A stretch of DNA of 64,000 nt from an uncultured cyanobacterium. Its GTDB lineage: Bacteria > Cyanobacteriota > Cyanobacteriia > Pseudanabaenales > Pseudanabaenaceae. The translations under genes and the position numbers were made by a program. The notes under the pieces are model-generated. The model was not told the origin of the DNA. It saw only the letters and a list, made by a program, of their open reading frames with translations, and did not search any database. Positions 1-64,000 of this stretch are shown here, piece after piece (the first letter of the stretch is position 1; every line of letters begins with the position of its first letter). The stretch spans positions 2,368,001 through 2,432,000 of the forward strand of contig OY969811.1 of the NCBI GenBank assembly GCA_963703315.1, in the 5' to 3' direction.

Positions 1-404
1 TCAAACCCAAAATGCTGTGTGGCAAATCCCGAAGCCGTTAATGCGGCAATTCCTGCGGTGACAACGGGAATCGGTACAACCCGCACTCCCGCCGCAATAC
101 AACCCTGTACCAGTTCCACCCCAGGGTCAGAAATCGCAGGCATTCCTGCATCGGTAACTAAGGCGATCGCCATCCCTTGCTGTAACTTTTCTACTAGCTC
201 AGGTACACGTTTAAAAGCATTATGCTCATGATAACTAGTTTGGGGAGTCTCAATCCCAAAATGGTGTAACAGCTTACCTGTATGTCTTGTATCCTCCGCC
301 GCGATTAAATCCACTTGTTTTAATGTGGAGATCGCCCTGAAAGTCATATCCTCCAAATTACCAATGGGTGTTCCGACTAAATAGAGAATTCCTGAAGCTT
401 TCAT
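1..404 (-). CDS. rsmI: 16S rRNA (cytidine1402-2'-O)-methyltransferase, 5' part (runs off window start)
   Basis: Manual minus-strand translation from ATG at 404: MKASGILYLVGTPIGNLEDMTFRA...AAEDTRHT...SYHEHN...LVTDAGMPAISDPG, canonical RsmI motifs. Confidence 0.93.
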   Translation of the reverse strand, partial: MKASGILYLVGTPIGNLEDMTFRAISTLKQVDLIAAEDTRHTGKLLHHFGIETPQTSYHEHNAFKRVPELVEKLQQGMAIALVTDAGMPAISDPGVELVQGCIAAGVRVVPIPVVTAGIAALTASGFATQHFGF

Positions 405-407
405 TAA

Positions 408-731
408 TTAGCGCCACTGTTTATTTTCTAGATCACGCATCTGACGTTCAAGACGATCGATCCTTCCACGCAATTCATCCATTTCATTTTGACGCGGCAC
501 ACCCAAGTCCTGCATCACATTCCGAATCTGACGCTGAATTAATGTCTCCAGATTTCCTTGCTCTGACTTGAGGCGGCTGGCAATATCATTCAGAATTTCC
601 GAAGCTTGATCAGGATCAATCTTGCCATCCTTGACCCAATCTTCACTAGCTTCTTTTATTTTTTCTAACACAAGGGAAGTCGTACCGACACCAAGCATTA
701 GTAACTGCTTCAGCAAATTATTACTATCCAT
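408..731 (-). CDS. Phasin-like (PHA granule-associated family) small coiled-coil protein
   Basis: LLKQLLMLGVGTTSL...DLGVPRQNEMDELRGRIDRLE resembles cyanobacterial phasin-family proteins; start taken at MDSNN. Confidence 0.6.
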   Translation of the reverse strand: MDSNNLLKQLLMLGVGTTSLVLEKIKEASEDWVKDGKIDPDQASEILNDIASRLKSEQGNLETLIQRQIRNVMQDLGVPRQNEMDELRGRIDRLERQMRDLENKQWR

Positions 732-793
732 AACTCTATGCAATCCTTAAAGCCGATCTATCCCTCTATCATACTACTCTTCCCCGTGTAGAT

Positions 794-826
794 ATTGAGT
801 GACGGCGCATCGCGCCGCCACTCAAT
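794..826. repeat. GC-core palindromic hairpin repeat
   Basis: ATTGAGTGACGGCGC-ATC-GCGCCGCCACTCAAT imperfect inverted repeat. Confidence 0.7.
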
Positions 827-858
827 GCTTGGTTTTACAAATAAACTGCGATCGCTAT

Positions 859-894
859 AAAAGTAAGGGCAATTCATAAATTGCCCTTACTTTT
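859..894. repeat. REP-like palindrome (GTAAGGGCAAT...ATTGCCCTTAC)
   Basis: AAAAGTAAGGGCAAT-TCATAA-ATTGCCCTTACTTTT, 15-bp arms, resembles cyanobacterial GTAG-type REPs. Confidence 0.65.
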
Positions 895-986
895 GAAGTT
901 TTGCATCTCAAAGACCTTAGCGATTGCTATACTTTAAGCTGTTTTAACGTTTTCAATTTCAGAAAAACTTTCAAGTAGGTTAATTT

Positions 987-1469
987 ATGATCCGTGCTGT
1001 AATAGAAACTGCTAAAGGCACAATCCGTGCTGAGCTTGACGACCAACACGCCCCAATTACTGTCAAAAACTTTGTAGATCTATCTAAGCACGGTTTTTAT
1101 GACGGACTCACTTTCCATCGTGTCGAACCAGGATTTGTAATTCAAGGTGGCGATCCTCTCGGTAATGGTACTGGCGGATCAGGCGATCGCATCAAACTCG
1201 AAATCTGGGCAGAGGGTGATACTGAAGCTACCATTGGTCAAATTTTGACAGGTGGCAAGAAGCCTGTTATTAAGCACAATCGAGCAGGTGTATTCTCAAT
1301 GGCACGCACTAATGATCCCAATAGTGCCACCAGTCAATTTTTTATTACGCTAGGTGATGCTTCATTTTTAGACGGTCAATATGCAGCGTTCGGCTATACC
1401 GATGACACTGAAGTTGCTCAAGCAATCCGTCGTGGTGATAAAATCCTCTCAATTAAAATCGAAGAATAA
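987..1469 (+). CDS. Cyclophilin-type peptidyl-prolyl cis-trans isomerase
   Basis: FYDGLTFHRVEPGFVIQGGDP, SMAR, SQFFITL motifs. Confidence 0.95.
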   Translation: MIRAVIETAKGTIRAELDDQHAPITVKNFVDLSKHGFYDGLTFHRVEPGFVIQGGDPLGNGTGGSGDRIKLEIWAEGDTEATIGQILTGGKKPVIKHNRAGVFSMARTNDPNSATSQFFITLGDASFLDGQYAAFGYTDDTEVAQAIRRGDKILSIKIEE

Positions 1470-1500
1470 ACAAAAAAAGGGGCTTTGCCCCTTTTTTTGT
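1470..1500. terminator. Bidirectional intrinsic terminator between convergent PPIase and hmpF
   Basis: ACAAAAAAAGGGGC-TTT-GCCCCTTTTTTTGT hairpin with A and T tails. Confidence 0.8.
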
Positions 1501-3189
1501 TTACACGCCAACTAAACTCTGAATCACAGATTGCAAATCCGTCAGAACTTGTGAAGAGTTACTACCATTAGACATTACCCCTAAGTCCTGAACCGCAGCC
1601 TCCAGTTGAGGACGGAGGGTATCGACAATATCTTGAACAGGTCGTAAGAGTTGTTCTTGAGCGCTAATTTGTCCTAACAAATCGGCTACAGCCTTAATCC
1701 GTTCTTGATGTTGAACTTCTAAGGCACGGATCGCTTGCTCTTGTTGTAAATGATCTTGAGCTTGCTTGCCGATCATCTCCTGTTGTTGCTGCGTATAGTT
1801 TCTAACTGCCTCAATTTGACTCTCCATCTTACGGAGTTCCTGTTCTTGGCGATTCTTTTGAGATTCAATTTGCAATAGCAAAGGTAATAAACTTTGTACA
1901 GGACTTACTTCAACACTAATTCCCTTACGACGATCTAAAATTGCTTTTTGCTGATTTAGAACTGAGAGTCGTTCCTGCATACTGCGTCTCATCCCTGAAA
2001 CACTCTCTTCAAGTAGCTTATATTGCTCCTCTGCAAATTCTTTATTACTTTCTAATTCGATACGAGCAAACTGATCAGCCGTCTCCACCTGACTTTGCAA
2101 ATCGGCAATTTCACCTTCTAATCCCGCTAATTCATCCTCTTGAGCGCTAACATAGTTAGCTAGCTTATCAAAATCAGCTTGAAGAACTTTAATTGTTGAT
2201 TCTAGCTCTTCAATCGACATTGCTTGCAACCGACTTTCTTCTTCGGGACTAAGGAATTCAATGCTACCCGGTCCACCAAATGACTCGATCGCATGGGATG
2301 TTTGCTCATACAGATCGATTTGGGCATCTAGCTGCACCCTAGACATCGCCATATTATTTTCTTGGAGCTTCAGAATGCCGCGTTGAGCCTTTAGTTCTGC
2401 TTGGGCATCTGCCAATGCTATTTGAGTTTGCTGCCACTGATTTTTCCGCGAATCAAGATCTTCCGTTGATTTCAGAAGTAGTGCCTTTTGCTTTTCGGCT
2501 TCACTTTTTAGTCCATCGAGACTTTGCCAAAATCCCGTTAACATTTCTTGGCGCTTATTAATTAGATCAAGGGCGCTATGAATTCTATCTCTAAGGGCAT
2601 CAGGATTTGTAAAACTTGTTGATAACCGACTAATCAGGGTCTTAATATGGTCAGCCTGTTCGACGGTGAGGGCGGCTGCCTTAGCCTCAAACTTACCTCT
2701 CTCCGCTTCAATACCATTACGCAACTGTTCAATTTCAGTACGTTCTTTGGCTAGCTTTTCTTCTAACTCCTCAACTTCTTGTCGTCTTGTATCAAGATGC
2801 TCTAGTTCAAGGTGTTTTTGTTCTAATTCTTGTTCGCGACGATGTAACTCTTGCGCTTGAAAATTAAGAGATTGTTTCCACTGTTCAACTTCTTCTTCGG
2901 CGGATTTATACTTATCTTGCGATCGCGAATAAGCTTGCAAGATATTAACAATTTTTCGAGAAGCCTCTTGAATACTCTGAACTTGGTTGCTACCTGTGAT
3001 CTCAGCAACCACCATCTGACCATCTTTAAAGTCTCTTGCCTGCCCCGCATCTTGAATCGGCAAAATCTGCTCGTTCGTAATCGGCTGCCAAACGTTTTCA
3101 CCCGTATTACGTGCTAGTAGACGGACGGACGAGTTACCACCTAATCCAAAAGCTGCTTGAGTTTTTTGAAGTTCCGCTAAGTACTGCAC
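1501..3189 (-). CDS. hmpF: Pilus motility/taxis coiled-coil protein HmpF
   Basis: N-terminal MQYLAELQK...LLARN...W...VEQWKQSLNFQAQELHRR followed by a long coiled coil, typical of HmpF. Confidence 0.8.
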   Translation of the reverse strand: MQYLAELQKTQAAFGLGGNSSVRLLARNTGENVWQPITNEQILPIQDAGQARDFKDGQMVVAEITGSNQVQSIQEASRKIVNILQAYSRSQDKYKSAEEEVEQWKQSLNFQAQELHRREQELEQKHLELEHLDTRRQEVEELEEKLAKERTEIEQLRNGIEAERGKFEAKAAALTVEQADHIKTLISRLSTSFTNPDALRDRIHSALDLINKRQEMLTGFWQSLDGLKSEAEKQKALLLKSTEDLDSRKNQWQQTQIALADAQAELKAQRGILKLQENNMAMSRVQLDAQIDLYEQTSHAIESFGGPGSIEFLSPEEESRLQAMSIEELESTIKVLQADFDKLANYVSAQEDELAGLEGEIADLQSQVETADQFARIELESNKEFAEEQYKLLEESVSGMRRSMQERLSVLNQQKAILDRRKGISVEVSPVQSLLPLLLQIESQKNRQEQELRKMESQIEAVRNYTQQQQEMIGKQAQDHLQQEQAIRALEVQHQERIKAVADLLGQISAQEQLLRPVQDIVDTLRPQLEAAVQDLGVMSNGSNSSQVLTDLQSVIQSLVGV

Positions 3190-3360
3190 GCTGAATATAC
3201 TCCTGTTTTTCTGATGCTAACTTTCAGATTGACATGACGAAAGAGCAAAAACTCGTCAAAGACAATACCAAATAGACTAGTTTCTAGTCTCATACTACCT
3301 AATTACACAATCATTTTGGCTGTATCTTTTAAGACTGTTTGGGAGTTTTAAAAGTAAAGC

Positions 3361-4389
3361 TTATTGCCTAATGTTTTTGGGGTCAAGTGCATCTCGCAAA
3401 CTATCGCCCAAGAGATTAAATGATAACACTGTCAACACTATTGCTAGTGCAGGAGCCCAGACTAGCCAAGGTTGCAGAATCACAATCGAGGCGTTTGTCG
3501 ATAAAGACAGCATATTACCCCAAGAGGGATCAGGTGGTTGGATACCCAGTCCCACAAGGCTTAAGACTGCTTCCAAGACTATAAATCGGGGGATATCGAG
3601 AGTGGCGGAGATGATAATGAATGTGATGGTTTGAGGTAAAACATGATGCATAATGATCCGCAATGGATTGGCTCCTGATGCACGAGCTGCCAAGATGAAG
3701 GTTTGTTCTTTGATAGACAATACTTGCCCTCGAATAACTCTGGCTAACCCTGCCCATGACACAAAGGAAATAATCGCAATGATTAACGCGAATCGCTGAG
3801 TATTGCTGATTTGGGGGGGCAAAATTGCAGTTAATGCTACTAATAAATATATTGAGGGAACTGACATCAGCACTTCAACAAAGCGCATTAAAATTACATC
3901 CAGCCAACCACCGATATAACCAGAGATACCGCCAACGATACACCCAATTGTATAGGAGATGATTGTACCGATAAAGCCAATCAATAGACTAATCCTTCCG
4001 CCATGAAGTAGGCGTGTCAACTGATCTCGACCTTGTTCATCGGTTCCAAGTAGATTTAGCTTGCCTGAATTGGCAGTACTAAATAAATGTCCGCCATGAA
4101 AAAGTTGGATTTGTGATGGTTTGGTGTAATCAACGATCAGAGCGCGATCGCCTGTTTCAAGATCGACGTTGCCTTGAGTAGTGGGATAGACATGAGCGCC
4201 AATAAATTGTCCCTGTTGATTTTGCCAATAAATTTGAGTTGGCGGTAATAAAGCACCATTTTTGGCTTGTTCATTGACACCATAAGGTGAGACAAAATCC
4301 GCAAATATAGCTAAGCCATAGAAAGTCGTCAAAATTACAATGCCAATCCAAGCGAGAGGGTTAGCTCTGAGTCGTTTCCACCAAGTCAT
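3361..4389 (-). CDS. Peptide/nickel ABC transporter permease (DppC/OppC type)
   Basis: LLGTDEQGRD, GGRISL, EAA-like loop FILAARASGA, LGIQPPDPSWG, FNLLGDSLRDALDP. Confidence 0.92.
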   Translation of the reverse strand: MTWWKRLRANPLAWIGIVILTTFYGLAIFADFVSPYGVNEQAKNGALLPPTQIYWQNQQGQFIGAHVYPTTQGNVDLETGDRALIVDYTKPSQIQLFHGGHLFSTANSGKLNLLGTDEQGRDQLTRLLHGGRISLLIGFIGTIISYTIGCIVGGISGYIGGWLDVILMRFVEVLMSVPSIYLLVALTAILPPQISNTQRFALIIAIISFVSWAGLARVIRGQVLSIKEQTFILAARASGANPLRIIMHHVLPQTITFIIISATLDIPRFIVLEAVLSLVGLGIQPPDPSWGNMLSLSTNASIVILQPWLVWAPALAIVLTVLSFNLLGDSLRDALDPKNIRQ

Positions 4390-4574
4390 TAGGAACCTTT
4401 GAGTGCTTTGAAAAAGTTTTTGCGATAGTTACCGTTGAGGGCGAATAGTACTGGCCAGAGCAGAGCTAGTACGATTTGGTTTCCCTCAAAGTCGGTGCGG
4501 CGAAATCCTTGCAAAAATTTCACAAATCCAAATACATAGGCAATTAGTACCAAAATTGCAATTAGTTGTGGCAT
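4389..4574 (-). CDS. Small hypothetical membrane protein
   Basis: 61 aa with two hydrophobic segments (LALLWPVLF...YRKNF.KALKG); stop overlaps the start of the permease gene. Confidence 0.75.
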   Translation of the reverse strand: MPQLIAILVLIAYVFGFVKFLQGFRRTDFEGNQIVLALLWPVLFALNGNYRKNFFKALKGS

Positions 4575-4751
4575 ATATCAATCTCCGATGATTAATTATC
4601 TAATCTAGCATCAACAAAACTAATGACGATCGCAATTAACGATCGCAAATTAAATAACATATTAAGAGTAGGGGCGGGTTTAGCCAATAATTTGATCATG
4701 CACTATAAGACTACTCGTTATGCAAGCAGTTCATCTTTTGAGATTTTCAGG

Positions 4752-5159
4752 TTACATCAGGGTTACATAAATAAAAGCAGCGATCGCCATTAATATCAGT
4801 AGGGCATAAACAATAACACGTCCCCATACAGCTATAAATAAACCCAACAAGTTCCAAAACGTGACTCTAGCTGTACCATTCCACGCAGGACGAAATTTAC
4901 TAATCTCAACTTTTTCATAGGATGTTATCTGATTAATTGACAGAACTTGATAATGCAATCTGCCAAATGGGTGTAACAGTTTAAACTGTTGGTAGCGATG
5001 GTGAGCAGGCTTCCAACGATTACGCAGATTTTTCGCTTTGCCAACATACAGCACAATCCATAGAGCCGTAACGTAGTACACACCTGCATCTTGGGGTAAT
5101 TCTTTTAATTTCTCAATAGATTTGGATGGTAGCCAAAAAATACGCAGCCATTCGAGCAT
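4752..5159 (-). CDS. GIY-YIG nuclease-family protein with C-terminal transmembrane segments
   Basis: AGVYYV...LYVGKAKNLRNRW motif, downstream E...P.WN, hydrophobic C-terminus. Confidence 0.75.
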   Translation of the reverse strand: MLEWLRIFWLPSKSIEKLKELPQDAGVYYVTALWIVLYVGKAKNLRNRWKPAHHRYQQFKLLHPFGRLHYQVLSINQITSYEKVEISKFRPAWNGTARVTFWNLLGLFIAVWGRVIVYALLILMAIAAFIYVTLM

Positions 5160-5289
5160 AGGTGATTTACTATCCTAGAGTATTTATTCCTAGAGATTTT
5201 CTTACTTTTAAGCGATCGCCATCACAGTTGAGATATAACTAAGATGCTTTGATTAAGTAATCTAAATTGTCTAGTTAGGTTTTGCTTAT

Positions 5290-5424
5290 ATGTCAGATTT
5301 TAATCGCGGCATCATGAAATTCGAGAATGCCGATAGTCCTGTATCAATCGTACTTTCTAGTGTTGTTGTTTTGAGCATGATCGGATTCCTGCTCTGGTGG
5401 GGCTTCCAGACTGCTTACGTCTAA
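5290..5424 (+). CDS. ndhQ: NDH-1 complex small subunit NdhQ (44 aa, not in ORF track)
   Basis: Manual translation MSDFNRGIMKFENADSPVSIVLSSVVVLSMIGFLLWWGFQTAYV matches the NdhQ signature DFNRGIMKF.GADSP...LIWWA..TAY as recalled. Confidence 0.85.
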   Translation: MSDFNRGIMKFENADSPVSIVLSSVVVLSMIGFLLWWGFQTAYV

Positions 5425-5435
5425 GTTCGTCATTT

Positions 5436-5470
5436 AAATAAAAGGCGGCGCGAAGCGCCGCCTTTTATTT
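5436..5470. repeat. GC-core hairpin / probable terminator after ndhQ
   Basis: AAATAAAAGGCGGCGC-GAA-GCGCCGCCTTTTATTT perfect palindrome. Confidence 0.8.
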
Positions 5471-5522
5471 TTGCCTTTAATTTGTTAAGTTAAGCCGAAA
5501 CCTTTTATTAAGTTACTGAATA

Positions 5523-6011
5523 ATGACCGTCACCACTTCTCAGAATGAACAACTCGGAGCCGCGATCGGGGCTATCCCTAGTGGGTTGTTTATCGTTACC
5601 TCTCAACAAAACGGTAAAACAGCAACGATGCTTGCCTCATGGGTACAGCAATCTGGCTTTAATCCTCCCTCTGTGACCATTATCGTAGCTAAGGGTAGAC
5701 CGATTGAGTCTTTCTTAACAGTTGGCAGTCCCGTTGTGATTAACATTGGCGAAAAAGGTCAAGGTAAAATCATTGGTCATTTTGCGAAGGGATTTGCCCC
5801 CGATGCTGATCCTTTTGAGGGACTTGAAACTGGCATTGCTCCCAGTGGTCAACCCTATTTACTAGATGCGATCGCCTATCTTGATGCAACAGTCACAGGC
5901 AGTCTTGATGCGGGTGATCATACTGTTATTCTGGCAACTATTAATGCGGGCGATCGCCTCCGTGATGGTGAACCTGCCATCCATACCCGTAAAAATGGTT
6001 TCAAATATTAG
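5523..6011 (+). CDS. Flavin reductase-like (split-barrel) protein
   Basis: GLFIVT...MLASWVQQSGFNPP...AGDHTV...PAIHTRKNG.KY. Confidence 0.88.
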   Translation: MTVTTSQNEQLGAAIGAIPSGLFIVTSQQNGKTATMLASWVQQSGFNPPSVTIIVAKGRPIESFLTVGSPVVINIGEKGQGKIIGHFAKGFAPDADPFEGLETGIAPSGQPYLLDAIAYLDATVTGSLDAGDHTVILATINAGDRLRDGEPAIHTRKNGFKY

Positions 6012-6102
6012 TTCAAATTAATGCAAAGAGTTGGTGCTTTGCACCAACTCTTTGCATTAATTGCAATGATTCCAAAAAGTTGCAAGAAATTTCAAAAAAC
6101 AT

Positions 6103-6131
6103 TTGACATTAATCACAATATTTGTCATATT
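6103..6131 (+). promoter_or_regulatory. Sigma70-type promoter for tRNA-Gly
   Basis: TTGACA (6103-6108), 17-nt spacer, CATATT (6126-6131), about 45 nt upstream of the tRNA. Confidence 0.5.
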
Positions 6132-6174
6132 AATAAAGCGCTAAACGCGAACCAGCGTAAAAGCAAAACACATT

Positions 6175-6246
6175 GCGGGTGTGGCTCAGTGGTAGAGCAT
6201 CTCCTTGCCAAGGAGAATGTCGTGGGTTCGAATCCCATCACCCGCT
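6175..6246 (+). tRNA. tRNA-Gly (GCC)
   Basis: GCGGGTG acceptor / CACCCGC-T, D-arm GCTCAGTGGTAGAGC, anticodon loop TT-GCC-AA, GTTCGAATC T-loop; no encoded CCA. Confidence 0.96.
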
Positions 6247-6325
6247 TACAAAAAAGAGATAAACTTGCGTAGCAAGTTTATCTCTTTTCGTTTTTAACAA
6301 GCAATTATTTACAGGGATTAAATCT

Positions 6326-7768
6326 ATGTCATTTGATTTGCAAGTCGCCCTAGCTCACATCGATCTTCCCTCTGCTGAATGGATTGGCTTACGTGAAGTT
6401 AAAGAAATCACTACGAATCGCTATGTGCGCGATCGCAAACCCCAGTCCAACGGGCGCAGCTTATCTCATGGGGTTATGATTGAAGTCTTAGCCGATGGAC
6501 AATTTGGCTATGCCAGTACCAATCATCTTGATTTTGCCAATATTCAACTTACAGCCCAAAAAGCTTGCCAACAAGCAAAAACTGCGGCACAGTGGGCAGT
6601 ACATCACTTCACGATCGCTCAACGCCCAAAAGCGATTGGGCAGTATTTCTCGCCATTTCTAAAACCATCCGATGCGATCGCCCCCAAAGAAATCAATGAA
6701 CTCTTAATCGAAATCTGCGATAAGTTAAAGGTTTCTGACAAGATTGTAAAAACTAGTGCCTACGCTGTGATTACGGAAATTGAAACCAACTTTATTAGTA
6801 GTAATGGCTCTGATATTTATCAGAAGTTTCTCACTATAGCTACGGACTACGCTGCAACTGCCCAAGATGGCGCAATCATCCAAAAACGCGGAGATAATGG
6901 ACAACTAGCCCGTTGTAATCAAATTGGCATAGAAGTATTTGATCGTGACTTAGTTTTACAAAGAGCCAAAATCATCGGTGAACAAGCAGTAGAACTCCTC
7001 TCAGCAGCAGAATGTCCTACGGAAACCACTTCCCTAGTCCTAGCCCCCGATCAAATGTTGCTGCAAATCCACGAAAGCATCGGGCATCCCCTAGAAATCG
7101 ATCGCATTCTCGGTGATGAGCGTAACTACGCAGGAAGTAGCTTTGTCAAACTGGAAGACTTTGGCAAGATGCAATACGGATCATCCTTGATGAATGTCAC
7201 CTTTGATCCCACTAAGGCTGGCGAGTTTGCAAGTTATGCCTTTGATGACACAGGCATTCCTGCTACCCAAGAATACTTAATTAAAGAAGGTAAATTATTG
7301 CGGGGCTTGGGCAGTGCTGAAAGTCAAGTGCGATCGGGTATTGATGGTGTCGCTAATGCCAGAGCCACTTCATGGAACCGTCCTGCCATTGATCGCATGG
7401 CAAATATCAACCTCGAAGCAGGCGATCGCTCCTTTGATGAGATCATCGCTGATATCGAACATGGCGTATATATGGAATCAAATCGCTCATGGTCAATTGA
7501 TGACTATCGTAATAAATTCCAATTCGGCTGTGAATATGCCAAGCTCATTGAAAATGGCAAATTAACCAAAACGCTCCGTAATCCCAATTATCGCGGCATT
7601 ACCAATCAATTTTGGAGCAGTCTTGCCAAGGTTGGCGACAATCAAACTGTCGAAGCCTTTGGTTCCCCCTTTTGTGGCAAAGGTGAGCCTAACCAAGTCA
7701 TTCGTGTTGGTCATGCTTCGCCTGTTTGCTTATTTGAAAATATCGAAGTCTTCGGTGGCGCTAGCTAA
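6326..7768 (+). CDS. TldD/PmbA family metalloprotease (TldD-like)
   Basis: HESIGHPLE (HExxxH), PAIDRMANINL, CGKGEPNQ. Confidence 0.92.
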   Translation: MSFDLQVALAHIDLPSAEWIGLREVKEITTNRYVRDRKPQSNGRSLSHGVMIEVLADGQFGYASTNHLDFANIQLTAQKACQQAKTAAQWAVHHFTIAQRPKAIGQYFSPFLKPSDAIAPKEINELLIEICDKLKVSDKIVKTSAYAVITEIETNFISSNGSDIYQKFLTIATDYAATAQDGAIIQKRGDNGQLARCNQIGIEVFDRDLVLQRAKIIGEQAVELLSAAECPTETTSLVLAPDQMLLQIHESIGHPLEIDRILGDERNYAGSSFVKLEDFGKMQYGSSLMNVTFDPTKAGEFASYAFDDTGIPATQEYLIKEGKLLRGLGSAESQVRSGIDGVANARATSWNRPAIDRMANINLEAGDRSFDEIIADIEHGVYMESNRSWSIDDYRNKFQFGCEYAKLIENGKLTKTLRNPNYRGITNQFWSSLAKVGDNQTVEAFGSPFCGKGEPNQVIRVGHASPVCLFENIEVFGGAS

Positions 7769-7807
7769 CCAAAAAAAAGGACGCAAAGCGTCCTTTTTTT
7801 TGGTTAG
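7765..7807. terminator. Bidirectional terminator (GC-AAA-GC hairpin) between the tldD-like gene and pirA
   Basis: CTAACCAAAAAAAAGGACGC-AAA-GCGTCCTTTTTTTTGGTTAG. Confidence 0.75.
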
Positions 7808-7959
7808 TTTAGTCCTAATTGCTTCATTTCTTGTTCGAGGATATTTAGTAATCCTGCATCGTTATTAGCGCGGGCAACTTCCATGCGGCGCTTAAGTGAA
7901 GCAGAAAGATTAGCTTTATGGTTTGCATTGGCTTCAGCCTTTCTTTGGAACGTATTCAT
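7804..7959 (-). CDS. pirA: PII-interacting regulator of arginine synthesis PirA (Ssr0692-like, 51 aa, not in ORF track)
   Basis: Manual translation MNTFQRKAEANANHKANLSASLKRRMEVARANNDAGLLNILEQEMKQLGLN; H..NL..SL..R.EVARA..D..L...LE.E pattern; NtcA-type box upstream. Confidence 0.75.
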   Translation of the reverse strand: MNTFQRKAEANANHKANLSASLKRRMEVARANNDAGLLNILEQEMKQLGLN

Positions 7960-8025
7960 GATCAATACCCTTATAAATTACATATTGTTTATATATGATT
8001 ACCATAACATAAAGCTATATAAACC

Positions 8026-8039
8026 GTAGCTTATGTTAC
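8026..8039. promoter_or_regulatory. NtcA-type binding site upstream of pirA
   Basis: GTA-GCTTATGT-TAC matches GTA-N8-TAC, 66 nt upstream of the pirA ATG. Confidence 0.65.
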
Positions 8040-8140
8040 TAAAGTTTTGTTAAATCAATGTAAAGAAAAAATACTTATCCAAAAACAAAGTGCAGTCACT
8101 TCGTGGCTGCACTTTGTTTTTATTGTTCAATTGTGGCGCA

Positions 8141-9739
8141 CTAACCCGCAGTGAGTGGTCGATAAGTTCTGTAGTTGATGTCAGGGAAAATATTATCCAT
8201 ATACTCCACCTTCTCCAGCCAACCCGAATCAATCTTGCCAGCTTCAATATCTTCAAACAGCTTTTCCAATCGCATTAAATGCGATCGCGTTCTTCTAATT
8301 GCATAGGGAACCATCGTCCCAGTTCGCATAATAAACGCCCAGTCAGAGGATTGCGCTAAAAGCAACTCTCTCGCCGCCTGATTCAACGCCCGCCATTCCA
8401 GTTCATCCGCAGGTTCACGATAGGACAGATGGATCATCCGTTCTGCTCCCTTATGTAAATGCTGATAAACCCAAGCATTTGTATCATTTAGCCAATATTC
8501 ATGGAACCCTTTATAACCCCAGCTTGATTGAGCAGGACGTGATACCTGTTGAGTCGGATTAGCTCGCAAATAGTCTGCCAAATGCGTCATCTCATAGGTG
8601 GTTTGGTCGTAATAGGACTTACGAATCAAGAAATCAATAAACCAAGGTCCTTCATACCACCAGTGACCAAATAATTCGGCATCGTAGGGAGATACAACAA
8701 GTGGGGGGCGACCCATCATATTGTGTAGATAGCCAACTTGACGTTCACGATTCTGCATGAAGTTAGTTGCATTTTCAGCAGCTTTTTCCTTTGCCCAGTA
8801 AGGATCGTAAAGTTGCTTAGCATCTAAACCAAAATCACGTCCTGTAATGCGATGGTATTTAATACCTGTATTTTTACGTTGACCATTAGGCATGATAAAC
8901 GGCTTAATATATTCATAATCAGCCTCCCATCCTAAATCTTTATAAAATTCTCGGTAAACAGGATCACCGGGATAGCCTACTTTAGATGACCAAACCTGTT
9001 GTGATGATTCATGATCGCGGGCAAAGGCGGCAACACCCGTTTCTGTAAATATAGGGGCATAAGTCCCAAATCTGGGGCGGGGCTGACCATACAAAATTCC
9101 ATGACCATCAGTTAAAAAGTAACGCAAACCGACATCGGCAAGCATTCGCTCTAAACCATCGTAGTAAGCACATTCTGGGAGCCAAATCCCATTAGGGGCG
9201 CGTCCAAATTCTTGGGCATAATGTTCGACTGCGACTTCTAGCTGCGCCCATACTGCTTCTGGGTACATTTTCATCAATGGTAAGTAACCATGAGTCGCCC
9301 CACAGGTGATAATTTCAAGATTATTGGTATCCTGAAATTGCTTAAATGCAGTTACGAGATCGCCACCATATTTTTCCCAGATTTCGCGAGTTTCGGCAAA
9401 TTCTTTGACGTAGTACTCAGCAAGATACTTCACATGACCATTGTGTTCATTGCGAATTATCTCAAGTTCAACCAGTTGCTGTAGCATGGCAAGATGCTTG
9501 TCATAGCGTTCTTGGAGCAAAGGATCTCGCAGCATTGATACCAATGGTGGTGTCATGCTCATGGTGATCTTGAAGTTAATACCATCTCGCCTGAGTCCCT
9601 CATAGACTTTGATCAGGGGAATATAAGTCTCGGTGATCGCTTCGTACAGCCATTCTTCTTCGAGTACATAATCACTTTCGGGGTGACGGACGAAAGGTAG
9701 GTGAGCGTGTAAGACCAGCGCGAGATATCCAATGCTCAT
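8141..9739 (-). CDS. Glycoside hydrolase family 57 protein (GH57 branching-enzyme type, DUF1957)
   Basis: HAHLPFVRHP, GIWLPECAY, YDAELFGHWWYEG, LLAQSSDWAFI. Confidence 0.93.
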   Translation of the reverse strand: MSIGYLALVLHAHLPFVRHPESDYVLEEEWLYEAITETYIPLIKVYEGLRRDGINFKITMSMTPPLVSMLRDPLLQERYDKHLAMLQQLVELEIIRNEHNGHVKYLAEYYVKEFAETREIWEKYGGDLVTAFKQFQDTNNLEIITCGATHGYLPLMKMYPEAVWAQLEVAVEHYAQEFGRAPNGIWLPECAYYDGLERMLADVGLRYFLTDGHGILYGQPRPRFGTYAPIFTETGVAAFARDHESSQQVWSSKVGYPGDPVYREFYKDLGWEADYEYIKPFIMPNGQRKNTGIKYHRITGRDFGLDAKQLYDPYWAKEKAAENATNFMQNRERQVGYLHNMMGRPPLVVSPYDAELFGHWWYEGPWFIDFLIRKSYYDQTTYEMTHLADYLRANPTQQVSRPAQSSWGYKGFHEYWLNDTNAWVYQHLHKGAERMIHLSYREPADELEWRALNQAARELLLAQSSDWAFIMRTGTMVPYAIRRTRSHLMRLEKLFEDIEAGKIDSGWLEKVEYMDNIFPDINYRTYRPLTAG

Positions 9740-9832
9740 AGATCTTCTTTTCCTAAAAAGTCTTTTAAATTAGCCAATATTGCTAGAAATTATTGCGGCA
9801 AGTTCCTAATGCATTGCGATCAACAAGGAAGG

Positions 9833-9925
9833 TTAAGTCATAAAAACCAAAAGAGAGTTGCGGCGCAAAGCGCTGCAACTCTCTTTTGGTTTTTGGGTTT
9901 GTTTTAACATAACTAGCGATCGCTA
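9833..9925. repeat. MITE-like repeat family A, copy 1 (long GC-AAA-GC hairpin with shared flanks)
   Basis: TTAAGTCATAAAAACCAAAAGAGAGTTGCGGCGC-AAA-GCGCTGCAACTCTCTTTTGGTTTTTGGGTTTGTTTTAACATAACTAGCGATCGCTA; flanks shared with 37311-37408 and 52077-52191. Confidence 0.75.
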
Positions 9926-10738
9926 CACTTTCATTTCTTAAGGCATTTTTAAAGTAATTTTAAGCTATTGATGTACCCAACGTAACTATGTATACCTACA
10001 GCGATCCTTGTTAATAAACAAACAAAAGCACTGAACCTTGCTTCTTCAGTTATAAAACCTAATTTTGGGACTTTATGGCTTAAACTAACAAGCGATCGCG
10101 TTTTTAGTTCAAAACTAAAAATCTGGCGCTGAAGAAGCGAAGATTTGTCAAGTAGTTCAATTAGATTAAGAATCTATAAGTTGTTTTGTAAATTTTTTAC
10201 TGCAAATTGTTAAAAAAAGCTTACACAGTTAAACATTTTGATTTAAAACGTTAAATGTAGTAAATCGGCGTAAAACAAAGATATAAAAAGCTTATATCTA
10301 CTAAAAACTATAATCCTCCCTCTTGCTATCCGTAGAAATGGAGGATAACTTAGGATCAATGATTCAGCAAAATCATTTTGTAGACTCAAAAAAGCTCTTG
10401 ATTGGGGATCAAGGTTCTCGGCAAAAACTATCTTTTGGCAGATATTTGTCAAAACTAGATTTTTACAGATTTTGGGGGCTTAGTTTACCGAATTGGTTGT
10501 TGACAAAGCATACTTTTGTATGCATTTAATCAAATTTACGCTTCAAATGCATACAAGTGCTTTTTTTACTGTTCACTATGAACTTGTCTGAAGGAAAAAA
10601 TCAAGGTAATTTATAGTGTGTAATTGCTCCTTGCTGAGTCGGTAGTCTGCCAAATTAAATTAGGCTAGATTATTCGATTCTATGTATTCTCACACTTGAT
10701 TTATCAGGAGCAAAGCTAGTTTTAGAGGAGGCAGTTTT

Positions 10739-13294
10739 TTGAAAAAGTTATCTTCCAAAGATGAGGATCTGACAACCAGTATTTCTCTGACACTTGGCGA
10801 AAAGGTGTCATCCTTGAAGGTACGTCGCTCGCTTGCAGTATTAGGATTTGCTCTATCCGCAGGGACTGTGGGGGTATTGGTTAGCCAGCAATCAGCGAAT
10901 AACAATCTTAAAGCTACACCTGTTGCAGCATCATCTCGTACTTTGACAGATGTCATGGCACAGAACCAAGATCTCAAGTACGAAATGGCACGTAGTGCGA
11001 TCGCGTCAGGGGCATGGGATAAAGCTCAAGGTGTGATTGTTCATGAAGTGCGTGAAGATGAAACCTTATGGAAATTAACTCAAATTTATCAAGTTGACGC
11101 AGCCGCGATCGCTGCTTCCAATAATATAAGCGCGAATACTGAATTACAGCCTGGAAGTAAGTTAGTGATTCCACCTGTGAATGGTTTGGTTCATAAGGTT
11201 AAGCCTGGTGATACGCTTGAAGACATTTCTAGCTATTACAATGTTCCTAAAACTGACATCATCAAGTTTACCTCTTTGACCTCTGGGGACTTTTTAGCGA
11301 TCGATCAGCCTTTGGTCATCCCTGGTAATGTCACGACATTGATGCAGGTCAAAGAAGGTCATGTTAAAAGACAGTTATTGGCTGAAAGAGAACGCTTAAT
11401 GCAGCGTTTGCAACAATTAGAGGGCAAAAAGGCGACAGCTACTCTCGTAAGTAACCCTTCTAAGACTAATGTTGCTGAAGAGGCGATCGCTAAACAACCT
11501 AAGCTTTTGTCTTACCGAGTCCAAAATGGTGACACTATTGAGACAATTGCCCGTCGTTATGGCATTACTCAAAAATCAATCATTGAGGCAAACAAGTTAG
11601 AAAATCCTCAATGGTTAGAGCTAAACCAAGAATTGAAGCTTCCTCAAGAACGCAATCTACCATCCACACAAACGATTGCATCTGCAAACGAAAAGCCAAT
11701 CAAGCAGGTACCATCGCCAGTAGCAACCTTGTCAGAGACGACCAGAGTTAATGCAACTAGTACTGCACCTAGAGAAGTTGAGCAAGTGAAGGTCGTGGCA
11801 GCGACACCAATGGTTCTGCCCAAGGAAACAGTAACTAAAATTGCAGCAGCAAATCGGGTTTCACCTTGGGACGGTCTTATGCAGTTAACGGGTACAGACG
11901 CTTCTGCAAATCTACCTAAGTCACCTGCTCAAGAACAGTCTTCGATTATGCCTGTAAAGGCAACATCTACACAAAACTTACCCGTTGCCAGCGAACCACC
12001 AGCACTTAAGGTTGCAGCATCACTTTTTCCCTTTGCACCTGACCAGCTATTGGGCGAGCTAGGTAACACTAGTACTAAGAAATCTGCAACATCGCCAACA
12101 GCTCTCAATTTGCCAGCAAGGTCAATCTCTACACCAGCGATTCCTGCGGCAAGTGCGGCTGAGCAGTACAGTACCAATCGTGCTGTACCTGTTGAAGCTA
12201 ATAGCTCTGCACAGCCTGTAGCTGAGCCAAAATTACAACTGTTCATCCCCAAAGTTGCTGCTGTGTTATCTGTCCCTCAGATACCTGCATTGGTAGTTAC
12301 CGAGCAGAAGGTTACTGCACGTAATACACCTGCGGAAACTGCAAATCAACCAGCAAGTGAGCCAACAGCCAAAACTTCACCAGTGGCAGCGATATCATCT
12401 CCAACTGTTCCTGCCAACCGAGCAACTGAGCAAAACAGTGAAACTAATGCAGTACCTGCAACTGTTGTGCCTCAGCCTGTGTCGGAGCCAAATGTCCAAG
12501 TTCCTGCCAAATTAGCAGCTACTCTTGCACCTAAAGTTCCTTCCGCAGATTCTGTTGAGCAGCAGCCATCAACAAATATTCAGCCTAATCAAGTTGCATT
12601 GCTTCCTGATCCTGAAGCAAGAATGTCTTCTCTAGAAGTTAAGCGTCTTGAGTCTGAAGTAACCCAACTGAATGCTAAGGTTCGTGATGCAGAAATTAAA
12701 GAAGCTGCTCGTAGGGCAGAAGAAGCTCGTAAGCTAGAGGCTGCCAAGATTGCGGCGGCAAACTTGAATGCAGCACCAAATCCCGATCGCAGTTTTGATG
12801 CAGGTCGTAGCGCGATCGCTAATCCTGGTGATCGGTCTGGAGTTACACCACAGTTACCCCAACTAACCGCTAGTGCCTACTTACCAGATGTCCAAGATTA
12901 TGGATTATCTACTGGTTTCATTTGGCCTGCTGATGGCGTATTTACCTCTGGCTATGGCTGGCGTTGGGGCAGAATTCACGCAGGTATTGATATCGCTGCT
13001 CCTATCGGTACGCCCATTTTGGCAGCCGCTTCAGGAGTAGTTGAGTATGCCACTTGGAATGATGGTGGTTATGGCAACATGATCGATATCCGTCATGCTG
13101 ATGGCACAATTACCAGATATGCCCACATGAATGAACTCTATGTCAAAGAAGGTCAGACCGTTAGCCAAGGTCAAACCATTGGCGCGATGGGTAGTACTGG
13201 ATTTAGTACAGGTCCTCACCTTCACTTTGAGATTCGTCCTAATGGTGGCAGTGCGATCGATCCAATGGCATTTCTAGCCAGCGCTAAAAGATAA
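10739..13294 (+). CDS. LysM-repeat / M23 peptidase (NlpD-like cell-wall hydrolase or activator)
   Basis: Three LysM domains, Pro/Ala/Ser/Thr-rich linker, C-terminal HAGIDIAAP...YAH...STGPHLHFE. Confidence 0.92.
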   Translation: MKKLSSKDEDLTTSISLTLGEKVSSLKVRRSLAVLGFALSAGTVGVLVSQQSANNNLKATPVAASSRTLTDVMAQNQDLKYEMARSAIASGAWDKAQGVIVHEVREDETLWKLTQIYQVDAAAIAASNNISANTELQPGSKLVIPPVNGLVHKVKPGDTLEDISSYYNVPKTDIIKFTSLTSGDFLAIDQPLVIPGNVTTLMQVKEGHVKRQLLAERERLMQRLQQLEGKKATATLVSNPSKTNVAEEAIAKQPKLLSYRVQNGDTIETIARRYGITQKSIIEANKLENPQWLELNQELKLPQERNLPSTQTIASANEKPIKQVPSPVATLSETTRVNATSTAPREVEQVKVVAATPMVLPKETVTKIAAANRVSPWDGLMQLTGTDASANLPKSPAQEQSSIMPVKATSTQNLPVASEPPALKVAASLFPFAPDQLLGELGNTSTKKSATSPTALNLPARSISTPAIPAASAAEQYSTNRAVPVEANSSAQPVAEPKLQLFIPKVAAVLSVPQIPALVVTEQKVTARNTPAETANQPASEPTAKTSPVAAISSPTVPANRATEQNSETNAVPATVVPQPVSEPNVQVPAKLAATLAPKVPSADSVEQQPSTNIQPNQVALLPDPEARMSSLEVKRLESEVTQLNAKVRDAEIKEAARRAEEARKLEAAKIAAANLNAAPNPDRSFDAGRSAIANPGDRSGVTPQLPQLTASAYLPDVQDYGLSTGFIWPADGVFTSGYGWRWGRIHAGIDIAAPIGTPILAAASGVVEYATWNDGGYGNMIDIRHADGTITRYAHMNELYVKEGQTVSQGQTIGAMGSTGFSTGPHLHFEIRPNGGSAIDPMAFLASAKR

Positions 13295-13323
13295 ATAAGT
13301 ATTGTGCGGCAAAGCCGTACAAC

Positions 13324-13376
13324 AAACCCAAGAGGTTGATAGAGGCGCAAAGCGCCTCTATCAACCTCTTGGGTTT
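13324..13376. repeat. GC-core hairpin with 25-bp perfect arms
   Basis: AAACCCAAGAGGTTGATAGAGGCGC-AAA-GCGCCTCTATCAACCTCTTGGGTTT. Confidence 0.85.
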
Positions 13377-13493
13377 TACTATATAAAAGAATGATGGGGT
13401 AGGCTTTGTGTGACCCATCATTCTTTTATAGTTTGTAGTTTTCTGCTAGAGTTAAAACAGCAAAAATTCTTCATAAATAAACAGGAAACGTTG

Positions 13494-14498
13494 ATGGCAA
13501 CGGATTTAGAGAGCTTAAAGGCTCAACTGCAATCTCTATCAGAACTCGCAACAAAATCAGTTGGAGATGTGCAAACTCTCGAAGAATTAGAGCAGATAAG
13601 AGTAGAGTATTTAGGTAAAAAAGGGTCTCTTTCGCAAATTTTAGGCGCAATGGGGAAACTCTCCGTCGAAGAACGTCCGCAGGTTGGCGCGATCGCCAAT
13701 CAGGTCAAACAAGTACTTCAGACACAACTAGAAGATCGTAAACTTGCCATTCAGCAGTCAGTACTTACCAAGCAATTAGAATCAGAAACTCTAGATGTGA
13801 CGATGCCGGGGATTTGGCGATCGCCTCAAGGTCGAATGCACCCCATCCAAAGCACTATTGATCGGATGCTGGATATCTTAGTGGGTATGGGTTTCACCGT
13901 TGCTCAAGGGCCTGAGATTGAAACTGATTATTACAACTTTGAGGCATTAAACACTCCCGCCGATCACCCTGCCCGTGATATGGCAGATACCCTTTATTTA
14001 AGTGATGGCAAACTATTGCGATCGCAGACTTCCTCAGTGCAGATTCGCTATATGGAAGAAAACGAACCACCATTACGCATTGCTTGCCCCGGTCGTGTAT
14101 ATCGCAAAGACGACATTGATGCCACACATTCACCAATTTTCCATCAAATCGAACTTCTTGCCGTCGAAGAAGGTTTAACCTTCGGCGATCTCAAAGGCAC
14201 TGTCAAAACCTTTGTCGAAGAATTACTAGGTGAATGTCCAATTCGCTTTCGTCCTAGTTACTTCCCCTTCACTGAGCCATCTGCTGAAGTCGATGTGATG
14301 TGGAATGGACGATGGCTAGAACTTGGTGGTTGCGGTATGGTTGATCCCAATGTATTTAAAGCTGTTGGTTACGATCCTGAAATAGTTACAGGCTTTGCTT
14401 GGGGATTTGGTGTAGACCGTGTGGCGATGGTTTTACATAAAATAGATGACATTCGCCGTCTATTTACGAGTGACTTGCGTTTCTTACGTCAGTTTTAA
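13494..14498 (+). CDS. pheS: Phenylalanine--tRNA ligase alpha subunit
   Basis: [41 protein letters not shown]; start taken at MATDLE. Confidence 0.97.
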
Positions 14499-14525
14499 GA
14501 ATTTATTTTTCTTGAGCAATATCAT

Positions 14526-16361
14526 ATGCAGAAAGTCTTCGCGTCCTTCCGAAGCCTAATTAAGGTTACTTCTTTTTGGCAAGAAAATCATGTTTTTCTG
14601 CAAGAGTTTAAGTATTTTTGGGGTATAGCCGTTCTTGCGGTTATATTCTCCTTTTTAGGGGCAATTTTTGAAGGCGCTGCACTAGCTGTAATCAATTCGT
14701 TCCTACAAGTTTTAACTAGTCCCGAAAAAACATCTATCAATTTAGGTATTGATTGGTTAAATTTATGGATATTTGGCTCACAATCTAGCATAAGTGATCG
14801 TCTTTCTCGGCTTGGATTTTTAGTCGTTCTTTTAGCTTGGCTAAGATCGACTTTTGCCTATTTAGGTCCAGTTTACGCCAAACTAACTGATGCATCTTTT
14901 GCTGACCGAATGCGGAAGTCCATGTTTGAGCAGTTAATTAGTCTGAGTCTGAGTTACTATTCCCAGACGCGATCAGGAGATTTAGTAAACTCTCTAAATA
15001 ACGAGATTGCAACTATTCAAAGAGGCTTTGGTGCTGCTTCAGCCTTTGCCATTAGAGGATCGACTCTAATTGTTTATATCATTGCCATGTTTTTGATATC
15101 TTGGCAGCTATCAATTGCCTCTCTAGGACTTTTTGCAATGCTGTCCGTGATGATATCCAGCTTTGTGGTAAGGGTAAGAGAAGCAAGTTTCCCAGTTTCA
15201 CAGGCTGGTGCTGATTTTACATCTACTGGTATTGAATTAATCAGCGCAATGCGAACAATTCAGACATCTTCCACCCAAGATTTTGAAAGAAATCGCTTCT
15301 ACAAAACTTCTGAAAAAGTTAAAAAAGCATTATTTCAACTGAATAAAGCCGTCGATCTTATACGTCCACTAGCAGAAGCCATTTCCACAACGATTTTAAT
15401 CTGTGTGATTGTTACTGCATTTAACATCTTTGTCGTAAGTGGTCAGTTGCAAACTGCTTCGCTGCTTACATTTATGTTCATCCTATTTAGGATGATGCCT
15501 TTAGTTGAGCAGGTAAATGGATTGAGAGTTGAAATAGGAAGCTATGGAGGATCGATCGCCAAGATTAAAGAGGTTTTAAATACGGAAGACAAAGTTTATC
15601 TCAAAGATGGCGATTTAGAGTTTACCAACCTCAAGAATTCGATTGATTTCTTTGCTGTTGACTTTAGTTACGATGCTCTCGACAAGCCTGTATTGCATAA
15701 CATCAATTTGTCAATTAAGCGTGGTCAAACTACTGCTCTAGTAGGTACTTCTGGAGCTGGTAAAACGACTTTAGCTGATTTAGTGCCAAGATTATACGAT
15801 CCGACACATGGAGTCATTTTTATTGATGGAATTGATTTAAAGAAGATTAGAATTAGTTCCTTGAGGAGCAAGATGGCGATTGTTAGCCAAAGCACATTTA
15901 TTTTTAATGCCTCCGTAAGCTATAACATTGCCTATGGAATAGAAAATATTTCTGAAGAGATGTTGTTCGAAGCGGCTCGGCAAGCCAATGCTCTCGAATT
16001 TATTTTAGATATGCCAAAAGGGTTTGATACTGTACTTGGCGATCGCGGCGTGCGCTTATCTGGTGGGCAATGTCAAAGAATTGCGATCGCACGTGCGTTA
16101 CTCCGCAAACCAGATATTTTGATTTTAGATGAAGCAACAAGTGCGCTTGATTCTGTTACAGAGCGCCTGATTCAAGAGTCGCTCGATCAGCTATCCAAAG
16201 GATGTACTGTGATTGCGATCGCCCATCGTCTTTCGACGATAGTTCGTGCCGATAAAGTGGTGGTACTTGAAAAGGGTAGAATCGTTGAAGAAGGCACATA
16301 TCAAGAACTAATTGCTAGAAAGGGTGCTTTATGGAATTACCATCAAATGCAAAATCAGTAG
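14526..16361 (+). CDS. ABC exporter, fused TMD-NBD (HepA/MsbA-like)
   Basis: Six-TM N-terminal domain, GTSGAGKTT Walker A, LSGGQCQR signature, ILILDEATSALD. Confidence 0.9.
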   Translation: MQKVFASFRSLIKVTSFWQENHVFLQEFKYFWGIAVLAVIFSFLGAIFEGAALAVINSFLQVLTSPEKTSINLGIDWLNLWIFGSQSSISDRLSRLGFLVVLLAWLRSTFAYLGPVYAKLTDASFADRMRKSMFEQLISLSLSYYSQTRSGDLVNSLNNEIATIQRGFGAASAFAIRGSTLIVYIIAMFLISWQLSIASLGLFAMLSVMISSFVVRVREASFPVSQAGADFTSTGIELISAMRTIQTSSTQDFERNRFYKTSEKVKKALFQLNKAVDLIRPLAEAISTTILICVIVTAFNIFVVSGQLQTASLLTFMFILFRMMPLVEQVNGLRVEIGSYGGSIAKIKEVLNTEDKVYLKDGDLEFTNLKNSIDFFAVDFSYDALDKPVLHNINLSIKRGQTTALVGTSGAGKTTLADLVPRLYDPTHGVIFIDGIDLKKIRISSLRSKMAIVSQSTFIFNASVSYNIAYGIENISEEMLFEAARQANALEFILDMPKGFDTVLGDRGVRLSGGQCQRIAIARALLRKPDILILDEATSALDSVTERLIQESLDQLSKGCTVIAIAHRLSTIVRADKVVVLEKGRIVEEGTYQELIARKGALWNYHQMQNQ

Positions 16362-16410
16362 GCTTAACTTCTTTTTGATATTCTATTTTCAAAAAGAATA
16401 TGTTAATTAT

Positions 16411-17358
16411 CTATTTGCGAATAGCCAGACAATACATATTCATACCAGTTTTAGTAGTTGAAGGTATAAAGGTTCTTACCATAGCCAATGCAATCTTGAG
16501 CTTTCGATTAAGGGGAGATAGCATAGATAGCTCTAGTCCTGATTTCTTGAGCTTTTTTGCTACCAGAATATTAGATAAACCGAGCCAATTGAAAGGTTCT
16601 TCAACATAACTTTGCAGTTCCCATCCAAATCTTGAAAGAATTGTTTCTGCCGCAACTTTATTCCATCTAGTTTGGTGATGCGGCGGGTAGTCCCATCCTT
16701 CCCTTCCCCCTACTTTGACTTCTTCAAGATTCATTGTCCATCGCTTAGGAGCAGGACAAGTAAAATGTAGAGAAGAACCTTTAGTCATAATTGGATAGAG
16801 ATCTTGAAAGAACATCGCCAAATCGTCTAAATGCTCAATTACATGAAAAAACGCAACAGCATCAAATTTCCTGTCTTGCAAGTTACTTTTAAGCTCCTTC
16901 AAATCCCAACAATGGGCATCCAAATGCTTTGATTGAGCGACTTCAATGGCTCTACGATTGAAATCTAGCCCCATACCACTATGACCTTGTGCAATCGCTA
17001 GTTCGAGAAAGTATCCTTCACCGCAACCAACTTCTAAAACATGGGAGTTAGGCTTTAAATTTTGGAAGCATTGTTGAAAATCCCAATCACGAATTCCATA
17101 ATTTTCTATCTCCGAATACCATTGACTTTGTGCCGTAAACATCGGATTAGCAAACTCTAACCCGCAATTACCACATTTATCTATATGAATGGAAGATGGA
17201 ATATCACCACGACTAATCATTTCAGTTAAAAGAGTTAATGCTGCCAAACTAATTCGTGAGTAATAGTTTGCAAGTTCTACTGTTGGTAAGTCCTGTACTG
17301 ACTTGATTTTCTGTGAATTACAAACTGGGCAAGAATGAATTTCTATTTCATTAGGCAT
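16411..17358 (-). CDS. Class I SAM-dependent methyltransferase (polysaccharide-locus type)
   Basis: CPVC...C..CG N-terminal motifs, VLEVGCGEG SAM motif, FHVIEHL, YPPHH. Confidence 0.85.
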   Translation of the reverse strand: MPNEIEIHSCPVCNSQKIKSVQDLPTVELANYYSRISLAALTLLTEMISRGDIPSSIHIDKCGNCGLEFANPMFTAQSQWYSEIENYGIRDWDFQQCFQNLKPNSHVLEVGCGEGYFLELAIAQGHSGMGLDFNRRAIEVAQSKHLDAHCWDLKELKSNLQDRKFDAVAFFHVIEHLDDLAMFFQDLYPIMTKGSSLHFTCPAPKRWTMNLEEVKVGGREGWDYPPHHQTRWNKVAAETILSRFGWELQSYVEEPFNWLGLSNILVAKKLKKSGLELSMLSPLNRKLKIALAMVRTFIPSTTKTGMNMYCLAIRK

Positions 17359-17448
17359 AGTTTTAGCTTTATATGAATTAGTTTGTTAAAAGCAACAGCT
17401 TCATTTTACATAGATGTGGTGATTATAGATGTCACTAATCTAGAACAC

Positions 17449-17501
17449 AAAACCAGAAGATGAGTGGCAGTGCTTTGCCCCGCCACTCATCTTCTGGTTT
17501 T
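17449..17501. repeat. GC-core hairpin (family A-like)
   Basis: AAAACCAGAAGATGAGTGGCAGTGC-TTT-GCCCCGCCACTCATCTTCTGGTTTT. Confidence 0.7.
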
Positions 17502-17670
17502 ATATTTGTTTTAGCATAGGTGTCTAAAACCATAACATATTAAATTTTTAGGTTTAAAAAACTACAAAAGTCATATAGTCAAATGTAATTCAAATATATA
17601 TACAGAACTTTCTTAGCTTTTACTATGCAAGAGCAAAAAGTTTTAATCCTAAATAAAGAACAGGCTCAAG

Positions 17671-18513
17671 ATGAACGATAAATCTACAGGATTTACCCCA
17701 GAACTAATAATTGAAGCAGGACGCACTGAGCGCCAATATTGGAAAGATTTATGGCGTTATCGGGAACTGTTTTATTTCTTGGCTTGGCGCGATATTTTGG
17801 TGCGCTATAAACAAACTGCGATCGGGGTTGCTTGGGCGTTGATTAGACCGTTTTTAACAATGGTTGTATTTACCGTAGTTTTCGGTCAACTTGCGAAATT
17901 GCCTTCGCAAGGAGTCCCTTATCCCATCCTAGTCTTTGCCGGTATGCTACCTTGGCAATTTTTCTCTAATGCCTTGAGTGAATGTAGTAATAGCTTGATT
18001 GGTAACGCTAATTTGATTTCTAAAGTTTACTTCCCTAGATTAATTGTTCCTACCAGTGCAGTAATCGTTAGTTTTGTAGACTTCTTGATTTCAGGAATGA
18101 TTCTATTAGGGTTGATGATTTGGTATAACTTTGTCCCTGATTGGCGTATTTTGACACTGCCTATTTTTATCCTAATTTCCTGTGCAGCTTCGATGGGTGT
18201 AGGGTTGTGGTTAGCAGCTTTAACAGTTCAATATCGAGATTTTAGGTTTGTTGTACCTTTTATCATCCAAGTTGGACTGTATATTTCTCCAGTAGGTTTT
18301 AGTAGTAACATCGTTCCAGAACAATGGCGCTTACTCTATTCATTAAATCCGATGGTAGGTGTAATTGATGGATTTCGATGGGCGATTCTCGGTGGCAAGG
18401 CGACTTTGCATCTATCGGGTTTCTTTCTGTCATTAGCTCTAGTCTTTTTATTGCTTTGGAGTGGTATTTGGTATTTTAGAAAAATGGAACGAACCTTTGC
18501 GGATGTAATTTAA
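17671..18513 (+). CDS. Polysaccharide ABC-2 transporter permease (Wzm/RfbA-like)
   Basis: WRYRELFYFLAWRDILVRYKQT, KVYFPRL, YRDFR, LNPMVGVIDGFR, ERTFADVI. Confidence 0.92.
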   Translation: MNDKSTGFTPELIIEAGRTERQYWKDLWRYRELFYFLAWRDILVRYKQTAIGVAWALIRPFLTMVVFTVVFGQLAKLPSQGVPYPILVFAGMLPWQFFSNALSECSNSLIGNANLISKVYFPRLIVPTSAVIVSFVDFLISGMILLGLMIWYNFVPDWRILTLPIFILISCAASMGVGLWLAALTVQYRDFRFVVPFIIQVGLYISPVGFSSNIVPEQWRLLYSLNPMVGVIDGFRWAILGGKATLHLSGFFLSLALVFLLLWSGIWYFRKMERTFADVI

Positions 18514-19925
18514 CCAAGCGCTGACACAAAGCGATCGCACTTAGCCAAAAATCTCTCTAGTAAATGAGTCTGTACACCGAAATGGAGATGTGTATAGGAG
18601 GCGTGGACTTGATATTTTTGCCAGCCTTCTGATGGATATTGTAAATGGGAGTCGTAGCCTTGCAGAGAATATAGAGGTTGATCGCTTGGTTCTGTTAAAG
18701 ATGATCGATGAAATTCATGTCCCCAAACCAAGTTCCCTTCATTAACTAAGGGACTATCCTGTAAAGCGATCGCCTGACGATATCCCAAAGTTAAACGCTT
18801 GCCCATTTTTGCTGCGGTCGGGAAAATGTTCACCATTGGAAAGGATTGATCTTGAAAATCGACAATGCGATCGCATAGATACATCAAGCCGCCACATTCG
18901 GCATAGGTGGGAATTCCTGATTTAATGGCAACTTGCACAGATTCTCTAGCGGTTTTATTTTCAGTTAATTCGGCAGCAAATACTTCAGGGAAACCGCCAC
19001 CGAAATACAAGCCTTGAATATTTTCAGGTAAGGCGCGATCGCTAATGGGACTCCAAGGTACTAATTCGGCTCCTAGTTCTTGAAACAAATCAAGATTGTC
19101 GGCGTAGTAAAAACTAAAAGCCCGATCTTGAGCGATCGCGATGCGAATTTTGCCCTCACCCCCAGCCCCTCTCCCAAGGGGAGAGGGGAGTAAGACTTGC
19201 TCCCCCTCTCCTGCGGGAGAGGGGGCTGGGGGGTGAGGACATTCCATTAATGGCAATAATTTTTCCCAATTAAAACAAGTTTCACCTAGATAAGCTAGTC
19301 GCTCAATAATTCCATCAAGATTTGACATTTCGGCAGTGGGAACTAGTCCTAGATGGCGATCGGGGATGGAGATATCATCTTGACGGCGGAGAACGCCTAA
19401 AATGGGTAAATTTAATGGTTCAAGGGCTTGCGTTAAGAGTTCTAAATGGCGATCACTACCCACGCGATTGAGAACAACACCTGCAATATGAATACGTGGA
19501 TCAAAGCTGCGGTATCCATGGGCGATCGCGGCAATGGATCGGGAAGTACTGGCACAGTTCAGAATCAAAACTACAGGTACATTTAGCAATCGAGCAATAT
19601 GGGCAGTACTAGCAGTATCATCTTTCCCTGTTGCGCCATCAAACAGCCCCATGACTCCTTCAATGAGCGCATATTTAGCATTTTGGCTATGCTTGGCAAA
19701 GCAAGATTGAATATAGCTTTCAGAAGTAAGAACGGGATCAAGATTACGGCAGGGTAACCCTGTAATGTAGGAATGAAACATCGGATCAATGTAATCTGGT
19801 CCTACTTTAAAAGACTGCACTGAGGATTGATCATCTGGCGATCGCGCTTTCATTGCGGCTAATAGCGCCAAAGTTACCGTGGTTTTTCCCACACCACTAC
19901 GTTCACCTGCGATAACAATTGCCAT
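18510..19925 (-). CDS. cobB: Cobyrinate a,c-diamide synthase
   Basis: SGVGKTT, FKVGPDYIDP, EGVMGLFDG, RHLGL, AFSFYY, YAECGGLMYL, GHEFH. Confidence 0.95.
   Translation of the reverse strand: MAIVIAGERSGVGKTTVTLALLAAMKARSPDDQSSVQSFKVGPDYIDPMFHSYITGLPCRNLDPVLTSESYIQSCFAKHSQNAKYALIEGVMGLFDGATGKDDTASTAHIARLLNVPVVLILNCASTSRSIAAIAHGYRSFDPRIHIAGVVLNRVGSDRHLELLTQALEPLNLPILGVLRRQDDISIPDRHLGLVPTAEMSNLDGIIERLAYLGETCFNWEKLLPLMECPHPPAPSPAGEGEQVLLPSPLGRGAGGEGKIRIAIAQDRAFSFYYADNLDLFQELGAELVPWSPISDRALPENIQGLYFGGGFPEVFAAELTENKTARESVQVAIKSGIPTYAECGGLMYLCDRIVDFQDQSFPMVNIFPTAAKMGKRLTLGYRQAIALQDSPLVNEGNLVWGHEFHRSSLTEPSDQPLYSLQGYDSHLQYPSEGWQKYQVHASYTHLHFGVQTHLLERFLAKCDRFVSALG
19153..19238. repeat. GC-rich palindromic element inserted in frame in cobB
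   Basis: CCCTCACCCCCAGCCCCTCTCCC-AA-GGGGAGAGGGGAG...CTCCCCCTCTCC-TGC-GGGAGAGGGGGCTGGGGGGTGAGG; encodes PHPPAPSPAGEGEQVLLPSPLGRGAGGEG. Confidence 0.8.
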
Positions 19926-19948
19926 TTATTGATGCATCCTCCTTTCCC

Positions 19949-20001
19949 AGTAAATAAGTTAGTAGTGCGCGGCTAAGCCGCGCACTACTAACTTATTTAC
20001 T
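19949..20001. repeat. GC-core hairpin with 25-bp perfect arms
   Basis: AGTAAATAAGTTAGTAGTGCGCGGC-TAA-GCCGCGCACTACTAACTTATTTACT. Confidence 0.85.
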
Positions 20002-20104
20002 TTACTATTGCTAAAAGCCAAAAGCTAATCAGTAATTGCTAAAAGCCAATCACCAAAAGCTATAATTACCAGACGGACAAAATTTTGAATAGTCTAGGTA
20101 ATCA

Positions 20105-21028
20105 TTGAGAGTGCCAAAGGTCGGGATTATATACAACGACGCAAAACCTGTCGCTGAGCGTGTAGCGTTGGATATGAAGTTATGGCTAGAAAAGCGTGAT
20201 ATCCAGACTGTTGTGGCGACGGGCAATGGCGGTATTTTGGGTTATGGTAAGCCAGATGCCCCTGTGTGTCACACACCAATCGAAAGCTTAGTACCCTTAG
20301 AATTTGATCGCGATGTCATGTTTGCAGTCGCTTTAGGGGGAGATGGGACTGTCCTATCTGCCTGCCGTCAAATCGCGCCTTTGGCTTTACCATTGCTCAA
20401 TGTAAATACAGGACACATGGGTTTTTTAACAGAAACCTATTTGACTGATTGGGAAGAAGCACTCTCCCAAGTCGTGGAGGGGCAGTATGTTGTCGAACAG
20501 CGATCGATGATGAGGGTGCGTGTTTACGACAGTCAAGGATTACTCTGGGAAGCCCTATCGTTAAACGAAATGGTGCTGCATCGTGAACCCTTGACGAGTA
20601 TGTGTCATTTTGAAGTGCAGATCGGTCATCATGTACCTGTAGATATTGCCGCAGACGGAGTAATTATTTCCACCCCTACAGGATCAACGGCTTACGCACT
20701 CTCGGCTGGAGGTCCCGTAATTGAGCCAGGGATTCCTGTCTTTCAGCTTATTCCCATTTGCGCGCACTCAATGGCATCGCGGGCTTTAGTTTTTGCGAAT
20801 ACTGAAAAAGCGATCGTCACCCCTGCAAATCGACATCGTTTGGTGTTAGTGGTTGATGGCAATGCAGGATGTTATGTCTATCCAGATTATCGGGTCGAGG
20901 TTGAGCGATCGCAGTATCCCGCCAGATTTATTCGTTTACAAAAAAGTGAATTTTTCAAAGTGTTGCGTGAAAAACTCGGTTGGGGGCTACCTCATATTTC
21001 TAAGCCAACTTTAGGCGAATTGACTTAA
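20105..21028 (+). CDS. nadK: NAD(+) kinase
   Basis: [41 protein letters not shown]. Confidence 0.95.
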
Positions 21029-21054
21029 AATTCTAAAAGCTAATAACAGGCGCT

Positions 21055-21813
21055 ATGAGTCAAAGTCTCAACTTTGCAAACCAAGATTTGCGCGATCGCT
21101 CCTTTGAAGGTAAAAATTTGATCGGAGCAGACTTTAGTGGTGCAGATATTCGTGGCTGTAACTTTTGTCGCTCTCAACTTAAAGAAGCCAATTTTGCCAA
21201 TGTACGCGCTGGCAAGAGTCAGCGCCAAGCGGCGATCGCCAGCATCATGGCGTTTGTGATAGCACTGATGTTTGCAGGTACTGCCATGATTGCCAGTATC
21301 TTACTGATCTGCTTCATGGTTGTTTTTATTTTTGGAATTGCCATTGTCAATCGCGAAACAGTTTATTGGGTAGCCCTCGCAGCCATCATTGTGTTTGCAG
21401 TTGGCTTCGTAATTGCTTTTACAGGTAGCTTTACACTCTCAGGCTCCAAAGGAACTTCAACGGCTATTACCATTTCTCTGATTATTGCCTTTGCTTCAGG
21501 CTTTTTTGGCTCGACATTTACCAAAATATTAGTTATTGGTGCTTTTAATGCGATCGCTAATGCCTTAAGGTCTAATCCTTTTACGGCACTACTAACATTT
21601 ATAGCGATCGAGCCATTACAAATTTTTGGCAGTCTCTATTTATTTCGCCTTGCCATCAATGCCCCTCGCATCACTTTAGGCACAAAGTTTAAGTACGCCG
21701 ACCTCACCAACGCCTCATTTCATCGTGCAACTTTAGTAAATTGTGATTTTTCCAATGCGATCGTCAATGATGTTAATTGGGAGCAAGCCCAAATATATCG
21801 TTGCAAACTGTAA
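21055..21813 (+). CDS. Pentapeptide-repeat membrane protein
   Basis: A(D/N)F pentapeptide repeats at both ends flanking several TM helices. Confidence 0.85.
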   Translation: MSQSLNFANQDLRDRSFEGKNLIGADFSGADIRGCNFCRSQLKEANFANVRAGKSQRQAAIASIMAFVIALMFAGTAMIASILLICFMVVFIFGIAIVNRETVYWVALAAIIVFAVGFVIAFTGSFTLSGSKGTSTAITISLIIAFASGFFGSTFTKILVIGAFNAIANALRSNPFTALLTFIAIEPLQIFGSLYLFRLAINAPRITLGTKFKYADLTNASFHRATLVNCDFSNAIVNDVNWEQAQIYRCKL

Positions 21814-21909
21814 AAAAAGAGGAGTCACTTTGTGACTCCTCTTTTTTATAACGATTTCTAGAGTTAATTTTTTGGAATTGTTTTTGAAAATACTCAAAGA
21901 TGTTGTGTG

Positions 21910-23286
21910 CTATTTTGTTTGATATGTTTGCTCTAGCATGGATATAGTTTTGCGATAGTCTATTGCGGCGGCAGCTTTGGTAATGTGAATCTCACCTTGT
22001 ATTGAGTTAGTTTCTTCAGCAATTTGTTTTACAGCTTCTGCAATCTCTTCTAGATCAACTTTAAAAAATTCTTTGCGCTCGTTAACTTTATTGACACGGC
22101 GATGGTGAAAACGCTTATGTAATAGATTTTCTAGCTCTGGTGCATTGTGGCAAAAAATAATAGCGTGAACATCAAAGGGAAAAGGTACTGATGCATCACC
22201 CAATTCATTAACTCGATCCATTGGATCTAGCCTTCTGGTCATACCAATTTTATAAACGTGTTCACCGAAAGCTCCAATGTTAGAAATGATATAAACGTGT
22301 CCAGATTTAGTCATTTGAGCGCGAGAAATTGCACGTTCTTTGTTAGTATGCGCCTCTTCTAGCTGCTGGGTTAGTTGTAGTATTTGAGCTTCTAACTTAT
22401 CTCGTTGTTTACCTGTGGCTTGCTCAATTTCAAGGCGTGCTTTTTCAAGTGATTGCTGATAGCGTTGCTCTTCTTTTTCGGCATCTAGCTTAGCTTTTTC
22501 AATTTCACGTAGCGCTCGTTCTTCCTCTTTCATCTGCTCACGAATACGCCGTTGTTCTTCGATTTCCTCTTGCTTTTTCTCTTGATATTCGTGGTAAAGA
22601 TGTAGTTCTTCTATCTTTGCATTGAAATATTCATTGCTAATCAAGCAGTAGGTTGTTTCTGCAAGCTTGTTAATAGCTTCAAAAGCTTTATTTATACGAG
22701 TTTCTTGAGTGCTAACATTATTGTATTTAACTTTAGCGATTGCTGCATCACTTTCTCCATTAAATGCCCTAAGAACTAGTTTGATAAAGTTATTAACTAG
22801 CTTTTCACCTTTTTTTACACTACCTTCTAAAGTGATTGACGCAATGGAAGTAACTGCTTGTCCAGATTTTATAAGTTGTTTCTGTTGCTCTCGAATTAGT
22901 TCAAGGCGTGATTGATATTGTGCAGAATCTTCAAAGCTATGTTTGGGCTGGTAGAAAGCAATTGCATGAAGATTATCTTCTTCTTCCAGAGCCCGAACAA
23001 TTTCTTCTAATGCATTTTTTTGTTTGGATAGCTGAGAAATATCCTGTTTAAGTTGAGATATTTTATCTGCGAGCTTTTGTTCATGATCTTCTTTATCAAT
23101 AATGCCACTATATTGATCGAGATGCTTTTGAACGCGCTGCCGATCTTGAGTTGTCTGGCGTAGCTGCTCTTGGAGTCTAGTTTGACTTATGGTTGATTCT
23201 TCCCGATTTCTTTTTATTTGTTGGTATAAATAAATATTGCCACCTACAAGTGAAAGAAATACTATTGAGAGCAAAAATTCAACCAT
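21910..23286 (-). CDS. DUF4041 domain protein with C-terminal T5orf172/GIY-YIG-like domain
   Basis: N-terminal TM, coiled coil, LRAFNGESD, GHVYIISNIGAFG...KIGMTRRLDPMDRVNELGDASVPFPFDVH...RKEFF. Confidence 0.85.
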   Translation of the reverse strand: MVEFLLSIVFLSLVGGNIYLYQQIKRNREESTISQTRLQEQLRQTTQDRQRVQKHLDQYSGIIDKEDHEQKLADKISQLKQDISQLSKQKNALEEIVRALEEEDNLHAIAFYQPKHSFEDSAQYQSRLELIREQQKQLIKSGQAVTSIASITLEGSVKKGEKLVNNFIKLVLRAFNGESDAAIAKVKYNNVSTQETRINKAFEAINKLAETTYCLISNEYFNAKIEELHLYHEYQEKKQEEIEEQRRIREQMKEEERALREIEKAKLDAEKEEQRYQQSLEKARLEIEQATGKQRDKLEAQILQLTQQLEEAHTNKERAISRAQMTKSGHVYIISNIGAFGEHVYKIGMTRRLDPMDRVNELGDASVPFPFDVHAIIFCHNAPELENLLHKRFHHRRVNKVNERKEFFKVDLEEIAEAVKQIAEETNSIQGEIHITKAAAAIDYRKTISMLEQTYQTK

Positions 23287-23437
23287 AACTAGTGTTCCCC
23301 AAAATCAAGAAAGTGATTTTTTTATAATATCAGCAATTTAATATAAAGCCAATAAAAACAAGCTTGCTAAAAATGTTGGTTCATAACACTTTCAACAAGC
23401 TTGTTTTTAGGACTAACTAACACAAAGGGGTTAATTT

Positions 23438-24466
23438 TTATTCGTCTTCTGCAAACTGATAGCGGAATAGATCCTTAGGATCGGGTTCAGGAGATGTTTC
23501 GGCAAAGCGGACACATTCCTCGACCTCATCACGGATCTTTTTATCGATCGCTTTTAACTGACTCTCTTCTACTAAGCCATGCTCTAAAATACGGCTAGCA
23601 AAAATTTTAATCGGATCGCGACCAAACCACTTATCCTTATCTTCCTTGCTGCGTAACTCATCTGGGTCAGCGAGGGAGTGACCTCTAAAACGATAGGTCA
23701 TACATTCTAAAACTGTAGGACCTTCACCCGCACGGGCGCGACGGACTGCCTCTTGAGTACGTTCACGCACTGCCAACACATCCATACCATCCACTTCATA
23801 GCCCGGCATCCCAAAAGCTTCAGCTTTTTTGTGAATCCTGACATCAGAGGTTGCCCGAACGTGCTTCATCCCGATCGCCCAATCATTATTCTCGATCACA
23901 AAAATAATCGGCAACTTCCACAAAGCCGCCATATTTAGCGTCTCGAAAAATTGACCATTGTTACTTGCGCCATCACCAAAGAAACAAGCAGTCACTTGAT
24001 CCGCATTTGGATCGCCCATCACTTCACGGCGATATTTCGACTGAAAAGCTGCTCCCGCCGCTACAGGAATCCCCTCTGCTACGAAAGCATAGCCGCCCAA
24101 AAAGTTATTCTTGGCGGAGAAGATGTGCATGGAGCCGCCACGCCCCTTACTGCATCCTGTTTCTTTGCCAAATAGTTCTGCCATGACTTCATTAGCAGTG
24201 ACACCTGCGCTCAGAGCATGAACGTGGTCACGGTACGTGCTACATACATAGTCATCGGGACGCATCGCCTTAATCACGCCAGAGGCGACGGCTTCTTGAC
24301 CGTTGTACAAATGCACAAAGCCAAACATTCTGCCGCGATAATACATTTCCGCGCACTTGTCCTCAAAAGTACGCCCCAAAACCATGTCTTCGTAAACAAT
24401 TAGGGCTTCTTCTGGAGTGATATTAAGTGCAGAAGTCGAAACAGTTGCAATGGTTTCTGGGGGCAT
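23438..24466 (-). CDS. pdhA: Pyruvate dehydrogenase E1 alpha subunit
   Basis: [38 protein letters not shown]. Confidence 0.97.
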
Positions 24467-24787
24467 CGATTCAGTAATTGTGCTAATCGTTAAATTTTTC
24501 TTTTGCTAGTTTAGCAGTGAATGTCTATTGCAGTACAGATATTAGCTGGGACACCAGCAATTCTCATTATGACTTTTGATTTGCTTAAGCCGTCAAATTT
24601 TCAACGAAGGCATCTGCTTTTCAAGGACAATTATTGCAACTATTCTCAATAATTGTCGCCAGATCAAGGCAAAATTTCCATAATTGAGAATTGCTGATTC
24701 CAGCCTAAACTAAAATCTAGTAAGTCCCTCAAATAGGTAAAATAATTTATCTAATTCTTCTATACCTAAACTATTTTGCCCTGATTA

Positions 24788-24901
24788 ATACCAAAACACA
24801 AAATAAAGACGACAGATGCTTATTGTAAAAATACACGTAAAAACAAGATCGATCTAGAGTCAGTAAATATTATCTGTCGCCCTACCTAAGTGATTTGGTA
24901 T
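24788..24901. repeat. MITE-like element with ATACCAAA termini
   Basis: Terminal inverted repeat ATACCAAAACAC / GTGATTTGGTAT with inner inverted repeat CGACAGAT / ATCTGTCG. Confidence 0.5.
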
Positions 24902-24942
24902 AACTCTTTTTCTAGTTAGGCGATCGCCCCCCCTACAAATCT

Positions 24943-25179
24943 ATGACCATCACTGTCACCATACCCGAAGCCAGTCAGCAATTTTCCCAACTAATGGGAC
25001 GAGTTCTGCTTGGCGAAGAAATTATCATCTGTGAAAATGGCATAGCAGTCGCCACAATCACACCCAGCCAACGAAAACGACAACCTCGCGTAGCAGGTCA
25101 AGACAAAGGCAAAATTTCTATTGCGCCCGACTTTAACGCACCATTGCCTGACGATATTCTTGTTGACTTTCTTGGTTAA
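24943..25179 (+). CDS. Type II TA antitoxin, Phd/YefM family
   Basis: VTIPEA...FSQL...V..GEEIII...G..VA and GKI.IAPDFNAPLPDD; lies directly upstream of a PIN toxin gene. Confidence 0.88.
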   Translation: MTITVTIPEASQQFSQLMGRVLLGEEIIICENGIAVATITPSQRKRQPRVAGQDKGKISIAPDFNAPLPDDILVDFLG

Positions 25180-25184
25180 AGATC

Positions 25185-25795
25185 ATGAAAGTATTACTTC
25201 CCACATTCCGCTCGTAATGGAGGCCTAAAAATATTTACAACGAGACAATGAGGGTTTCAGCGATTTTCTGGAAAATTAATGATAATAACTCCTATTAGTA
25301 CGTCATTATTGACAATATTAAGATAGTGTTATTTTTCTGACGAAAGCCCAAAATACTTACTGTATAAGGATTTGTTTTCTAAATATTTTTTTCAGTAAAA
25401 TAAGAGCGGAATGTGGGTTACTTGATACCCATACGTTTCTTTGGTGGGTTGCCGATGATCCGCAAATATCCGTAACCGCCAAAAATATTATTACCAATCC
25501 AGATAATGATATTTACCTTAGCGTTGTCAGTGCTTGGGAAATTATTATTAAAGTCGGCATTGGCAAACTATCATTATGCGAACCACCAGAAATTTATATC
25601 CCCACTCGTATCGCTTCTAATCAGTTTGAGATTCTACCTGTTCAAATATCCCATATCTTAGAAATCAATAGCTTACCCAACTTTCATAAAGATCCTTTTG
25701 ATCGCCTATTAATTGCTCAAAGCCTTGTCGAAAATTTTCCTCTGATAACGGTAGATAGCGCGATCGCACAGTATCCAGTTCAAACAATCTGGTAA
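25185..25795 (+). pseudogene. vapC: VapC (PIN-domain) toxin interrupted by a MITE after codon 5
   Basis: Removing 25200-25417 plus one TTACTT restores MKVLLDTHTFLWW...SVVSAWEIIIK...HKDPFDRLLIAQS...QTIW*. Confidence 0.88.
25200..25417. mobile_element. 218-bp MITE with 14-bp terminal inverted repeats and 6-bp target duplication
   Basis: TIR CCCACATTCCGCTC / GAGCGGAATGTGGG; TTACTT duplicated at 25194-25199 and 25418-25423; too short for a transposase. Confidence 0.9.
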
Positions 25796-25879
25796 CTTGG
25801 TGACCACATCAAATTGATCGCTAATATGATAATTCTTGCTCCAGAAAATTTTCTCGAAATTGCTGAAGATTGATCGCCA

Positions 25880-27315
25880 CTAAGTTTTTCTCAATCTTCT
25901 CAGGTCGATTTTAGCGCGGAGTTCATCTTTGATTCTGGCTAGGATTGAATCTTCATCAATGGTTTCCAAAATTCTTTTAACTACGGCTTTGGGCCATCGG
26001 CTCCCCATGATGCACCGTTGGCGAGATATTCCTTAGTGACTAATCCCAACGCATAGGTAGAGAAACCTGCCACTCCTGCTTGGGCGATCGCTACGGACAC
26101 ATAGCCGCCCAACGTTGCACCACCTGTGACGGGCGCGGCGATACCCAACAAACTTTTGAGTGAGCTTAAACCGAAGTTTGCGAGAAACTCGCTGGCACTG
26201 ATACCGCCCATACCGATCGCGATTTTTTGCATCAGAGAGATTGCACCGCGATTACTCATATTGATGCCATATAGCTTGGATAAAGCCACAATCATCGACA
26301 CATCAATAATCGCACTGGTAATTACATCAACGACAGTGAAAGGATTAACGGCGATCGCAACGGCTTGGGTGATTACACAATTCCAGATGATGCGATTGGC
26401 TTGGCGATCGCGCACAAACATTTTGCGTTGGACTACGCGCTCCTGAACCATATCCGCAAACATCATTGTGTTTAAGGCAATTAAAGATTTGCCTTCGCGA
26501 TCAAGTACTTCTAGAATTTTTAACTTTAAATCTTCAATTTGGGGCTTGCCGTTAACTAGCTCGGCTTCAAAGGAACCATCGGGCTGACGGATTGCCTTAG
26601 CCACAAGGGGCGAAGCTGCTGTCATCACAATCTCGTCTTGGGTTAGTAGTTCTTTAACTCTGTCATCCCGAATTTTGGCATAAATAGCAAGGCGATCTTC
26701 AGGGGGATATTGATCGATTTTGTTGAATACTAGCAAAATCGGCTTGCTTGCGCCCCTTAGTTCCGAAAGCGCCTCGTACTCAACTTTAGTCATATCTCCC
26801 GCTACAATAAACAGAATTAAATCTGCTTGTTGAGCAATGCGTTTGGCAAGTTCCGCCCGACCTTCCCCATCAACTTCATCAATGCCGGGGGTATCGATAA
26901 GTTCAATTCTGGCTTCGCCTTTACCCTGAAATGAAGCTTTGAGAATAGTGCGATCGCCATTGGATTGCATTGCCTCGCGGGAGATTTGCCATTCGGCGGC
27001 TTGCCGACTTGTTGTCACCCCATGCAAGGGTCCAGTCTCGAAAACTTGTCCCCCCATCAACGCATTTAGTACCGATGACTTACCACGCCCCACCATCCCA
27101 AATACCGCAATTTGCAAGACTTGACGCTCTAGTTTATCGAGCATTTGCTGAAGTTCTTCGAGGGGTTCCTCTAGTCCGCGTCTTTCGCGTTCTGACAAGT
27201 CAAGATTGGCGACAATATCTCGTAGAGTACGCTTTGCTTGACGATAATTTAGCTCCTCAAAAATCTCATCAAAACTGAGAAAGTTTTCATCTTGTGGCAT
27301 AACGTTGCTAGGCAT
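25880..27315 (-). CDS. GTP-binding protein with DUF697 (YcjF-like); apparent 1-bp frameshift near the 3' end
   Basis: GMVGRGKSS, DTPG, NKID motifs; ORF stops at 25981 (GADGPKP*) but an adjacent frame continues AVVKRILETIDEDSILARIKDELRAKIDLRRLRKT* to 25880. Confidence 0.8.
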
Positions 27316-27634
27316 AATTATTTAACTTATAAGAGTGGCGGCGCTTTGCGCCGCTACTCTCTTCTGAGTATCGCGACAACAGTAAAGATTCTGTAGGAAC
27401 TATACTTATGATATTAGAGTCTTAAAGAATGCGGTAAGAGGTAACAATTCACTCGCGAATTGTGAAAAAGCTGCTATAAAGAGGTTGCCTTTTGGAATGA
27501 GATGTTGTTAAAGTTGCGAACAAATAGCGCTCAAGCAACTAGTTTTTACTTTTACCTTATTACCTTTTACCTTTTAACTTGTGCCTCACTTACTTTCCCA
27601 AATAAAACCAATAAATATCGTAGCTAGGAGAAAT

Positions 27635-28480
27635 ATGTCCGTATTCAAGTCGTTGGTTAGTCTAGCAGCCACCGCAGGTGTCGCAGGGGCGATCGCTGTT
27701 AGTCCCATATTTACTCTCAAAGCTGAAGCTCTCACCGAAGCACAAGTTTTAGAGCGCTTAGGCAGTATTCCTGTTTTCACCATTACTGATGATAAAGGCT
27801 CACCGCTTTTGGGAGCAGTACCACAACAACCGAATGCTAAGCCCGATGATAGTCAGCTTTTGTTTTTCTTCCTCGGTCCTGATGAAGCTCAGCAGATGCT
27901 AACTCAAGTCCAAAAATCAAATCCTGATGTTGGCAAAAAAGCGCAGATCATCGTACGTTCGATGAACGATGCTTATCAAGTGATCCGTCAAAACAAAGAC
28001 AAAAAAGTTGTTTTTCAGTTTATCCCCTCCAAATCAAGTATTGATTCGGCTCGGACGATTTTGACGGCTCAGGGTGTGGCTGCGGACAAAATCCCCAATG
28101 TGCCTGTTTTCTTTGCGATCGGCGGTCAAGACAAGAATCAAGGCTTATTAACCATGAGCATTGATCAAAATGGCAAGAAAGAGCAAGTTGTGCCTTTCTT
28201 TTTAGATAAGACAGATCTCCAAAATTTGCTCGATCGCGCTAGCAAGGATCAGCCTGATGTTACTAAATCCACAAAGATCCAAGTTGCATCATTGTTTCAA
28301 GTCCTAGACTCAATGGTATCCAAGGATAACAAGCCCAATCCTGAAGTTGAGCGCTTTCAGTTTGTACCATCACGTACTTCGTTTGAGTACATTCTCAAAA
28401 ACTCAAAACAATCCGCAAATCCTCAACTAGCACCTCAAGCTACACCAGCAAACACACCAAAAGTTACTCCCAAAAAGTAA
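27635..28480 (+). CDS. Tic22 family periplasmic protein
   Basis: AGGAG RBS, signal peptide (AEA-LTE), IPVFTITD..GSPL, VPVF, VPFFLDK.DLQ. Confidence 0.88.
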   Translation: MSVFKSLVSLAATAGVAGAIAVSPIFTLKAEALTEAQVLERLGSIPVFTITDDKGSPLLGAVPQQPNAKPDDSQLLFFFLGPDEAQQMLTQVQKSNPDVGKKAQIIVRSMNDAYQVIRQNKDKKVVFQFIPSKSSIDSARTILTAQGVAADKIPNVPVFFAIGGQDKNQGLLTMSIDQNGKKEQVVPFFLDKTDLQNLLDRASKDQPDVTKSTKIQVASLFQVLDSMVSKDNKPNPEVERFQFVPSRTSFEYILKNSKQSANPQLAPQATPANTPKVTPKK

Positions 28481-28524
28481 TTAACCAACAATAAAAAGGG
28501 GCGCTAAGCGCCCCTTTTTTATGA

Positions 28525-30081
28525 TTACCAATCCCAATCAGAGTCTTGATTGTTGCGACCACGATTACTGCCATAGCCAGTCTCACGAGGTTCGCGATCG
28601 CCATAGTTACGATTAGAATAATCGCGAGATGAGCCATAATCACGGCTATCCCGCTCTTTGGGTGCATAATCCCTATTTACATTTACATCTCTTTGATCGC
28701 GTTGATCGCGGGAATAGTCGCGAGGAGATTCACGGGTATAGTCACGATTATTTTGATTATCACGGGTAGCATCACGATTGATATAGGTTGAAGGAGCCGC
28801 AGGTTTAGATTCAGGTGCGCCGCCAAAAGCAATTAAAAGTGGGAAACGCAATAAATCTACAGCGATCAATTCCTCAGATTCATCGATGACAACGAGAGGC
28901 ATCAGTCCTTCTTTGACAAGGCGATCGCCTTTAGTGGCAAGTGGTTCAGGATCTTCAAATAGGGCAATACCTTTATCGGAGCCAAAATGCTCTCTGGTTA
29001 AGCCTAAACAATCTTGAAAACCCCGTCGCCATTCACCGAGACGTTCAGGAGAAGTCGCTAAAACCAACACCCGTATTTTTTCACCATAAACCGCCTTGAG
29101 AACAGAAATTGCTGCCGAGGTAACTAAAATATTTTGTAAGCGGGTTCCCATCGTCCGAACTGCACCACGCCCTGACTGTTCAAAAAACCACTTCGAGACG
29201 CGATCGGCATGAACCTGCTCAAAGGTGCGTCTGAGCTTCCATGCTGGTCCATAGTAATCGGGTAGGGTACGATAACGGTCTAAAAGCTGATCCACCCTTT
29301 GTTTATATTCAGCAAAGGTTTGGGCTGACAGTAGTAATGGTTCAGTTTCTTTGGGGGCTTGTTTTTCAGTAACTACTACGGTTTCCGCGACAGGTTTGCT
29401 CGGTGGCGCAACGAGATTGAGTTTTTCGGCACTAGCTACCAAATCTTGCAAGCTGCCAACCAGATAATCTTTAAAACCTTGAACACGGATCGCGATATCC
29501 TGTGAGGCTCCTGCATAGGTACTAGTCATTTCTTTGTCAAGACGCTCTTTTCGCTTTTCAAGGACAGCGATCGCGGCTTGGAGTTCTTGCTTTTGATATT
29601 CGAGTCGCGCCACATCGGCTTGAGCTAAGCGAATGATGCCTGCCTGTAAGTCATCTATTTGTTCCTGTAAAACTTTAGCCTTTGTGGTTTTGAGATGATC
29701 TAGCTCAGCTTTAAGAGCAGACTCCTCCTGTTTTAATTGAGCAATAATTGTTGATTGTTCCGAAATTTCAGAGACTTCTAAAATGTCTAATTTTTCTGCC
29801 TCTACAGATGATGCAGGTTGTAACTTAACTTCTGAAACGGCTACATTTTCCAAAGTTTCCGAAGGTTTCAAAGTTTCAGATGCTTCGTCAGCGATCGCCA
29901 TAATTTCGGCTGTTGGTTCAGGTGTTTGATCAGGAATATCCTCAGGAATATCGTCACCTATAGATTCATCCCAAGACTCATTAAGGCTTACTGGTGTAGC
30001 GATCGCTTCAGGTGTTTCTCCTTGGTCAGATGGATTTAAAGGATTTAAATTTGATTCTACAGGCAGTTGATCGGACTCCAT
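28525..30081 (-). CDS. DUF3086 domain protein with acidic N-terminus and RDY-rich disordered tail
   Basis: SQDIAIRVQGFKDYLVGSLQDL, PDYYGPAWKLRRTFE, PERLGEWRRGFQDCLG. Confidence 0.85.
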   Translation of the reverse strand: MESDQLPVESNLNPLNPSDQGETPEAIATPVSLNESWDESIGDDIPEDIPDQTPEPTAEIMAIADEASETLKPSETLENVAVSEVKLQPASSVEAEKLDILEVSEISEQSTIIAQLKQEESALKAELDHLKTTKAKVLQEQIDDLQAGIIRLAQADVARLEYQKQELQAAIAVLEKRKERLDKEMTSTYAGASQDIAIRVQGFKDYLVGSLQDLVASAEKLNLVAPPSKPVAETVVVTEKQAPKETEPLLLSAQTFAEYKQRVDQLLDRYRTLPDYYGPAWKLRRTFEQVHADRVSKWFFEQSGRGAVRTMGTRLQNILVTSAAISVLKAVYGEKIRVLVLATSPERLGEWRRGFQDCLGLTREHFGSDKGIALFEDPEPLATKGDRLVKEGLMPLVVIDESEELIAVDLLRFPLLIAFGGAPESKPAAPSTYINRDATRDNQNNRDYTRESPRDYSRDQRDQRDVNVNRDYAPKERDSRDYGSSRDYSNRNYGDREPRETGYGSNRGRNNQDSDWDW

Positions 30082-30343
30082 AAGGTTCTCATCGCATCGG
30101 GCTTACCTATTTTATACCAAATTCAAAAACCCAGATTGAGATTGCAGTGCAAAGTGCCGTAATCTCAATCTGGGTTTTGCATCCTCAGCAAATCTTGCTT
30201 GGCGATCGCATCGGATTAAGGCTCAGATGTTTTGATAACTCTAAATCTCTACAAAGTTGTGGTACATCCTGCGCGTACACCACTTTTAGAGATAGTTCTT
30301 AATTATGTCGAGATACTTATCGCTATATAATGGCTGAACTAAT

Positions 30344-31618
30344 ATGTCAAACAAACCATTTCTAATGACTAAAAGTAAAGCTACTATTCTTGTTGTTGAT
30401 GATACTCGTTATAATCTTCAAATCCTTTCAAGTATGTTAATTAACCAAGGATATGAGGTTTTAGAAGCTGCCAATGGAACTAATGCAATTGATCTTGCTA
30501 ATGCACATCAACCTAACTTAATTTTGCTAGACATCAAAATGCCTGGCATGAATGGCTACGAAGTTTGTACTAGTCTCAAAAGTCATGTAAATACTCAAGA
30601 AATTCCAATTATTTTTATTAGCGCGATCGAAAATGTACAGGAGAAAGTTGAAGCTTTTTCTGTTGGAGGCGTTGACTTTATAAATAAACCATTTCATCTA
30701 ATTGAAGTACTAGCAAGAGTAGAAACACATTTACGAATAAGCTCTCTACAATTACAACTTCTAGAACAGACAAAATTATTAGAAATCCAAAATATTAGTT
30801 TAAAAAAAGAACTTTCTAATCTGACGGGGGTTGACTGGAATTTGTATGCAGAAATGAAAGAAGCAGTCGAGCGTCAACAATTAAGACTGTTTTATCAACC
30901 AATCGTTAATTTTAAGACTGATTTAGTGACAGGCTTTGAGGCTCTAATTCGCTGGCATCATCCCCAGAAAGGGATATTGCCACCTTCGGATTTTATTGAG
31001 ATTGTGGAAAATACAGATTTAATTTATCCGATTGGTCGTTGGGTCATAGATACTGCTTGTCATCAATTACAAATATGGCAGCAAAATTTTCCTGATTATC
31101 GTAAGTTGACCATGAGTATCAATGTCTCAACTAAGCAACTTACCGAATTTAAATTGGTGGAATATGTTCGTGAAATTTTAAATCAATATCAGATTTATCC
31201 ACAGTGTTTAAAATTAGAAATAACTGAGAGTACAGTAATGGGCGATCGCGATCGCACTTTACAGATTTTGCACCAGTTACAAAAGTTAAAAGTTAAGTTT
31301 TGCATTGATGATTTTGGGACAGGCTATTCATCACTGAGGCGGTTGACCGATTTCCCGATTGATATTCTCAAGATTGATCGATCATTTATCGAAAATGAAG
31401 AATGGGTAATTGTCAAAGCGATCGGCACATTGGCGCTGAGCTTAGGTAAAAGTGTGGTAATTGAAGGCGTAGAAACCCCTACTCAATTAACAATGCTGAA
31501 AACTTTATTTCATAACTCCCTCGAATTGACTTCTGGACAGGGATATTTATTTGCCAAGCCCCTTACTGCGGAGTTAGCGAACGAGTTTCTCGCAAATAGC
31601 TATAAATCATCAATTTGA
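30344..31618 (+). CDS. Response regulator receiver-EAL c-di-GMP phosphodiesterase (no GGDEF)
   Basis: ILVVDD...LLDIKMP...KPF receiver; FEALIRW, LEITES, IDDFGTGYSSL, KIDRSF, EGVET, QGYLFAKP. Confidence 0.9.
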   Translation: MSNKPFLMTKSKATILVVDDTRYNLQILSSMLINQGYEVLEAANGTNAIDLANAHQPNLILLDIKMPGMNGYEVCTSLKSHVNTQEIPIIFISAIENVQEKVEAFSVGGVDFINKPFHLIEVLARVETHLRISSLQLQLLEQTKLLEIQNISLKKELSNLTGVDWNLYAEMKEAVERQQLRLFYQPIVNFKTDLVTGFEALIRWHHPQKGILPPSDFIEIVENTDLIYPIGRWVIDTACHQLQIWQQNFPDYRKLTMSINVSTKQLTEFKLVEYVREILNQYQIYPQCLKLEITESTVMGDRDRTLQILHQLQKLKVKFCIDDFGTGYSSLRRLTDFPIDILKIDRSFIENEEWVIVKAIGTLALSLGKSVVIEGVETPTQLTMLKTLFHNSLELTSGQGYLFAKPLTAELANEFLANSYKSSI

Positions 31619-32853
31619 AAATTTTCAAGGGCGATCGCTAAATGTGTCCAATGGGTTCCACCTTGCAGAAATACTGTATAAGGCTCGCGTAAAGGACCAT
31701 CCGCCGAAAGCTCTAAGGTACTGCCATCAATAAAGGTTCCACCTGCCATCACCAATTGACTCACATAACCTGGCATCTCTCCTGGCACAGGATCAACGTA
31801 AGAATCAATCGGTGAGAAGCGTTGAAGATTGCGACAGAACTCAATTAACTTTTTGGAATCGCCGAGTTGAATGGCTTGAATAATATCGCAGCGTGGCTCA
31901 AAGGGAAGAGGTTTAACTTTGTAACCTAATTGATCAAATACATAGGCAGCGAGATAGCTGCTTTTCATCGCTTCGCCCACCATTTGCGGTGCCAGAAATA
32001 AACCTTGAAAGAGCAAACGATTTAAATCAAAAGTTGCCCCACCTTCACGCCCAATCCCCGGTGCTGTCAGTCTTTGGGCGGCTAGTTCGACATATTCAGC
32101 TTTACCCGCGACATAGCCGCCTGCGGTGGCGATCGTCCCACCAGGGTTTTTAATTAAAGACCCTGCAATGATATCGGCTCCAACGGCAGTGGGTTCGCGA
32201 TCGCCAATAAATTCACCATAGCAGTTATCCACAAAGCAGACCGTATTCGGATTTTGCTGTTTTACTAAGTGGATAATTTTCTCAATGTCTTCAATCGATA
32301 AACTTTGTCGCCATGCATAGCCACACGATCGCTGGATTAAAACCATACGGGTTTGAGGTTTGACGGCTTTTGCGAGAGCTTCCCAATTTACGCCGCCTTC
32401 AGGGGTAAGTTCCACTTGACGATAGGTAATACCAAAGTCCTTAAGTGAACCTGCGTAGGTAGTGCCTTGACTGTCGGAGGTGAGGGGATAGCCGATTACT
32501 TCTTCAAGGGTATCGTAAGGCGCTCCGACGACTGATAACAGTTCATCAAGGGGGCGTAAAATGCCAAACAAACAACAGGCGATCGCATGAGTTCCTGAAA
32601 CAAACTGCACCCGCACGGCAGCAGCTTCTGCGCCCATCACCTGCGCGAAGACCTCATCTAAGACATCACGCCCCATGTCGCCATGTCCATAGCCTGACAC
32701 ACTAGCAAAATGATGCGCTCCCACACGGCGATCGCGAAACGCTTGCAATACTCGTTCGAGATTGTTTTTTATATGCAGGTCGATTTCGGTAAAAGTAGGT
32801 GCGAGGGCAGTCACTGCTTCTGCAACTAGCAACTTCATTTTGTCAGAGGTCAT
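31600..32853 (-). CDS. PLP-dependent aluminium-resistance / methionine gamma-lyase family protein (YnbB-like)
   Basis: VSGTHAI, FVDNCYGEF, AGSLIKNPGG, MAGGTFIDGSTLELSADGPLREP. Confidence 0.9.
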   Translation of the reverse strand: MTSDKMKLLVAEAVTALAPTFTEIDLHIKNNLERVLQAFRDRRVGAHHFASVSGYGHGDMGRDVLDEVFAQVMGAEAAAVRVQFVSGTHAIACCLFGILRPLDELLSVVGAPYDTLEEVIGYPLTSDSQGTTYAGSLKDFGITYRQVELTPEGGVNWEALAKAVKPQTRMVLIQRSCGYAWRQSLSIEDIEKIIHLVKQQNPNTVCFVDNCYGEFIGDREPTAVGADIIAGSLIKNPGGTIATAGGYVAGKAEYVELAAQRLTAPGIGREGGATFDLNRLLFQGLFLAPQMVGEAMKSSYLAAYVFDQLGYKVKPLPFEPRCDIIQAIQLGDSKKLIEFCRNLQRFSPIDSYVDPVPGEMPGYVSQLVMAGGTFIDGSTLELSADGPLREPYTVFLQGGTHWTHLAIALENFQIDDL

Positions 32854-33023
32854 GTGTCTTCAGGATTTTTTGGCGGTTTATGATCCTACGCGAAAATGAA
32901 TAATTTTGTCTAGCAATATCTTTAAGCAAAGAGACTGAAAACACTGCTTCTGCTTTCTAGGCTTGAATTTGTTCTAGTATCATATAAACATAATCAACAC
33001 CAATACTTTTTGAGGAAAAAGAC

Positions 33024-33740
33024 TTGCCTACGCTTGGAGTAAATATTGATCACATTGCCACCATTCGCCAAGCGCGTCGAGGAGTTGAACCAGACCCCGT
33101 TGCGGCAGCAGTGATCGCTGAATTAGCAGGAGCTGATGGTATTACTGTGCATTTGCGCGAAGATCGTCGGCATATCCAAGATCGAGATGTACGTCTGCTC
33201 AGACAAACTATTCGTACTCATCTCAATTTGGAAATGGCGGCAACTCCTGAAATGGTAGCGATCGCCCTTGATGTTAAGCCCGACTATATTACGCTCGTAC
33301 CTGAACGCCGTGAAGAAATTACCACCGAAGGCGGCTTAAATGTTAAAGCTCAATGCGATCGCTTAGGTAAATTTGTGCATCAACTGCAAAATGCAGGCAT
33401 ACCTGTAAGTTTATTTATTGATGCAGAAACAGAGCAAATCCAAGCTTCAGCAAGGACTGGTGCAAAATTTGTAGAATTACATACAGGAACCTATGCTAAT
33501 GCCAAAAATGAAGCGGAGCATCAGCGCGAATTAGCAGTATTAACTAAAGGTGGAGAGTTAGCAATTAGTCTAGGGCTTAGATTAAATTCAGGTCATGGAT
33601 TAACCTATTGGAATACTCGTCCTGTGGCTCAAATTAATGGGATGGAAGAGTTAAATATTGGACACAGCATTATTAGTCGGGCAGTGTTAGTCGGCTTAGA
33701 TAGAGCGATTCGAGAAATGAAAGAGCTAATCAATCCATAA
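33024..33740 (+). CDS. pdxJ: Pyridoxine 5'-phosphate synthase
   Basis: [33 protein letters not shown]. Confidence 0.97.
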
Positions 33741-33772
33741 AAGAAGGGGTTGCAAAAGCAGCCCCTTCTTTT

Positions 33773-36700
33773 TTATAGAGATTTACTATCTTCCTGCGGC
33801 TTTTCTGACGTATCACTATGATCGCGATCGCCATTTATTGACTCACCATGAACATTATGCAAGTGATGAGTATAACTATCACCATACTCAGCAACTAGTG
33901 CGGAATCAACCATTTTGGCAGTTTTGGGATCATGAACATCTAATTTCATCCGTTTCTCAATAGTCTTCACGACAATATACAGAATGGGAACGATGAATAG
34001 ACTTAACAATGTCGCCACACACATACCACCCATAACCGCAGTCCCAATCGACTGACGGGCGGCAGCTCCTGCTCCTGTAGCGATTACCAGAGGAAAAATT
34101 CCGATAATCGTCGAGAAAGCTGTCATTAAAATGGGGCGTAATCTCTGTTGAGAAGCTTCAATTACGGATTTAGTAATACTCAATCCACTTTCATGGAGCT
34201 GATTGGCAAACTCTACAATCAAAATCGCATTTTTACTTGCCATACCAATGAGCATGACTAATCCAATTTGGGTATAGACATCATTAGAGAAATTGGGATT
34301 GGCAAATCCACGCAAAAACACGGCTGAAAGCGCCCCTAAGACTGCAAGTGGGACTGTGAGCATGATGATTGTGGGATCAATATAGTTTTCGTATTGAGCC
34401 GCTAGTACTAAAAATACAAAGACAATCCCTAAACCAAAGATAAAGAAGGCACTATTACCCGAACCAATTTCTTCTAAAGATAAGCCAGACCATTCATAGC
34501 TAAAGCTTTTGGGTAGGACTTCTTGAGAAATTTTGTTCATGATATCGATCGCCTGTCCTGAACTGACTCCCGGAGCAGTATTGCCTGTAATTTGGACAGA
34601 ACGGAAGAGATTGTAATGGTTAATAATCGAGGGACCCACGGTTTGGGTAACCTTGACGAGATTACTGAGAGGAATCAGTTGTCCTGTACGCGATCGCACA
34701 TAGAGTTTATTGATATCGTCAGGATTAGCACGGAACTGCGCGTCGGCTTGGACATAAACACGATAGGTACGCCCAAAGCTGTTGAAGTCATTGACATATT
34801 GCGAACCGAGCAAAGTCTGCAAGGTGTTGTAAATATCTTGCAGAGATACTTGTAACGCATTTGCCTTAACGCGATCGACATCAACGGTTAATTGCGGAGT
34901 GTTCCCATTGAAACTAGGGCGTAAGCCAGCCAACATCGGACGACTGGGATCGGGATAGGTACTAGCCTTGCCTAATAAAGCACCCATAGTCTGTTCGATT
35001 ACAGGGAAACCTTGGTTAGCCTTGTCTTGCAACTGGTATTCAAAACCACCATAGTTACTCAAACCTTGAATTGCTGGCGGTGGAAAGGGAACTACAAAAG
35101 CATCTTGAATGGAAATTAGGGAAGGCAATAAACCAAATGGTTTTGGTGTAAATCCACCAATAATTTCACTAGCCGATCTCGACCTCTCTTTCCAAGGTTT
35201 TAGTGTCGTGAAGACAATGCCATTATTAGGTGTATTACCACTAAAGCTAAAGCCCGCGATCGCAAAAATATTCGAGATTTCAGGATAAACAGGATCACCC
35301 TTTTCGTCTTTGCGGCGCATGATTGCTTCCACGTTTTCCAGCACCTTTTCGGTGTAGTTAAGAGATACACCTTCAGGAGCTTGGACAATCGTAATGAAAT
35401 AGCCTTGATCTTCCTGTGGCAAGAAACCTCGAGGCACAATCGTATATACCCAATAGGTCGCAAACAGGGAAATCACAAATAGCAGCATCATCAAGCCTTT
35501 TAAATGAGTTGCTGTGGTGAGAATCTTTTGATAGCGATTCTTTGTACCATCAATTACCCAATTAACGCGATCAAAAAACCAATTGCTATGGGCTGGCTCC
35601 TGTTTTAGTAAAAATGCTGCTAAGGTTGGCGAAAGGGTCAAAGCATTAAAAGTAGAAACAGTGATCGAAAAGGCGATCGTCAACGCAAACTGTTTGTACA
35701 ATTGCCCCGTCGTCCCGGGGAAAAAGGCAACAGGCACAAACACCGCAATCAATACCATCGAGCTAGCAATGACTGCGCCTTGCAATTCATTCATCGCCGC
35801 GATCGCCGCTTTAACAGGTGTTTCTCCTTTTTCTTGAATGCGGCGCGTCACATCCTCCACAACCACGATCGCATCATCGACTACTAGCCCTGTGGCAAGG
35901 GTCAAGCCAAATAGGGTCAGAGTATTGATATTAAAATTCAGCAGTTTAATGAAAATAAATGTGCCAATTAAAGACACAGGAATGGCGATAGCAGGGATTA
36001 ATGTCGAGCGCCAATTTTGCAGAAATAGGTAAATAATCACGATTACGAGGACGATCGCAATCAGTAGTGAGATAATGACTTCCTCAGTTCCCGCTTCGAT
36101 GAAACTGGTGGTATCGAAGGCAACCTCATAATTTAACCCTGGCGGAAAAGTTGGTTTTAACTCCTTTAGAGCAAGTTTTACAGCATGAGCTACATCTAAA
36201 GCATTCGCATCAGGTAATTGTGATACACCTAAACCAATGCCACGAGTACCATTAAATCGCAATGCAGAGCCATAGTTTTCTGCACCCAATTCCACACGCC
36301 CAACATCACGAAGTTTAATTAGTGAGCCATCACTGGCAGTTCTAATAACAATTTCTGAAAATTCTTCAGTGCTTTTTAATCGACCTGTCGCGGAAATCGA
36401 TAGTTGATATTGTTGGTCAGGTAAGTTGGGTTGCTGTCCAATTTGCCCAACCCCTACCTGTAAGTTTTGCTGCTGAATTGCAGTAACCACATCTTGAGCC
36501 GTCAAGCCTCTTGCTGAGAGACGATTGGGGTCAAGCCAGACCCGCATCGCATATTTACGCTCACCAAAAATGATGACATTGCCAACTCCCTTGACTTTCT
36601 TAATCGCATCAACAATGTAGAGATCAGCATAATTACTTAAATACAGATCGTCATATTCTCCTTTTTCAGAATACACACCGATCGCAAAGAGGAAGCCTGA

Positions 36701-37117
36701 AGATTCTTTGCTAACCCTGACTCCCGTTTGTTGCACTGGGGCAGGTAGTTGGGATTGCACACTAGAGACACGGTTTTGGACATCCACCGCCGCAATATCT
36801 TTGTTTTTGCCTAAGTCAAAAACTAGGTTGACAGAACTAACTCCATTATTAGCACTAGTGGAAGTGATGTAGCGAACTCCCTCAATTCCATTCAATTCTC
36901 TTTCGAGAATATTGGTAACTGTGGACTCCACAACTTCGGCGTTTGCTCCAACGTAGTTGGCAGTAACAGTCACCTTTGGGGGCGTAATTTCAGGATATTG
37001 GGCAACAGGCAAAAGAAAAATGCAAGCTGTTCCCAATAATGTAATCACTACAGAACAAACTGTTGCAAATACAGGTCGTCTGATGAAGAAGTCAGAAATT
37101 GATAGCAGCATTGGCAA
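33773..37117 (-). CDS. RND efflux transporter permease (AcrB/HAE1 family)
   Basis: FFIRRPVFA, QYPEITPP, GLVVDDAIVVVE, KNAILIVEFA, RLRPILMT. Confidence 0.95.
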   Translation of the reverse strand: MPMLLSISDFFIRRPVFATVCSVVITLLGTACIFLLPVAQYPEITPPKVTVTANYVGANAEVVESTVTNILERELNGIEGVRYITSTSANNGVSSVNLVFDLGKNKDIAAVDVQNRVSSVQSQLPAPVQQTGVRVSKESSGFLFAIGVYSEKGEYDDLYLSNYADLYIVDAIKKVKGVGNVIIFGERKYAMRVWLDPNRLSARGLTAQDVVTAIQQQNLQVGVGQIGQQPNLPDQQYQLSISATGRLKSTEEFSEIVIRTASDGSLIKLRDVGRVELGAENYGSALRFNGTRGIGLGVSQLPDANALDVAHAVKLALKELKPTFPPGLNYEVAFDTTSFIEAGTEEVIISLLIAIVLVIVIIYLFLQNWRSTLIPAIAIPVSLIGTFIFIKLLNFNINTLTLFGLTLATGLVVDDAIVVVEDVTRRIQEKGETPVKAAIAAMNELQGAVIASSMVLIAVFVPVAFFPGTTGQLYKQFALTIAFSITVSTFNALTLSPTLAAFLLKQEPAHSNWFFDRVNWVIDGTKNRYQKILTTATHLKGLMMLLFVISLFATYWVYTIVPRGFLPQEDQGYFITIVQAPEGVSLNYTEKVLENVEAIMRRKDEKGDPVYPEISNIFAIAGFSFSGNTPNNGIVFTTLKPWKERSRSASEIIGGFTPKPFGLLPSLISIQDAFVVPFPPPAIQGLSNYGGFEYQLQDKANQGFPVIEQTMGALLGKASTYPDPSRPMLAGLRPSFNGNTPQLTVDVDRVKANALQVSLQDIYNTLQTLLGSQYVNDFNSFGRTYRVYVQADAQFRANPDDINKLYVRSRTGQLIPLSNLVKVTQTVGPSIINHYNLFRSVQITGNTAPGVSSGQAIDIMNKISQEVLPKSFSYEWSGLSLEEIGSGNSAFFIFGLGIVFVFLVLAAQYENYIDPTIIMLTVPLAVLGALSAVFLRGFANPNFSNDVYTQIGLVMLIGMASKNAILIVEFANQLHESGLSITKSVIEASQQRLRPILMTAFSTIIGIFPLVIATGAGAAARQSIGTAVMGGMCVATLLSLFIVPILYIVVKTIEKRMKLDVHDPKTAKMVDSALVAEYGDSYTHHLHNVHGESINGDRDHSDTSEKPQEDSKSL

Positions 37118-37164
37118 ATTTAAGAATTAAAAGTTGAGAAATTAAGCCTTGCCACTGACTGCTA

Positions 37165-37267
37165 ATACCAAAACTAAAAATGGCGTAGCCATTTTTAGTT
37201 TTAAAAACCCTTACTGGGTTTGTTTTTTAATTCACGAAAGTGTGACAACACTTTCATGAATTGGTAT
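37165..37267. repeat. MITE-like repeat family B (ATACCAA...TTGGTAT termini, two internal hairpins)
   Basis: Contains AAAACTAAAAATGGC-GTA-GCCATTTTTAGTTTT and AATTCACGAAAGTGTGACAACACTTTCATGAATT; related copies at 52037-52079 and 59600-59675. Confidence 0.75.
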
Positions 37268-37310
37268 AAAACCTAGAAATAGCAGAAAATGTCATTAATG
37301 TCATTCATGC

Positions 37311-37408
37311 TCTAAGACATAAAAGCGATTCATAGAGTTGTGGTGCTAAGCACCACAACTCTATGAATCGCTTTTGGTTTTGTCCTAACATAACTGGCTA
37401 CCGCTATA
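37311..37408. repeat. MITE-like repeat family A, copy 2
   Basis: TAAGACAT-AAAAGCGATTCATAGAGTTGTGGTGC-TAA-GCACCACAACTCTATGAATCGCTTTT-GGTTTTGTCCTAACATAACTGGCTACCGCTATA. Confidence 0.75.
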
Positions 37409-37438
37409 TTTATTTCTGTGCTGAGGAGACAGAGCAAT

Positions 37439-37876
37439 TTACAAAAATGCTGTCAAGATATTGGGCAACAACAACACAATAGCAATAATTAAAGCAGCGA
37501 TCGCCGCAATTAGCACTGCACCAGCCGCACAATCCTTAGCAATCTTGGCTAACTGATGAAATTCACGCCCCACCGTTAAATCAACTACTGCTTCCAAAGC
37601 TGTATTCAACAACTCTAGTACCAAAACTAGGGCGATCGTTAAGCTGATAATCGAGCAAGCTACGGCTGAAAGTTGGAAATAAAGACTGAGGGATAGGGCG
37701 ATCGCACCAATGATCACATGAATCCGAAAATTGCGCTGGGTACGAAAAGCGTAGCCCACGCCTTGTCCCGCATATTGAAAGCTCAGTAGTAAATTTGTGG
37801 CAATTTTAAAAGAGGCACTGCGCTTGGCGGCACTTTGTTCAGTCTCATCTGTTTCCAATTCATCAGTCTTTGTCAT
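37439..37876 (-). CDS. dgkA: Diacylglycerol/undecaprenol kinase family protein
   Basis: SFQYAGQG...TQRNFRIH, LELLNTALEAVVDL, AKIAKDCAAGAVL; start uncertain (ORF extends to 37954). Confidence 0.88.
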   Translation of the reverse strand: MTKTDELETDETEQSAAKRSASFKIATNLLLSFQYAGQGVGYAFRTQRNFRIHVIIGAIALSLSLYFQLSAVACSIISLTIALVLVLELLNTALEAVVDLTVGREFHQLAKIAKDCAAGAVLIAAIAALIIAIVLLLPNILTAFL

Positions 37877-38129
37877 TTGCTCGAATAAAAAAGGCGATTT
37901 CAACAAAAATAGTCTTGGTAGCGATAAATCATTGTTCATGGAGATTATTCCCAATAGACTTTGCTAAGCAATTGCCAAAAACTTTAAAGATTTTAACGCT
38001 AAAAAATTAGTTTACTCAAATTACGCACACAAATAGTTAAGTTACAGCGCTTTGCGCTGAGTAAAAACCCAGAGAAATTATTGAAAGCGCCACTTCGCGG
38101 CGCTTTCAATAATTTCTCTGGGTTACTGC

Positions 38130-38231
38130 TAAGTAGGTTGTTGGAATTAAATGTAGGATGGGTTACGCTGTCGCTAACCCATCATCTTTACCCAATTGAT
38201 GAGTTACGTTGCACTAACGCATCCTACAAAT
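38130..38231 (+). repeat. REP-bearing repeat family C, copy 1 (GTAG-type REP doublet)
   Basis: TAAGTAGGTTGTTGGAATTAAATGTAGGATGGGTTA...TAACCCATC...TAACGCATCCTACAAAT; near-identical to 48066-48167. Confidence 0.85.
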
Positions 38232-38232
38232 G

Positions 38233-38724
38233 TCAAAGTGAAATTAGCTGCAACATTAGGTCTTGTTGGTTTAGCATCGCTTCTAAACTTTCATCGTCAG
38301 GATGATCCCAGCCGAGTAAATGCAATAAACCATGAGCAGCAAGCCAAGCTAATTCATAAGTTAGCGAATGACCACGTTCCTCTGCTTGACTAATTGCTGT
38401 GGTTTGAGAAATGATAATGTCGCCCAGATAAGTTGGCTCAATATAATCAGAGTTTTCGACAGGAATATCTGGCACTTCAGATTCCAAAGCCGAGAAGGAC
38501 AACACATCAGTTGGGCAATCCTGTTGTCGATATTGCAAATTTAATTTTTGAATTCTCAAGTCATCGGTAATTGCTAGAGATAACTCATACTCTCCGTCAG
38601 CGATCGCCTGTTGATCTTGGAGGTATACCTCCCATCTGGCAAACCATGCTTGCCATTGCTCTAATGCGATCGGATGCTGATCAACAACTTCAGGATGGAT
38701 TTCACAATACAAATCTATACTCAA
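38233..38724 (-). CDS. ybeY: rRNA maturation endoribonuclease YbeY
   Basis: LNLQYR..D.PTDVLSF, LGDIIIS, AHGLLHLLGWDH. Confidence 0.95.
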   Translation of the reverse strand: MSIDLYCEIHPEVVDQHPIALEQWQAWFARWEVYLQDQQAIADGEYELSLAITDDLRIQKLNLQYRQQDCPTDVLSFSALESEVPDIPVENSDYIEPTYLGDIIISQTTAISQAEERGHSLTYELAWLAAHGLLHLLGWDHPDDESLEAMLNQQDLMLQLISL

Positions 38725-39212
38725 CGCTTTAAAACCCCATCATCATAAGTGGCAAGATTAAGTGGCAAGAAAAATAAAAAAGCAATTTTAGGACTGTTTC
38801 TATTCAAGAATTAATCAGCTTTATTAATAAAAGCAAACAATAGTTGTAGGAGAGTTTTATTGTTTTTTATTGTTTTTTATTGCTTGATTTAGAGAATCAT
38901 CTTAAGGTAATAGTGACAACAATTATCCTATAGAAATAGATTTAATCGGCAATTGCAAATCCAAACAAAGCATAGCTCAGAGATAAAAGCAACACAAATA
39001 CTTTGATTGTTAATCTATAAATATTATCTTGCCAACAATTATTTCTAATCAGTAATTTTGATATAGAAAGTCCTAAAAATTGATAATTAAGTCCTAAGAA
39101 CAGAAAATGACTAAATCAATCATTTGCTTCGCTATATATTTTAGTGATTGCTACATTAACAATATAACAGTTGTTTAAATGTTTGAGATAGTCTTAGGAA
39201 AGCACTAAATGT

Positions 39213-39437
39213 CTAATGAAAAGCTATTGCCAAACCTAGCAATGCCCCAATCACTCCAAAAACAGTGAGTGCGAAGTGAAATAGGGATGTGCTGCCTTTT
39301 TTGACCATATTTCGCATCGCAAGTTTAACAAAGCTATCTTGTGCTTGTGACTTGTTAGTAGTAGAAACTGGATTGCTATCATTATTACTAGCACTTTTGG
39401 AGTTAGAAGTTGAGGCAGAATTTGGATTAATATTCAT
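39213..39437 (-). CDS. DUF3285 family small membrane protein
   Basis: SFVKLAMRNMVKKGSTSLFHFALT; the family usually lies upstream of ybeY in cyanobacteria. Confidence 0.82.
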   Translation of the reverse strand: MNINPNSASTSNSKSASNNDSNPVSTTNKSQAQDSFVKLAMRNMVKKGSTSLFHFALTVFGVIGALLGLAIAFH

Positions 39438-39845
39438 AGTCTTATAGATAATTTGTAAGAATTTAATAATAAATTTTAAGGGAACTAATGAAGAACAACT
39501 AACTTTCAACCGATGTAATTACGGATACATGATTTAGCTTGATGTATAACTTAGCTAAGAGTTAATAGGGACTGGCTTACTAATTGAAGAAATCAATCAT
39601 CAATGTTACTTGACAGAAAAAACATTCACTTATAAATATTTATTTATCTAGCCACATTCTCTTAAAGAAAGTTTATCATCGACATACACGATATCTTATA
39701 GAATTAAGAGTGTTATCTTCATAACTAAGATAACTAATGCAAAAGAACTAATGCAAAATCAGTATAAGTAATTTTGCTGTTGTATAGTACAGTCTGCAAA
39801 GGCAAAATTTAAAGGCCTAACATAGTTAACTCGGAGAACATTACT

Positions 39846-40064
39846 ATGGCTGTCGAAAAAGTCAATTCTTCCTCTAGTCTAGCGGAAGTTATCGATCGCA
39901 TTTTGGATAAGGGCATTGTTATTGATGCATGGGTAAGAGTCTCTTTGGTGGGAATCGAACTATTGTCAATCGAAGCTCGTGTTGTTATCGCCTCGGTAGA
40001 AACATACCTCAAGTATGCTGAAGCAGTTGGTCTAACAGCATCGGCGGCAGTACCTGCTGCTTAG
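39846..40064 (+). CDS. gvpA: Gas vesicle structural protein GvpA
   Basis: [70 protein letters not shown]. Confidence 0.98.
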
Positions 40065-40317
40065 TCTCATTTACGACTAGCATTGCTAGCAGTAAGTCAC
40101 TAAACAATAGATTATTAGCCTACCGATTTCTTTTCTACCTCCTTCCGACCAAAAACTATCTTGTCAGTTTCTTGCTGACCAAGCAATAGATTTTTGGCAA
40201 GGTAGTTTATACGGTGGGAAGGGGGATCACTACATGAAACTTGCGACGCTGAAACAGTCTGATTTTGAGTTTGATTTAGAATTTTGATTTAGAAAGAGTG
40301 AATTTGAGGTTAACGTT

Positions 40318-41361
40318 ATGGCTTCTTTGATGCAAGGGTTTGCAGAAGCAAGACAGAGACGATTACAGGATCGGGCAAACTTTCTAGCTGAACAGCAGCT
40401 AGCACGAGAGCAAAGGGAAAGAGAGTTACAAGCTCAATCAGAAGCAACTGCAAAGTATTTAGCTCATGCTGAGCAAACACGTCTTGCATGGGAACAGGGC
40501 AGGCAGGCGATCGCTGAGAATGCGTTAGAATCTCGCAAGCAAGAAATCCAAGATCGGGCGGCACAAGTATCAGAATATTTAGAAAATCTAAATATTAATC
40601 GTATTGAGCAAGCTATTGAAGACAATGCTCAACGCGCTCAAGAAGTCAGAACTCGTACCTTTAAAACGCGATCGCAGCTAAAACATATTCACAAAGCGCG
40701 GATTCGTGCAGGTAAGGCTGATTTGGCACAACGTCAACAAGTGGTACGCGATCGCGCCGCTTTAACACAAATAGAAATCGAAGATCTTACCAAAGTCCGT
40801 CTTGCCAACGCTGTTGCTGCTGCTCAACAAAGAGCGCAAGAATTTAGCGATCTCGTGGCTAATGTCCAAGCATCCCTAGAGGAAATTACATCTAATCGCC
40901 TTGCAGAAGCTGAAGTTCAGGCTACTAACTTACAAGCTTTTCGTTCACAATTAGCTATTTCAGTTTGGGCTGGCTCCCGTTCTGTAGCGGTTAGCGCACC
41001 TCCAGCAACACCTAAGCAAGACAATAAAACAGCGTCTGATACTTCTGAAAGCTCTAGCTCGAAGCCTAAAAAGAAAAACACTAAAGCTGAAAGTGTCGTC
41101 GCATCATCACCTGAACCAGCGATCGCTAAGCCCACTGAAGTCAAAGAAGCACCCAAAGAAACTCCTAAACCTTCTGGCAAAATCGAGCAGTTTGTGGTTG
41201 ACTATGTTGCCCAATTATCGACAAACTCTAGCTTGTTAGAAGTCGTCAATGATCGCGATACGGTCAGAGATTTACTAGCACAAGGAGCCAACACCTTAAA
41301 AGTTGATCCCTCGGATATCCTTAATACCCTGCTACAAATGGCAGAAGGCACTGCAACATGA
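40318..41361 (+). CDS. gvpC: Gas vesicle strengthening protein GvpC (divergent)
   Basis: Between gvpA and gvpN; four degenerate 33-aa helical repeats starting RKQE/RAQE/RQQV/RAQE; GAGG RBS. Confidence 0.75.
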   Translation: MASLMQGFAEARQRRLQDRANFLAEQQLAREQRERELQAQSEATAKYLAHAEQTRLAWEQGRQAIAENALESRKQEIQDRAAQVSEYLENLNINRIEQAIEDNAQRAQEVRTRTFKTRSQLKHIHKARIRAGKADLAQRQQVVRDRAALTQIEIEDLTKVRLANAVAAAQQRAQEFSDLVANVQASLEEITSNRLAEAEVQATNLQAFRSQLAISVWAGSRSVAVSAPPATPKQDNKTASDTSESSSSKPKKKNTKAESVVASSPEPAIAKPTEVKEAPKETPKPSGKIEQFVVDYVAQLSTNSSLLEVVNDRDTVRDLLAQGANTLKVDPSDILNTLLQMAEGTAT

Positions 41362-42239
41362 CCACCGTTCTCCATGCCAATGCGCGTCAGTTTGTTAGCA
41401 CTGACTTCACCAAGCAAATAGTGCGTCGGGCTTTACGCTATTTACAATCAGGCTTTGCGATTCATTTGCGGGGACCCGCAGGGACGGGTAAAACCACCTT
41501 AGCTATGCATCTTGCGGGTTTAGTTGGTAGACCGATGGTATTGATCTATGGTGATGAGGATTTGCGATCGTCGCAACTGATCGGCTCTAACTCAGGTTAT
41601 TCGCGCAAAAAAGTTGTCGATAACTATATCCACTCAGTCTTGAAAGTTGAAGACGACCTGCGCCAAAGCTGGACAGACTCACGCCTGACTTTGGCTGCTA
41701 AGGAAGGCTTCACCCTGATTTACGATGAGTTCAACCGATCTCGCCCCGAAGTAAATAACGTTCTACTCAGCGCTCTCGAAGAAAAACTGATTGTATTACC
41801 GCCTGACAGTTCCCAATCGGAATATGTGCGCGTACATCCTTCTTTCCGAGCAATCTTTACTTCCAATCCCGAAGAATATGCTGGTGTGCATCCCACTCAA
41901 GACGCACTACTCGATCGCATGATCACCATTAACGTCGGTGAAGCGGATGTGGAAACCGAAAAGCAAATTTTGGTCAATCGGGTAGGACTAGATCGCACTC
42001 AAGCCCTAAAATTAATTAACTTAATTCGTGGCTTCCGCCGTCAAGTGGAATGTAGTAAAGCTTCGAGTTTACGGGCTTGTCTACTGATTGGCAAAATTTG
42101 TCACGAACATGAGATTCCTGTCTCTGGTAAAGATGAGGATTTTCGCGATCTTTGTTTTGATGTCCTGATTTCTCGCTATGGTGATGGTAAGCCTGAGTCA
42201 GAACTCGGACTCGCTAAATTATTGGATCAGATACCTTAA
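41358..42239 (+). CDS. gvpN: Gas vesicle AAA+ ATPase GvpN
   Basis: MTTVLHA, HLRGPAGTGKTTLAMHLA, YDEFNRSRPEVNN, TSNPEEYAGVH. Confidence 0.96.
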   Translation: MTTVLHANARQFVSTDFTKQIVRRALRYLQSGFAIHLRGPAGTGKTTLAMHLAGLVGRPMVLIYGDEDLRSSQLIGSNSGYSRKKVVDNYIHSVLKVEDDLRQSWTDSRLTLAAKEGFTLIYDEFNRSRPEVNNVLLSALEEKLIVLPPDSSQSEYVRVHPSFRAIFTSNPEEYAGVHPTQDALLDRMITINVGEADVETEKQILVNRVGLDRTQALKLINLIRGFRRQVECSKASSLRACLLIGKICHEHEIPVSGKDEDFRDLCFDVLISRYGDGKPESELGLAKLLDQIP

Positions 42240-42565
42240 TGTCTCAAGCTCTTAAACCTCAAGCAATTAAAACCAGCACTACTGGCTCCTCCTTAGCAGA
42301 TATTCTGGAAAGAGTATTAGATAAGGGAATTGTCATTGCGGGTGATATTACAGTGTCTGTGGGCAGTGTGGAGTTATTAAGCATCCGCATTCGCTTATTA
42401 GTTGCCTCGGTGGATAAGGCTAAGGAAATAGGGATTAACTGGTGGGAATCTGATCCCTATTTATCTTCCAGAACGCAGGAATTACTCGCGTCTAATCAAC
42501 AATTACTAGAACGAGTCAATCTCCTAGAGCGAGAGTTAGCAGCAACTAAACAACTAACCAATTAA
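42239..42565 (+). CDS. gvpJ: Gas vesicle protein GvpJ
   Basis: SLADILERVLDKGIVIAGDI...ASVDKAKEIGINWWESDPYLSS. Confidence 0.93.
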   Translation: MSQALKPQAIKTSTTGSSLADILERVLDKGIVIAGDITVSVGSVELLSIRIRLLVASVDKAKEIGINWWESDPYLSSRTQELLASNQQLLERVNLLERELAATKQLTN

Positions 42566-42613
42566 AAAAAGAAGGCTCAAATGAGCTTTCTTTTTTTAAT
42601 TGCAACTAGCTAT

Positions 42614-42853
42614 TTAGCTGTAATCGTAAGAGAGAAATCCATGATCTACCTTGTCGCGGATGAGTTGACGCATAAGTGTCATTTCTTCTATCGAAACTTT
42701 GCCATCATCATGAATGGTATGTTCAATTCGCTCCATTTCATATTTAGAAATTTTGCCATCAGCGATCGCTTGATCGATCATGTTGCGGAGTTGCTCTAAC
42801 TTTTGCAACTCATTAGGTGTTAGTTCTTTATGGTTGGGACGCTCAATTAACAT
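42614..42853 (-). CDS. Small hypothetical protein with two DGK(I/V)S..E motifs
   Basis: 79-aa ORF with ADGKISKYE and DDGKVSIEE. Confidence 0.7.
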   Translation of the reverse strand: MLIERPNHKELTPNELQKLEQLRNMIDQAIADGKISKYEMERIEHTIHDDGKVSIEEMTLMRQLIRDKVDHGFLSYDYS

Positions 42854-42929
42854 TTGCGTAAGTCCAAACTCAACTATTTCTATGATATCGCGTTTTCTAG
42901 ATAAGGGCGGCGCGAAGCGCCGCCCTTAT

Positions 42930-43574
42930 CTATAGTGAATTTTTACGAGCTTCTTTCAGTTGATCGTCAATGCGACGCAAAACACCATTGATAAATCTAT
43001 ATCCGTCTTCACTGCTATAGCGTTTTGCTAATTCGACTGCTTCATCGATCGCCACTTTACTCGCCACATTCATAAACATCATTTCCGCAGTTGCAATTCG
43101 CAAAATATCCTTGTCCACTTGAGCAAGGCGATCAATTTGCCAGTTCACCAAAGCGCTACTAATAGTTTCATCAATTTGCGATCGCTTAGTATTGACAGTT
43201 TTGAGAATATCAATCGTATAGTTACGCACTTCGGTACGTTGAGACAGGACGAGCGTGATCGGAAATTCTAGGGCTGCGCCAATATTATTAATCGCATTTT
43301 TGGTGAGTTCGATCGCTTCGCGTACCATGCCCTCAACAGCTTGGATGTCTTGGCGAACATCACCAGTACGAGTTTCGCTAGCAGATACACGCTCTTGACC
43401 ACGTTGTAACTCAGCACTAGCGGTTTGTAATAATTCTTTGGTTTCATCCTGTAGCGATCGCACTACAGCAGTAACGATGTCATCTAAGGTTTTGGACTCT
43501 AGCTTTTGAGGCTGGCTAGGTAATTGGTTAATACTAAAAAGTGCGAGTTCGCGGGCGATGTGGCGGGGTTGCAT
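42930..43574 (-). CDS. nusB: Transcription antitermination factor NusB
   Basis: MQPRHIARELAL, WQIDRLAQVDKDILR, VAIDEAVELAKRYS...FINGVL. Confidence 0.95.
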   Translation of the reverse strand: MQPRHIARELALFSINQLPSQPQKLESKTLDDIVTAVVRSLQDETKELLQTASAELQRGQERVSASETRTGDVRQDIQAVEGMVREAIELTKNAINNIGAALEFPITLVLSQRTEVRNYTIDILKTVNTKRSQIDETISSALVNWQIDRLAQVDKDILRIATAEMMFMNVASKVAIDEAVELAKRYSSEDGYRFINGVLRRIDDQLKEARKNSL

Positions 43575-43691
43575 AGGAAGAGATAAAATTAAGCCAATTG
43601 CACATCGTATCATTTTCTAGGCGTTTATTTTGAGCGGTGTGGCAAGTCCATCTCTCAAAGACAACTCATTTAGCGAAATTTTAAAGAAAAA

Positions 43692-44021
43692 ATGACTCAG
43701 ACCTTTACAGCTACACTTCATCATCAAGGACAAACCTTTACCGTGTCCGTACCCGAAAATCAATCAATCCTCGATGCGGCGATCGAGCAAGGGCTAGATT
43801 TGCCATGCTCATGTTATGCAGGGGTATGTACGACTTGCGCTGCCCAAATTGTTAAGGGACAGGTCGATCAAAGTCAGGGTATGGGTATTGGCGGCATGGG
43901 TGAAGAGCTAGATGCCAAAGGTTATATTCTCCTATGTGTGTCGCATCCTACGTCTGATGTCGAAATCTACACTGACAAGGAGCAAGACGTATACGCGATT
44001 CGCTTTGGGCATAGTTCTTAA
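43692..44021 (+). CDS. 2Fe-2S plant-type ferredoxin (minor paralog)
   Basis: LPCSCYAGVCTTCAA...LLCVS. Confidence 0.93.
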   Translation: MTQTFTATLHHQGQTFTVSVPENQSILDAAIEQGLDLPCSCYAGVCTTCAAQIVKGQVDQSQGMGIGGMGEELDAKGYILLCVSHPTSDVEIYTDKEQDVYAIRFGHSS

Positions 44022-44096
44022 CTTCAAAGAATAAGCTTTAATTAGTGGTGTGCGGCTTTGCCGCACACCACTAATTAAAGCTAGATGGTATAAGCT

Positions 44097-45728
44097 ATGA
44101 CAGCGATCGCTATTGATTTTGGTAGTAGCAATACGGTGATTGCGCGATGGAATATTGCTACCGATCAGCCTGAAACTTTAAATTTTGAACATCTGAATCG
44201 CCCCGCACCTTTAGATAGTCTTGTGCCTTCCTTGGTATATATCCAAGATGCTCAAGCAGAAATTGTCGAAATTGGTCAGCTTGTGATCAATCAGGGAAAA
44301 GATCGCCATCAGTCAAGATCTTTTAATCAAATCAAACGGCGATTAGTGGCAGATGTAAATTACATTCCTAAAATTGATGGTGTAAAAATTACTCCTGAAT
44401 GGCTAGGCAAACAGTTCTTACGAGAACTATCACAGCAATTGCGATCGCAACAGATTTTTCCATCGGTCATCATTGTGACGGCTCCAGTCCAAGCCTATGA
44501 AAAATATTTACGTTGGCTCGAAGCTTCTAGTGCGGAGATATTCACCGCCGATTTACCAACCTTACAAACACCGCAAATTCGGATTATCGATGAACCCACT
44601 GCTGCTGCCTTAGGCTATGGAGCCATCCATCCCAGTGATTTAGTACTAGTAATTGATTTTGGAGGCGGTACATTAGATTTATCACTGGTGCGGTTACCTA
44701 AAAGCGAGAGTATCAGCAAATGGGGAGACCAGATTGGTGTCAATCGCAGTGAATGGACAGAATATAAGGCTGAGGCGATCGCTAAGACGGGATATACAAT
44801 TGGCGGTGAAGATATTGACCAGTGGTTAGTCCAAGATTATCTCGAAAATTATGCTGAGAGTCCTCATCGCGACTCAGGAAATAATGTCAGCATTCTCAAG
44901 TTTTTAATGGAACGCATCAAGGTCAAACTTTCAGAAGTGGAAACGGTATCGGAAATCTTTTTTGATATGGCTACGCAATCCGCAACGGAAATTAGCTATA
45001 CCCGTCAACAATTAGAACAGTTACTAGATCGTAAGGGATTTTATCGAGTTCTCCAAGCAGCGATCGATGAATTAGTTAATCGCTCTTTTAGTAAAGGAAT
45101 TCTCAAAGGTGACATTAAGCATATTCTTTTAGTCGGTGGCTGTACGCTGATTCCCTCAGTACGTTCCTTTGTGGAAAATTATTTCAAGATGGGGAAAGTA
45201 TATAGTCACAAACCCTTTGAGGCGATCGCGCATGGGGCGTTGATGCTGAGTCAGGGAGTTAGTGTTCAGGACTATTTATTTCATGCCTATGCCATTCGTT
45301 ATTGGGATCGCACGACCGAACAATGGAAATATCAACCCTTATTTCGGCGTGGTCAAGTCTATCCAACCCGCCGCCCTGTAGAGCTATTACTCAGAGCCAC
45401 TCAGCCAAATCAGCCTGAAATTGCACTGACCATTGGCGAACTCGAAAGTCGCCCTACAGGTGCAGCCGAAGTTAGTTTTGTTGGAGATCGCCTGATCATG
45501 AATTTTGCTCAAAAAGCCAAAGAAACCTTTCAGCCATTACAAATGGATAGTAAAGGTGAAGGTGTTCCACAGGCGATCGCCTTACTTAATCCTCTAGGTC
45601 AACCCGACTGCGATCGACTCAAAGTGTTATTTAACATCAGTGCTAACCGAGAGCTATTAATCACGGTGATTGATTTGCTTACAGAGCGCCAATTGTTGAC
45701 CGATTATCCTGTGGCGAAATTGCATTAA
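44097..45728 (+). CDS. Hsp70/DnaK-like protein (atypical)
   Basis: IAIDFGSSNT, DEPTAAALGY, IDFGGGTLD, GGEDID, LLVGG. Confidence 0.88.
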   Translation: MTAIAIDFGSSNTVIARWNIATDQPETLNFEHLNRPAPLDSLVPSLVYIQDAQAEIVEIGQLVINQGKDRHQSRSFNQIKRRLVADVNYIPKIDGVKITPEWLGKQFLRELSQQLRSQQIFPSVIIVTAPVQAYEKYLRWLEASSAEIFTADLPTLQTPQIRIIDEPTAAALGYGAIHPSDLVLVIDFGGGTLDLSLVRLPKSESISKWGDQIGVNRSEWTEYKAEAIAKTGYTIGGEDIDQWLVQDYLENYAESPHRDSGNNVSILKFLMERIKVKLSEVETVSEIFFDMATQSATEISYTRQQLEQLLDRKGFYRVLQAAIDELVNRSFSKGILKGDIKHILLVGGCTLIPSVRSFVENYFKMGKVYSHKPFEAIAHGALMLSQGVSVQDYLFHAYAIRYWDRTTEQWKYQPLFRRGQVYPTRRPVELLLRATQPNQPEIALTIGELESRPTGAAEVSFVGDRLIMNFAQKAKETFQPLQMDSKGEGVPQAIALLNPLGQPDCDRLKVLFNISANRELLITVIDLLTERQLLTDYPVAKLH

Positions 45729-45759
45729 AAGAAGATGGCTGCACCACAGGCATCTTCTT

Positions 45760-46788
45760 TTAATAACGAATCCTCGGATCAATCCATGCATTGATGATGT
45801 CCACGAAAATACTAACAATGGTGACAATAATCGCAAAAAATACCACAATCCCCTGCACCACTGGATAGTCCCGTCCAATAATTGCTTCAAATAATCGGTT
45901 GGCGAGTCCCGGCCAAGAGAAAGTAACTTCCGTTAATACGGCTCCCCCTAACATCGAAGCTAGGGTCAAGCCTAAAATCGTAATTACGGGAATCATGGCA
46001 TTTTTGAGGGCATGATTAAACAAAATTGCTCTCGGCGTAATTCCTCTTGCCTTAGCCGCTTCCACATAATCCGATTGCAAAGTTTGTCGCAAATTGACGC
46101 GCACAATTCGCTCAAAAATACCACTAATAACAATCCCTAAACTCATCGCTGGAAGAAATAGATATTGAATACTTGTCCAGAGACTCGTCCAATCACCTTT
46201 GACCAAAGAATCGATCGTATATAGCCCAAATACCCGTACTGGCGGTTCCATACTAGCGGGAAACCTCGTGCCAATGGGTAGCCATCCTAACTGTACCGAA
46301 AATACTAATTGCAACAGCATCCCTACCCAAAACAATGGTAATGAATAGGTAATAATTCCAAATAATCTACCTCCCACATCCCATTTAGAATTTGGGCGCA
46401 ACGCAGCAATGATCCCCACCGTTAAGCCAACAATTAGAGCAATGATCAAGGCATAAAGTGCTAACTCGGCTGTGGCGGGGAAAAAGTTTTTAATAATTTG
46501 CCAAACGGTTTGCTCACGAGTACTGATTGACTTGCCAAGATTAAATCGCAGCAAATCTTGAATATATTTACCATATTGCACCAGTAGAGAACCTGTCAGT
46601 CCCACTTGCTCACGTAATGCGACTTTGACCTCTTCAGGAGCGCGAGGTCCTAAAATGGCATCGATCGGATCACCGGGGGTAGCTCGCATTAACAGAAATA
46701 CGACTGAGGCGATCGCCCATAGCATAACTGGGGCAAGTAGTAATCGGGCTGTAATGTAATAGAACAGCGCTTTGAGGCGACTAGACAT
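45760..46788 (-). CDS. Peptide ABC transporter permease (DppB/OppB type)
   Basis: PGDPIDAILG, FPATAELA, DYVEAAKARG, GAVLTEVTFSWPG, DYPVVQG, DPRIRY. Confidence 0.93.
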   Translation of the reverse strand: MSSRLKALFYYITARLLLAPVMLWAIASVVFLLMRATPGDPIDAILGPRAPEEVKVALREQVGLTGSLLVQYGKYIQDLLRFNLGKSISTREQTVWQIIKNFFPATAELALYALIIALIVGLTVGIIAALRPNSKWDVGGRLFGIITYSLPLFWVGMLLQLVFSVQLGWLPIGTRFPASMEPPVRVFGLYTIDSLVKGDWTSLWTSIQYLFLPAMSLGIVISGIFERIVRVNLRQTLQSDYVEAAKARGITPRAILFNHALKNAMIPVITILGLTLASMLGGAVLTEVTFSWPGLANRLFEAIIGRDYPVVQGIVVFFAIIVTIVSIFVDIINAWIDPRIRY

Positions 46789-46888
46789 AGACAGGTTTAC
46801 TAGGTACTGGACTAGGCAAATTTCTTAACTATAACGCTTTGCGTTCAATCTAAGCATGAATTGCGGCGCGAAGCGCCGCAATTCATGC

Positions 46889-47983
46889 TTACAGAAGTGG
46901 CTCAATTTCTCCAACATAGGTTCCTAATCCGATCGCTGTACGGATTAATGTGCCATGTACATCAACGGCGCTATATTTGGCGATCGCCTCACTAATTGGT
47001 ACATCAATTACTTCACGGTTGACCCATGCCACCATGCGATCGTATTTCTCCTGAGCTACTAAATCTAGGGCGGCGACTCCAAAAGCAGCACCCAAAATCC
47101 GATCCAATGGGGATGGCGTACTCCCCCTCTGCACATGACCCAAAATCGTAACGCGGCTTTCCATACCTGTGCGTGTACTAATTTGATCACCGAGATATTG
47201 ACCAATACCTCCATAAAGACTTTGACCGAGACTATTGGTATATTTGACTGGCTCCCCCGTTGGCGTTTTCACAGCTTCTGCCACAACCATCGTACTGAAA
47301 GGGAAGCCCCGCAATGCTCGATTCATCAAGCGATCGCATACTTCATCAAGACTATAGGGAATCTCTGGAATCAATACAACATGAGCGCCTCCTGCAATTC
47401 CTGCGCTCACCGCAATATGCCCTGCATCACGTCCCATTACTTCCAAAATCATCACACGACTGTGACTAATGGCAGTATAGGTCAGGCGATCGAGAGCTTC
47501 CACCGCCACACTCACCGCCGTATTAAATCCAATTGAGTTTTCTGTCGTTCCCAAATCATTATCAATAGTTTTGGGAACTGCCACTAAATTCATATTTCCC
47601 TGCTGAGCCAGACGGCGTAAAATCGCCAAACTACCATCACCACCAATCCCAATCAAGGCATCCAAACCGAGCTTGTGATAGCCTTCGATTACCTCTTCAG
47701 AGCGATCAGCGATCGCACCATCAGCCATTGGATAGGCAAAGGGATTACCTTTATTGACTGTTCCCAAAATTGTGCCGCCATAACGGAGAATTCCTGAAAC
47801 TCGTTTAATATCTAATAGTTCTGCTTCCACTGGACGATTCATCAGTCCTTGAGTTGCGCCTTTAATTCCATAAATTTCCATATCATAGTCACGAGCGCGG
47901 CGCACCACTGCTCGAATGACGGCATTCAAACCACCACAGTCTCCACCACTTGTCAAAATACCAATGCGCTTAGTCTTAGTCAT
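46889..47983 (-). CDS. pfkA: ATP-dependent 6-phosphofructokinase
   Basis: ILTSGGDCGGLNA, IGGDGS, PKTIDND, EVMGRDAG, LGHVQRG. Confidence 0.95.
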   Translation of the reverse strand: MTKTKRIGILTSGGDCGGLNAVIRAVVRRARDYDMEIYGIKGATQGLMNRPVEAELLDIKRVSGILRYGGTILGTVNKGNPFAYPMADGAIADRSEEVIEGYHKLGLDALIGIGGDGSLAILRRLAQQGNMNLVAVPKTIDNDLGTTENSIGFNTAVSVAVEALDRLTYTAISHSRVMILEVMGRDAGHIAVSAGIAGGAHVVLIPEIPYSLDEVCDRLMNRALRGFPFSTMVVAEAVKTPTGEPVKYTNSLGQSLYGGIGQYLGDQISTRTGMESRVTILGHVQRGSTPSPLDRILGAAFGVAALDLVAQEKYDRMVAWVNREVIDVPISEAIAKYSAVDVHGTLIRTAIGLGTYVGEIEPLL

Positions 47984-48065
47984 AAATCTGATTCTAGATG
48001 CCTTGTTTTACAACACTTTGTTTGCGCTCAAACTTAAACCAAGAAAAATTTTAAAAGCTTTGCTT

Positions 48066-48186
48066 TAAGTAGGTTGTTGGAATTAAATGTAGGATGGGTT
48101 AGCGACAGCGTAACCCATCGTCTTTACCCAGTTGATGCGTTACGTTACACTAACGCATCCTACAAATAATCAACCCTTCCTACTTA
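48066..48186 (+). mobile_element. REP-bearing repeat family C, copy 2; complete MITE-like unit with TAAGTAGG/CCTACTTA ends, inserted in a hairpin loop
   Basis: Terminal inverted repeat including TA; flanked by the split arms CAAGAAAAATTTTAAAAGCTTTG / CAGAGCTTTTGAAATTTTTCTTG. Confidence 0.72.
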
Positions 48187-48297
48187 CAGAGCTTTTGAAA
48201 TTTTTCTTGTATTTGTTCTGCTCGAAAATTTCTTTAATTATGTCGCCGAATCTGACTAGTGTTTGTAACAATTATGCAAGGTGCGACCATTTAGACA

Positions 48298-48356
48298 TCT
48301 GAAACCCCAAAAAGAGGGGCGGCGCTTTGCGCCGCCCCTCTTTTTGGGGTTTCAGA
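48298..48356. repeat. GC-core hairpin with 28-bp perfect arms
   Basis: TCTGAAACCCCAAAAAGAGGGGCGGCGC-TTT-GCGCCGCCCCTCTTTTTGGGGTTTCAGA. Confidence 0.85.
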
Positions 48357-48418
48357 AAGTTACTGCTGAAAGATATTAGAATAGGACAGCAATCTTTTCG
48401 GCTTGGTTAAACACTTTC

Positions 48419-49771
48419 ATGACTGCTCAGAAATATCACATCGTCACCTTCGGCTGCCAAATGAATAAAGCTGACTCCGAACGCATGGCAGGCGTTTTGG
48501 AAGATATGGGCTATCAGTCAACTGAGGAAAGCGAAGAAGCCGACCTGATCTTGTATAACACTTGCAGCATTCGCGACAATGCTGAGCAGAAAGTTTATTC
48601 GTACTTAGGCAGACAAGCCAAACGCAAACGGGAAAATCCTAATTTAACTCTAGTGGTCGCTGGTTGCGTTGCTCAACAGGAGGGTGAAGCATTGCTCAGG
48701 CGGGTTCCTGAACTCGATCTCGTGATGGGACCTCAGCACGTTAACCGTCTTGGCGATCTATTGGGGCAAGTTTTTAATGGTAATCAAGTTGCGGCAACCG
48801 AAGAAGCCTACATCGAAGAAGACATCACCACACCACGCCGTAATAGCTCAGTGTCAGCATGGGTCAACGTGATTTATGGCTGTAACGAAAATTGCACCTA
48901 TTGCATTGTCCCCGCAGTGCGTGGGCGTGAACAATCTCGCACGCCTGAAGTGATCCGTAAGGAAATCGAAAATCTAGCGGCTCAGGGTTACAAAGAAATT
49001 ACCTTGCTTGGTCAAAATATCGATGCCTATGGGCGCGACCTACCCGCAGGTGGCATTGGCGCTGGTGTCGGTGGCAAGATTACCTTCACGGATTTACTAT
49101 ATTACGTCCATGATGTTGAAGGTATCGATCGCATTAGATATGCCACCAGTCACCCTCGCTATTTCAGTCCCAGACTGATCAAAGCCTGTTACGAGTTACC
49201 AAAGGTTTGCGAACATTTCCATATTCCTTTCCAGTCAGGCGATAACGATATCCTCAAAGCGATGGCGCGGGGCTATACCCATGAGCGCTACCGCCGCATT
49301 ATTGATGACATTCGGGCGATCATGCCTGATGCCGCGATTACTGCTGATGCGATCGTCGCTTTTCCGGGGGAAACTGAGGAGCAGTTTGAGCGCACAGTGC
49401 AGTTGGTGAATGATATTGGCTTTGATCTGGTCAATACTGCCGCCTATTCGCCTCGTCCAGGGACACCTGCGGCGGTTTGGGAAAATCAATTAAGTGAGGA
49501 GATTAAAAGCGATCGCCTCCAACGCTTAAACCATGTGGTTAATCAAAATGCGGCTGAGCGCTCTAACCGTTATGCAGGGCGCATTGAAGAAATCATGATC
49601 GAAGGCACTAACCATAAAAATCCTGATCAAATCATGGGGCGCACCCGCACCAATCGCATCGCTTTTACCACAAATACTACAGGCAAGTCATTATCTGAGC
49701 TAATTGGTCAAACTTTTTCGATAAAAATTACTGAAGTAAGACCTTTTAGTTTGACTGGTGTAATTTGCTAA
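48419..49771 (+). CDS. miaB: tRNA-2-methylthio-N6-dimethylallyladenosine synthase
   Basis: [36 protein letters not shown] radical-SAM motif, C-terminal TRAM domain. Confidence 0.97.
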
Positions 49772-49858
49772 AGCTGTGTTAGACTAGTCAAGCGCGTAAA
49801 AAACGGTTGTGCGAAACATAACAAAACTTTACGCTAGCTAGTTAAAGACTAGTTCAAT

Positions 49859-49930
49859 GGGTCACTAACTCAATGGTAGAGTACTCGGCTTTTAACCGAT
49901 TTGCTCCGGGTTCAAATCCCGGGTGACCCA
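49859..49930 (+). tRNA. tRNA-Lys (TTT)
   Basis: GGGTCAC / GTGACCC-A acceptor, anticodon loop CT-TTT-AA, GTTCAAATC T-loop. Confidence 0.95.
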
Positions 49931-50116
49931 TAAAATAGCTCAAATACATCAAAAAAGCTAGCACTAAGTGCTAGCTTTTTTGAAAGTGTTGCAAAGCAAC
50001 ACTTTCAAAAAATGTCTTGGTCGGGGTTGAGCGCAAAACAATGTAAAGATATCCGCAACACTTCGCGCTGCCGCTAGTTTTGATATTATACGTCTGGTAT
50101 TAATGTGGTGTAGCTC

Positions 50117-51286
50117 ATGCATATTGCATGGTTAGGTAAGAGATCCCCTGCTTGTGGCAACGTGACCTATAGTCGCGAAATTACGAATGCATTACTCGAT
50201 CGCGGACATCGTGTGAGCTTTATGCATTTTGCGCCTGAGTCAGATAGTGATCACCCCGATCATGAGGAATTGGAAGAACATTCTCAAGAAGCGCAGGATG
50301 TGGCTCTACCATTTCTGTATAAATCCACTATTTATACGGTTCCATCTCTACGAGCCAATAAAATTTTGGTCGATTCTTTGCGATCGCTCAAGCCAGATCT
50401 AGTTCATGCCTCCCTTGCCATATCGCCCCTTGATTTCCGTTTACCAGAAATTTGTGCCGAGCTAGATTTGCCCCTTGTTGCTACCTTTCACCAGCCTTTT
50501 GACGTTAAACGGCGTAATCTTGCCTCTAGCACCCAGCAACTTACTTATCAGATTTATGCGCCATCTCTAGCTGATTACAACCAAGTTATTATCTTTTCCA
50601 ATATTCAAAAGGAACTGCTCAATAAGTTAGGTGTTCCCAATACTCGAATTGCAATTATTCCCAATGGTGTCGATAGCGATCGCTATTCCCCCGGTTATTC
50701 AAACATTAAGGAAGAACTCAAGGCTGATGTGCTATTTCTCTATCAAGGACGACTAGCTGCCGAGAAAAATGTTGAGGCTCTACTCAAGGCATGGCGCAAA
50801 TGTCGGATGCCAGAGCGTTGCAAATTAGCGATCGTGGGAACGGGACCACTCTTAGCAGGTTTAAAAACTTTTTATGGTAATGACCCCACCATTGTGTGGA
50901 TGGGGTATATTGCCGATGAACAGCGCCGTATTGAGATTTTGCGCGGTACAGATGTGTTTATCTTGCCTTCGCTAGTGGAAGGTTTATCTTTATCTTTGTT
51001 AGAAGCGATGTCCTGTGGTGTTGCTTGTATTGCCACTGATGTCGGTGCAGATGGTGAGGTGATTGAAAATGGCGCAGGGATCGTTCTCGATTCCCATAAG
51101 GTAACGTCTCAACTTTCTACACTTTTGCCGCTATTTGTCGATCATCCTGAACTCGCCAAAATCATCGGCATCAAGGCAAGACAGAGAGTTTTAGATCGCT
51201 ATACGCTAGTTAAAAATATTGATCAATTAGAAGCACTCTACGAGCAAACCATGAGTCAGCAATGGGTTCGCGTCAGTGCATTCTAA
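50117..51286 (+). CDS. Glycosyltransferase family 4 (GT-B)
   Basis: IIPNGVD, GRLAAEKNV, DVFILPSLVEGLSLSLLEAMSCG, ATDVG. Confidence 0.92.
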   Translation: MHIAWLGKRSPACGNVTYSREITNALLDRGHRVSFMHFAPESDSDHPDHEELEEHSQEAQDVALPFLYKSTIYTVPSLRANKILVDSLRSLKPDLVHASLAISPLDFRLPEICAELDLPLVATFHQPFDVKRRNLASSTQQLTYQIYAPSLADYNQVIIFSNIQKELLNKLGVPNTRIAIIPNGVDSDRYSPGYSNIKEELKADVLFLYQGRLAAEKNVEALLKAWRKCRMPERCKLAIVGTGPLLAGLKTFYGNDPTIVWMGYIADEQRRIEILRGTDVFILPSLVEGLSLSLLEAMSCGVACIATDVGADGEVIENGAGIVLDSHKVTSQLSTLLPLFVDHPELAKIIGIKARQRVLDRYTLVKNIDQLEALYEQTMSQQWVRVSAF

Positions 51287-51358
51287 AAAAGGGAGGGAGC
51301 GCAGAGCGCTCCCTCCCTTTTTTATAAAAAGAATGCGGCGCTCTGCATCGCATTCTTT

Positions 51359-51928
51359 TTATTTCAGGTCTGGAGGAAGTAGTACGGTATCGATAACGTG
51401 AATGACACCATTGCTAGCTTTTACATCGGCGGCAGCAACTTTAGAGTTGTTGATCGTGACGCTATTACCTTTTTTGGTAACTGTAATCGAACCACCTTCG
51501 ACAGTCTTAACTGGGGCAGAACCAGTTTTAATGTCTTTAGCCAAAACTGCACTTGGCACAACATGGTAGGTCAAAATTTTCACTAAAACAGCTTTATTTT
51601 CTGGCTTTAGGAGCTTTTCTACAGTTCCTTTAGGCAACTTGGCGAATGCAGCATCAGTTGGGGCAAATACGGTGAAGGGGCCTTTACCAGAAAGGGTATC
51701 TACGAGTCCCGCAGCCTTAACAGCAGCAACTAAGGTTTTGAAAGATCCATTAGCAACAGCGACTTCAACAATATTTGACTTTTGGCTAGTGCTAACTTTA
51801 GTTGGTTTTGTGGAAGTAGAAGGGTAAGACTCACCAGCTAAAACTGGAAGACTGACGAGAAGACTTGCCACAGCGATCGCCACACTGACAGTCTTAATTA
51901 AAAATTTGCTTGATGTGTTTGCTTTCAC
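51359..51928 (-). CDS. Secreted fasciclin (FAS1) domain protein
   Basis: Signal peptide; [46 protein letters not shown]. Confidence 0.95.
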
Positions 51929-52036
51929 GAGAGCATCCTTAAAGTTTTAATAAGTTTTGTTGCCTATACTTAATAATACGTTAGGGATCTGAGATTGTCG
52001 GTATTCTGCAATGCCAAAACCTCAAACAAGTTAGTA

Positions 52037-52079
52037 ATACCAAGACTAAAAATGGCGTAGCTATTTTTAGTCTTGGTAT
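52037..52079. repeat. Family B derivative: near-perfect whole palindrome
   Basis: ATACCAAGACTAAAAATGGC-GTA-GCTATTTTTAGTCTTGGTAT. Confidence 0.7.
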
Positions 52080-52191
52080 AGCTATAGTCAGTTATGTTAG
52101 GACAAAACCAAAACCCAAAAGAGAAGTGCGGCGCTTTGCGCCGCACTTCTCTTTTGGGTTTTATGTCTTAACTTGCTTGGCTATGGCTATA
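52077..52191. repeat. MITE-like repeat family A, copy 3 (opposite orientation, TATAGC...GCTATA ends)
   Basis: TATAGCTATAGTCAGTTATGTTAGGACAAAACC-AAAACCCAAAAGAGAAGTGCGGCGC-TTT-GCGCCGCACTTCTCTTTTGGGTTTT-ATGTCTTAACTTGCTTGGCTATGGCTATA. Confidence 0.78.
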
Positions 52192-52575
52192 TTACAGGGG
52201 TGGGATACGCGCAATGACACCACTTTTTAGAGGTTCAGGTCTTTCCTTCCAAGCCAGCATTCCATTGGAGCGATCGCCATATATTTCTGCACAAGCCAAG
52301 ATTGCTGATGCAGTGATGGGAATATTGGCGGCATCGCTGGGCAAATCACCAAAGAGGTATGAGTATTTACCTGCACAGGCAAACGTTACCACACAAGCAT
52401 GGCTACAGGCACTCATGCATGAGACTTCACGAATTTCAAACTGCGATCGCCTGTCCCAACTTTGGTGTAATTTAGCAAGGTGATCAAGCAGTATTTCACC
52501 ACCACTAACACCTACTTTTTTGCCATCTTGCCAAGTGCTAGCACAGGTAGTACAAACTAATAAACTATGGGTCAT
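52192..52575 (-). CDS. DUF1636 family metal-binding protein
   Basis: LLVCTTC, V.CMSACSHAC, KYSYLFGDL, WKERPEPLKSGVIARIPP. Confidence 0.88.
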   Translation of the reverse strand: MTHSLLVCTTCASTWQDGKKVGVSGGEILLDHLAKLHQSWDRRSQFEIREVSCMSACSHACVVTFACAGKYSYLFGDLPSDAANIPITASAILACAEIYGDRSNGMLAWKERPEPLKSGVIARIPPL

Positions 52576-52587
52576 CCTTATCTCAAT

Positions 52588-52869
52588 TTAATATTTGTCA
52601 CCACTAGGTGAAGAATTGTAGAGAGCATCAAGTCTGGAACGTGCATCATCGACATTAATTGATTTGATGACCATCAATGGCTCATCGATATATTTGCCGT
52701 CTTTATCCCACAATTCAGGATGGGCAAACTGGGGAGACACCCGACGATTGCGGTTAGTTTGATAGCTACGTGCATCATTTTGAGAAAGCGATATCATGCT
52801 ACGGATGAGATTGCTAATTGCAAAAATTGAGAGGATCGTAAAAGCGAGTATGTAAAGAATCTGTACCAT
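52588..52869 (-). CDS. DUF2973 family protein
   Basis: LYILAFTILSIFAISNLIRS, HPEL.D..G....EPL.V, DDARSRLDALYNSSP. Confidence 0.85.
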   Translation of the reverse strand: MVQILYILAFTILSIFAISNLIRSMISLSQNDARSYQTNRNRRVSPQFAHPELWDKDGKYIDEPLMVIKSINVDDARSRLDALYNSSPSGDKY

Positions 52870-53070
52870 GTCTGCTTTCCTAAAAAATTTTATATAAACT
52901 AAACGGGTTATAAGGTGAATGAACTAAAGGGGTTGTGATTAGAAGTTTTGAAAATGTTGGAAGTTGACACTTGGATCAAGTCTTATCCACTAAATCTACA
53001 TTTTCAAATTTTTATAGTGAAATTTTTATAGTGATAGTGAAGGGAGAGCCTAAAATCTCAAATCAAAAAA

Positions 53071-53388
53071 TTAAGTTGTTTGATTACGATAGTAGCGCAT
53101 TCCCACAGCTTGACACTCTAAAAGTAGTTGGTGCCAAGGTCTCATTGTTGCCATATCTACGCCAACCTGATGTCCTGTCGCCTGAAACATAGAAATTGCT
53201 ACATTTACTTCTTTGAGAGCATTTTCAACTCGTGCTAGTAAACTTTGTTGATCTGCTTCCGTTAAGAAGCTTATTTGTTCCTTAGAGAGAAGTTTTTGAG
53301 AGCGATCAAACCAATATGTAAAGTCTTCTAGTAATGGCTCTAGGAGTTGTCTGAGCATTGCAGGATCAGGGCTGGAGGTATTACTCAT
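53071..53388 (-). CDS. DUF2605 family protein
   Basis: LLEPLLEDFTYWFDRS..LL, ATGHQVGVD....PWHQLL.EC. Confidence 0.85.
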   Translation of the reverse strand: MSNTSSPDPAMLRQLLEPLLEDFTYWFDRSQKLLSKEQISFLTEADQQSLLARVENALKEVNVAISMFQATGHQVGVDMATMRPWHQLLLECQAVGMRYYRNQTT

Positions 53389-53501
53389 GGGGCAGATCTT
53401 AAGCGACAATTTTAGCGCTAGGTATAGTTTGGTAAAAACAACATTTTTAATTAAGAGTGATTATAGCATTTTGTTACTTTTCTTAACATTAAACAAATCT
53501 T

Positions 53502-54323
53502 ATGAATTTTGATCTAAATGCCGATACCTCGGCAAATTTAATTGCGTTACAACATTTAATCGAGGTGGTGGCAAAGCTACGATCGCCCGATGGTGGTTGT
53601 CCTTGGGATTTGGAGCAAACCCCTCAAAGTTTGATCCCATATATCATTGAGGAAGCCTATGAGGTGGTGGACGCAATTCAAAGCGGGGATAGCAAAGCGA
53701 TCGCTGAGGAATTAGGCGATCTCTTGATGCAAGTGGTTTTACAGTCACAAATTGCCAACGAGACTAATCAATTTGCGATCGCCGAAGTTGCAGAAGGGAT
53801 TGCCCAAAAGTTAATTCGTCGTCATCCCCATGTATTTGGTGATGTGAAGACCGAGAATATGGAGGAAATTCATCAAAACTGGGAAAAAATTAAAGCCGAG
53901 GAAAAAGGTGAAGATTTAGCGACAACTCAAAAATTGAGCTATAAACTTAAACGCTATGCGCGATCGCTACCGCCCTTAACCGCAGGTATGAAAATCTCTC
54001 AAAAAGCGGCGGCAAGTGGTTTTGAGTGGGACAATGCCGATGGAGTCTGGGCAAAATTTCATGAGGAATTGGATGAGTTGCGTCATGCTCTCGAGCATGA
54101 GTCTAAGGAAAACCAACAAGCTGAGTTAGGAGATTTGCTATTTACATTGATCAATGTGGCGCGTTGGTACGATCTCGATCCATCGGAGGCATTGCAGTCC
54201 ACTAATCGGAAATTTATTCAGCGATTAGAAACCATTGAAACTTTAAGCGATCGCCCAATCAACAGCTTTACGACTGAAGAATTAGACAATCTGTGGAAAC
54301 AAGCAAAGGAAAAACTCAAATAA
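53502..54323 (+). CDS. mazG: Nucleoside triphosphate pyrophosphohydrolase MazG
   Basis: LRSPDGGCPWD.EQT, EEAYEV, EELGDLL, KLIRRHPHVF, ELGDLLF. Confidence 0.95.
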   Translation: MNFDLNADTSANLIALQHLIEVVAKLRSPDGGCPWDLEQTPQSLIPYIIEEAYEVVDAIQSGDSKAIAEELGDLLMQVVLQSQIANETNQFAIAEVAEGIAQKLIRRHPHVFGDVKTENMEEIHQNWEKIKAEEKGEDLATTQKLSYKLKRYARSLPPLTAGMKISQKAAASGFEWDNADGVWAKFHEELDELRHALEHESKENQQAELGDLLFTLINVARWYDLDPSEALQSTNRKFIQRLETIETLSDRPINSFTTEELDNLWKQAKEKLK

Positions 54324-54356
54324 AAAAAGAGCGCTAGGCGCTCTTTTTTATTTTTA

Positions 54357-54437
54357 TGCGGTCAGAGAGACTCGAACTCTCACAGCTTTCGCCACCACCA
54401 CCTCAAGATGGCGTGTCTACCATTCCACCATGACCGC
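54357..54437 (-). tRNA. tRNA-Leu (GAG)
   Basis: Reverse complement GCGGTCATGGTGGAATGGTAGACACGCCATCTT-GAG-GTGGTGGTGGCGAAAGCTGTGAGAGTTCGAGTCTCTCTGACCGCA with long variable arm. Confidence 0.95.
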
Positions 54438-54591
54438 AATTGCTTTTTTAGTGCTTAACTATATTACAGCAATTGTGCAAACGTGCAATATTTTTTCAGC
54501 GATTAAAATCTAGAAAAGAAATTCGCTAGACTTTATATTGCTGCCAAAGCTCTCCAACTCATAACTGAACAAATCAACACTGCAAACTTCC

Positions 54592-55512
54592 ATGTCTGAA
54601 TCATCTTTAAGTGCTATCCAACAGCAACAGAGCCAAAAGCGATCGCCTAGAAAGTGGATACGTCCTGTTGCGATTACAGGAATAGCGATCGCCAGTTTTT
54701 ACGGTTCAGTTTGTGCAGGACTATGGTTTGGACAAACAAGACTGGTATTTTCTCCTGAGAAGGAAATCACCACCACACCTGCAAAATTTAATGCTAAGTA
54801 CGAGGATGTCTTAATTCCTGTAAAAAAAGATGATGGCACGAGCGAAAATATTCATGGTTGGTGGTTGCCGAATGCCAAACAGGAAGCGAAAAATGATTTG
54901 GGCGATCGCAAAGTGATCTTGTATTTACATGGCAAGGGCAAAAATATTAGCGCCAATGCGAAACACGCTAATCGCTTGATGCGAATGGGGTTTTCGGTCT
55001 TATTAATTGATTATCGTGGCTATGGCAGAAGTGAGGGAGGCTTCCCAAATGAATCATCTGTTTATACCGATGCTCAAACTGCTTGGGACTATTTGATTCA
55101 AAAAGGATTTAAGCCTAGTCAAATTTTAATTTATGGTCATTCATTAGGTGGGGCGATCGCGATCGATCTAGCAGTAAAACATCCAGATGCATTAGGAATG
55201 ATTGTCGATGCATCCTTTACGTCTATGAGCGATATGGCTCAACTAGATCCTAAATATCGAGTATTTCCCATTGATTTGTTAATTCATCAAAGATTTGATT
55301 CGTTAAGTAAAGTGCGATCGCTAGCGATTCCAGTTTTGTATATTCACGGCACTGCTGATGAATTAATCCCTGCGGCAATGGCTCAGCGCTTGTATGAAGC
55401 CACACCAACCAAAAAGCAAATTGTGCTTATTCCCAACGGTGGACATAACAATAATGCAGCAACTAACGAGCCGCTATATTTAAACTCTATTAGCAGTTTC
55501 TTTAATTTATAG
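54592..55512 (+). CDS. Alpha/beta hydrolase (ABHD13/BEM46-like)
   Basis: N-terminal TM, ILYLHG, IDYRGYGRSEG, GHSLGG nucleophile elbow, IHGTADE, GGHN. Confidence 0.9.
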   Translation: MSESSLSAIQQQQSQKRSPRKWIRPVAITGIAIASFYGSVCAGLWFGQTRLVFSPEKEITTTPAKFNAKYEDVLIPVKKDDGTSENIHGWWLPNAKQEAKNDLGDRKVILYLHGKGKNISANAKHANRLMRMGFSVLLIDYRGYGRSEGGFPNESSVYTDAQTAWDYLIQKGFKPSQILIYGHSLGGAIAIDLAVKHPDALGMIVDASFTSMSDMAQLDPKYRVFPIDLLIHQRFDSLSKVRSLAIPVLYIHGTADELIPAAMAQRLYEATPTKKQIVLIPNGGHNNNAATNEPLYLNSISSFFNL

Positions 55513-55604
55513 CTGTCGCCAGTCTAAAACCCATAAGACGAGTTGCGGCGCGAAGCGCCGCAACTTGTCTATTAAAAAGGGAGGCGCAAAGCGCCTCCCT
55601 TTTC

Positions 55605-56219
55605 TTATGCACCAGCTAGAGCATTAACTAATACATAAATGCCACCGAGAATGATGCCTCCTCCTGCAAGACGCACCAATCGATCTTTTAGGAGTTGATT
55701 CATTAACATCGCAATACCAACACCTGATAGATGTAATGCGGCAGTTGCCACCATAAATCCTGCGGCATATTCTAAAGCGGCAGCATTTCGGGGCATTTCT
55801 TCACCATGAGCATAACCATGAAATATTGCCAACAATCCCACAATGCTCATACTTGCCGCTAAAGGTAAACGGGTTGCCATCAGTACCAATCCACCCAATA
55901 GCAAATCAGAAGCAATAATTCCCTGTTCGACAAAAGGAATAGGTACGCCATTAATACCGAAAAGTCCACCCAAAGCCATGACGCTCACAAAAGTGAGAGG
56001 CACTGACCACACTGCATGACCACCTAATTGGGCAGCCCAAAGCCCTACTGCTAGCATTGCCAAAATATGATCTAAGCCACCCATAGGATGCTCTAGACCA
56101 TGTAAAAAGCCTACTGTTTCTCCATGACCGACATGGGCTTGCGCGATCGCTGGTAATGAAATCGCCAAGGCAAAAGTACCAATTGATAGCAAGAACCGCT
56201 TTACGAAATTACTGGACAT
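55605..56219 (-). CDS. HupE/UreJ family Ni/Co transporter
   Basis: AQAHVGHG, GLEHPMGGLDHILAMLAVGLWA, FHGYAHG.E, ATAALH. Confidence 0.93.
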   Translation of the reverse strand: MSSNFVKRFLLSIGTFALAISLPAIAQAHVGHGETVGFLHGLEHPMGGLDHILAMLAVGLWAAQLGGHAVWSVPLTFVSVMALGGLFGINGVPIPFVEQGIIASDLLLGGLVLMATRLPLAASMSIVGLLAIFHGYAHGEEMPRNAAALEYAAGFMVATAALHLSGVGIAMLMNQLLKDRLVRLAGGGIILGGIYVLVNALAGA

Positions 56220-56296
56220 TTATTTGTCTCTCTAAGATAAGGGTATTCACTAAGTTTATCGTTAGTCCAGAAAACACTTTATCCCAGTATTAATTG

Positions 56297-56938
56297 TTAC
56301 AAGATACTTTGGCTAAGCTGAAAAATTGTGTCAGTCATGAGATTTAGCTCAGGAAAGATATCTGATTCAATACGTTTCCCTGAAGTATAAAGAAATAATT
56401 GATATTCTCCCTCGATTAATTTGCAAACTGTCACCGTTGGCTGCTTTGGCTTACCAATATGTCTCACTGCGCCTAAAGCTCGATAGTCCACAATCCAATA
56501 TTCCGCAACTCCCATTGCTTCATACTGCGTTAGCTTGATAGCATAATCGTCGCTCCAGTTAGTACTGACAACTTCAATAACTAAGGGAATAGTTTTACCG
56601 TTTTGAATTACTGAAGCTCTTTGCCAAAGAGGTTCAGTGACAAGTTCACGCCGATCTATCACTACCAGATCAGGTATAAAACCTGTCTCAACCATCTCTG
56701 GCTTTAGTAGACACATTCTGCTAACAAGATAGTGAGGATGTTTACTACGGACTTCTAAAGTTAACTCTTCTGACAAGAAACTACTAGTCAATTCATGATC
56801 ACCAATAGGCATCATCTCTCTGACAACTCCTCTGTATAGCTCATAGCGTTTACCATCTTCGGGATACCAGTCGATAAACTCAGCAAAACTCATGCGATCG
56901 CTGTTAGCCAATGTGCTGTCAATTAATGCTTGGATCAT
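56297..56938 (-). CDS. Uma2 family endonuclease
   Basis: RYEL..G...EM.P, PDLVVID, LVIEVVSTNW.DDY..K..YE..GV.EYWIVD. Confidence 0.92.
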   Translation of the reverse strand: MIQALIDSTLANSDRMSFAEFIDWYPEDGKRYELYRGVVREMMPIGDHELTSSFLSEELTLEVRSKHPHYLVSRMCLLKPEMVETGFIPDLVVIDRRELVTEPLWQRASVIQNGKTIPLVIEVVSTNWSDDYAIKLTQYEAMGVAEYWIVDYRALGAVRHIGKPKQPTVTVCKLIEGEYQLFLYTSGKRIESDIFPELNLMTDTIFQLSQSIL

Positions 56939-56993
56939 CGCTACACCTCTAACTTTTCAGCTTTGATTGTCTTATTATATTTAGCGATCGCCC

Positions 56994-58193
56994 ATGAGTG
57001 TTTCTGGAATGCAACGAAAACGGGTCTTATTTATTAGCAATGGTCATGGTGAAGACCTGAATGCTTGCGAAGTGCTGAAGGCTTTGCGGCGCAAATCAGA
57101 AGTGGAGGCGATCGCTTTGCCAATTGTGGGAGAGGGTAAGGCATATCGTCAGGCAGGAGTGGCGATCGCAACGCCGACAAAAGCACTACCATCAGGGGGC
57201 TTTGGCTATCTGAGTTTGCGAAAACAAATCGCGGATTTTCAATCAGGATTAATCAATCTCACTTGGCAACAAATTCGCGCTGCTAGGGAATGTGGCAAAA
57301 CCTGTGATTTTGTGTTTGCGACTGGGGATGTGGTTCCTGCGATTTTTGCTTACCTAACGGGATTGCCCTATAGCTTATTTTTAGTCGCTTCATCGGGTTT
57401 TTATGAAAATCGCTATGTGCCGCGTTGGGAACAATCCTTAATCATGCGATCGCGGCGATGTCGCCAGATTTTTGCAAAGGATGACTATAGCGCTCAACTG
57501 CTGCAACAGGGCGGCTACCAAAATGTGAGTTGTTTGGGCTATCCGATTATGGATGTTCTCGAACCAACGGGCAAAGATTTGTGTTTGACACCTAATGTAC
57601 CGATGATTGCGTTACTGACAGGTAGCCGTTTACCTGAAGCCGCCGAAAATTTAGTTTTGCAATTACACCTATGTGTGGCGATCGCCCAAGAATTTGCCCC
57701 CGATCCTGTACAGTTTCGGGCGGCGCTTGTGCCTAGTCTGATGCCGTTATTGCCTGAACTGGCGATCCAAGCTGGTTGGCAATATGCTGATGGCAAACTG
57801 TATTATGAAAATTTAGGTGTTAGCGTTCTCTGTTTTAGTGATGCCTTTCCTGATATTTTGCAGCAATGCGATCTCGTAATTGGCATGGCAGGTACAGCCG
57901 TTGAGCAAGCGGTGGGACTAGGAAAACCAATTGTGCAAATTATCGGCAATGGTCCCCAATTTTCCTATCGATTTGCGGAAGCTCAACAAAGGTTACTGGG
58001 TTTATCAGTACAAACTATTGGCAAAGAACCTGCGACAACTGAGATTTTGCTAGAAGCAGCCAGTTGTATCAAACGGACTCTAGGCGATCGCGAATATCTC
58101 CAACGCTGTCAACAAAATGGATTAGAACGACTTGGCACAAAGGGCGCTTCTGAAAGGTTAGCCGATGCGATCGCTCAACAGTTAGCCAAATAA
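56994..58193 (+). CDS. Lipid-A-disaccharide synthase-related protein (cyanobacterial GT-B family)
   Basis: LFISNGHGED, LPIVGEG..Y, LPSGGF, GSRLPEA, GMAGTAVEQAVGLGKP, GPQF..RFAEAQ.RLLG. Confidence 0.85.
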   Translation: MSVSGMQRKRVLFISNGHGEDLNACEVLKALRRKSEVEAIALPIVGEGKAYRQAGVAIATPTKALPSGGFGYLSLRKQIADFQSGLINLTWQQIRAARECGKTCDFVFATGDVVPAIFAYLTGLPYSLFLVASSGFYENRYVPRWEQSLIMRSRRCRQIFAKDDYSAQLLQQGGYQNVSCLGYPIMDVLEPTGKDLCLTPNVPMIALLTGSRLPEAAENLVLQLHLCVAIAQEFAPDPVQFRAALVPSLMPLLPELAIQAGWQYADGKLYYENLGVSVLCFSDAFPDILQQCDLVIGMAGTAVEQAVGLGKPIVQIIGNGPQFSYRFAEAQQRLLGLSVQTIGKEPATTEILLEAASCIKRTLGDREYLQRCQQNGLERLGTKGASERLADAIAQQLAK

Positions 58194-58227
58194 TCCCCAC
58201 GTAGATACTGTCTTGAGTACCAAAAAG

Positions 58228-59214
58228 TCAAGAGGGAATTTGAACAAAATTTGGGTCGAAAGAACGCTGAGACTTGAGAACGCCAAAGACCTGTCGTAAC
58301 AGCTTGTGCATGACAGCCCCAATGACAGACATTTTGGACTTACCCTTAGCCGTAAGGCGAGCGCAGAAAGCAGCAATCGGCAAATTATAACGACGGGCAA
58401 CAATCGCAGGCATAAACAAAGCTTTACGCAAACGCGAATTACCAATTTTAGATAAACGTGGCTTACCATGAATCGAAGAACCAGATGAGAACTCACGGGG
58501 AGTTAAACCCGCAAAAGCTGCCAGTTGATCAGCAGTATCAAAGGCAGAAATATCCCGAATTTCCGCCAGTAATATAGTTGCGGTCAGTTCAGCAATACCA
58601 GGAATAGAAGTCAACAAATCCCGTTGAGATTTCAAATGAGGGTGTTGATCAAAGTGCTGACGGATCAATTTTTTGGTCATCTCAATTTGCTCTTTGAGAA
58701 AATCAATGTGAGCATTAATTGCCTCAACCAAAATTGGATCAGCCGTAGCAAGACGATTCTGCTCTTGCTGCTGCATAGCAGTTAAGCTATCTAAACGATG
58801 CACCAATGCTTGTAGTTGCTCAATTTCTAATGCTGGTGGTGTCCAAAGAGCAGGTTTTAAGGCTGCACAAAATCTAGCAATGACTTTAGCATCAGCACGG
58901 TCAGTCTTTGTACGACTTAACTCACTCTTGCCAAAGGCTTTGGGACGGGATGGATTAACAATACTTACTTTGTATCCTGCCTCTACTAAGAATCTAGCTA
59001 ACCCATTGCCGTAAGTGCTGGTAGCTTCCATACAACTATGCAAGTTTGTCACATTTTGAAGGTTTAGCCATTCTTGTAATTCAGCAAATCCTTCAGGATT
59101 GTTGGCAAATACTTTGCTCTTGATTTTGGCGTTGCCTTGGATTAGAGCAACATCAAATTTGGCTTTGCTGATATCTATTCCTAAAACATCATATACTTCA
59201 TTGTTATTGTTCAT
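58228..59214 (-). CDS. IS110 family DEDD recombinase/transposase
   Basis: GIDISK, CMEATSTY, VNP, KTDRADA (DEDD), SIPGI, AFAGLTP...SSGSS (catalytic Ser region), KIGNSRLRKAL. Confidence 0.96.
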   Translation of the reverse strand: MNNNNEVYDVLGIDISKAKFDVALIQGNAKIKSKVFANNPEGFAELQEWLNLQNVTNLHSCMEATSTYGNGLARFLVEAGYKVSIVNPSRPKAFGKSELSRTKTDRADAKVIARFCAALKPALWTPPALEIEQLQALVHRLDSLTAMQQQEQNRLATADPILVEAINAHIDFLKEQIEMTKKLIRQHFDQHPHLKSQRDLLTSIPGIAELTATILLAEIRDISAFDTADQLAAFAGLTPREFSSGSSIHGKPRLSKIGNSRLRKALFMPAIVARRYNLPIAAFCARLTAKGKSKMSVIGAVMHKLLRQVFGVLKSQRSFDPNFVQIPS

Positions 59215-59253
59215 TGGGGGCAGTCCTCTTGCTAGATTTGTCCATCAAGCAAT

Positions 59254-59410
59254 CAGTGGTATTGAACTATCCTTGTGAATGCAGGTTTACCCGTTGGGCG
59301 ACCTCTGATACTGTCCAGTCTTTACTTGTTTCCACTGTTTAAGCAGAGACGACTCTATCTACAAAACGGGCTTGGTGTCCCTAGGGGCAGATCGAGTTTA
59401 TCTCTGCTTT
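59254..59410 (-). ncRNA. IS110 bridge RNA (target-binding loop plus donor-binding loop)
   Basis: Stem AAGCAGAGA/TCTCTGCTT encloses TCTGCCCCT and TGTAG; stem CAGTGG/CCACTG encloses ACAGTATC and ACAAG; these match the target and donor; RNA ends approximate. Confidence 0.85.
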
Positions 59411-59466
59411 TGCTTTTTCGGATTGTAGTAAAGATTTTATCCTTTACTTTTCCTCCTAGATACAAG

Positions 59467-59535
59467 GGGCAGAGCATTCCTATAGAAATCAACAAAATTT
59501 CAGGCGATTTTGATTTGGGAATGCTCTGCCCTAAC
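59467..59535. repeat. GTAG-type REP doublet disrupted by the IS110 insertion
   Basis: Removing the IS restores CGT-AG-GGGCAGAGCATTCC...GGGAATGCTCTGCCCTAAC. Confidence 0.8.
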
Positions 59536-59567
59536 CTCGCAACGCAGGGACAATTGATCCCTGAAAT

Positions 59568-59723
59568 CATAAAGGGTTGAGCATTTGCATTGCCAATTTA
59601 TACCAATTCACAAAAGTGTTGTCACACTTTTGTGAATTGGAGACCAAACGCAGTAAGGGTTTTTAGTTCTGGTATTTAGAGGCGTGAGTATAAAGATATT
59701 GGTGCAAATGCTCAACCCCTATG
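59568..59723. repeat. REP-like doublet with nested family B element (59600-59675)
   Basis: CATAAAGGGTTGAGCATTTGCA ... TGCAAATGCTCAACCCCTATG arms enclose ATACCAATTCACAAAAGTG...CTGGTAT. Confidence 0.7.
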
Positions 59724-59801
59724 AGTTTGTTGTTATAAATTAATGATGCGAATAATTTATGACAGTAACGACTTTTTGAATTTTTTAATATAATAAAAAT
59801 C

Positions 59802-59987
59802 ATGCAAAATTCAGATTATTTTGAAGGCTTAACTTGGACAGCCGAAGCCAAGATCAAATATAAAAACATTCCCTACTTTGTGCGATCGCAGGCTCGTCAA
59901 CGCATCGAACAGCTAGCAGTAGCGGCGGGTAGTGATACGATTACGGCTGAAATTGTCGAAAAAGCAAGGGTTGAGTTCGGGCAGTGA
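59802..59987 (+). CDS. PCP reductase (BchB/ChlB C-terminal-like) small domain protein
   Basis: [26 protein letters not shown]...[14 protein letters not shown]. Confidence 0.85.
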
Positions 59988-60901
59988 CAGAAACATCAGG
60001 AAAATCAACGGGCGATCGCGGCTATTTGTTAACAGAACAAGCCAATCCCCACAGCCACAATTTAGATCGGCTCAGTCCTCTCGAAATTGTGGAACTGTTT
60101 AACCAAGAGGATGCTAAAGCTGTTGCCGCCGTAGGACAGGAAAAAGAAGCGATCGCTCAAGCGATTAGTGTCATTGCCGACGCGCTATCCAATGGCGGCA
60201 GATTGTTTTACATTGGCGCTGGGACGAGTGGCAGACTGGGCGTGTTAGATGCGGCGGAATGTCCACCGACTTTTTGCAGTGATCCTGAATTAATTCAGGG
60301 CATCTTAGCGGGCGGTATGAATGCAATGGTGCGTAGTTCTGAAGCCCTTGAAGATCGTGAAGATGATGGCGCAAAGGCAATTTCTGACAGAAATATTAAT
60401 GCCCATGATGTCGTGTTTGGGATCACCGCAGGGGGAACCACACCTTACGTGCATGGAGCGCTCAAAGAAGCTAAAAAACGGGGCGCAAAAACAATCTTTT
60501 TCTGTTGTGTGCCACCTGACCAATTTCCGATCCAGTACGATATCGAGATTCGCCCTCTTGTTGGGGCAGAAATTTTGGCGGGATCAACCAGACTCAAGGC
60601 AGGTACGGCGACGAAATTAGTATTAAATACGATTTCCACAGGCGTAATGGTACAACTGGGCAAAGTTTACGGCAATCGCATGATTGATGTCTCGGTGACA
60701 AATAGTAAACTCGAAGACCGTGCAATTCGGATTATTGGCGATCTCACCTCCCTAAGTCGTGACGATGCTGCAAAATTATTAGAGCGATCGGGCAAGCGGG
60801 TAAAGCTCGCATTGTTAATGCATTGGAAAAGTGTTGATGTTGCTACTGCTGAGAAAATTTTACAAGCGAATCATGGACATTTAGGAAAGGCGATCGCTTA
60901 A
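59984..60901 (+). CDS. murQ: N-acetylmuramic acid 6-phosphate etherase
   Basis: [50 protein letters not shown]. Confidence 0.96.
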
Positions 60902-60965
60902 TCCCAAAGTAGATGGACGCAAAGCGTTCATCTACTTATGAGTTTTTGAGCCATTAAGATAAAAT

Positions 60966-61301
60966 ATGTTAATTAAAAATGTAGAAACTATGACAGGCGC
61001 AGAACTCCGTCAAGCGATCGCTAATAAATGGGATTATTCCTATGATGTGCAGTTACGCAAAACCCAAGGCAAAATCTTTTTACAAGTAATGTGGCGCTAC
61101 CAAGAGCAACAGTCTTTCTCTATGAGTGAAACAGAATTTATTGAACATCTAAATGCGATCGCCTCCTATTTAAGTGATTGGGGCGTAGTTGAACAAGTTC
61201 AAAAATTTATCGAAATCACCAAAGAGAAACCAAGACTTGGCAAAGCCGTAAGTATTCCTCTACAAATTGGCGAGCGATCGCTAGAGTGGTTAGTCGATTA
61301 A
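60966..61301 (+). CDS. DUF3067 family protein
   Basis: KW..SYDVQLR...GKIFLQVMWRY.EQ.SF, RLGKAVSIPL..GER..EW. Confidence 0.88.
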   Translation: MLIKNVETMTGAELRQAIANKWDYSYDVQLRKTQGKIFLQVMWRYQEQQSFSMSETEFIEHLNAIASYLSDWGVVEQVQKFIEITKEKPRLGKAVSIPLQIGERSLEWLVD

Positions 61302-61528
61302 TCTAAAGATATTCATAATAGTGGCAATCAATAATAGCCCTGAAAATTTATAAAAGTATGACGTATTGCTGACTTTCCAGACTAAAGATTGTACGCTTAT
61401 GATGAAATAGAATTTTCTAACAGTAATTTCAAGAAATATTCTTTAAAATGTTTGTAAATTATTTAGTGAAAAAGTTTCTTACGGTACGCCGCTAACCATA
61501 CCTAAGTCAAAAGCATAAGGACAAAAAT

Positions 61529-64000
61529 ATGAGTCAAGCAGGAACTAACCCATGGGATCGCCAATTTGTTAACCTTGGGCGAATCATGCAGTTCTTGCGT
61601 GATGAAGATAGTATCGACAATTTAGTATCGGCAACCCTCGATTATCTTCGAGACAATTTTGAGTACAAACTACTCTGGATTGGACTCTATGATGCAGAAA
61701 ATCACCGCCTCAATGGGAAAGGTGGCACTACACCTGCGGGAGAGATCAAGTTTTTAAAAGAAAGATTTGGGCTGAATGCAGGGGATCTCCTTGATCAGGT
61801 GATTTTGCAACGTAAACCTGTACCTATTTCCGATCTGCGGCAAGAAAGACGGAGTGGCGAATGGCAAAAATTAGCGCAAAAGTTCGATATTCAAGGCACT
61901 TTACTCTGGCCGATCTATCATCGCGATCGCAGCTTTGGGGTAGTCCTCTTAGGCTCAACCCAATGGAATGTAACTCCCCGCAACGACGAAAGAGCTAGAC
62001 TATCCGTTGTGCTTGGTGCTTTGGGTGCGACACTGAGCCGCCTTGATGATGAGTGGCACTACCACAATGCTAAGCATCCTGATGAACCCTTACTCCAAAT
62101 TCTTTCTAAAATTCGGAATGTCCCTGCACTCAACGATAGGCTAGAAGAGATTGTGCAGGAAACCCATAGCTTTGTGATGCCTGCTCACACAAATATTTAT
62201 TGGTTTGAGCGCGAACATCAATATTTTTGGCGCAGAATTGCCAATCGTCAACCAGGTCCTAAGTCTAAGCAAGCAGTTGACAATACAGCTGGCGTAACCG
62301 TCCAGAACGCTCCGAGTTTGTATCAGGCGCTATCTAAAGATCAAATCGTGGTGGTGGTTGATGCCAAATCCATGACTAAGGGCGAAGTAAGCAATCGCGT
62401 CATGGAGCAGTTTGGGGCAGTTTCGATCATTATTGCGCCCATATTTTTCCAATCAGAACTTTTAGGATTTTTGTCAGTAGAAGGTGATGAACCCCGTCTT
62501 TGGACTGACGATGAGTTGAATTTTGTGCGTGGTGCAGCACAACTAGCCGCGATTACGGCTCCCTTAGAAGAAATGGAAGTAACCCTCGATCGCATTGCTT
62601 CCGATCAAATTCTCACCGCAGGGATTGCCAGAGCCATTTATTCGGATAATGATTGGCAAAGTGCCTTAGATCAAGCTGCCGAGCAGCTATGTCAACGCTT
62701 AGGACTAGAAAGATTTTGGGTTTCTACCTACGATCAAGACAATGATGTATTTCGGGTCAATTTTCAGTATCATCCTAAAAATCGCCGTCCCTTACCCACG
62801 CTGCTGCCTGGACTAGCTCCTGTTGATATGCAAATGATGGAGCAATCAACCGATGCAGCCACTGTAGAAAATCTCGATAGTGATTTTAAATTTCTTTCTT
62901 GGCGCAATGCCTTACTTGACCTTGATGTGCGATCGATGATTGTCAGTAGTACTGCAAGTGGTAAATCCTTAGAGGGAGTTCTTGCCGTCGCCCATGAAGC
63001 TCCGCGTACATGGTCTCGACCAGAACGAGAAATGGTGCAAGCTGTTGCCCAGCAAATTGGCTTAATTGTTCACCAAAATGAGTTACAGCGCTTAGCTGAT
63101 GAACGTCAAAAGTTGCATCAATCTGTCCAGTTTGGATTAGTGGCTCTGCAACAGGCTAATACCCTTGAGAAGCTGCATCACACGGCTACACAGTTAATGG
63201 CTCAAGTTACGCAGTCTCCTTTGGCTGTGTTAGTAGTATGGCTACCAGGACGACAAGGTGGACAAATTGCTTCGGTATTTGCCAGTCGCGATGAATATCA
63301 ACTTAGTGTTAACGAAACTCTACTGGCGATCGAAGATGATCCTCTTGTCCAGTGGGCAACCCAAAGTGAGGGGATTTTGCCTCTCAGTATTCACGACTTA
63401 CCAGAACAGACTAGGGCTTGGCTCAATGCCCCCGCCCTAGGACATTTGATGGTGACTGCTCTACGCACAAGTCCTGAACATCAGCCAACAGGAATGATTT
63501 TGGTAGCCGATCGCGTAGGCAGACGGTGGATTGATCGCCAATTGCAAGCTTTTAATATGTTGGCGAACCAACTATCTTGGTCACGTCGCCATCTATTACT
63601 AGTCGATCACCTCAAGCACAACCGCCAAGAACTCGAACGCCTCAACTGGTACAAGCATCGGCGGTTGGAAGATATCTATCGTACCGTTAGTTCTGGAGTG
63701 CAGCGCTTATTAGATACAGATGCCCGTGCGAATGGTACAGGAGGCATCAACAACATTACTTTGCAAAGTTCTCTCAAACAATTGCAAGGTTCTCTCTCTC
63801 CACTCCCACAGATTATCCGCAAGGAGCAATGGCGGTTACGTCCTAACTATGAGACTGCGCCCCTAGCAGGTATGCTCAAGAGAGCTTTAGAGCGCATTGA
63901 TTCGCTGGTCAAACAACGCCAAATTTGGTCACAGGTACATAACCAAGCCAATGTGGTCGTCGGTGGTGACATCGCCAAGATGGAAATGATTTTAAACGAG
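61529..64000 (+). CDS. Multi-GAF-domain sensor protein (histidine-kinase-like C-terminus expected), runs off window end
   Basis: Manual translation from ATG 61529 (AAGGA RBS): MSQAGTNPWDRQF...LLWIGLYD...IAPIFFQSELLGFL...PRLWTDDE...PRTWSRPE...LERLNWYKHRRLE; no stop seen before the window end. Confidence 0.85.
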   Translation, partial: MSQAGTNPWDRQFVNLGRIMQFLRDEDSIDNLVSATLDYLRDNFEYKLLWIGLYDAENHRLNGKGGTTPAGEIKFLKERFGLNAGDLLDQVILQRKPVPISDLRQERRSGEWQKLAQKFDIQGTLLWPIYHRDRSFGVVLLGSTQWNVTPRNDERARLSVVLGALGATLSRLDDEWHYHNAKHPDEPLLQILSKIRNVPALNDRLEEIVQETHSFVMPAHTNIYWFEREHQYFWRRIANRQPGPKSKQAVDNTAGVTVQNAPSLYQALSKDQIVVVVDAKSMTKGEVSNRVMEQFGAVSIIIAPIFFQSELLGFLSVEGDEPRLWTDDELNFVRGAAQLAAITAPLEEMEVTLDRIASDQILTAGIARAIYSDNDWQSALDQAAEQLCQRLGLERFWVSTYDQDNDVFRVNFQYHPKNRRPLPTLLPGLAPVDMQMMEQSTDAATVENLDSDFKFLSWRNALLDLDVRSMIVSSTASGKSLEGVLAVAHEAPRTWSRPEREMVQAVAQQIGLIVHQNELQRLADERQKLHQSVQFGLVALQQANTLEKLHHTATQLMAQVTQSPLAVLVVWLPGRQGGQIASVFASRDEYQLSVNETLLAIEDDPLVQWATQSEGILPLSIHDLPEQTRAWLNAPALGHLMVTALRTSPEHQPTGMILVADRVGRRWIDRQLQAFNMLANQLSWSRRHLLLVDHLKHNRQELERLNWYKHRRLEDIYRTVSSGVQRLLDTDARANGTGGINNITLQSSLKQLQGSLSPLPQIIRKEQWRLRPNYETAPLAGMLKRALERIDSLVKQRQIWSQVHNQANVVVGGDIAKMEMILNE

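What the first reader, a model, noticed from the sequence alone, without database searches (positions are those of the whole stretch)
59254..59410. Complete IS110 bridge RNA with guides matching both donor junction and insertion target
Seen on the minus strand: the non-coding 5' end of the IS110 element folds into two large internal loops. Loop 1 (stem AAGCAGAGA/TCTCTGCTT) carries TCTGCCCCT (59391-59383), identical to the flanking target plus core TCTGCCC-CT, and TGTAG (59363-59359), complementary to CTAC(G) on the other flank with one G:U. Loop 2 (stem CAGTGG/CCACTG) carries ACAGTATC (59314-59307), matching the right end, and ACAAG (59276-59272), complementary to CT-TGT at the left end. Established: IS110 recombinases such as IS621 use a bispecific bridge RNA of this architecture. 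As I recall, the IS621 donor is also ACAGTAT-CT-TGTAT. Inference: this is an intact RNA-guided recombinase with a conserved donor but a target loop matched to a cyanobacterial REP, so it is a candidate programmable recombination tool.
Basis: partly seen in the sequence, partly recalled or inferred. Interest (0 to 1): 0.92.

Follow-up and report, generated by a model that had tools for sequence, protein, structure and literature searches.

The report
Bridge RNA of a cyanobacterial IS110
The flagged stretch is a real guide ("bridge") RNA gene of a small jumping gene in a Pseudanabaena cyanobacterium, whose loops spell out both its insertion site and its own joined ends; it is a clean new example of a mechanism described in 2024, not a new kind of system.

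Summary
Observation confirmed at the stated coordinates. On the minus strand lies an intact 1262-bp IS110-group element (59464-58203). Its 328-aa recombinase has both Pfam domains and all five catalytic residues, and matches ISCro4 and IS621 at E 3.5e-76 and 7e-73. Its 250-nt left end folds into a 5' hairpin plus two stem-loops with internal loops.

Loop 1 carries TCTGCCCCT, identical to left flank plus CT core, and UGUAG, which pairs with CT-AC-A/G on the right flank. Loop 2 carries ACAGTATC and ACAAG, matching the joined right and left ends. Handshake bases follow both 3' guides.

The genome holds 7 near-identical copies, all at ...CCC-CT/CT-AC. Five perfect vacant sites exist, all in one palindromic dispersed repeat.

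Among relatives the guides covary with the flanks:
- Left guide: 129 of 154 positions match, against 85.9 when permuted.
- Right guide: 6.19 contiguous pairs, against 2.64.

All 47 proposed base pairs show compensatory changes.

Verdict: a genuine IS621-type bridge RNA, a new member of a known kind. RNA expression and activity are untested, and "programmable tool" is only a plausible extrapolation. This scan has noted bridge RNAs in other genomes before. One possibly undescribed detail is a covarying helix that closes both loops.

The parts
58203..59464 (-). Whole IS110-group element, 1262 bp counting one CT core
   Evidence: 7 copies at about 100% identity in the genome with these ends; lengths 1262-1263
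59467..59473 (-). Left target (LT) TCTGCCC in the flanking repeat arm GGAATGCTCTGCCC
   Evidence: Identical to LTG positions 1-7; 5 of 7 copies have 7/7
59465..59466 (-). Left copy of the CT core
   Evidence: CT at both junctions of all 7 copies
59428..59447 (-). 5' stem-loop GUAAAG...CUUUAC
   Evidence: helix 1; 82.2% paired, 6 of 6 pairs with double changes
59410..59415 (-). 5' strand (AAGCAA) of a closing helix P0
59341..59409 (-). Target-binding loop module: outer stem AAGCAGAGA/UCUCUGCUU, inner stem ACUC (59397-59394)/GAGU (59355-59352), small hairpin GGG (59381-59379)/CCC (59370-59368)
   Evidence: Helices 3-5: 88.9-96.1% paired in A1, 90.3-95.5% in A3; 8 of 9 outer-stem pairs with compensatory change
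59383..59391 (-). Left target guide (LTG) UCUGCCC+CU, same sense as the top strand, so it pairs with the bottom strand of LT+core
   Evidence: covariation
59359..59366 (-). Right target guide UUU-UGUAG; GUAG pairs CT-AC, U pairs A or wobbles with G, UUU is a possible extension
59357..59358 (-). Handshake bases AU of loop 1, complementary to the last two donor bases (A,T) before the core
   Evidence: Read against the scheme in PMC11208158; AT in 38 of 42 relatives
59254..59337 (-). Donor-binding loop module: outer stem CAGUGG/CCACUG, inner stem GACUG (59320-59316)/UAGUU (59269-59265), hairpin AGGU (59304-59301)...ACCU (59286-59283)
   Evidence: Helices 6-9 (90.0-97.2% paired in A3)
59307..59314 (-). 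Left donor guide ACAGUAUC = right end ACAGTAT + first core base
   Evidence: conserved as ACAGTATC or ACGGTATC in relatives
59272..59276 (-). Right donor guide ACAAG, complementary to CT-TGT of the joined ends; the next base G (59271) can pair with target position 7 (C) as a handshake base
   Evidence: invariant in A1
59247..59252 (-). 3' strand (UUGCUU) of closing helix P0; the same bases can instead form a hairpin with 59232-59228 just before the Shine-Dalgarno sequence
58228..59214 (-). Recombinase ORF, 328 aa, catalytic D14 E63 D105 D108 S244; GAGGA 59228-59224 upstream
   Evidence: 7 of 7 copies full length without stops
58203..58231 (-). Right end: -35-like TTGACT 58231-58226 (and TTGGTA 58223-58218), left donor ACAGTAT 58211-58205, core CT 58204-58203
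   Evidence: TTGAC present in 42 of 43 right ends of relatives
58201..58202 (-). Right target AC
   Evidence: AC in 7 of 7 copies

Best explanation
This is the bridge RNA gene of an active IS110-group insertion sequence of the IS621/ISCro4 type.

Inferred life cycle, by homology with IS621:
1. The element excises as a circle. This joins the right end (...ACAGTAT-CT) to the left end (TGTAT...).
2. The join places a -35 box from the right end in front of a -10 box at the junction. The candidates are TTGACT-18 nt-TATCTT or TTGGTA-17 nt-TATCTA.
3. An RNA of roughly 200 nt is transcribed from the left end and is bound by the DEDD/Ser recombinase.
4. Loop 2 holds the circle junction. ACAGUAUC pairs with the bottom strand, and ACAAG pairs with the top strand CT-TGT.
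5. Loop 1 holds the chromosomal site TCTGCCC-CT-AC(A/G). UCUGCCCCU pairs with the bottom strand, and UGUAG pairs with the top strand.
6. Strands are exchanged at the CT core. The handshake bases (AU after UGUAG, G after ACAAG) pair with the partner DNA after the first exchange.

Shown here: element anatomy, the guide matches, 7 copies at matching sites, guide-flank covariation, structure covariation, and conserved catalytic residues. Inferred only: that the RNA is made, that the recombinase binds it, and that recombination occurs.
For: Protein:
- PF01548 8.5e-27 and PF02371 1.4e-26.
- phmmer to ISCro4 3.5e-76 and IS621 7e-73 over residues 9/10-321.
- D14, E63, D105, D108 and S244 align with the IS621 catalytic residues named in PMC11208158.

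Copies:
- 7 copies at about 100% identity, 7 of 7 with intact ORFs.
- 5 of 7 have LT 7/7, one has 6/7 and one 5/7.
- 7 of 7 have the CT core and RT AC; the next base is A in 4 and G in 3.
- 5 vacant TCTGCCCCTAC sites (1.17 expected), all inside one repeat family. Its arm GGAATGCTCTGCCC occurs 29 times against 0.02 expected.

Guide covariation:
- 22 distinct LTG/LT pairs match at 129 of 154 positions, against 85.9 +/- 5.5 permuted (0 of 20000).
- 10 of 12 guide variants have a perfect 7/7 flank.
- 42 distinct RTG/RT pairs from metagenomic and genomic relatives give 6.19 contiguous Watson-Crick pairs, against 2.64 +/- 0.17 (0 of 10000).

Structure:
- 17 left ends: 91.0% of cells paired; 18 pairs with changes on both sides against 7.7 +/- 2.0 in shuffles; slid controls at most 50.9% paired.
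- A covariance model built from them hit 66 of 86 loci, always on the coding strand just upstream of the ORF.
- On that alignment 90.8% of cells are paired against 60.2% shuffled, and 47 of 47 pairs show changes on both sides (the alignment is fitted to the model).

Layout agrees with the IS621 description: 8-9 nt on the 5' side pairing with the bottom strand, 4-7 nt on the 3' side pairing with the top strand, and a 5' hairpin followed by two stem-loops (PMC11208160, passages; PMC11208158, section 7).
Against: - No direct evidence that the RNA exists. The consensus scan found no sigma-70-like promoter on the element's strand in the integrated state, and the junction promoter is read by eye.
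- RNA-library contigs cover the left end but cannot show a transcript, its strand or its ends.
- No Rfam family matched at E up to 1, so there is no independent curated model score.
- I could not obtain IS621 DNA for a direct RNA alignment.
- 2 of 7 copies sit at imperfect left targets.
- Among relatives, 2 of 12 guide variants have no perfect flank, and three insertions fit badly: L021 3/7, L019 4/7, L040 1/7.
- The bases of the right guide beyond GUAG do not match the consensus of the host repeat (CTACGGTT), so only 4 pairs plus a wobble are used at most sites.
Confidence: 0.93

Rival explanations
1. The recombinase finds its site by protein-DNA recognition alone. The left end would then be only a 5' UTR and promoter region, and its matches to the ends would be protein-bound subterminal repeats (the view held before 2024).
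For: ACAGTATC and ACAAG are copies or complements of the element's own ends, as subterminal repeats would be. No RNA has been shown.
Against: The loop-1 guides match DNA outside the element and change together with it in relatives. The helices around the guides keep pairing through compensatory changes, which points to selection on an RNA rather than on a DNA site. The close homologue IS621 needs the RNA in vitro (PMC11208160, passage).
Confidence: 0.02
2. The bridge RNA is genuine but the element is no longer mobile in this genome, so the copies are relics.
For: Transposition was not observed. No orthologous empty site could be recovered, because the nearest genomes are only about 80% identical in the neighbouring gene and the matches stop at the gene end.
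Against: 7 copies at about 100% identity with intact ORFs, differing only by one C in a C-run and one base, indicate recent spread. Perfect vacant targets remain.
Confidence: 0.04
3. The loop-1 match is a by-product: a piece of the target repeat was captured into the left end by imprecise excision or recombination, and it has no guiding role.
For: The host repeat is abundant (29 arms) and one copy of its terminal 9-mer lies inside the element.
Against: Only 9 nt are shared, exactly in the 5' side of a conserved internal loop. 12 different guide variants occupy the same columns and 10 of them have perfectly matching flanks. The right guide independently tracks the other flank.
Confidence: 0.01

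Closest known systems
IS621 bridge RNA and recombinase (IS110 group; Durrant et al. 2024, PMC11208160, passages read; Hiraizumi et al. 2024, PMC11208158, section 7 and passages read)
   Same: - Both Pfam domains and the D-E-D-D-S residues.
- Long left end and short right end.
- A 5' hairpin plus a target loop and a donor loop.
- 9-nt left guide in the sense of the top strand and a right guide pairing with the top strand.
- CT core.
- Right target AC (IS621 wild-type target ATCAGGCCTAC).
- AU handshake bases after the right target guide (IS621 A81/U82).
- The G of the linker before each guide.
- Donor 14-mer ACAGTAT-CT-TGTAT, the same string as in the IS621 donor oligo of PMC13396178.
- A repeated palindromic target.
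- A -35 box in the right end.
   Different: - Host phylum: Cyanobacteria (Pseudanabaena).
- The recombinase is only distantly similar (E 7e-73; no DNA match to 5,426 E. coli genomes).
- Left target TCTGCCC in place of ATCAGGC.
- The left-end RNA region is longer than the 177 nt described for IS621. There is an 18-nt linker between the 5' hairpin and the target loop, an extra outer stem on the donor module (CAGUGG/CCACUG), and a helix P0 closing both modules. I could not test whether IS621 has these.
ISCro4 / IS622 (Perry et al. preprint 10.1101/2025.05.14.653916, passages read; PDB 9t56)
   Same: Best PDB sequence match (3.5e-76). It has the same two-loop bridge RNA with handshake guides.
   Different: ISCro4 is 88% identical to IS621 and comes from Citrobacter. 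The present protein is far more distant, and its activity is unknown.
IS1111 group / seekRNA elements
   Same: The same DEDD recombinase family, with RNA-guided target and donor recognition.
   Different: IS1111 elements have long right ends, short left ends and 7-17 bp subterminal inverted repeats (PMC11208160, section 12 passage). Here the left end is 250 nt, the right end 25 nt, and the RNA lies upstream of the gene.
ISPpu9 / ISPpu10 of Pseudomonas putida (PMC12288879 and 10.64898/2026.03.19.712850; abstracts in search listing only)
   Same: IS110 elements present in several copies and inserted into repetitive extragenic palindromic or conserved intergenic sequences.
   Different: Different host, target and RNA arrangement. 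ISPpu9 has an sRNA gene downstream of the transposase.

Membership tests
IS110-group bridge recombinase system (IS621 type) | [quoted passage not shown] | tested here: met
   (8.5e-27; 1.4e-26). alignment gives D14, E63, D105, D108 and S244, opposite the IS621 residues named.
IS110-group bridge recombinase system (IS621 type) | Long non-coding left end upstream of the CDS, short right end | tested here: met
   Left end 59464-59215 = 250 nt; right end 58227-58203 = 25 nt.
IS110-group bridge recombinase system (IS621 type) | [quoted passage not shown] | tested here: met
   (91.0% paired, 18 pairs with double changes). (47 of 47 pairs with double changes, 90.8% paired against 60.2% shuffled).
IS110-group bridge recombinase system (IS621 type) | 5' side of loop 1 matches left target + core; 3' side is complementary to core + right target | tested here: met
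   In the genome, 5 of 7 copies are 7/7 and 7 of 7 have CT-AC.
IS110-group bridge recombinase system (IS621 type) | Loop 2 matches the junction of right and left ends in the same two-strand manner | tested here: met
   ACAGTATC = right end + C; ACAAG is complementary to CT-TGT. Both are conserved in relatives.
IS110-group bridge recombinase system (IS621 type) | Guides covary with target flanks across related elements | tested here: met
   (129 of 154 against 85.9 +/- 5.5, 0 of 20000). (6.19 against 2.64 +/- 0.17, 0 of 10000).
IS110-group bridge recombinase system (IS621 type) | Recombination at a short core present once at each junction, with no target duplication | tested here: met
   CT at both ends of 7 of 7 copies. 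Vacant paralogous sites read GCTCTGCCC-CT-ACGGTTCTATTCTA, and an occupied copy has the same repeat split around the element.
IS110-group bridge recombinase system (IS621 type) | Handshake guides 3' of the right guides | tested here: met
   AU after UGUAG pairs with donor ...AT. G after ACAAG pairs with target C7 (read). AT is present in 38 of 42 relatives.
IS110-group bridge recombinase system (IS621 type) | Promoter rebuilt across the junction of the circular form | tested here: inconclusive
   TTGAC occurs in 42 of 43 right ends. Here the candidates are TTGACT-18-TATCTT or TTGGTA-17-TATCTA, read by eye. No promoter was found on this strand in the integrated state. Function was not tested.
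IS110-group bridge recombinase system (IS621 type) | RNA is expressed, binds the recombinase and is required for recombination | not testable with these tools
   Only contigs of RNA libraries cover the left end; this does not show a transcript.
IS110-group bridge recombinase system (IS621 type) | Score against a curated bridge-RNA covariance model | not testable with these tools
   No Rfam 15 family matched at E up to 1 in 57800-60000. The model of Durrant et al. is not held here.
IS1111 group (seekRNA) | Long right end carrying the RNA, short left end, 7-17 bp subterminal inverted repeats | tested here: not met
   The right end is 25 nt, the left end 250 nt, and the RNA lies upstream of the CDS.

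The most novel reading that the evidence does not exclude
In this element and many relatives the bridge RNA may not be an open string of hairpins. It may be a closed junction.

A helix P0 (AAGCAA 59415-59410 with UUGCUU 59252-59247) pairs the linker before the target loop with the bases just after the donor module. The donor module also has an extra outer stem.

P0 covaries across recombinases from 39 to 96% identical. Own-pair duplex energy is -8.75 kcal/mol against -5.40 +/- 0.28 for permuted partners (0 of 10000). All 6 pairs have compensatory changes.

Its 3' strand can alternatively form a hairpin right before the Shine-Dalgarno sequence. RNA folding could therefore be coupled to translation of the recombinase or to 3'-end formation.

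The IS621 texts I read describe 5' hairpin 1-33, target loop 34-98 and donor loop 110-177, with no such helix. The words 'closing stem', 'basal stem' and 'multi-branch' occur in none of the 12 bridge-RNA papers listed. Figures could not be seen.
Probability: 0.3. Interest if true: 0.45.

Novelty: new member of a known kind. Interest (0 to 1): 0.3.

Why it matters
It gives a fully annotated natural bridge-RNA system from cyanobacteria. All four guides, the handshake bases, the target repeat, and both occupied and vacant sites can be read in one complete genome.

Within one genus there is also a series of at least 12 natural left-guide variants that track different repeat variants. This is a small natural experiment in guide reprogramming.

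It could be tried as an orthologue for genome engineering in cyanobacteria. It does not change what is known about the mechanism.

The covarying closing helix, if confirmed and not already described, would refine the structural model of these RNAs.

Tried and rejected
- **Rfam scan** of 57800-60000 at E up to 1: only a chance PhrS hit inside the ORF (E 0.5). No bridge-RNA family matched.
- **Getting IS621 DNA for a direct RNA alignment.**
  - blastn of the element against 5,426 E. coli genomes found nothing.
  - tblastn against plasmids gave 1222 records, all under 60% identity.
  - The best E. coli hit, L061, is not IS621 (6.2e-72 to it), and its left end did not resemble this one. The covariance model did not hit it either: L061 is among the 20 of 86 loci without a match.
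- **Orthologous empty site.** The neighbouring gene is only 71-81% identical in 47 other genomes of the genus and the matches end at the gene, so no empty site could be aligned. Paralogous vacant sites were used instead.
- **RNA evidence.** Of the 20 runs listed, the best RNA run holds 0.48 of the sampled words. Laying 4 runs (all contigs) showed pieces covering 59163-59470 and parts of the ORF, several from variants with other flanks. There were no joints and no ends. This shows neither transcription, nor strand, nor a circle junction.
- **Promoter and terminator scan.** It found one promoter-like site on the opposite strand inside the ORF and no terminator. It was not informative.
- **RNAalifold on 17 left ends.** It recovered the target-loop helices, the inner donor stem and P0. 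It missed the CAGUGG/CCACUG stem and paired a few guide bases with each other. I tested my own structure instead.
- **First regex extraction of guides.** It missed many loci and was replaced by an alignment-based table. In that table I corrected two rows by eye, the L021 left-end start and a one-column shift in L062.
- **Earlier notes of this scan.** None for this genome. Eight on other genomes were unrelated DNA and did not change my reading.
- **Literature.** No paper holds both 'Pseudanabaena' and 'IS110'. Only two general papers hold IS110, cyanobacteri* and bridge RNA together. Supplementary tables of Durrant et al. were not opened, so I cannot say whether this element is already in their list.

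Full report
**1. What is there**

Read on the minus strand, the region is an insertion sequence bounded by ...GGAATGCTCTGCCC-CT|TGTATCTAGG... on the left and ...CTCAAGACAGTAT-CT|ACGTGGGG... on the right.
- Left side: left target 59473-59467, core 59466-59465, left end from 59464.
- Right side: 58211-58205, core 58204-58203, right target 58202-58201.
- Counting one CT, the element is 1262 bp.

It holds one ORF (59214-58228, 328 aa). The ORF has Pfam DEDD_Tnp_IS110 (8.5e-27) and Transposase_20 (1.4e-26).

Against PDB sequences the best matches are the ISCro4 transposase (3.5e-76) and the IS621 transposase (7e-73), over residues 9/10 to 321. In that alignment D14, E63, D105, D108 and S244 stand opposite the residues that Hiraizumi et al. 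name as catalytic in IS621: D11, E60, D102, D105 and S241. The PDB chain numbering is shifted by two.

Record titles of close relatives place the host in Pseudanabaena.

**2. The observation**

- TCTGCCCCT occurs only twice in the window: at the left junction and in loop 1. The window-wide expectation is 0.44.
- ACAGTATC occurs four times, two of them the right end and loop 2.
- The single-sequence fold of 59215-59464 (-66.7 kcal/mol, z -2.71) contains both outer stems and a 5' hairpin. It also pairs the two loop-1 guides with each other. That is expected, because they flank the same core, but it means the open-loop picture needs comparative support.

**3. Copies in the same genome**

The complete genome (4.57 Mb, one contig) has 7 copies at about 100% identity. 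All have full-length ORFs.

Their flanks:

| Feature | Result |
|---|---|
| Left flank GCTCTGCCC-CT | 5 of 7 copies |
| Left flank GCTCTACCC-CT | 1 copy |
| Left flank AGTATTCCC-CT | 1 copy |
| Right flank CT-AC | 7 of 7 copies |
| Base after CT-AC | A in 4, G in 3 |

UGUAG pairs perfectly with CTACA, and with one G:U wobble with CTACG.

There are 5 vacant TCTGCCCCTAC sites (1.17 expected), and all extend to GCTCTGCCCCTAC. Every one lies at the end of the same dispersed repeat, whose arm GGAATGCTCTGCCC occurs 29 times against 0.02 expected.

The repeat is palindromic. Arms GGGCAGAGCATTCC and GGAATGCTCTGCCC lie about 37 nt apart. One end reads ...CCC-CT-AC(G)GTTCTATTCTA; the other continues into a conserved extension.

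An occupied copy has the same repeat split exactly around the element, as GGAATGCTCTGCCC-CT ... CT-ACAGTTCTATTC. So the ends and the single core are well defined. 'REP-like target' is a fair description.

**4. Relatives: do the guides follow the flanks?**

Searches used:
- 71 genomes of the order: matches in 12, all in one genus.
- One genome per species of GTDB: 23 loci.
- Plasmids: a 59% identical copy in Leptolyngbya boryana.
- Metagenomes: 80 loci, 39-96% identical.

In the aligned left ends, the nine bases in the position of UCUGCCCCU differ between lineages and equal the left flank. The perfect cases are TCTGCCC, TTTGCCC, TCAACCC, TAAACCC, ACAGCCC, GCAGCCC, CCCGCCC, ATTATGC, ATTGCCC and ACCGCGA.

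Over 22 distinct guide/flank pairs, 129 of 154 positions agree, against 85.9 +/- 5.5 when flanks are permuted (0 of 20000). At the four variable positions the figures are 68 of 88 against 34.9. Ten of 12 guide variants have a perfect flank.

Misses:
- L021 3/7, L019 4/7 and L040 1/7.
- Several 5/7 and 6/7 cases, including two of the seven copies of this genome.

The right guide was tested on 42 distinct pairs from the wider set. The mean run of Watson-Crick pairs from the core outward is 6.19 against 2.64 +/- 0.17 permuted (0 of 10000). In 24 of 42 pairs the run is exactly 7, that is core plus five.

These are kin, so the permutation figures are descriptive.

**5. Structure**

On 17 left ends (A1) I tested a 47-pair structure consisting of:
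- the 5' hairpin;
- a closing helix P0;
- the target module, with outer stem, inner stem and small hairpin;
- the donor module, with outer stem, inner stem and two-part hairpin.

Results on A1:
- 91.0% of cells pair.
- 18 pairs change on both sides, against 7.7 +/- 2.0 in shuffles (0 of 500).
- Slid controls reach at most 50.9% paired.
- 8 of 9 pairs of the target outer stem show compensatory change.

A covariance model built from A1 matched 66 of 86 loci, always on the coding strand directly upstream of the ORF.

On that alignment:
- 63 rows are distinct.
- 90.8% of cells pair, against 60.2% shuffled and at most 45.2% when slid.
- All 47 pairs show changes on both sides.

This alignment is fitted to the model and therefore leans towards it.

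**6. Comparison with IS621**

The papers describe:
- a 5' stem-loop and two stem-loops with internal loops;
- the 3' side pairing 4-7 nt with the top strand;
- a CT core;
- REP targets;
- a promoter rebuilt across the junction with its -35 box in the right end;
- a more conserved second loop (PMC11208160, passages).

They also give the layout target loop 34-98 and donor loop 110-177, with linkers and handshake bases 81-82 and 166-167, of which A81/U82 are wild type (PMC11208158).

The present element agrees on each point:
- The linkers CG-A before the left target guide, and G-U after the small hairpin, parallel C47-U49 and G72-U73.
- GG before ACAGUAUC parallels G121-G122.
- AU follows UGUAG and can pair with the donor's ...AT after strand exchange.
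- G follows ACAAG and can pair with target C7.

The IS621 wild-type target is ATCAGGCCTAC. The core CT and right target AC are therefore shared, and only the left target differs.

The donor 14-mer here is the string embedded in the IS621 donor oligo of PMC13396178.

Donor guides are nearly constant across all relatives, as ACAGTATC or ACGGTATC together with CAAG.

TTGAC is present in 42 of 43 right ends. In most relatives it lies 17 nt from TATCTA at left-end positions 3-8. This clade has 8 extra bases. That leaves TTGACT-18-TATCTT across the junction, or TTGGTA-17-TATCTA. Both are read by eye.

**7. What is not shown**

No tool here shows the RNA, its ends, recombinase binding or recombination.
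- Contigs from RNA libraries of one freshwater study cover the left end. Contigs cannot prove transcription.
- No Rfam family exists or matched.
- IS621 DNA could not be fetched for a direct RNA alignment.

**8. Verdict and novelty**

This is a bridge RNA of an IS621-type IS110 element.

The kind is known. Durrant et al. predicted thousands of such RNAs, and a later preprint screened 72 orthologues. I found no paper naming a Pseudanabaena IS110. I did not open the supplementary lists. I therefore class it as a new member of a known kind, with modest interest.

'Programmable tool' is a reasonable thing to test but nothing more. This scan has already reported bridge RNAs on other genomes.

**9. 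A detail that may be new**

A helix P0 pairs AAGCAA (59415-59410) with UUGCUU (59252-59247). It encloses both modules.

RNAalifold proposed it without prompting. It covaries in distant relatives with entirely different sequences, for example GGGTAAA/TTTACCC, CAGGGTAG/CTACCCTG and ACCGCAG/CTGCGGT.

In a test that uses the alignment only for the anchors, own-pair duplex energy is -8.75 against -5.40 +/- 0.28 kcal/mol for permuted partners (0 of 10000). Forty-seven of 63 sequences reach -6 or better, against 35% of cross pairs.

The same 3' strand can fold into a hairpin next to the Shine-Dalgarno sequence.

The IS621 texts I read do not mention such a helix. I could not see the figures or test IS621 itself.

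Noticed in passing
window 59410-59415 with 59247-59252 (minus strand); alternative hairpin 59228-59252: A covarying helix P0 closes the target and donor modules. Its 3' strand can instead pair downstream, just before the GAGGA ribosome-binding site, so a structural switch is possible.
   Followed up: partly
genome G000:C1 2714873-2717577 and 3075042-3077751 (outside the window): Two loci each carry two copies of the element head to head, left ends facing, about 150 bp apart. The copies are inserted into two adjacent palindromic repeats of slightly different sequence (GGAATGCTCTGCCC and GCAAATGCTCT[G/A]CCC arms).
   Followed up: partly
genome G000:C1 about 4256264-4256335 (outside the window): The arm of the target repeat is almost identical to the D-arm/anticodon-stem part of a tRNA-Thr(GGT) gene (GGAATGCTCTACCC-CT-GA). 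The repeat family may derive from a tRNA. The tRNA itself differs from the target at the right flank.
   Followed up: partly
L040:933-1175 and L048:960-1164 (same metagenome-assembled genome): An element with left guide GAAACCC sits at a flank ACCGCGA-CT (1 of 7 match). That flank matches perfectly the guide of a second, 69% identical element in the same assembly. Both share the same donor. This is either guiding in trans by a co-resident element's RNA or an assembly chimera.
   Followed up: no
L007 (own genome, 3868925), L021, L009: Insertions with poor left-target matches (5/7, 3/7, 5/7) have long right-guide pairing (7, 8 with one wobble, and 7 contiguous pairs). The extended right guide UUUUGUAG may compensate. 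The sample is small and the trend weak.
   Followed up: no
window 58203-58231 (minus strand) and loci: This clade has 8 extra bases between the conserved TTGAC of the right end and ACAGTAT, compared with most relatives. In the integrated state TTGACT-18 nt-TATCTA also points outward into the flank, antisense to the neighbouring ORF 56994-58193.
   Followed up: no
window 59216-59220 and the other six copies: The C-run between the ribosome-binding site and the ATG is 5 C in some copies and 6 C in others (element length 1262 against 1263). This is the main difference among the seven copies.
   Followed up: no
L045:881-1210 (Chamaesiphon MAG): One of four Chamaesiphon copies has lost the 5' hairpin and target module, which are replaced by unrelated sequence. 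It keeps the donor module and the ORF, so it is a copy that could only be guided in trans.
   Followed up: no
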